Shown: positions 1 through 40,860 of the stretch, piece after piece
How positions within the stretch are numbered: the stretch's first letter is position 1
How the letters are laid out: each line of letters starts with the position of its first letter
From: a virus
Lineage: Duplodnaviria > Heunggongvirae > Uroviricota > Caudoviricetes
IMG/VR virus record: IMGVR_UViG_3300024507_000282
Location: 1-40,860 of that record
Strand: one strand, 5' to 3'
Length of the DNA: 40,860 nt
Made by a program: the position numbers and the translations under genes
The notes under the pieces: generated by a model
Told to the model about the DNA's origin: nothing
Databases searched by the model: none
Seen by the model: only the letters and a program-made list of their open reading frames with translations

Positions 1-348
1 CTCTATATCGCCTTTGAGTGTGCCCAGTACTGCTAAGACAGTCTGGGGGTCTGTTAGTTCTGTCCAGGGTATAGTATCTGTTAACCAGTCTGGGTTAACG
101 TCTCGGGTAATACATTCCTTGAGGTATGCTTCAGCCCAGTCAGGGTCTAGGTAACGTAAAGCCTGGGTACCTGGGAATAACTCCAAGCAATAGATCTGCC
201 CTGTGTTTAAATCAAATACCATACTGGCCACGTGGTTCTCCTCGCCACCCCAATCCAAGTACTGGCTGTTAGGCCCCCAACACTGCCATTCAAACTTGTT
301 GGTACCTCTGGGCTGGCCTAGTATAGGCAGTATCTCTAAGATGTTCAA
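1..348 (-). CDS. Hypothetical phage protein, 3' end outside window; paralog of 4559..5113
   Basis: Not in ORF track. Manual translation from TTG at 348 (TTGA overlap with the stop at 345) stays open to base 1: MNILEILPILGQPRGTNKFEWQCWGPNSQYLDW...VFDLNTGQIY. Aligns with YLWECYGPNAYCLD...IFDTKTQEVY of 4559..5113. Confidence 0.75.
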   Translation of the reverse strand, partial: MNILEILPILGQPRGTNKFEWQCWGPNSQYLDWGGEENHVASMVFDLNTGQIYCLELFPGTQALRYLDPDWAEAYLKECITRDVNPDWLTDTIPWTELTDPQTVLAVLGTLKGDIE

Positions 349-566
349 AACTTAAATCCAAATATCGTATGACTAGCGGCATTGTGTGGTACGCTACTAA
401 AGCGAGCTAGGAAACTGTCAGTCCAACAACTGTACTCCAAGGCATCCTTTTCCCTACGATAGTGTACCCATTCGTGCCCTAGGTCATCTGTGATCACGTG
501 TATGATTTGAAAGTGATTACCATCACTGTCTACCCAACGGCTGTACTGCTCAATTTTTTGTGACAT
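345..566 (-). CDS. Small hypothetical protein (possibly DUF1653-like beta fold)
   Basis: ORF track 345..590; ATG at 566 (MSQKIEQY) preferred; WVHY...YSC..SFLARF pattern. Confidence 0.6.
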   Translation of the reverse strand: MSQKIEQYSRWVDSDGNHFQIIHVITDDLGHEWVHYRREKDALEYSCWTDSFLARFSSVPHNAASHTIFGFKF

Positions 567-969
567 TCTTATCTCCAAATGTGTTAACAATGGCCTGGAC
601 TAAGGTCTTGGCTTCCTGTTCTGTTAGATCCAACTTAGTTGGGTTGATTCTAAAACTACGTCCTGGAAAGCGACTTTTGATAGCGGCAAACATGGTCTTA
701 AAGTCTGGGCCCTGTGCTAGAAACTCACCTGACTCAGCAAAGGCATACCAATGACCCTGATGACGTTCTACACCAAATACACACTCTTCTGGCTCTGCGT
801 CTACGTCAACAATGTCTCGGACCGCAGAGCTGACAGAATCCCCACGCATAATGCGCTCACGCATTTCGTCTTTGAGTATGGCTAAAATGCTGGCCTGTCC
901 CAAACGAAAAGCAATCCAAAAGCCAAGGCCAATTAATACATAGTCCCAAAAGTTCATAGCAGTCTCCAT
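550..969 (-). CDS. Hypothetical protein with N-terminal membrane anchor
   Basis: Hydrophobic N-terminus FWDYVLIGLGFWIAF; packed in minus-strand operon. Confidence 0.7.
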   Translation of the reverse strand: METAMNFWDYVLIGLGFWIAFRLGQASILAILKDEMRERIMRGDSVSSAVRDIVDVDAEPEECVFGVERHQGHWYAFAESGEFLAQGPDFKTMFAAIKSRFPGRSFRINPTKLDLTEQEAKTLVQAIVNTFGDKNVTKN

Positions 970-971
970 GA

Positions 972-1478
972 TTAATTATTTACACCAAGGGTTGAATCAA
1001 GCCAGGGCTGGCAAGCAGTCCAGGTACGATAGATATGGGCCCGGCCTCCACGGCTTTCCCATTGCATACAGTTATCTGTGCGGTCATCAATTAGGATATC
1101 TCCGGGTTGGCAGTGGTCCTGCTTGTCATGACTGTATGGCCCAAGGAATACAGGAATGCCTTCAAAGTGTTCATGTGCCCACCATACTTTATCTTGTATA
1201 GCCCAAGGCATGTCGTTGTTGTGTGGAATAGCACTTAAGAATGCCATGCCATCTGCTCGTCCTTTGCTGACTGCATCACGACAATATTGTACTAGGTCAT
1301 GTGCATTTGGCTTTAATGGTAAGTTACGATAAAAACGACTATTGCGCTTGAGCTTGGCCCATTCATCATCTGGTATGCGAGCATAAGGATCATCGTTGGG
1401 GAACTTTAATTTTAAAAAGTCTTCAGCGGCCCGACGCCAATCGGCAACTACATCATCCATGTCCAAATATATTATCAT
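972..1478 (-). CDS. 5'(3')-deoxyribonucleotidase, HAD/NT5C family
   Basis: HAD motif I IYLDMDDVVAD; motif IV ILIDDR; LSA motif II; C-terminal W...GG typical of phage NT5C proteins. Confidence 0.85.
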   Translation of the reverse strand: MIIYLDMDDVVADWRRAAEDFLKLKFPNDDPYARIPDDEWAKLKRNSRFYRNLPLKPNAHDLVQYCRDAVSKGRADGMAFLSAIPHNNDMPWAIQDKVWWAHEHFEGIPVFLGPYSHDKQDHCQPGDILIDDRTDNCMQWESRGGRAHIYRTWTACQPWLDSTLGVNN

Positions 1479-1479
1479 C

Positions 1480-1779
1480 TTAGGTCCACCTTAGAATAAA
1501 CCAATCACGCTTGGCTTCTTTACGCCAACTAAACAATCCTTTGTCTTCTACAACATAGGCATCGTTTTCTTTGGCCCAGGCTATCATTTCCTGGATTTGA
1601 TCCTCTGTGTACTGTGCAAAGTCTACCTTAACACCTTTGAGTCTAAACGGACCCACTTCACAGGTTTCCAATTTAGGACCCTTGTTTTCGTCTGCACTCA
1701 TAGGAGGCATAAACGTTCCGGGTGCGGGTATGTTTACTGTTGCGGCGGCCTTGGCCTTCTTTTTACCTTTTGTTGCCAT
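1480..1779 (-). CDS. Hypothetical protein, Trp-rich 'WF.LRW' paralog family, Lys-rich N-terminus
   Basis: ATG 1779 overlaps upstream TAA (TAATG); ends KRDWFILRWT. Confidence 0.7.
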   Translation of the reverse strand: MATKGKKKAKAAATVNIPAPGTFMPPMSADENKGPKLETCEVGPFRLKGVKVDFAQYTEDQIQEMIAWAKENDAYVVEDKGLFSWRKEAKRDWFILRWT

Positions 1780-2081
1780 TATTGAAACTTCATCCAAAAT
1801 TTAGTTACTAGTTCATTGCTAATCGGTTTAGTTATTATAACATAGGTCCTGGGTGCTGTGTCAACTGTATTGGTCCAGTGATCCCATTCTACGTGTATGA
1901 CCCAGCCATCTCCGTGTAGACTTTCGTGTAGATCCTTGGGCCAGCAGATATCGCCAATGTTTTGAACACACCAATCTACCACGGGCAGTTGTAGATAGTC
2001 TGCTAACTCAGGACTCTTGCCTCTAAGTATAGCATTGCCGTAGCCCTTGCTGGCACGAAACTCTAGGATCATTTCCTGCAT
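1779..2081 (-). CDS. Hypothetical protein, probable divergent member of the Trp-rich paralog family
   Basis: DWCVQNIG...GW...TKFWMKFQ; overlapping start/stop packing. Confidence 0.65.
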   Translation of the reverse strand: MQEMILEFRASKGYGNAILRGKSPELADYLQLPVVDWCVQNIGDICWPKDLHESLHGDGWVIHVEWDHWTNTVDTAPRTYVIITKPISNELVTKFWMKFQ

Positions 2082-2428
2082 AGTTCTAATAGAGTTAGAT
2101 ACTTCATGTAGGCTTTTTGCACCACAGGATGCTCGATGCGTACACGTTCATCTCTGCGTAGCATTTGAACTATTTCGTCATTGTCTTTAATTCTGTGTTC
2201 GCGTTGTTCGTACCATGCCAGGATGTCTTCTAGTTCTTGCAGTTTATCTCTGGGCAGGGTTACATCCACGCAGTCAACTTCTTCTACTTCAAATGTTTGA
2301 TTTGCCAGGGCTTCTGTAGCAGTAACATTCCAAAGGTTAGTGTAGTTGCGTAGGCGAGGGATCCTACGCATCTTACGCTGACTAGGAAAGACCTGCATGT
2401 CATATTTTCTAAAGAAGTCTTTACTCAT
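2069..2428 (-). CDS. Hypothetical phage protein
   Basis: ORF track; operon packing; C-terminal helix PVVQKAYMKYLTLLEL. Confidence 0.7.
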   Translation of the reverse strand: MSKDFFRKYDMQVFPSQRKMRRIPRLRNYTNLWNVTATEALANQTFEVEEVDCVDVTLPRDKLQELEDILAWYEQREHRIKDNDEIVQMLRRDERVRIEHPVVQKAYMKYLTLLELCRK

Positions 2429-2678
2429 GATATGCTATTAATAAATCAAATGCTGTGGCATATTGTACTTCGGGCTCCATATGAAACCCTGTACCCCAAA
2501 CTATCCAAACTCGACGTTTGTATATTTTACGCCACCAGACAACTTTGCCTGCAATAGTTCTAACAGGCCACCACGCAAATACTTCGCGCCAGGGATAGCA
2601 GTCTGCACCATCTGTGATTATTTCGGTTGGAGTCATATCTCTAATCTTTACCCATTGATAGCCCGGGGGTGCTTTCAT
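2421..2678 (-). CDS. Hypothetical Trp-rich phage protein
   Basis: FAWWPVRT..G..VWW..IY.R pattern; operon packing. Confidence 0.7.
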   Translation of the reverse strand: MKAPPGYQWVKIRDMTPTEIITDGADCYPWREVFAWWPVRTIAGKVVWWRKIYKRRVWIVWGTGFHMEPEVQYATAFDLLIAYHE

Positions 2679-2947
2679 TATCGATCCCCGTACTTTAAAA
2701 TGAACAATGAATGTTTTTTATCATCTACAATTTGATAACTGCTGTCTATATTGCCACCAGTCATGTTTACACGCAGTCCCCAACGGCGTTGCATGAAGTA
2801 ATTGAAACTGCTGAGGTTTGGTTCCCCATACGGACCTAGTTCATTGGCCTGATAGTCTGCCCAAGCGGCACGTAGCATACGCCAATATTGATTACGGCGT
2901 TCAATATAAGATTCGTGCGCTTCGTCGAGTTCTTTATATGCAGTCAT
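2678..2947 (-). CDS. Hypothetical protein, probable Trp-rich paralog family member
   Basis: ATG 2947 in ATGA overlap; ends DDKKHSLFILKYG, resembling the family C-terminus. Confidence 0.65.
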   Translation of the reverse strand: MTAYKELDEAHESYIERRNQYWRMLRAAWADYQANELGPYGEPNLSSFNYFMQRRWGLRVNMTGGNIDSSYQIVDDKKHSLFILKYGDR

Positions 2948-3207
2948 GATGCCCACTTCAATGTGAACCAAGTTGCATCCTGTTCACGTTCAAATATCCA
3001 AACTAGGCCCAGGGTTTCAAAGTTGCCTTTGACATAAGCGGCTGTCCATGCGTCCACAGCCATACCCTGCTCCATGGTCATGGGTTTGAGTATAACCTTG
3101 CGCCAACCTAGTTCTTCTAAGAAACTACATAGCACACCAAAGTCTATCTCCTGTGCCATTTGTTGTCCGGCTCGATCAATTATCTCTTCTTGTATGTCAC
3201 GCATCAC
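2944..3207 (-). CDS. Hypothetical protein, Trp-rich paralog family
   Basis: Ends WIFEREQDATWFTLKW. Confidence 0.7.
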   Translation of the reverse strand: MMRDIQEEIIDRAGQQMAQEIDFGVLCSFLEELGWRKVILKPMTMEQGMAVDAWTAAYVKGNFETLGLVWIFEREQDATWFTLKWAS

Positions 3208-3436
3208 TGAACCTTAGACTGAATAGCATAGCATCCTTGCCACTTTTAAAGTAATAGACATTTTCAGTATCTGTCCAGCCATAGCGCCAGCGATACTTAC
3301 GACTGCGTCCGCCAGGACCAAATGTCTTTTCACACCATTGCTTAATTTCATCGTGCTCTTGCGCGGCCCAACGAGGACTAAACACTACCTTATGTTTGTA
3401 TTTGCTTTTGCGTTCTTGTATTATCAACTGCGCCAC
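3197..3436 (-). CDS. Hypothetical protein, Trp-rich paralog family
   Basis: QWCEKTFG...RW...YYFKSGKDAMLFSLRF. Confidence 0.7.
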   Translation of the reverse strand: MAQLIIQERKSKYKHKVVFSPRWAAQEHDEIKQWCEKTFGPGGRSRKYRWRYGWTDTENVYYFKSGKDAMLFSLRFSDA

Positions 3437-3828
3437 CTTAATGTAAACCAGTTACGATCCTTTTCCTCTTTAAACCAAAACTTACGATTGTTCATGTACC
3501 ATCGTTCGCCGGGTGCGGGTGCTGACTTCTCTCCCCACATATTGTCACCGCTGGAGCCAAAGGTTTGTGTACACCATTCTTCCATCTTGTGCCAATTGCC
3601 GCCCACAGGCTCAACACAGTAATAACGACGACCATAGACTGTGCCTTCTGTGAGTATTAGGTCTTCTACGGGTCGCCCATAGATATCGTCAAACAATCGT
3701 TTGTATGCGGCTACCTGACTCTTGCCAGCATTACGCCCTGTAATCTGTACAATACCTCGGCCTTTGTAGGTCTTCATCTTGTCCAAGGCACGTTGTTGCC
3801 AGGGCTCTAGTTCTGCTGATTCACTCAT
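3424..3828 (-). CDS. Trp-rich paralog family member with N-terminal P-loop-like remnant
   Basis: LEPWQQ...TGRNAGKS at the N-terminus; EWCTQTFG...RW...FWFKEEKDRNWFTLRW at the C-terminus. Confidence 0.7.
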   Translation of the reverse strand: MSESAELEPWQQRALDKMKTYKGRGIVQITGRNAGKSQVAAYKRLFDDIYGRPVEDLILTEGTVYGRRYYCVEPVGGNWHKMEEWCTQTFGSSGDNMWGEKSAPAPGERWYMNNRKFWFKEEKDRNWFTLRWRS

Positions 3829-4300
3829 CAGTTACCTTATGCTCTTTGGTTAGTTCTGCTACCATTAAAAATCGTTCGTAGGCTTTACGCACACTGGGAT
3901 TTTCTAACAATGCTTCTGCTTCCTTGGCCATGGCTTTGACTGCTTCTTCACAGGCTTCTCTGGCACTGGGCCATTCTAGACTGCGAGCATCTTCGCCAAA
4001 CTCTTCGATTAACTTTTCCCAAGCGGCCTTTTGGCCCGGAGTCATCTCTTTGGCCATTTTATAGTTACGTCGAAGTTCTGTGGCCCGCATAATAACTTCA
4101 CTGATCCTGTCTTCAGCAACACGGCCAGCGGCAATCATAGGAGCATAAGCCGGATCAATATTGAAACGACGACTACTACCTCCAGGATAACATATAACAA
4201 GATGACTTCCTTTTGGAAAACTATCCATTAATGTTTGATCGTACTCATGCACAGGAATATACCTGCGCCCTTCTTTTTTGTAAAAGATTGTCTTACTCAT
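3821..4300 (-). CDS. Hypothetical phage protein
   Basis: 159-aa ORF with ATGA overlap; no recognised motif. Confidence 0.7.
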   Translation of the reverse strand: MSKTIFYKKEGRRYIPVHEYDQTLMDSFPKGSHLVICYPGGSSRRFNIDPAYAPMIAAGRVAEDRISEVIMRATELRRNYKMAKEMTPGQKAAWEKLIEEFGEDARSLEWPSAREACEEAVKAMAKEAEALLENPSVRKAYERFLMVAELTKEHKVTDE

Positions 4301-4557
4301 AAACCACGTTTACGTCTTTCATGCAGTTCCTGGCAGAAGATACAGCGTGTGACACCTGGCTGGGCCAATTGTCTTGCCTTAGGAATATCTTCACCGCACT
4401 CTTCGCACTCCTCTAAACTAGGCTGTGCTCGTTGTTTGGCTAACTCCTGTTGAACTCTACCAATAGCATTTTGGTTGCTGATGATACTGTTAAGTTGAGC
4501 AAGTTCTTGCTCCTCATTAACGCCTGATTCAAATGTTTCGTTTTCGTTATCTGACAA
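4297..4557 (-). CDS. TraR/DksA C4-type zinc finger protein
   Basis: CEECGEDIPKAR...PGVTRCIFCQ matches the TraR/DksA finger; TTG at 4557 lies one base after the upstream TAA. Confidence 0.85.
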   Translation of the reverse strand: MSDNENETFESGVNEEQELAQLNSIISNQNAIGRVQQELAKQRAQPSLEECEECGEDIPKARQLAQPGVTRCIFCQELHERRKRGL

Positions 4558-4558
4558 G

Positions 4559-5113
4559 TTATTTGCCTTTCTTTTTCTTTTTTGGTTTAGGAATATCAAT
4601 AGTTGTATCTGCGTTCGCGATTGCTTCTCGTAGAATATTTTCAACTAATTGGTTAAGTGTAATGTCTTGCTCGTGTGCTAACTTCATTAATTCAAACATA
4701 TGGTCATCGTCGAGTGTAAGCGGAACCTGTACACGATCGTCGTAGTCCAGTTCCTCTAATTCGATTGCCATGGCCTTTTGGATCCAGTCATCGTCTACTT
4801 CCAAATCAACAAAGTTGACATCGTCCCATGCTTCTCTGTGATCAACCTGATGTCGTCTTGCTTCTGCGTTATGCAATTCAACAAAGGATTGATTTATTAA
4901 ACGATAGGCACGATTGCTACGATAGTCATAGGAAGTAACTTCATAGACTTCCTGCGTCTTAGTATCAAATATAATGCTGTGACTGTGTCCGTCTTGATCG
5001 CCATTCCAAGCATCCAGACAATAAGCATTGGGACCATAACATTCCCAAAGATAGTTACTACCTTCAGTGATGCGATAGTCTACAACTTCCATCCATTCTT
5101 TTAAAGTAATCAT
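4559..5113 (-). CDS. Hypothetical protein with C-terminal ribbon-helix-helix (HicB-like) DNA-binding segment
   Basis: VPLTLDDDHMFELMKLAHEQDITLNQLVENILREAI fits the RHH pattern; N-terminal domain is paralogous to 1..348. Confidence 0.65.
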   Translation of the reverse strand: MITLKEWMEVVDYRITEGSNYLWECYGPNAYCLDAWNGDQDGHSHSIIFDTKTQEVYEVTSYDYRSNRAYRLINQSFVELHNAEARRHQVDHREAWDDVNFVDLEVDDDWIQKAMAIELEELDYDDRVQVPLTLDDDHMFELMKLAHEQDITLNQLVENILREAIANADTTIDIPKPKKKKKGK

Positions 5114-5289
5114 TCCTCTTCTCCAAAAATATAAGCGGCCATTTTACGTTTAGTTGTTTCTTCGTCCTTCATGGCACAATCAAAACAGATGTTCTCATCG
5201 TTTGGGCCATAAGGTCTGCACTCGGCAATGATGCCACACATCTCGCAGGCTTCAGGAGCCTGCTCTGCAATTATGCCTCTGCTACTCAT
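5110..5289 (-). CDS. Small C4 zinc-finger protein
   Basis: CEMCG...ICFDC; ATG at 5289. Confidence 0.65.
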   Translation of the reverse strand: MSSRGIIAEQAPEACEMCGIIAECRPYGPNDENICFDCAMKDEETTKRKMAAYIFGEEE

Positions 5290-5446
5290 AGGTATGTGCC
5301 AATTTAATGTTAATAACAACTAACACCGCATTGAGCAACGCCAGTCCGTAACTTTCTTTGAGTAAACTGTCTAGGCAAGCAAATGCACACCAGCCAGCAA
5401 CAAAGTAGTTCATTTCATATATGTGTTCTTTAATCCATTTAAACAT
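5282..5446 (-). CDS. Small membrane protein
   Basis: Two hydrophobic segments; TAATG overlap at 5446. Confidence 0.55.
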   Translation of the reverse strand: MFKWIKEHIYEMNYFVAGWCAFACLDSLLKESYGLALLNAVLVVINIKLAHTYE

Positions 5447-5742
5447 TAGTGCAATCCTTCTTCCTCTGTATAAATCATCCAACGATGTTCTTCATTATTC
5501 CAATGACGATTGTCATAGAATGTAAAGCCAATGTGATAGCCTAGCAATGCCAGTTCAATGTTCACACCAGCATGGTCTTGTTGTGTAGTAAATTCAAATT
5601 CTAACCGCAATAGCTCTGGACATTTAAGAATTTGAACTTCCCAGAACTTGTTCTCGAAAGGAGTTGCACCTGCCCAATACTTGATGTTAGCAAAACGATC
5701 CCACCACTTAGGGTTACGGATGTTAAGGTTGAAGTAAATCAT
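5446..5742 (-). CDS. Hypothetical phage protein
   Basis: ORF track; TAATG overlaps at both ends. Confidence 0.7.
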   Translation of the reverse strand: MIYFNLNIRNPKWWDRFANIKYWAGATPFENKFWEVQILKCPELLRLEFEFTTQQDHAGVNIELALLGYHIGFTFYDNRHWNNEEHRWMIYTEEEGLH

Positions 5743-6092
5743 TAGGCCGCCTTTTGTTCAGGCACTGGCAATGGTACAGGTTCACCGCCGTCGGGATCAT
5801 CCGGAGTATGATCATCTTCTTCATCTAACTGACTTTGGAAGAACTTGATTTGGTCAATCATTTGTTGACAACCTGCGCGACTCATAGTGATTTCATTGTA
5901 ACCCATGTAAAAAGAAACACGGTTATTATCGGTTAGACCCAATCTATAAAATGTTACAGGATCTTTTTCCTTTGGAGGCTCCGGCTGTTTTGCTTCCGGC
6001 ACCTTTGGCACTGCCTTGGGTTTGGGAAACTCTAAAACTTCTGCGCTATCGTCAATCATTTTCTTAAATCCTAGAAATGTTAAAAAACTCAT
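5742..6092 (-). CDS. Hypothetical protein, Pro/acidic low complexity
   Basis: ORF track; ATGA overlap. Confidence 0.7.
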   Translation of the reverse strand: MSFLTFLGFKKMIDDSAEVLEFPKPKAVPKVPEAKQPEPPKEKDPVTFYRLGLTDNNRVSFYMGYNEITMSRAGCQQMIDQIKFFQSQLDEEDDHTPDDPDGGEPVPLPVPEQKAA

Positions 6093-6409
6093 TCTATTAC
6101 TGCCTTTTGTTTAGGTGTTGTGAAAACTTTGGTACCGTGCTCGCGAATTGCGTCAGCCAGTGCCTGCGGGGTGTCGTTACTATACTTGATTAATGTCTCT
6201 ATGTCAACCTCTGAATGAAAGGTCCAAATCTCTGGAAAGCGATGTGGATTGGCTTTGGCCCTCATGATCATTATACCTACCTCAGGTAATCGTTTTGGTG
6301 CTTCACCTTTGAGTTCAGCCCACATGGCTTTCTTGTCGTGGTCGGTTAGGTCTATGATACACTCAAAGCCTAGGCTGTCCCAATAGGCAATAAACAAATG
6401 TGCAGTCAT
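6089..6409 (-). CDS. Hypothetical phage protein
   Basis: ORF track; ATGA overlaps. Confidence 0.7.
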   Translation of the reverse strand: MTAHLFIAYWDSLGFECIIDLTDHDKKAMWAELKGEAPKRLPEVGIMIMRAKANPHRFPEIWTFHSEVDIETLIKYSNDTPQALADAIREHGTKVFTTPKQKAVIE

Positions 6410-6750
6410 TTTGATCCTAGATGCTTACAAGTTCCTCTAAAAGTAAATCCAGGACAGGTACAACTGTGACTAGTTACTTCGTAGACTTTGCCGTTACTGC
6501 CTTGGACCAATCTAACTTCTTCTTTCTTATCTTTAACTTCAAATGAATAAGGTTTGCCATCCATTTCACGTATCCATTTGCGTTGTATGATACGGAAAGG
6601 AAACTCTTTGTTGCCAGTACTGATAGCAATCTCTTCTGGCTTGCACCATTTAACTTTTACTTCGTCGCCTTCATAAAAGTTAAACTCAGATATTTCAAAG
6701 AAGTATGATGTTCTACGATCATACATTGAATTGTAAACTTTTAGTTTCAT
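6406..6750 (-). CDS. SWIM zinc-finger protein
   Basis: C-terminal CTCPGFTFRGTCKH (CxC-xn-CxH). Confidence 0.75.
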   Translation of the reverse strand: MKLKVYNSMYDRRTSYFFEISEFNFYEGDEVKVKWCKPEEIAISTGNKEFPFRIIQRKWIREMDGKPYSFEVKDKKEEVRLVQGSNGKVYEVTSHSCTCPGFTFRGTCKHLGSK

Positions 6751-6947
6751 TGCCAATCCTTACGATTGAGTGTGCCTGCTTCGAACTGTGCTTCAAATGG
6801 ATGACGCTGTATGACATCCCATTTCTCTCCGCAACGGATACAAGGATCTTCTGGACGATAACCATATCGTGCCTTAGTACCAGTCCACTCTGTATTAGCA
6901 CAACCACTTAGTACGCTCAGTGCTATTACTAACAATATTGGACGCAT
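6747..6947 (-). CDS. Putative small lipoprotein
   Basis: Signal peptide with lipobox-like LSGC; AGGAG SD upstream; first gene after the sigma70 promoter. Confidence 0.6.
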   Translation of the reverse strand: MRPILLVIALSVLSGCANTEWTGTKARYGYRPEDPCIRCGEKWDVIQRHPFEAQFEAGTLNRKDWQ

Positions 6948-6979
6948 TCGTCTTGCTCCTAGTTGTTTACGATGTTAAT

Positions 6980-7008
6980 ATTATATGCTCGTTAGAGCGT
7001 TTTGTCAA
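6980..7008 (-). promoter_or_regulatory. Consensus sigma70 (early) promoter driving the left minus-strand operon
   Basis: Minus strand TTGACA (7008-7003), 17-nt spacer, TATAAT (6985-6980). Confidence 0.85.
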
Positions 7009-7027
7009 CCTGAAAACCAAAACCAAA

Positions 7028-7033
7028 TAAATA
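7028..7033 (+). promoter_or_regulatory. T4-like late promoter core TAAATA
   Basis: AATAAATA upstream of SD AAGGAG and ATG 7060; same motif precedes many rightward genes. Confidence 0.55.
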
Positions 7034-7059
7034 CTTTGTTAGTCCAAAAGGAGATAATC

Positions 7060-7275
7060 ATGACTCTACGCAACTTAGCCATTAATTTGGAAGTAGGGCA
7101 GGAGATTGTAGTGGGTCCAAACGATGAACACGCTAAAATAACCAAAATTGAATATCATGAGAAAAGTGGAGAAGTTACAATAAACACTACCAAAGGACCA
7201 AGAAAGGCCTTAACATTTAAACTTGCTCCAACCTACGCAGAGGATTGGATTAACCCAGCGGATAAATATAGATAA
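7060..7275 (+). CDS. Small beta-rich hypothetical protein (SH3/KOW-like)
   Basis: AAGGAG SD then ATG 7060; LEVGQEIVVG....AKITKIE. Confidence 0.65.
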   Translation: MTLRNLAINLEVGQEIVVGPNDEHAKITKIEYHEKSGEVTINTTKGPRKALTFKLAPTYAEDWINPADKYR

Positions 7276-7276
7276 T

Positions 7277-7522
7277 ATGAAAGTTTACGAAATATTAGAA
7301 AACATTGAAACTGATTTGGATGAAAAAGCATCCAGAAAACTCTGCGTCTCTACTCGTTCAGATGCTGAGTTGGGTGCAAGTAATCTAGCAAGTTGTAAGT
7401 CACAAGGCTTACGTGCCCGCGATGGACAGAAAAGCCACTTAGTAGGCAAGAAGCGTATTACAGTTGGCGGTAAGAAAATCAAAGGTAAAAAATACGGCGG
7501 CCCATTGCCGGACTATAGTTGA
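7277..7522 (+). CDS. Small basic protein, candidate internal head protein
   Basis: ATG 7277 lies 8 nt after TAAATA; MKVYEILE..E N-terminus; Lys/Gly-rich C-terminus. Confidence 0.65.
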   Translation: MKVYEILENIETDLDEKASRKLCVSTRSDAELGASNLASCKSQGLRARDGQKSHLVGKKRITVGGKKIKGKKYGGPLPDYS

Positions 7523-7539
7523 AATGCGAGCACTCAGAT

Positions 7540-8088
7540 ATGATTGGCCAACTACTTGTGGCTCCACCAGCTCAGAAGAATGAGTTCTGGGAAGAGTCAG
7601 TTATATTCTTATATGAGCAAACTGCTCAAAGTGTTGTTGGCCTCATCGTAAACAAACCCAGCGAAAGATCCCTAGCAGACCTAGCAGAACATCACGAATT
7701 AGATTACACAGGCGACGAACAAATTTATGTCGGTGGCCCAGTAAATCCTAGTGCGTTGGTTATGCTACACACAGATGATTGGGCTTGTACTAATACAATG
7801 CACATTGGCGGACCTTGGAGAATTAGTTCAGACAGAACGATGCTTAGTCGTATCTGCAAGGGCGACGCTCCCCGCAAATGGAGATTATTCTTAGGTATGA
7901 GTGTTTGGTCACCCGTGCAGTTAGAAGGAGAGATTATGGGCAATCCTCCGTGGGACAAGAAAACGTCCTGGGTCACAGCACCAGCAACAGAATCAATCTT
8001 GTTTGCCAAATCACCCGAAAGAGCTTGGAAGAAAGGCATCGATTTAGCCGCCCAATCGATGGTCTCCAATTACTTTACAATAGAATAA
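7540..8088 (+). CDS. yqgE: YqgE/AlgH family protein (DUF179)
   Basis: LLVA.P...F..SVI...GLIVNKP, YVGGPV, LFLG.S.WS..QLE.E...W; start 7540 (ATG) or 7519 (TTG). Confidence 0.85.
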   Translation: MIGQLLVAPPAQKNEFWEESVIFLYEQTAQSVVGLIVNKPSERSLADLAEHHELDYTGDEQIYVGGPVNPSALVMLHTDDWACTNTMHIGGPWRISSDRTMLSRICKGDAPRKWRLFLGMSVWSPVQLEGEIMGNPPWDKKTSWVTAPATESILFAKSPERAWKKGIDLAAQSMVSNYFTIE

Positions 8089-8093
8089 ATCGG

Positions 8094-17451: not shown

Positions 17452-18430
17452 CGAACCTATTTGCGAACGTGCTAAGTTAGATACTGGTACGCATTGCAAT
17501 TATCGTTGCGAGTTCTGTTATTACAAAACACAGTTAAATGAAGTAACTGAGTTTGAAGTCATACGACAACGTATTGACTATCTCGTTGCCTGTGGCATTA
17601 AAGAAGTTGACTTGAGTGGCGGTGAGTCTAGCATACACAAACAATGGTTTGACATTCTTGACTATTGTAAAAGCAAAGGCTTAAAGATTAGTTGTCTAAG
17701 TAATGGCTACAAGTTTGCTGACAAGGAGTTCTTGCGTAAGAGTAAAGAACACGGCTTAGATGAAATACTGTTCAGTGTACACGGTTACGATAAAGAAAGC
17801 CACAACATACTAGTTGGGCATCGCAAGGGCTTTGAAAACATTATCCAAGCAATACACAATGCACATGAGCAAGGTGTTCTTGTGCGTGTTAATTGTACAG
17901 TAACACATAAGAACTATAAGAACTTGCCAACTAAGTTTGTTCAATTAGTTAACGAACTAAAGCCGTTTGAAGTTAACTTCTTAACTCTTAACTACTGGGA
18001 CGATGCAGGCATACAGGAAACTATCGACTACGGAGAAGTAACTCCTTACGTACATCAAGCAATAGATTTACTAAAGGATAGTGTTCCTAAACTTAACGTT
18101 CGTTACACGCCGTATTGCTTTATGAAAGGATACGAGCAGTACGTATGCAACTACTACCAACACATATATGACATTTATGATTGGAACATTGCTGTGTACA
18201 ATGGTGACATAGACCCAGACGTGTACCGAGCAGACCCACACAAGGCAATGTATGATGCGGCCGCATTTAAACGTAACCGTACCTATTACAAAACAAAGGA
18301 CTGCTTAAACTGCAAGCACTACTATATCTGCGATGGTGTAGAGAAACAAATCAAAGACATTAAACTACGACCCGAAGAAGGTCCTAAGATTGATCAAGTA
18401 AATTTTTACCGCAAAGGATACTACAAATGA
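17405..18430 (+). CDS. Radical SAM enzyme (#4)
   Basis: CNYRCEFC, LSGGE, LSNG, SVHG; PYC and C-terminal CLNC.....CDG (layout recalls HxsC-type maturases); GTG start. Confidence 0.88.
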   Translation: MRLYNELSNKLQIDRDEPICERAKLDTGTHCNYRCEFCYYKTQLNEVTEFEVIRQRIDYLVACGIKEVDLSGGESSIHKQWFDILDYCKSKGLKISCLSNGYKFADKEFLRKSKEHGLDEILFSVHGYDKESHNILVGHRKGFENIIQAIHNAHEQGVLVRVNCTVTHKNYKNLPTKFVQLVNELKPFEVNFLTLNYWDDAGIQETIDYGEVTPYVHQAIDLLKDSVPKLNVRYTPYCFMKGYEQYVCNYYQHIYDIYDWNIAVYNGDIDPDVYRADPHKAMYDAAAFKRNRTYYKTKDCLNCKHYYICDGVEKQIKDIKLRPEEGPKIDQVNFYRKGYYK

Positions 18431-19059
18431 ATATTATAGTCGTAGGCGGTGGAACCTTTGGTCGATTTGGTAATGACTTTGTAAGACAAGCAAAGGCAGA
18501 TGGACATGTTGTCCGTGTGCTTTCTCACAGAACTAACGATGACACAGATGCTACGCTAACTTTCTTAACAGCAGAAGATGCAGTAACTAAGTTCAATAGC
18601 ATTACACAAGACTTAGATACAATTGATATCTTGTTGTACAACTCAACATATAAAGGCTATCCAGACGATCCTAGTACATTTACTAGCAAAGGTGTAATAA
18701 AAGAAAAGTTATATGTACATGGATTTTATGTACAGGCAATCATACCACACGCACTATCTATCGAAGCATTAAAGAAAATGACAACACAGTCTAAAATTGT
18801 GTTTATGACCACAGATGTAATCTACGATAGAGAACGCACACTTGGACTACACAAGTTGGGCTACTACGGTGGCAAGGCATATCAACATCAATTGATGTTA
18901 GCACTAGCAGAACACAACGACAAAGATGTAACTGTGAGTTCAGTAAGTCCCGTGTTTGACTATGAGGATAGAAAAAACTATCAAAGGCAGTTTAATACAG
19001 TCTATGAACATATCTTTGGCACTACACAGAATGGAAAAATATATGACTGCTGGGAATAA
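18427..19059 (+). CDS. Short-chain dehydrogenase/reductase-like Rossmann protein
   Basis: IIVVGGG...FG, DILLYNS, YYGGK (YxxxK). Confidence 0.7.
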   Translation: MNIIVVGGGTFGRFGNDFVRQAKADGHVVRVLSHRTNDDTDATLTFLTAEDAVTKFNSITQDLDTIDILLYNSTYKGYPDDPSTFTSKGVIKEKLYVHGFYVQAIIPHALSIEALKKMTTQSKIVFMTTDVIYDRERTLGLHKLGYYGGKAYQHQLMLALAEHNDKDVTVSSVSPVFDYEDRKNYQRQFNTVYEHIFGTTQNGKIYDCWE

Positions 19060-19711
19060 CTTACACGACAACTATGAGTTCTTCCAAGGCGGCTTGGATG
19101 GCGCAAACTCCTATACTCTTTATGTTACATATAAATGTAATTGGTTCTGTAACTACTGCTCAGAAGATACACACAATCGTCCAGATGTAACCATAGAAGA
19201 CTTACAGCGTAAGGTACAGGCCATTCCTCCTAACAGCGATGTAGCCATTACAGGAGGAGAACCGGGTACACTTAATAAAGAAGTAATGCTATGGTTGCTA
19301 ACAGAATTAAAAAGCAAAGGTTGTTTCATTAATGTAAACACTAACGGAACATTCTTTAAGAAACATAAAAACGTTTGCCATATCCCAGATAGTTTTCTAT
19401 ATCACTGTAGCGAACACTTAGATGATGAAGAGATATGGATTCCAGAACATGTTGATCGTTCTAAGATAGACTTTCAACTTGTGATAACAGATGATACTGC
19501 GGACAGATTAGAATACTATATCAACAAGTATCCAGACATAAAGTTTTTGATATTTGGTGCAGACAATGTAATTGGAAAAGGATTAAGTAGAGCAAATGGA
19601 TTTAAGGTTTATCAAAAGTTTAAAGATAAGATTGATCCAAACAGTTACATACATTTGATTACAACCTGTAGAGAAGTAAATGATATACGGAAACTAAAAG
19701 CATTGAGATGA
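19043..19711 (+). CDS. Minimal radical SAM enzyme (#5; trio A-1)
   Basis: CNWFCNYC.EDTHNRP, TGGEPG, TNG, LYHCSE; ATG 19043 preferred over 18956. Confidence 0.88.
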   Translation: MTAGNNLHDNYEFFQGGLDGANSYTLYVTYKCNWFCNYCSEDTHNRPDVTIEDLQRKVQAIPPNSDVAITGGEPGTLNKEVMLWLLTELKSKGCFINVNTNGTFFKKHKNVCHIPDSFLYHCSEHLDDEEIWIPEHVDRSKIDFQLVITDDTADRLEYYINKYPDIKFLIFGADNVIGKGLSRANGFKVYQKFKDKIDPNSYIHLITTCREVNDIRKLKALR

Positions 19712-20286
19712 AAGAGATAGAACTTCCTTTAACTTATAAGTGTAATTGGCACTGTGACTATTGTGTAGCAGACACACACAATCGTCCAGAGTTACCTTAC
19801 GAGGAAGTTCTGCGTAGAGTAGAGGCTATTGAGCCAGGTACAGAAGTTACCTTTGGTGGAGGTGAGCCAGGACTACTAAAGCGTGATCAACTAGAACATA
19901 TTATTAAAATACTCAAAGACAAAGGTTGTGTGATTGATTTACTAACTAATGGACTGTTCTTTAAACGTCATATGCCTTTGGTACATGAGTTTGGTAAGAT
20001 ACACTATCACTGTGTTGAGTACTTACCAGACGACATAGAGTTTCCAGACTTACAATTAAATCATGTATCCTATGGATTGGTAGTTACAAACACAAACTTC
20101 CTAGACGGAAGCATACATGAAATGATTAGACGTTACCCGCACATTAAGTTTTTATTGTTGCCCGATGTGCGTAGTCAAAAGAAGATTAACTTAAACTTAA
20201 TGATGGACTTCTTTAATGAACACGGCGATAAGGTACATCCAGGATCATTGCAGGAATTCATCACAGTTGTGGCAAGGTGGCACTAA
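19708..20286 (+). CDS. Minimal radical SAM enzyme (#6; trio A-2)
   Basis: CNWHCDYC.ADTHNRP, GGGEPG, TNG, HYHCVE; 192 aa. Confidence 0.88.
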   Translation: MKEIELPLTYKCNWHCDYCVADTHNRPELPYEEVLRRVEAIEPGTEVTFGGGEPGLLKRDQLEHIIKILKDKGCVIDLLTNGLFFKRHMPLVHEFGKIHYHCVEYLPDDIEFPDLQLNHVSYGLVVTNTNFLDGSIHEMIRRYPHIKFLLLPDVRSQKKINLNLMMDFFNEHGDKVHPGSLQEFITVVARWH

Positions 20287-20900
20287 TGGCAATTCACGCA
20301 CAAGAACGAGAAATTGAATTAGTCGTTACATGGGTATGTAACTGGCACTGCGACTATTGCTGTGTTGATACACACAATCGTCCTAAACTTACTATGGATG
20401 AAGTAAAGGCCAAGTTAGACAAAGTTATTCCAGGATACAACGTAACACTCAGTGGCGGCGAAGTTGGCAGTATGAAACGTGCAGACATTGAATATATCCT
20501 AGACGAACTAGAAAAGAAAGGTTGCCGCCCTAGCATTAATACTAATGGATTGTTTATCAAACGCTATCGTGATCTATTGCCTCGCTTTGATACTATCCTG
20601 TATCACTGTAGCGAAAACTTAGACTTAGACGAAGAGATCATTATAGATCCAGAATTAAATTTACAGTATCTATTAATAGTTACTGACACTAACTTTGACA
20701 AGTTAGAAGCATTTATTAACAAGTATTCAGACATAGAGTTTCATTTAGTTGCGGCTACTATGCCCGAAGGTATCAATGGTGTAACATTATCAAACAAACT
20801 CAAACACGCTATGCTGACTAGATTCCACAAGCGTATGACAGCAGAATCTAAAGTGCGAGTATTTAAGGAGAAGGACTTTGACTCAATCATCTATCTATAA
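20286..20900 (+). CDS. Minimal radical SAM enzyme (#7; trio A-3)
   Basis: CNWHCDYC.VDTHNRP, SGGEVG, TNG, LYHCSE; TAATG overlap at 20286. Confidence 0.88.
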   Translation: MAIHAQEREIELVVTWVCNWHCDYCCVDTHNRPKLTMDEVKAKLDKVIPGYNVTLSGGEVGSMKRADIEYILDELEKKGCRPSINTNGLFIKRYRDLLPRFDTILYHCSENLDLDEEIIIDPELNLQYLLIVTDTNFDKLEAFINKYSDIEFHLVAATMPEGINGVTLSNKLKHAMLTRFHKRMTAESKVRVFKEKDFDSIIYL

Positions 20901-21786
20901 AGTCCAACCTAACGCAGACATTGAACGTATTGAGTTAGAGTTAACTTCTGCTTGTAATCTCAAATGTCCGTTGTGTGTTCGAGCAATAACCAACGTGCCT
21001 GATGAAAACAATTATAGAAGTCTAGAAGAAATAATTGCACAGTTAGACAGTTATCCAAACTTAAAGTTTATTACTATTGCTGGCCCAATCTCAGAGCCAA
21101 CAACTTATCCTAAACTATTGGAGTTGATTGCTTATATTAACAAACGTGATATTGAGATATCTCTGTACATCAACGGAGATACTAGAAATGATCTGTATTA
21201 TAAAAAACTAGGCACATTGTTTAGAAACAAGACAGGACATGTATACTTTACCATCTGCGGTAGCACACAAGAGTTACACGGAACATACAGAGTTAATTCA
21301 AAGTTAGATAGAGTGTTATCTAGATTAGAAATAGTAGATAAGTTCAGCGGTGGGAAGGGTGTATTAACTTGGATTGTGTTTAACTATAACGAGCAGGACT
21401 TTATAGAAAACTATCCAAAGTTCAGTGAACGATACAATACAGAATATTTCCATACTTTGCCAATTACAGAGCATCACCAGTTAAAGAGTAAAATACACTT
21501 ACCAGATCGTTTAAAGGCATTGTACGAACGAGAAATAGATAGAAAGGATTTTAACAATATAGTATGCCCAGCCAACGCTAGTAACTATATACAAATAAGA
21601 CATGACGGCAAGATAGATCCTTGTTCGTTATATAGGCAGTTTGGGGAAGAACATTGTTGGGAATGTAGTAAGAAGAATCTTACAACACTAAGAACAAATA
21701 AGATATTCCAATGTGCAGAACCAGAAACAGAAACATCATCAAGGAGTGTGTTGTTATATTATGAACGTCACTATGAAAAAGAGTGA
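20878..21786 (+). CDS. Radical SAM/twitch enzyme (#8; trio B-1)
   Basis: CNLKCPLC, ISEPT, TICGSTQELH..YR; C...I..DG.I.PC...CWEC; TAAGGAG SD before TTG. Confidence 0.88.
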   Translation: MTQSSIYKVQPNADIERIELELTSACNLKCPLCVRAITNVPDENNYRSLEEIIAQLDSYPNLKFITIAGPISEPTTYPKLLELIAYINKRDIEISLYINGDTRNDLYYKKLGTLFRNKTGHVYFTICGSTQELHGTYRVNSKLDRVLSRLEIVDKFSGGKGVLTWIVFNYNEQDFIENYPKFSERYNTEYFHTLPITEHHQLKSKIHLPDRLKALYEREIDRKDFNNIVCPANASNYIQIRHDGKIDPCSLYRQFGEEHCWECSKKNLTTLRTNKIFQCAEPETETSSRSVLLYYERHYEKE

Positions 21787-22687
21787 AGTAGAAGAGATGG
21801 AGATGGACTTGACAGGAGTCTGTAATCTCTCATGCCCACTGTGTACTCGTAACTATCAACATGCGAATCACTTGGTTGAAAAGAATGTACGAGACATAGA
21901 CACTATTATTAAACAGTTAGATCAGTACACAGGACTTAAACGTTTCTTTGTTGCAGGTGTAGTCAGTGAGCCGACTATGTACAAAGACTTCATTAAGTTT
22001 ATTGAATACCTAAACAGTCGTGATATCTATTACGAAATCTTTACCAACGGCAATACTAGAGATACAGCATGGTGGGAACAGTTGGGTAGCATTGTACCTG
22101 AGAAATGTATGTGTGCATTTACTGTCTGCGGAAGCACACAGGAAATACATGCCAAGTATCGTGTGGGCAGTGACCTACAACAGATCCTAGACAATGCCGC
22201 GGCGTTCCGTAAGAACAGACGTAAGAATGATTGGATACAACATATCCGTTTTGAGTACAATGCAGAGGATAGAGAAAGCCCAGAGATGAAAGCAATCTTT
22301 GATCAATTCAGTAATGTAATGAAAGTTGAAACAGAAGGTGTGCGTAGAGTAAACGTCTACAACAAAGAAGTAGAACTAGGCATTCGTCCTGTTAAGACCC
22401 GGGAGCAAACTATTAAGTTGTTGTTTAAGAATCGTCCTGAGCCCAACGACGGTAAACAATACAACATACAATGCCGTAGTCTACAACAAAAGAAAATATA
22501 CATTAACCAATGGGGACAGGTCAGTGCCTGTTATACTCATGCTGAGAATGAGCAAGACTACTTTCCAGCAGACAAAGAAGACATGGACTACAGTGATATC
22601 CTATCCTTTAAGTTTCCAGATTGTTTCCTATGTGAGAAGCGTACACGTACCTTTATTGATAAAATGGGATTGGACTTTGTATGTTAA
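21761..22687 (+). CDS. Radical SAM/twitch enzyme (#9; trio B-2)
   Basis: CNLSCPLC, VSEPT, TVCGSTQEIH..YR; C...I...G.V.AC...CFLC; start 21761 or 21773. Confidence 0.88.
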   Translation: MNVTMKKSEVEEMEMDLTGVCNLSCPLCTRNYQHANHLVEKNVRDIDTIIKQLDQYTGLKRFFVAGVVSEPTMYKDFIKFIEYLNSRDIYYEIFTNGNTRDTAWWEQLGSIVPEKCMCAFTVCGSTQEIHAKYRVGSDLQQILDNAAAFRKNRRKNDWIQHIRFEYNAEDRESPEMKAIFDQFSNVMKVETEGVRRVNVYNKEVELGIRPVKTREQTIKLLFKNRPEPNDGKQYNIQCRSLQQKKIYINQWGQVSACYTHAENEQDYFPADKEDMDYSDILSFKFPDCFLCEKRTRTFIDKMGLDFVC

Positions 22688-23592
22688 AGATGCCTAAGGT
22701 TATTGACCTAGAGTTAGAACTTACAACATACTGTAATGCTCAGTGTGGACTATGCTATAGAAACTATACAGCATTCAAAGAACACTACCCAGAGAATAAA
22801 GTTCGTCCACTACAGGAAGTCATAGATCAATTAGAAACGTTTCCAGACTTAGAATGGATACGTCTTGTTGGTACTATATCGGAACCAACTATCTACAAAG
22901 ACTTCTTTCCTTTAGTCAAATACATGAAGGCCCGTGGACTAAAGATTGAAATCTGTACTAACGGAGCAACACACAAGCCCGACTGGTGGAAAGAGTTATC
23001 TACTCTAATGAACGCAGATGACAAAGTTTATTTCAGCATCTGTGGTAGCACACAAGAACTACACGAAATATATCGTACAGGAACTAGTCTAGCAAAAATA
23101 CTAGAGAATGCTCGTGCGTTCCGTAGTGATAATAAGAATGACTATGCTCAGTGTATTCGTTTTTATTATAACAGCGATGACTTTGATGGGCTAGAGTTCA
23201 AACAAATGGTCAGCGAGTTTAGTCATGTCTATTGGACAGAAACATTCCTGCAGAAAGAAGAATCCAATTACGTAGACAAAACGAACCTACTTAAATTAAG
23301 ACCCAATCCTAAAAAAATAGATGACTATCAGCAGATGGATAAGTTTGCCCGTGCCAAATATGCTAGTCCAGTTAAAGGCAAAGCCTACTGCATGAGTTGG
23401 GAAAACAAAAGCCAGCAAGTGGACATTGACGGCAAAGTATATCCCTGCTATTTGTTTTTGGAAGCCAGCAAAGGCAAAGAATGGGACGGCGACTACGAGA
23501 AAATTTTGAACATGCAGTACGAAGTCTGTAAATACTGCGACCGTGCAGTTATAGAACTCTGCGATAAAAAAGACTTACGTTACATTATATGA
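22681..23592 (+). CDS. Radical SAM/twitch enzyme (#10; trio B-3)
   Basis: CNAQCGLC, ISEPT, SICGSTQELH..YR; C...V..DG.V.PC...CKYC. Confidence 0.88.
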   Translation: MLKMPKVIDLELELTTYCNAQCGLCYRNYTAFKEHYPENKVRPLQEVIDQLETFPDLEWIRLVGTISEPTIYKDFFPLVKYMKARGLKIEICTNGATHKPDWWKELSTLMNADDKVYFSICGSTQELHEIYRTGTSLAKILENARAFRSDNKNDYAQCIRFYYNSDDFDGLEFKQMVSEFSHVYWTETFLQKEESNYVDKTNLLKLRPNPKKIDDYQQMDKFARAKYASPVKGKAYCMSWENKSQQVDIDGKVYPCYLFLEASKGKEWDGDYEKILNMQYEVCKYCDRAVIELCDKKDLRYII

Positions 23593-25115
23593 ATCATTGT
23601 TTACTTTTGGCTGTGAATGTTGTGCTAATTGATAGAGTTGGCGGCATACACAGAATGGCTAATCACCTTCGTTCCTTGAATTGGGACTGCGAAGTTGTGG
23701 ACTTTATAATGTATTGGACTCCGGAAGAACTGTTAGAACTTGTAAAATCTAGAGTTACATCAAATACAAAGTTTATAGGATTTTCTTATCTTTGGAACAG
23801 AGCGCAGTCTATACATAAATTTCGTCTAGCCTTTGAATGGATAAAAAAGAATTATCCAGACATAGTTTTTATATCAGGCGGGCAATCGCAACTTATTGAT
23901 TATTCATATTCGGACTATCACATTTATGGCTATGGCGAGTATGCTATAGAAGAGTTACTTAACTATAAATTTTCAAATGGCCAAAGTCCAAAGTTTGAAA
24001 ATATTTCTAGCAGAACTAAGATTATAAATGCCAATAGAGACTATCCTGCATATCCTATGAAACATGCTATGATCAAATATGAGGATAGAGACTTTTTAAT
24101 GCCTAACGAATGGGGCAGAATAGAATTCAGTCGAGGTTGTAAGTTTGCCTGTAAGTTCTGTAATTTTCCTGTGATCGGTGCCAAAGAAGATTATACTAGA
24201 GATATTAAAAACGTAAGAGAACAATTCATGGATGCCTATGATCGTTTTGGTATAGAGAACTATCATATTAGCGACGAAACATTCAATGACAGGCCCTATA
24301 AGATTTCTAGAATAGCAGACTTAGTTGAAACGTTACCGTGGAAGCCATACTTTGCTGGATTCATCCGTGCTGATTTATTAATAAATCGTAAGCACGATAG
24401 AGAAGATTTATTAAGAATGGGGTTCCTTGGACATTTCTATGGCATAGAAACATTTAACCCTAAATCAGCAAGTTACATAGGAAAAAATGGTAACACTACA
24501 CGAATGAAAGAAGGACTAGTAGAAGTTAAAGAATACTTTCAAAAGCACGTAGGTAACAAGTACAGGGCAACTATCAGTTTGATAGCAGGCCTGCCACACG
24601 AAACATTAGACAGTTTAGAAACTACTTACCAATGGGTTAAGAATCATTGGAGAGATCAGTTAGCAGTGGCTTGTCCTTTAGAAATAATGGACTGGGGAGA
24701 CTCTAGAGAAAATAGAATTTCCGATGATTTTCAAAAATACGGATATGAACAGATTGAAATAGATCTTAATCCTAATCCTAATTTTATATTTGAAAAAGAT
24801 AAAACAGTAGACAGAACAAAAGTAATGTTACCTGGAACAGGTAAAAATCCTCCCATAGCCTGGAAGAATCCTAACATGGATATTATGCAAGCATGGGATT
24901 GGTGTAACAAATTAGATAAAATTTGGTTAGTGGGAGAAAAGAATCTTGCTAGGACTGAAGGATACTTATTGTCAAGAATATTGTGTCACGAAAACGGCGA
25001 TGTGCTTACTCTTGAAGAAAAATTAAAATTAGTCGAAGAGACTGCTATTAAACACACAGAAAATTTTAAAGTGTTTGTCAACAACTATAAAACGAAGAAA
25101 CTAAATTGGAAATAA
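23589..25115 (+). CDS. B12-binding-domain radical SAM enzyme (#11; class B-like)
   Basis: N-terminal Rossmann-like domain (LRS..W...VVD, FIGFS, GG, GYGE), then EFSRGCKFACKFC, SDETFN, GIETF, LIAGLPHET. Confidence 0.85.
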   Translation: MNHCLLLAVNVVLIDRVGGIHRMANHLRSLNWDCEVVDFIMYWTPEELLELVKSRVTSNTKFIGFSYLWNRAQSIHKFRLAFEWIKKNYPDIVFISGGQSQLIDYSYSDYHIYGYGEYAIEELLNYKFSNGQSPKFENISSRTKIINANRDYPAYPMKHAMIKYEDRDFLMPNEWGRIEFSRGCKFACKFCNFPVIGAKEDYTRDIKNVREQFMDAYDRFGIENYHISDETFNDRPYKISRIADLVETLPWKPYFAGFIRADLLINRKHDREDLLRMGFLGHFYGIETFNPKSASYIGKNGNTTRMKEGLVEVKEYFQKHVGNKYRATISLIAGLPHETLDSLETTYQWVKNHWRDQLAVACPLEIMDWGDSRENRISDDFQKYGYEQIEIDLNPNPNFIFEKDKTVDRTKVMLPGTGKNPPIAWKNPNMDIMQAWDWCNKLDKIWLVGEKNLARTEGYLLSRILCHENGDVLTLEEKLKLVEETAIKHTENFKVFVNNYKTKKLNWK

Positions 25116-26074
25116 AAAACAAACTAAACATAGACGATTTGCAAAATTTTTTAGACAGCACAGTTTTAATAACTGGCGCTGGCGGAACTATTGGCAGTGA
25201 ATTGGTAAATCAGATACAGGCAAAAACTATTATAGCAGTTGATATCAGCGAATACGCTATCTATAAACTACAGCGCGGCATTGGTGCTAAGAACGTGCAT
25301 TGTATAGTCGGAGATGTCAGCGACAAGAAGTTAGTCGACATGATCTTTGACAAATATCAAATAGATTATATTTTTAATGCCGCTGCCTATAAACATGTAG
25401 ATACACTAGAAGATGAAAATAACTTTTATTCTGTAGTTAAGAACAATATTCTATCTGTTATTAATTTATGTAATCATTCGGACGAAGTGAAATGTATGAT
25501 ACACATATCCAGCGACAAGGCAGTAAACCCTACTAACAATATGGGCTACACTAAACTTTGGTGCGAACGTATTGTACAGCAATATGCTAGAACATCTGAC
25601 ACAGAAATGAAAATTGTTAGATTTGGAAATGTTTTTAGATCATCGGGATCCTTTGTAGAAACATTAGAGTGGCAGATAGCAAACAATTTGCCAATAACTA
25701 TTACAGATCCTGAAATGAAGCGTTACTTTATTTCAGTACAGGATGCAGTATCGTTAATCATTAATATTGTTCATTTAGAATTTGCCAAAGCAACATACAT
25801 CTTAGATATGGGCGACGAGCAGTCTATAATGGACCTAGTACCTAAAGATTACCCGCAGGTCATAATTGGATGTAGACCTGGAGAGAAACTACGAGAAGAA
25901 TTATTCTACGACTACGAACAACTGCAAGATACTAGCAACACTTTGATTAAGAAAATTGAATGGAAACCAGTGCCTATGATAACTAACATAGTCACTTTGC
26001 TAGACGAGTTAAAAAAGGATACAGTATGTCTAAAGACATTAAACGAGATTATCACAACAACAACGATTTTGTAG
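25106..26074 (+). CDS. NDP-sugar 4,6-dehydratase, PglF/CapD (Polysacc_synt_2) catalytic domain
   Basis: TGAGGTIGSEL, FNAAAYKHV, ISSDKAVNPTN.MG.TK, VRFGNV..S.GS, RPGEKL.EEL; no membrane domain. Confidence 0.9.
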   Translation: MEIKNKLNIDDLQNFLDSTVLITGAGGTIGSELVNQIQAKTIIAVDISEYAIYKLQRGIGAKNVHCIVGDVSDKKLVDMIFDKYQIDYIFNAAAYKHVDTLEDENNFYSVVKNNILSVINLCNHSDEVKCMIHISSDKAVNPTNNMGYTKLWCERIVQQYARTSDTEMKIVRFGNVFRSSGSFVETLEWQIANNLPITITDPEMKRYFISVQDAVSLIINIVHLEFAKATYILDMGDEQSIMDLVPKDYPQVIIGCRPGEKLREELFYDYEQLQDTSNTLIKKIEWKPVPMITNIVTLLDELKKDTVCLKTLNEIITTTTIL

Positions 26075-26661
26075 AACTGTTTGAGCAACGCCTATGTGAA
26101 TACACAGGTGCTCCTTATGCTGTGGCAGTAGATCGTTGCACCAATGCTATACTGTTAGCAATGGAATACTATGGTAAGAAGAAACAGAAAGTCAGTATAC
26201 CAACACAGACATACCTAAGTGTTCCAATGACACTGATCAACTACGGATACAATGTATGGTTAGAGTTCGATGATTGGATGGGCAACTATCGTATTGGACA
26301 CACTAATGTCTATGACTATGCTGTAGGTTTTGAAAAGAATATGTATGTGCCTGGGCAAGTCCAGTGTGTTAGTTTTCAACAGAAGAAGCGTCTAGCAATA
26401 GGTAAGGGCGGAGCAATTCTATTAGACAACAAAGAGATGTATGAGAAACTAAAACGTATGCGCCACGACGGTAGAGACAGTGCTATTCCTACAGCACAGG
26501 ACACAGGTATCATTATGGGTTATCATATGTACATGAGCCCAGACGAAGCCGCACGTGGTGTATTGTTGCTTAATCAACTCAGCGAACACTACACTAATGG
26601 CTCACACAAAGACTATCCAGACATTTCAAAGTTTGCGTGTTTAAAGGACTATGCAGTATGA
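26026..26661 (+). CDS. DegT/DnrJ/EryC1/StrS sugar aminotransferase (short form)
   Basis: FE...EYTGA.YAVAV..CT.A..LA, SFQQKK...IGKGG.I, G..M.M....AA.G; 211 aa. Confidence 0.85.
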   Translation: MSKDIKRDYHNNNDFVELFEQRLCEYTGAPYAVAVDRCTNAILLAMEYYGKKKQKVSIPTQTYLSVPMTLINYGYNVWLEFDDWMGNYRIGHTNVYDYAVGFEKNMYVPGQVQCVSFQQKKRLAIGKGGAILLDNKEMYEKLKRMRHDGRDSAIPTAQDTGIIMGYHMYMSPDEAARGVLLLNQLSEHYTNGSHKDYPDISKFACLKDYAV

Positions 26662-27485
26662 AGTATGCCCTAATCACAGCCATCGAAGGAGATGCTAACA
26701 ACCTTAACGAGCAGAAAGGTATTGTTGGTACTAGACGTTTGTTTGAAAGCGAAGCAGTACTGTGCTTTGAGAACTGGCGTAAGAATGGCGGATGGTTAAA
26801 GGACTGTGCTATCTATGCTTTTTGTCCCACACACAACATTGTAACTGACAAAACAAAAGAACGATTTAAAGAATTAAATGTAACTTACATAGAAGAGTAT
26901 CAGCCTATCACAGAAACATTTATCAGTGGTTTCTTAAATGTTCCTTTAGTAGGTATGTTGCTAGAGCAGAGGCTTGCAGAAGATGTACTAATCAAAATAG
27001 ACTTAGACATGAATTTGATTAAGCCCTTACCGGAAGAGTTAGTTAACAGTGAAACATTGATCTGCGGACAGTACGATGACTACTGTACAGCACAACAGCG
27101 TACAGTTAAAGAAGGATGGAGTAATCCATTTGACACAGGCTTTACTATCAGCAGACGTGACAGTGGATTTTATAAATTCTTCTTTGATGTCCTAACTGAC
27201 ACAATGACTAATCATGATCCTGAATGGGAGAAAGTTCGTGCAGTCAGCGGAGACTACTACTTAGAAGAATACGTTATGGACAAGATCTATAACAACAAAC
27301 TGTGGCCAGTACAGCCAATACAAAAGTATCAGATAGGCGAGTGGTATACACCAGTAAAGGAGTTTACAGACGATGAACTTAGAACAGTATACTTCTGGCA
27401 CGAACACCTTATACATGATCCTGTGTATGACAAAGTCAGAGAGAAAGTAGAATATTTTAATAGAATGAGGAAGTTACGTGATTAA
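26658..27485 (+). CDS. GT-A fold glycosyltransferase-like protein (GT8-like)
   Basis: ATGA overlap at 26658; KIDLDM (DxD), PFDTGF, LEE, late His. Confidence 0.6.
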   Translation: MKYALITAIEGDANNLNEQKGIVGTRRLFESEAVLCFENWRKNGGWLKDCAIYAFCPTHNIVTDKTKERFKELNVTYIEEYQPITETFISGFLNVPLVGMLLEQRLAEDVLIKIDLDMNLIKPLPEELVNSETLICGQYDDYCTAQQRTVKEGWSNPFDTGFTISRRDSGFYKFFFDVLTDTMTNHDPEWEKVRAVSGDYYLEEYVMDKIYNNKLWPVQPIQKYQIGEWYTPVKEFTDDELRTVYFWHEHLIHDPVYDKVREKVEYFNRMRKLRD

Positions 27486-28551
27486 CTCACACACAAGTTT
27501 TGGCCGTTTAAAAGAAGTAGTAGTTGGCAGAGAATTAAAACTAGCCAAGCGTATCAGCGACATTACATTCAAACAGTTTTATAGAGAAGCCTTAGACGAA
27601 CGCATCTACGAAGCACCGTTTGAAAACTATACAGTCAGCATGGAATTGATTGATCAACGCAATGAACAGTTAGATGGGTTGGCAAAGACATTAGAAAGCC
27701 TAGGAGTAACAGTACACAGACCCGATGTGCTAGATAAGATTGTTCCGTTTACTACCCCTAGTTTTCGTAGTGAACTAAGTTCGGCAAGTAATGTACGTGA
27801 TCTAACATTAGTGTATGGCAACAAGTTAATTGAAACTCCTACTTTTGTACGCAATCGTTATTATGAAAATACTCTGTTACATGATGTGTATAGTCGTGCA
27901 TGGGATAGAGGACGTGGCGGGCAATGGATTAAGGCTCCGCACACTGAGTTAACAGAAGACACTATTGACCTAGGGCATTGGGGAGATAGTCGTGACTATG
28001 CAAACATTCCCAGTAACTATGTAATGGCAGTAGATGGCGCACAGTTCCTACGCATAGGCAAAGACTGTGTTGTTAACATCAACAGTTATAATCAATACTT
28101 GGGCTACGAGTGGATCAAGAGCTTTTATCCAGACACAGACTTCCATGTCTTACATGTAGCAGATAATCATATCGATGGTTGCCTAATCTGTCTACGGCCA
28201 GGAGTGTTCCTAGTTAATCCCTTGTACCCAAACATTAAAGATCTGTTGCCTGCTAAGTTCCGCAACTGGACTTACTTGTATCCTAAAGACCTAACAGCAA
28301 ACATTGATGTACGAGGTATGACAGATATTGATATTAGACTAGCCAGCAGTCGTGGTATGGACGTTAATGTATTAAGTGTTGACGAAAATACTGTGTTGGT
28401 TACCGATCGTGCTGTTGGTGTTGCAGACATATTAGATAAGAATGGTTTTACAGTCATTCCTATTAAACTAGAGCACGGTGAAATCTTTGCAGGCGGCATT
28501 CATTGCTCAACATTAGACTTGGTGCGTGAGGATGAATACATATCTTATTAA
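27478..28551 (+). CDS. Amidinotransferase (glycine/inosamine-phosphate amidinotransferase family)
   Basis: NS...LKEVVVG, RD...V.GN..IE.P, DGAQ..R.G.D, HIDG, GGIHCST.D..R (Asp/His/Cys catalytic residues). Confidence 0.9.
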   Translation: MINSHTSFGRLKEVVVGRELKLAKRISDITFKQFYREALDERIYEAPFENYTVSMELIDQRNEQLDGLAKTLESLGVTVHRPDVLDKIVPFTTPSFRSELSSASNVRDLTLVYGNKLIETPTFVRNRYYENTLLHDVYSRAWDRGRGGQWIKAPHTELTEDTIDLGHWGDSRDYANIPSNYVMAVDGAQFLRIGKDCVVNINSYNQYLGYEWIKSFYPDTDFHVLHVADNHIDGCLICLRPGVFLVNPLYPNIKDLLPAKFRNWTYLYPKDLTANIDVRGMTDIDIRLASSRGMDVNVLSVDENTVLVTDRAVGVADILDKNGFTVIPIKLEHGEIFAGGIHCSTLDLVREDEYISY

Positions 28552-29173
28552 CAGTAAGGTGCAATTTATAAAGGAAGCCCGTGATGACTTTAAACGCATT
28601 TACGGACTAGACCACACGCCTTTTACTCGTAAGATATATTTTTACTTCTTTGAACACAATAACAAAAAGTACGTTCACAGGCGAGCGTTACAATTCATTT
28701 ACTCTAATGCAGATACTTACACTACTGAAGTAGATCCTTACTACTGCTATTTGACAAAACAAAAACAGCCCGTAGACATATTTGCATTTTTAGAATCTTA
28801 TCAGGGAAATCTATTACCCAAATTACTAGAAAGCAATGATAGTTTTTTGGTCTATGAATACTGGGAAGGAGATCCTGTAGAATCAGTTACAGAGCAGGAA
28901 TTTCATTATTTGAAACTTCAACACAAACAGTTAGAACTCACTCCATTCTACAACAGCATGACTTATAATTTGGCTAGAAACGGCAATCAAATTAAATTAA
29001 TAGATTTTAAGCACTTTGAACTCAAGGATAACAAGCCGTTCTTTCTCTATCTTTACAATGAAGATAATAGGGTAAATACACTATACATCGAACAAGGAAC
29101 AGATATTGATACTATAGTCAATCATTTGGGTATTGACTATCCTGTATTAGATGCTAATATTATAGAATATTGA
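28532..29173 (+). CDS. Degenerate protein-kinase/APH-like fold protein
   Basis: LPKLL...LVYEYWEG hinge; N....G..IKLIDF; catalytic HxD Asp absent. Confidence 0.45.
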   Translation: MNTYLINSKVQFIKEARDDFKRIYGLDHTPFTRKIYFYFFEHNNKKYVHRRALQFIYSNADTYTTEVDPYYCYLTKQKQPVDIFAFLESYQGNLLPKLLESNDSFLVYEYWEGDPVESVTEQEFHYLKLQHKQLELTPFYNSMTYNLARNGNQIKLIDFKHFELKDNKPFFLYLYNEDNRVNTLYIEQGTDIDTIVNHLGIDYPVLDANIIEY

Positions 29174-29182
29174 GGAATAAAA

Positions 29183-29980
29183 ATGACAGAACCTACTAAC
29201 GAACAAGTCTCTATCCCTGCGTCTTCTGTGGAAAATTCCAAAGAAAACCTTTTTAGACTTTGTGAGTATAATCCAGACGGACAGTCTGGTTGCCGCAGAA
29301 CTAGTACAATACTTGCTTTAGAAGCAGAATACGACACGTTTGTCGATCCAGAAATGCAATGGGGTTATTGGGATCAATACTGTCTACACGAAGGCGCCGC
29401 ATACTACTACAAAGGTTGGTTAGAAACTAATTTAAACGAAGACATTACCGAATTAGATTTCTTAAAAGATAATCCAAATAGTCGTGTAGATGATAAGAAA
29501 AAATATATTTCTGTTGTAGGTTCTCAAATTTTAGACGCATTTGACTTTGAGCAACTTTCTAATTTGTTTAAAAATAGACCAGCAGGTTTTCCAGAGCTTA
29601 CTTTAGAAACTCCTCAGTTCTTTAAATGTATGGACGTAGGTACAGATGTTATCACTATAGACGAGCTCGATAAAACTTTACTGACAAAAATACAAAACAC
29701 ATTCACAGATAACATTAATCCACTTTTAACAGATCTTACAGATAAATTACATTTAGTTGACGGTAAAGTTTACTGTGTCGATTGTCTGTCATTTTTACAA
29801 AACCCAAATGTTAAATTAGGGGTATTAATGATTGCAAAGAATTCTGAAAAGTATATAAATGGAAATGGATACTTCTTTCCGTTTTCAACATTAACAGCAG
29901 AACAAACTGATTTCGTTAAAACTATTCCTCATGTTTATTTTGACGATTTTGCAGGGGAAGTGATTATAATTAATCTATGA
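29183..29980 (+). CDS. Hypothetical protein, possibly a remote kinase-like fold
   Basis: GAGGA SD; LTDLTDKLHLVDGKVYCVD loosely resembles the kinase catalytic-loop/DFG region. Confidence 0.6.
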   Translation: MTEPTNEQVSIPASSVENSKENLFRLCEYNPDGQSGCRRTSTILALEAEYDTFVDPEMQWGYWDQYCLHEGAAYYYKGWLETNLNEDITELDFLKDNPNSRVDDKKKYISVVGSQILDAFDFEQLSNLFKNRPAGFPELTLETPQFFKCMDVGTDVITIDELDKTLLTKIQNTFTDNINPLLTDLTDKLHLVDGKVYCVDCLSFLQNPNVKLGVLMIAKNSEKYINGNGYFFPFSTLTAEQTDFVKTIPHVYFDDFAGEVIIINL

Positions 29981-30849
29981 AGTATCTATTATTAGGTGGC
30001 GCTGGTTTTATTGGCGCCCACTTAGCAAAGCGTCTTATCAAAGACGGACACGATGTTACTATTGTTGATTCCTTAATAACATCCAGTGCTCCAAACTTTC
30101 CAGTTAAGTTCATTCATGCAGACATACGCAACGCTGTACTTGATGAATTGCTGTTAGAAACAGATGTTGTATATTTTCTAGCAGGATCTGTAGGTGTTGC
30201 TAACATAGTCAACAATCCAACAACTACATTAAGAAACAATATTGAACTAATGAGTCGTTTGATTCCTTTGTTTGAAAGATATCAAAACAAAGTAATCTTT
30301 AGTTCTACATCAGAAGTCTACGGCGACGGACCATTCAGCGAAGATAACACTCTACACATTGGTCCTCCTACAGATTTGCGTTGGGGATATGCCGCGGCAA
30401 AGTTAATGACAGAGTTTATGATATCTGCCAGTACATTCCCTTACACTATAGTTAGATTCTTTAATGTAACAGGCCCTGGGCAGTTAGGCGAGCATGGCAT
30501 GGTGCTGCCAAGGTTTGTTGATGCGGCCAAGGTTGGTAGGGATCTTACAGTCTATAGCGATGGCGGGCAGGTACGTAGTTTCTGTCACATCAATGATGCT
30601 GTTGAGTTGTTGTTAAAGATCGAAAACATCAACGGAGAAATCTTTAATGTAGGCAGTGACAGCGTAGTGACTATCAAAGAATTAGCAGAGCGAGTGATTA
30701 AACTATCGAACTCTACATCTAAGATAAACTATGTGCCAACACCGCACAGTGACATTGTCAGTAGAATCCCAGATCTAACTAAAGTAAAATATCTTACAGG
30801 TTTTGTAGCACAGTATGACTTAGATGATATTATCAAGGACATGCTGTGA
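29977..30849 (+). CDS. NAD-dependent epimerase/dehydratase (extended SDR)
   Basis: GGAGFIG, SSTSEVYG, YAAAK, RFFNV.GP, RSFCHI.D.V, FNVG. Confidence 0.9.
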   Translation: MKYLLLGGAGFIGAHLAKRLIKDGHDVTIVDSLITSSAPNFPVKFIHADIRNAVLDELLLETDVVYFLAGSVGVANIVNNPTTTLRNNIELMSRLIPLFERYQNKVIFSSTSEVYGDGPFSEDNTLHIGPPTDLRWGYAAAKLMTEFMISASTFPYTIVRFFNVTGPGQLGEHGMVLPRFVDAAKVGRDLTVYSDGGQVRSFCHINDAVELLLKIENINGEIFNVGSDSVVTIKELAERVIKLSNSTSKINYVPTPHSDIVSRIPDLTKVKYLTGFVAQYDLDDIIKDML

Positions 30850-31505
30850 ACATACTGTTTGTCCTAGCACACCCAGACGATGAAGCATATGGTCCATACG
30901 GTACTATGGCTCGGATGGTGGCTGAAGGACATAAGGTTACACTATTCTGCTTGTGTAACGGAGAGCGTCCGAACTTTGAACAAGTTGCCGCTGACAGAGT
31001 GTTTGCACTCAAAGCCAACTGCGAACAACTAGGAATAGAATGGAAGATTTGGAATAATAAAGATCTTAGTTTAGAACTTAATGATACTGCACATCTATTG
31101 ACACAGTTGTTTATTCAACATAAACCTGAAGTAGTTTACACACATAACATATCAGATATAAATCACGACCACAGAGTATTGGCAGATGCAGTTATGATAG
31201 CCAGTCGTCCCAAACCAGATAGTACTGTTAATCAACTTTATTTCTTTGAAGTGCCGTCTAGCACAGATTGGACATTTAATCAACTAACACCTGCGTTTCA
31301 ACCTACAACCTATGTAGACATCAGTGATTATATTGACTCTAAGAAAGAGGCCCTAAGTAGATACTCAACAGAAACTTACGAGTTTCCAGATGCTAGGAGT
31401 ATCGAGGCAATGACCACGCTGGCAAAGTATCGAGGCTATCAGGTTGGCCTTCCTTATGCCGAAGCATTTCGATTGGTATTCGACCGGATCCAGCGCAGTC
31501 AGTAA
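30846..31505 (+). CDS. PIG-L/LmbE family de-N-acetylase
   Basis: AHPDDE, H...D.NHDH, K..AL..Y..E, AEAF. Confidence 0.9.
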   Translation: MNILFVLAHPDDEAYGPYGTMARMVAEGHKVTLFCLCNGERPNFEQVAADRVFALKANCEQLGIEWKIWNNKDLSLELNDTAHLLTQLFIQHKPEVVYTHNISDINHDHRVLADAVMIASRPKPDSTVNQLYFFEVPSSTDWTFNQLTPAFQPTTYVDISDYIDSKKEALSRYSTETYEFPDARSIEAMTTLAKYRGYQVGLPYAEAFRLVFDRIQRSQ

Positions 31506-32001
31506 TCCCAAACTTTTTAACTAGTCCTTTGTACAGTCCGTGTGGATCTTCGTTGTAAGGGAAACAGAAGTGCGTTGGTTTAAATCCTAGATTTGTTTCA
31601 AACCATTGTATCATCTGTTCAGTGTCTTGATTAATATAAGCAACTTTTTCTGCTAGACTAGTAAAGTTATCTAACCTAGTGTGACTGTGGCTGTGTGCGC
31701 CAATGATAACATTAGGGTCTTGCATGAGCTCTTTGATCTGTTCCACAGTCATATAATCTTCAAAGTCGCCCAATCTTGCTTTTTTATGTGCTTGAACACA
31801 GTTTGGAAAATCTAGGCTTTGACAACCACTGCTAACAATGCCTGAACTGATGTAGTATATTCTCTGCGTAGTTAATTGTTTGAAACAATCGTTGTAGTAA
31901 TACTGGCTGTACAATCCGTCATCAAAGGTCAAGATGTAATCATTTAAGGGTAAATCAAACATCCATTCACGGACTTCGTGTATCATCAACAAAGGTTTCA
32001 T
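31393..32001 (-). CDS. Polysaccharide deacetylase (NodB/CE4)
   Basis: LTFDDG, IGAHSHSH, FCFPY; ATG 32001. Confidence 0.85.
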   Translation of the reverse strand: MKPLLMIHEVREWMFDLPLNDYILTFDDGLYSQYYYNDCFKQLTTQRIYYISSGIVSSGCQSLDFPNCVQAHKKARLGDFEDYMTVEQIKELMQDPNVIIGAHSHSHTRLDNFTSLAEKVAYINQDTEQMIQWFETNLGFKPTHFCFPYNEDPHGLYKGLVKKFGITDCAGSGRIPIEMLRHKEGQPDSLDTLPAWSLPRYS

Positions 32002-32006
32002 AAGCA

Positions 32007-32024
32007 ATATTTAACGATAAATAT
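32007..32024. promoter_or_regulatory. Back-to-back TAAATA motifs (bidirectional late-promoter palindrome)
   Basis: ATATTTA-acga-TAAATAT; same architecture as 10292..10310. Confidence 0.6.
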
Positions 32025-32051
32025 ATTACAGTTACAAATATTATGGAATCC

Positions 32052-32076
32052 TGATTAGAAATCAGTATTCTAATCA
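32052..32076. repeat. Perfect 9-bp inverted repeat with 7-nt spacer
   Basis: TGATTAGAA-atcagta-TTCTAATCA in the leader of 32107. Confidence 0.7.
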
Positions 32077-32106
32077 AACAGATTTTAAATATCAAAGGAA
32101 ATACAA

Positions 32107-32397
32107 ATGAGTCAATATTATACAATACAAACGCTGGACGGTGTTGATACTAATCGATATCAAACTGTGAGCACTAATAATGCCAGTGTACAAAGCACAG
32201 CAATTACAGCAAGAAGAATTTTAATCACAACAGGAGCCCAACCGACTTATATTGAATTTGGGACTAATCCAACCGCAAGCGTTACAAAATTTGTAATCCC
32301 TGCAAATGCACAAATGATTTTTAACTTCAAATCTGGAAATAAGGTTGCAATTTACACAGCAACACAAAGTTATACAAGTATTTTAGACCTAGATTAA
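32107..32397 (+). CDS. Small beta-sandwich protein, probably virion-associated
   Basis: AAGGA SD; Thr/Asn-rich alternating beta pattern (IEFGTNPTAS). Confidence 0.65.
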   Translation: MSQYYTIQTLDGVDTNRYQTVSTNNASVQSTAITARRILITTGAQPTYIEFGTNPTASVTKFVIPANAQMIFNFKSGNKVAIYTATQSYTSILDLD

Positions 32398-32420
32398 TTT
32401 CTAAATAACGGAGTTATTCT

Positions 32421-34043
32421 ATGGGTGTAAGAAATCCTAACTCGACAGACTACGTCCACTCGGACGAACCAAACCTTCTAAACCTACACAAGGCCATGGA
32501 GTACGACTTGGCTGGTAAGCCAATGATTCGTGTAGCGGCTAAATTGTCAGGGCCTAGTGTTGCCGGTCAGGTATCTGCTTTTGGCGAACCATTAGCAATC
32601 ACTCCTACTGCTGTTATACAATTAGATGGTATATATGGCGCCACAGCAGATGTTATACAAACATACACAAACGGTACAGGATCTAGTGCCGGTTCAGTAG
32701 ATCAGATGTTTAGAGTACACTCAGGAACCACAGCAGGTGGTTATGGTGTATTGCGTAGCAAACGTTTTGTTCGCTATCGTCCAGGACAGGGCATTATAAG
32801 TCGTATGACCGCAGGTTTTACTACGGGCGTTGCAGGCAGTAGTCAGTTTGCTGGTTTAGCCAATCAAGAAAATCGTGTGGGCTTTGGCTGGAATGGCAAT
32901 CGTTTTGGAGTTGTTCGAAGCACAGGCGGTAAGGCCACAATCTTAACATTAATTATAAACACGGCACCCAACGCTGGGCAGACTGCTACTATCACTCTTA
33001 ACGGAACGGCCTATACTGTAGCACTGACATCGGGCACAGCCGCACATGCAATTACAGAAATTGTTAACCGTGTAGGTGGATATGGTGGTTGGTTGATGCA
33101 ACAAACAGATGGCGCTATGATGTGGTTGGCACCTAGTCTAGGCCCGATGAATGGCACATTTAGTTTTAGCAGTACAGGCAATGCTACTGCTACATTTACT
33201 GTAAGACAAGCAGGGTTGGCACAAACAGATAACTGGACCTATCAAGAAGATTGGAACATTGACAAACTAGATGGCAGCAATTCCATTGACTCTAATCCTA
33301 GTGGTATGACTTTAGATCATACTAAACTTAATGTCTACCAAATTGCTATGCGCTGGTTAGGCGCAGGTGTAATCAGTTATGCTATAGAAGATCAAGATTC
33401 GGGAACAATGATCTATGTACATCGCGAACACTATGTTAATCAACATACTACTCCTCATACTGCTAATCCAAGTTTTAAGATTACCTACAACGCTGTTAAC
33501 ACAACTAATACCACAGACATAAGTGTATATGGTGCTAGTATCTATGCCGCTGTCGAAGGTACAATTCACCTAAACGAACTCACACGCTCTTATTCAACAA
33601 GCAAAACAGGCCTAGCAAAAGATATCATACATCATATAATGACTATTAAAAATGCTGTAGTCACTAACGGATTAGCAGGTGCTAACAACGGCAACTATAT
33701 CATCAATGCCAAAGAAGCCATTGTCAAAAGCATGAGCCTGTCAGTACAGAGCACAGACCCTGTGGAAGTTTACTTATACTTTGAACCAAGTAGTTTTTCA
33801 GGAACACACGAATACTATGCTATTACTCGTTGCAACGAAGTTCGTAGTACAGTCACAGGAACATTTGATAACACTATAGATACTCCTATATATACAGGCT
33901 TTTGTGGTATTAACGGAACTATTAACATTGACCTAAGTGCTTATCGTATCACAGTTCCGCCAGGTAGTTGGTTAAGTATTGCTGTTAAAAGCACAAACAG
34001 TATTAGTCCTTGTATTGCAGGATTAGTATGGAGCGAGGATTAA
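32421..34043 (+). CDS. Putative virion structural protein (beta-rich, lectin-like?)
   Basis: TAAATA plus GGAG upstream; 540 aa, Gly/Thr/Ser-rich; located in structural region. Confidence 0.65.
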   Translation: MGVRNPNSTDYVHSDEPNLLNLHKAMEYDLAGKPMIRVAAKLSGPSVAGQVSAFGEPLAITPTAVIQLDGIYGATADVIQTYTNGTGSSAGSVDQMFRVHSGTTAGGYGVLRSKRFVRYRPGQGIISRMTAGFTTGVAGSSQFAGLANQENRVGFGWNGNRFGVVRSTGGKATILTLIINTAPNAGQTATITLNGTAYTVALTSGTAAHAITEIVNRVGGYGGWLMQQTDGAMMWLAPSLGPMNGTFSFSSTGNATATFTVRQAGLAQTDNWTYQEDWNIDKLDGSNSIDSNPSGMTLDHTKLNVYQIAMRWLGAGVISYAIEDQDSGTMIYVHREHYVNQHTTPHTANPSFKITYNAVNTTNTTDISVYGASIYAAVEGTIHLNELTRSYSTSKTGLAKDIIHHIMTIKNAVVTNGLAGANNGNYIINAKEAIVKSMSLSVQSTDPVEVYLYFEPSSFSGTHEYYAITRCNEVRSTVTGTFDNTIDTPIYTGFCGINGTINIDLSAYRITVPPGSWLSIAVKSTNSISPCIAGLVWSED

Positions 34044-34045
34044 TT

Positions 34046-34207
34046 ATGAGCGAAAACAACGACACGACTTATCAAAGATTAAAACCTAAATGTCAGTGCT
34101 GGTGCACCGCACATTGCGGATTCAGTTGTATGACTGACGGCTGCGATTGCAACGAATGTGGTTGTTCGGATTGTTTAGATAAAAATGTCCAACGTAGCTC
34201 TAACTGA
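34046..34207 (+). CDS. Cys-rich metallothionein-like peptide (53 aa, 10 Cys + 1 His)
   Basis: GAGGA SD 6 nt before ATG 34046; CQCWCTAHCGFSCMTDGCDCNECGCSDC. Confidence 0.65.
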   Translation: MSENNDTTYQRLKPKCQCWCTAHCGFSCMTDGCDCNECGCSDCLDKNVQRSSN

Positions 34208-34826
34208 TAACAAATTTGACGCCAACGGTTATTGGGATAAACCTGTAGAAAAGATAGTTTATATCCCAACAGTAGAGGATGTTGCATTATTTGATCAGAA
34301 CGGTTATGACCTAACTGATCTCGAAAAGCACTATGCCTACAGTAATTGGACCAAACCAAAGAAGCATAGGGAACATCGCACAGCACTTAAACAGCCGTGG
34401 TTTACTCAGGAACATACAATAGAAGGCAGTGTATTAAATCACAGTCTATTATTCGAACGTAAAGGTTACGCAGGAGCCGCCTTAGAAGAACTACAGTACT
34501 GGGCAAAAAGTTTACCCTTAATACATAAAGTTATAGCTCTAAGACCCAAATGGGGATTAGATTTTAGCATGGACTATGTAGATCAACAGGGCAACGCACT
34601 TGAAGTCCTACACTGGGAATGGGATAGTTTTGACTATGCGGAAATTGAATCTGTACGTGAAACTATAGAACCTGTGTTGTTGGCTATAGATTGGGAAGAT
34701 GCTGGTAAGCAGATACTAGCACATAAAAATTCTTGGCATCACTTGGATTTCTTTGCACAGAGTCGCTGGAAATGCGAATATTTCGGCATTCCTGAAGAAA
34801 GATTTAAAATGGTTGCGTGGAACTAA
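34185..34826 (+). CDS. Hypothetical phage protein
   Basis: 213-aa ORF; FDQNGYDLT.LE and PKWGLDFS.DY segments; function not recognised. Confidence 0.75.
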   Translation: MSNVALTDNKFDANGYWDKPVEKIVYIPTVEDVALFDQNGYDLTDLEKHYAYSNWTKPKKHREHRTALKQPWFTQEHTIEGSVLNHSLLFERKGYAGAALEELQYWAKSLPLIHKVIALRPKWGLDFSMDYVDQQGNALEVLHWEWDSFDYAEIESVRETIEPVLLAIDWEDAGKQILAHKNSWHHLDFFAQSRWKCEYFGIPEERFKMVAWN

Positions 34827-34834
34827 ATAATTGT

Positions 34835-35041
34835 ATGAGAGCCGCAGAATTCCTAAGATCACTAGCAGATATAATTGATGCACTAGACGATAACTCTAGT
34901 GATAAACAAAGCCACGATGCCGAAGAAAAAGACCCAGATCCTGTAATGGTTCCGCCATTACAACAGCATTTAGAGCTGGACAAAGCAGAACAGGGCAAAG
35001 ACAGTCCTGTTATTCAAAAACTTACACGTAGCGAACACTGA
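34835..35041 (+). CDS. Small acidic late protein
   Basis: ATG 5 nt after TAAATA (34824-34829); MRAAEF...MVPPLQQ.LEL.K. Confidence 0.65.
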   Translation: MRAAEFLRSLADIIDALDDNSSDKQSHDAEEKDPDPVMVPPLQQHLELDKAEQGKDSPVIQKLTRSEH

Positions 35042-35080
35042 TACGTTTTACGGTAAATACATTAAACGTGAGATAGTTTA

Positions 35081-40860: not shown

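Follow-up and report, generated by a model that had tools for sequence, protein, structure and literature searches.

A four-gene block in a giant-phage operon

The window, the whole 40,860-nt stretch of DNA analysed here, belongs to a giant uncultured phage and carries four co-oriented, mutually overlapping open reading frames on its plus strand (25106-28551). In order, these encode a PglF-type dehydratase (25106-26074), a half-size DegT-family aminotransferase (mini-DegT; 26026-26661), a GT-A glycosyltransferase (longest frame 26637-27485) and an amidinotransferase (27478-28551), which confirms the gene order and extent originally predicted. The dehydratase and mini-DegT genes overlap by 49 nt and the glycosyltransferase and amidinotransferase genes by 8 nt, while mini-DegT and the glycosyltransferase overlap by 25 nt with a GTG start at 26637 or by 4 nt (ATGA) with an ATG start at 26658. 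Glycosyltransferase homologues (272-283 aa) begin at residue 8 of the longest frame, supporting the ATG start.

These genes probably form the centre of the sugar-tailoring block of a ~21-kb operon (10362-31505) that probably constitutes one transcription unit. The best promoter-like site (10331-10358) lies just before the operon's first gene, and the operon adjoins virion genes. This first gene (10362-11099, plus strand) encodes a 245-aa UDP-glucose/GDP-mannose dehydrogenase-family protein (mini-Ugd; PF00984, 7.6e-17; PF03721, 1.1e-10) with GYGMVG and GGPCLPKD motifs and without the C-terminal domain. The same operon encodes a fibre-like protein that carries an intramolecular chaperone domain of the S74 type (13479-14297, plus strand; PF13884, 1.5e-5), PapB-like SPASM maturases and eleven radical SAM enzymes, including three paralogues of ~300 aa (20878-23592, plus strand; PF04055) and a 508-aa B12-binding-type enzyme (23589-25115, plus strand; PF04055 and NCBIfam B12-rSAM families).

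Following the amidinotransferase is a conserved, syntenic 215-aa protein (28526-29173, plus strand), which gave no match to Pfam or NCBIfam and occupies the same position after the amidinotransferase-glycosyltransferase pair in Halobacteriovorax. Among its ESM Atlas feature neighbours (0.93-0.95) are WaaY and viral clusters containing APH/RIO1 domains, offering a lead towards a possible small kinase-like protein. Further downstream are a 290-aa UXS/ArnA-type UDP-glucuronate decarboxylase-like short-chain dehydrogenase/reductase (SDR; 29977-30849, plus strand; motifs SSTSEVYG, YAAAK and GGQVRSF), whose top-scoring PDB hit is the human enzyme UXS1 (4lk3, 1.4e-38; GalE, 1e-26; ArnA, 4e-18), and a 219-aa PIG-L family N-deacetylase (30846-31505, plus strand; PF02585, 2.1e-18) with AHPDDE and HDH motifs. 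Convergent with the operon is a NodB/CE4 polysaccharide deacetylase-like gene (31393-32007, minus strand; PF01522, 1.4e-7), syntenic with the SDR and PIG-L genes in relatives.

Catalytic features of the four enzymes

Pfam, PDB and fold matches uphold all four predicted enzyme assignments, and conserved active-site residues corroborate the catalytic motifs, though the aminotransferase is a half-size form. The dehydratase is a soluble 322-aa SDR of the PglF-type NDP-HexNAc 4,6-dehydratases (Polysacc_synt_2, PF02719, 1.3e-72), with Campylobacter jejuni PglF/WlaL (5bju, 6e-47) as its best solved relative. By alignment, its TGAGGTIG and SSDKAV...NMGYTK motifs correspond to PglF T395(S)/D396/K397 and M405.

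Mini-DegT (211 aa; plus strand) matches DegT_DnrJ_EryC1 (PF01041) at 2.2e-21 and resembles pyridoxal phosphate (PLP)-dependent sugar aminotransferases, but lacks roughly 40 residues of the interior as well as the C-terminal domain. The possibility that it is a gene fragment was rejected: the best 120 of 920 homologues are all 199-225 aa long. Conservation is complete or almost complete at T39, Y63, D97, S116 and K121, the last being the Schiff-base lysine within SFQQKK. The structural model, of moderate confidence (pLDDT 66), matches the large domain of ArnB and other sugar aminotransferases (Foldseek, 1.7e-7), ArnB being the top match, tied with others. With its PLP residues intact, the protein is a putative transaminase despite the missing domain.

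For the glycosyltransferase (275 aa; 26658-27485, plus strand), the Pfam search gave no match. Its AlphaFold (AF2) model (pLDDT 94) adopts a GT-A fold of the retaining, GT8/GT6/GT24-like type; Foldseek returned the ABO enzymes GTA/GTB and UGGT at 1e-8, and VIA returned LgtC (Z 16.5), BoGT6a (Z 16.3) and glycogenin (Z 15.3). The D-L-D (DxD) motif is invariant among homologues. Together with the operon's fibre gene, this fold makes a protein or a glycan a likelier target than DNA.

The amidinotransferase (357 aa; plus strand) belongs to the AGAT/StrB1/HsvA/SxtG family, with full-length PDB matches to StrB1 (6e-31), AGAT (7e-31), HsvA (5e-30) and SxtG (8e-29); the profile of its clade matches HsvA best (2e-81), followed by SxtG (1.1e-77). 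D108, D186, H231, D233, S291 and C343 correspond to AGAT D170, D254, H303, D305, S355 and C407, and 96-98 of 98 aligned sequences retain the triad of Cys, His and Asp along with the two Asp residues that bind the guanidino group. Arg322 of AGAT, reported to bind the carboxylate of the substrate, has Tyr250 as its counterpart here; the position is not conserved as Arg across the phage clade, and there is no AGAT-specific insertion ahead of Asp254. An amine acceptor without a carboxylate would fit, because HsvA and SxtG likewise lack the Arg322 equivalent, and these two enzymes amidinate plain primary amines using arginine (PMC6187163, PMC12371840).

Gene neighbourhoods across phage lineages

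We surveyed 84 viral amidinotransferase loci, representing 30 lineages at 70% identity, together with 37 mini-DegT lineages. Mini-DegT is the commonest amidinotransferase neighbour (16 of 30 lineages, 0.6-5.8 kb away). A longer DegT (c225; PF01041, 2.8e-45) occurs in three further lineages and a class I/II aminotransferase-like gene in another four, bringing PLP aminotransferase-type neighbours to 23 of 30. UXS-like SDRs (11/30) and PIG-L proteins (9/30) recur near the amidinotransferase, and NodB deacetylases and GT-A enzymes are also frequent. Around mini-DegT, the survey recovered the amidinotransferase in 16, a UXS-like SDR in 18, PIG-L in 12 and the glycosyltransferase in 10 of the 37 lineages.

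This association extends to L024 and L025, pared-down clusters that lack the large radical SAM set yet retain an SDR, PIG-L, mini-DegT, a second, RmlD-like SDR, a GT-A enzyme and the amidinotransferase. A Halobacteriovorax chromosomal cluster encodes an amidinotransferase 58% identical to that of the window, along with the glycosyltransferase, PIG-L, NodB, a UXS-like SDR, Ugd and S74/pilin-like proteins, a second S74 protein bearing a pilin-type N-terminal motif. There, a full-length DegT (PF01041, 4.8e-57) replaces the mini form; the aminotransferase role is therefore kept while the form of the protein changes. In both L014 and Halobacteriovorax, the S74 protein and the amidinotransferase cluster are inherited together.

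The PglF-type dehydratase, in contrast, is a lineage-specific accessory and not a conserved pathway member, the UXS/ArnA-type decarboxylase-like enzyme being the commoner SDR partner. It accompanies the amidinotransferase in one lineage of 30, the window's own, and mini-DegT in three of 37 (L087, L088, L096; identity down to 47%), where the mini-DegT gene invariably comes next downstream. L006 and L007, both close relatives, retain the amidinotransferase and lack both the dehydratase and the B12 radical SAM gene, whereas L008 and L010 have both. Because these two genes are gained and lost together, the dehydratase may instead feed the B12 enzyme.

Radical SAM paralogues are the most constant amidinotransferase neighbours in the window's own subclade and lie directly upstream of it in L009, L013, L014, CP220, Halobacteriovorax and Sulfurovum. 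In marine phages, it is accompanied by 2OG oxygenases and radical SAM enzymes, not by NDP-sugar SDRs. The amidinotransferase occurs without any DegT in L017, L033, L039 and the Campylobacter phages CP220 and CPt10. CP220 gp086 and gp088 are 43% and 35% identical to the amidinotransferase and the glycosyltransferase, respectively, and these phages share the paralogous radical SAM genes directly upstream, within an exchangeable module. However, the Campylobacter modules have no counterpart of the PglF-type dehydratase, mini-DegT, the UXS-like SDR or PIG-L/NodB. For this combination of radical SAM genes and a 'putative glycine amidinotransferase', Timms et al. (2010; PMC2853527) proposed only a general metabolic benefit.

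A candidate guanidino-sugar pathway

The enzyme families, the intact state of their active sites and the recurring gene linkage are what the sequences show; from them we infer the substrates, step order and target of a possible pathway. Our leading explanation, to which we give slightly less than even chances, is that the four genes belong to a widely conserved set whose product would be a fibre glycan with a positively charged guanidino group on one of its amino sugars. Across numerous independent phage lineages, and also on a bacterial chromosome, the amidinotransferase gene keeps company with genes for DegT-type aminotransferases, sugar enzymes and GT-A transferases, a pattern that fits an amine made, and then amidinated, on a sugar. 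Co-occurrence alone does not identify the acceptor; polyamines, cyclitols and peptides are further candidates. To our knowledge, no AGAT-family enzyme acts on a nucleotide sugar or glycan amine, and no paper identifies the product of this module.

Initially, a host UDP-sugar would be oxidised to a 4-keto sugar by the dehydratase, the decarboxylase or both. The PglF-type enzyme would convert UDP-HexNAc to UDP-4-keto-6-deoxy-HexNAc; equally possible is an Arn-like route, in which mini-Ugd would feed the UXS/ArnA-type decarboxylase, a candidate alternative source of 4-keto sugar converting UDP-GlcA to a UDP-4-keto-pentose ahead of the aminotransferase. The operon's Ugd-, DegT- and NodB-family genes and UXS/ArnA-signature SDR recall the 4-amino-4-deoxy-L-arabinose pathway (Ugd, ArnA, ArnB and the NodB-type deformylase ArnD), but the formyltransferase, ArnC and ArnT were not found in the phage, and its SDR is nearer UXS than ArnA; its release of the 4-keto intermediate is putative.

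Mini-DegT would then transaminate the ketone to a primary amine, and Cys343 of the amidinotransferase would transfer the amidino group from L-arginine to the sugar amine, yielding a guanidinium and ornithine. The acceptor could be the mini-DegT product or an amine freed by the PIG-L/NodB deacetylases, an alternative that the original prediction had raised and that the recurrence of deacetylases beside the amidinotransferase keeps viable. Finally, the GT8-like enzyme would move one sugar of this glycan onto a protein or glycan acceptor, for which the S74 fibre-like protein is the likeliest candidate. That the product helps to mimic the host or to evade its defences is purely speculative.

The original prediction had arranged the four genes as one pathway. 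Its amidinotransferase/DegT/glycosyltransferase linkage recurs across lineages; the dehydratase step does not, and since the PglF-type gene is limited to the window's own lineage, the linear route can be no more than one variant, a specific sub-case of our leading explanation. UDP-GlcNAc would be converted by the dehydratase and mini-DegT to UDP-4-amino-4,6-dideoxy-HexNAc, then to a 4-guanidino sugar for glycosyl transfer. The gene order with its overlapping stops and starts, the retained PglF catalytic residues and the fixed position of the PglF-like gene before mini-DegT argue for this sequence of events. A comparable system is the C. jejuni Pgl/bacillosamine pathway (PglF dehydratase, PglE aminotransferase): the phage dehydratase closely resembles the catalytic domain of PglF, shares its unusual Thr/Ser-Asp-Lys and Met residues, and precedes a DegT-family gene. 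Unlike that system, the phage set has a half-size aminotransferase and neither membrane anchor nor PglD acetyltransferase, the amidinotransferase standing in the acetyltransferase's place. Given that relatives without the dehydratase must obtain a keto sugar elsewhere, and that the enzyme may serve the B12 radical SAM protein, we regard this strict route as rather unlikely.

Alternative products and acceptors

A comparably doubtful alternative is that the operon makes a non-glycan, diffusible guanidino compound, akin to aminoglycosides or phevamine, from a polyamine (HsvA-like), an aminocyclitol or another amine built by the radical SAM enzymes. A DegT aminotransferase, kinase, PIG-L deacetylase, glycosyltransferase and radical SAM dehydrogenase constitute the enzyme set of aminoglycoside pathways, and the operon's similar complement, with the kinase-like lead for the 215-aa protein and the radical SAM paralogues as closest constant neighbours, resembles StrB1-type logic. 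In the streptidine branch of streptomycin biosynthesis (StsC, kinase, StrB1; PDB 1bwd), a DegT-family enzyme transaminates a ketone, after which an enzyme with the identical catalytic triad uses arginine to amidinate the amine. The acceptor of StrB1, however, is a phosphorylated aminocyclitol, and StrB1 has the Arg322 equivalent (NPSR) where the phage enzyme has Tyr. Among the best profile matches, HsvA (Arg:spermidine amidinotransferase, phevamine; PDB 5wpi) and SxtG (saxitoxin; PDB 6u1r) act on non-sugar amines, a polyamine or amino-ketone, but their operons hold ATP-grasp or PKS-like rather than sugar enzymes. Synechococcus phage S-SCSM2R carries ORF305 (40% identical to mini-DegT), a radical SAM gene and the amidinotransferase ORF309 in one glycosyltransferase cluster, with 2OG oxygenases instead of a PglF-type dehydratase; its authors read these as antibiotic-synthesis genes, without tests (PMC12801897). 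Against a small molecule, the Pfam searches of the operon gave no hit to enzymes that form inositol or inosose, to ATP-grasp ligases or to exporters; two NDP-sugar SDRs, the Ugd-like enzyme and GT-A enzymes indicate nucleotide sugars, and the fibre gene sits inside an operon that abuts virion genes.

Modification of a peptide or protein side chain on the cysteine-rich fibre protein, turning ornithine into arginine or lysine into homoarginine during RiPP-like radical SAM maturation, is improbable. The SPASM maturases and S74 protein that suggest it are co-inherited with the amidinotransferase in Halobacteriovorax, yet the L016, L024 and L025 clusters lack both and keep the amidinotransferase and sugar enzymes; moreover, the characterised AGAT-family members known to us all act on small molecules.

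DNA hypermodification with an amino/guanidino sugar or side chain appears more improbable still. Giant and Campylobacter phages are known for hypermodified DNA, but no nucleotide-metabolism or base-modifying gene was found in the operon, solved members of the GT8/GT6/GT24-like group act on glycans and proteins, and the known Campylobacter phage modifications are presumably accounted for by genes other than this module. 7-Deazaguanines are one type of phage DNA hypermodification (PMC10516641).

Least credible is an ordinary L-arginine:glycine amidinotransferase making guanidinoacetate, a reading that follows the label 'glycine amidinotransferase' given to relatives by JGI and GenBank; Tyr250, the missing AGAT insertion and the sugar-tailoring context all argue against it.

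Genomic setting of the four-gene block

The window covers the first 40.9 kb of its source record (104,860 bp). That record is estimated to be about 30% complete, implying that it derives from a giant uncultured phage. Genes at 10362-31505 are co-oriented on the plus strand and mostly overlap, so that the run looks like a single operon. Its content comprises a mini UDP-sugar dehydrogenase, 11 radical SAM genes, an S74-domain fibre-like protein (13479-14297), the four-gene block, two ORFs without a family, an SDR (29977-30849) and a PIG-L deacetylase (30846-31505), with a NodB deacetylase gene in convergent orientation. Within the block, the dehydratase (25106-26074), half-size DegT or mini-DegT (26026-26661), glycosyltransferase (GT; 26658-27485) and amidinotransferase (27478-28551) genes lie where the original prediction placed them, and their overlaps are real. 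The region's best sigma-70-like site (TTGACT-16-TATAAT, 10331-10358) stands directly ahead of the operon's first gene; promoter-like sites in the region were overall no more frequent than in shuffled sequence, and the combined promoter and terminator scan gave overall counts at chance level.

The first gene (10362-11099, plus strand) encodes a 245-aa protein of the UDP-glucose/GDP-mannose dehydrogenase family (mini-Ugd) with a GYGMVG Rossmann motif and a GGPCLPKD catalytic-Cys motif. It lacks the C-terminal UDP-binding domain, a whole domain being missing as in the mini-DegT, and similar forms of 244-264 aa were seen in four related phage loci. Divergent from it at the operon head, and overlapping its ORF by ~100 nt, is a 461-aa class I/II aminotransferase-fold protein (9082-10467, minus strand; PF00155 at 5e-66); marine phage loci and Campylobacter phage WX1 have shorter class I/II aminotransferase-like genes beside their amidinotransferase.

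The radical SAM genes include three tandem paralogues of ~200 aa (18956-20900, plus strand) and three of ~300 aa (20878-23592, plus strand), and the copy number of such tandem sets differs among related loci. Searches for their subtype in NCBIfam and PDB sequences returned generic or weak matches only (for instance BlsE at 0.006), with a W-cofactor maturase match far under the cut-off; a BtrN-type assignment found no support among these matches.

Directly after the amidinotransferase lies a conserved 215-aa ORF (28526-29173, plus strand) with no family match, for which the ESM Atlas feature search places viral clusters carrying APH/RIO1 domains, as well as the LPS heptose kinase WaaY, among the neighbours; in Halobacteriovorax, a relative follows the GT. 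The next ORF (265 aa, 29183-29980) gave no lead in Pfam, NCBIfam, PHROG or ESM Atlas. Beyond the operon comes a gene for a virion structural protein (PHROG 1645), and downstream of it an ORF exceeding 1926 aa (35081-40858, plus strand), without a Pfam match, runs past the window end.

A soluble PglF-type dehydratase and a half-size DegT

Enzymes of the PglF/CapD type are distinguished by a Thr/Ser-Asp-Lys trio and by a Met where the SDR Tyr would be. Domain analysis assigned gene 1 to PF02719 (1.3e-72), with the C. jejuni PglF catalytic domain as its best solved relative (6e-47). The protein carries TGAGGTIG at residue 23 (Rossmann GxGGxxG), SSDKAV at 135 and NMGYTK at 145, the latter two aligning with ISTDKAV...IMGCTK of PglF, that is, with its Thr/Asp/Lys trio and Met405. 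These matches and the retained catalytic motifs bear out the PglF-type identity originally proposed. At 322 aa, with the Pfam domain starting at residue 20, gene 1 is devoid of the N-terminal membrane domain of full-length PglF/WbpM, and it is predicted to be the equivalent of the soluble PglF catalytic domain only.

With only 211 aa, gene 2 is a short member of the DegT family (PF01041). Members of the DegT/DnrJ/EryC1/StrS group have two domains and ~360-400 aa; gene 2 lacks the C-terminal small domain, with profile positions beyond ~260 and at ~100-160 missing and about 40 internal residues absent. A truncated pseudogene or frameshift was ruled out by a family of 920 homologues, the best 120 of which are all 199-225 aa long, and by retention of the PLP residues. 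Across 20 homologues, K121 (SFQQKK), which aligns with the Schiff-base lysine of SFHPxK, is at least 90% conserved, and D97, the pyridine-N aspartate, is invariant. The structural model (pLDDT 66, moderate confidence) fits the large domain of sugar aminotransferases such as ArnB, the fold matches spanning only ~200 of ~365 target residues. The earlier assignment of a DegT aminotransferase with catalytic motifs thus survives as regards family and the K121/D97 pair, whereas the protein is half the expected size and departs from the two-domain architecture. For the subtype of both the mini-DegT and the DegT of Halobacteriovorax, matches to ArnB, perosamine synthase, WbpE, QdtB and PseC were tied.

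The amidinotransferase resembles HsvA and SxtG

Gene 4 gave full-length matches (residues 2-356) to StrB1 (6e-31), AGAT (7e-31), HsvA (5e-30) and SxtG (8e-29), and a profile of its clade matched the solved members at 2e-81 to 9e-71; Pfam PF02274 alone scored 16.3 bits, under its 22.8-bit threshold. Residues C343, H231, D186, D108 and D233 align to AGAT C407, H303, D254, D170 and D305, and the Cys-His-Asp triad together with the two guanidino-holding Asp is kept in 89-98 of 98 aligned sequences. The predicted amidinotransferase identity is confirmed by these full-length matches and the intact catalytic set.

By profile, HsvA (2e-81) and SxtG (1.1e-77) are the closest to the phage clade, ahead of StrB1 and AGAT. 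The position of AGAT Arg322 is occupied in gene 4 by Tyr250 (NPLYP) and is variable across the phage clade; AGAT and StrB1 possess an Arg there, whereas HsvA, SxtG and the phage enzyme do not. This Arg presumably binds a negatively charged substrate group (the carboxylate in AGAT). Because HsvA and SxtG also lack it, it marks the glycine and inosamine-phosphate subtypes rather than the family as a whole. Both HsvA and SxtG perform arginine-dependent amidination of plain primary amines (PMC6187163, PMC12371840), which rules out the notion that loss of Arg322 means that arginine is not the donor.

Taken together, the profile and Arg322 data speak against "glycine amidinotransferase", the name used in databases, and against a StrB1-type phosphorylated cyclitol as acceptor. 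What would fit is an amine that is uncharged or cationic; an amino sugar would be one example, and a polyamine would suit just as well.

A glycosyltransferase with a predicted GT-A fold

Gene 3 matched no family in Pfam or NCBIfam, and the only leads to a sequence family are PHROG 23758 (unknown function) and 35% identity with CP220 gp088; homologues indicate the ATG at 26658 as its start. Its model (pLDDT 94) adopts a GT-A Rossmann-like fold (Foldseek probability 1.0), with LgtC (Z 16.5, rmsd 3.2, 218 residues aligned), BoGT6a (16.3), glycogenin (15.3) and UGGT (15.3) as the nearest structures, and in this model the protein appears nearest to GT8/GT6/GT24 retaining transferases. The DxD motif (D115-L116-D117, numbering from Met8) shows no variation among 25 homologues, and with the modelled fold it upholds the GT identity and motif first read from the sequence.

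Gene neighbourhoods in viruses

When 50,697 phage records were searched by blastn with the stretch that holds the four genes, no match emerged; relatives exist at the protein level only. At that level the amidinotransferase family occupies at least 579 IMG/VR loci. To describe its surroundings, we called ORFs and clustered proteins in 84 amidinotransferase loci, which form 30 lineages at 70% amidinotransferase identity. The mini-DegT is the commonest neighbour (16 of 30 lineages), followed by a small 2OG-oxygenase-like protein (11), the UXS-like SDR (11), a radical SAM family (10), PIG-L (9), the ~300-aa radical SAM paralogues (9) and the GT (8). With a 333-aa DegT in three more lineages and a class I/II aminotransferase-like gene in four, a PLP aminotransferase-type gene lies near the amidinotransferase in 23 of the 30. 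The reciprocal view from the mini-DegT (80 loci, 37 lineages) placed nearby the amidinotransferase in 16 lineages, the UXS-like SDR in 18, PIG-L in 12 and the GT in 10. Small clusters, such as those of loci L024 and L025, dispense with the large radical SAM set and retain an SDR, PIG-L, mini-DegT, RmlD-like SDR, amidinotransferase and GT-A enzyme.

The distribution of the dehydratase is far narrower. A genuine PglF-type gene (SS/TDKAV motif) occurs in 3 of the 37 mini-DegT lineages, all relatives of the window and always directly upstream of the mini-DegT, and two close relatives (L006 and L007) are devoid of both this gene and the B12 radical SAM gene preceding it. L006, whose amidinotransferase is 87% identical, also carries a 2.7-kb insert (7279-10008) between GT and amidinotransferase, encoding two fatty-acid-desaturase-like proteins, one Asp/Asn beta-hydroxylase-like cupin and one unknown ORF. 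Some viral loci (L025, L036 and L078) contain two amidinotransferase paralogues within 10 kb.

Cellular counterparts

Two Halobacteriovorax genomes possess a syntenic cluster on megabase contigs, with an amidinotransferase 58-59% identical to that of the phage. The cluster opens with an S74 protein, three conserved unknowns and five radical SAM genes, and continues with the amidinotransferase, GT, the relative of the 215-aa ORF and a full-length DegT (PF01041 at 4.8e-57). On the opposite strand follow PIG-L, a radical SAM gene, NodB and an SDR with the UXS signature; a 526-aa pilin-type-motif/S74 protein and Ugd close the order. Since a normal DegT here replaces the mini form, this arrangement lends indirect support to a real aminotransferase role of the mini-DegT. 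The 526-aa protein, located on the Halobacteriovorax sp. CON-3 chromosome (locus L167, 14879-16459, plus strand), combines a PF07963 pilin-like N-terminal methylation motif with an S74 chaperone domain, and the same modification system might act on it in the cellular setting. In a Sulfurovum MAG contig, radical SAM, amidinotransferase, mini-DegT and GT genes are consecutive.

Source of the keto sugar

The SDR at 29977-30849 has human UXS1 as its best solved relative (1.4e-38, versus 1e-26 for GalE and 4e-18 for ArnA), and its motifs SSTSEVYG, YAAAK and GGQVRSF correspond to the S/T-x-E, Y-x-x-x-K and Q-x-R set of UXS/ArnA. It is thus classed by homology as a UXS/ArnA-type, decarboxylase-like enzyme and not as a generic epimerase. 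Together with the Ugd-family gene at the operon head, this SDR suggests a candidate Arn-like route, in which UDP-GlcA would be converted to a 4-keto-pentose and then to a 4-amino-pentose. Judged from gene content, the Arn-like route would be kept far more widely than the PglF route; either of the two, or both, may operate in this phage.

Proposed function and alternatives

Our leading interpretation, which we hold at close to even confidence, is that the block makes an amino sugar, converts one of its amines to a guanidino group and uses the GT8-like enzyme to build it into a glycan on the operon's fibre-like protein, with substrates that we infer. The broader proposal is slightly more tentative: an AGAT-family enzyme may guanidinylate an amino sugar, either as nucleotide sugar or within a glycan. 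The result would be the first natural glycan with a guanidino sugar, borne by a fibre- or pilin-like protein that radical SAM enzymes mature in giant phages, Campylobacter phages and predatory Halobacteriovorax.

The original prediction had envisaged a linear path from dehydratase through aminotransferase and amidinotransferase to GT, giving a guanidino-deoxysugar. Its enzyme identities and the pairing of mini-DegT with amidinotransferase endure, but the lineage-restricted dehydratase makes this dehydratase-first order an improbable general scheme, best regarded as one possible variant. The main rival, a small-molecule product unconnected with any glycan, seems unlikely to a similar degree; a polyamine acceptor would suit it. 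In the cyanophage S-SCSM2R (PQ898602.1), the mini-DegT, radical SAM and amidinotransferase genes have been called "antibiotic synthesis genes" (PMC12801897). Peptide, DNA and glycine readings are minor, the last having the database name in its favour and the acceptor-site data against it.

Campylobacter phages CP220/CPt10 have been described as carrying an exchangeable module in which five radical SAM genes accompany a putative glycine amidinotransferase, with no function given (Timms et al. 2010; PMC2853527). Our literature searches found no paper naming the product of the module, none relevant to a guanidino sugar combined with an amidinotransferase, and no match for PDB code 8VR3. In S-SCSM2R, a second amidinotransferase (ORF266) was detected in the CsCl-purified virion proteome (PMC12801897); it is distinct from ORF309, the amidinotransferase of the glycosyltransferase cluster.

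Were the product a guanidino sugar, glycans would gain a new class of cationic building block and a well-studied family of enzymes a new type of acceptor; this would also provide a function for a Campylobacter phage module unexplained since 2010 and present at no fewer than 579 IMG/VR loci. A permanently charged fibre glycan could alter adsorption to anionic cell surfaces, an idea open to test in cultured CP220-type phages, cyanophage S-SCSM2R and Halobacteriovorax. As minimal enzyme scaffolds, the mini-Ugd and the half-size DegT are also of interest.
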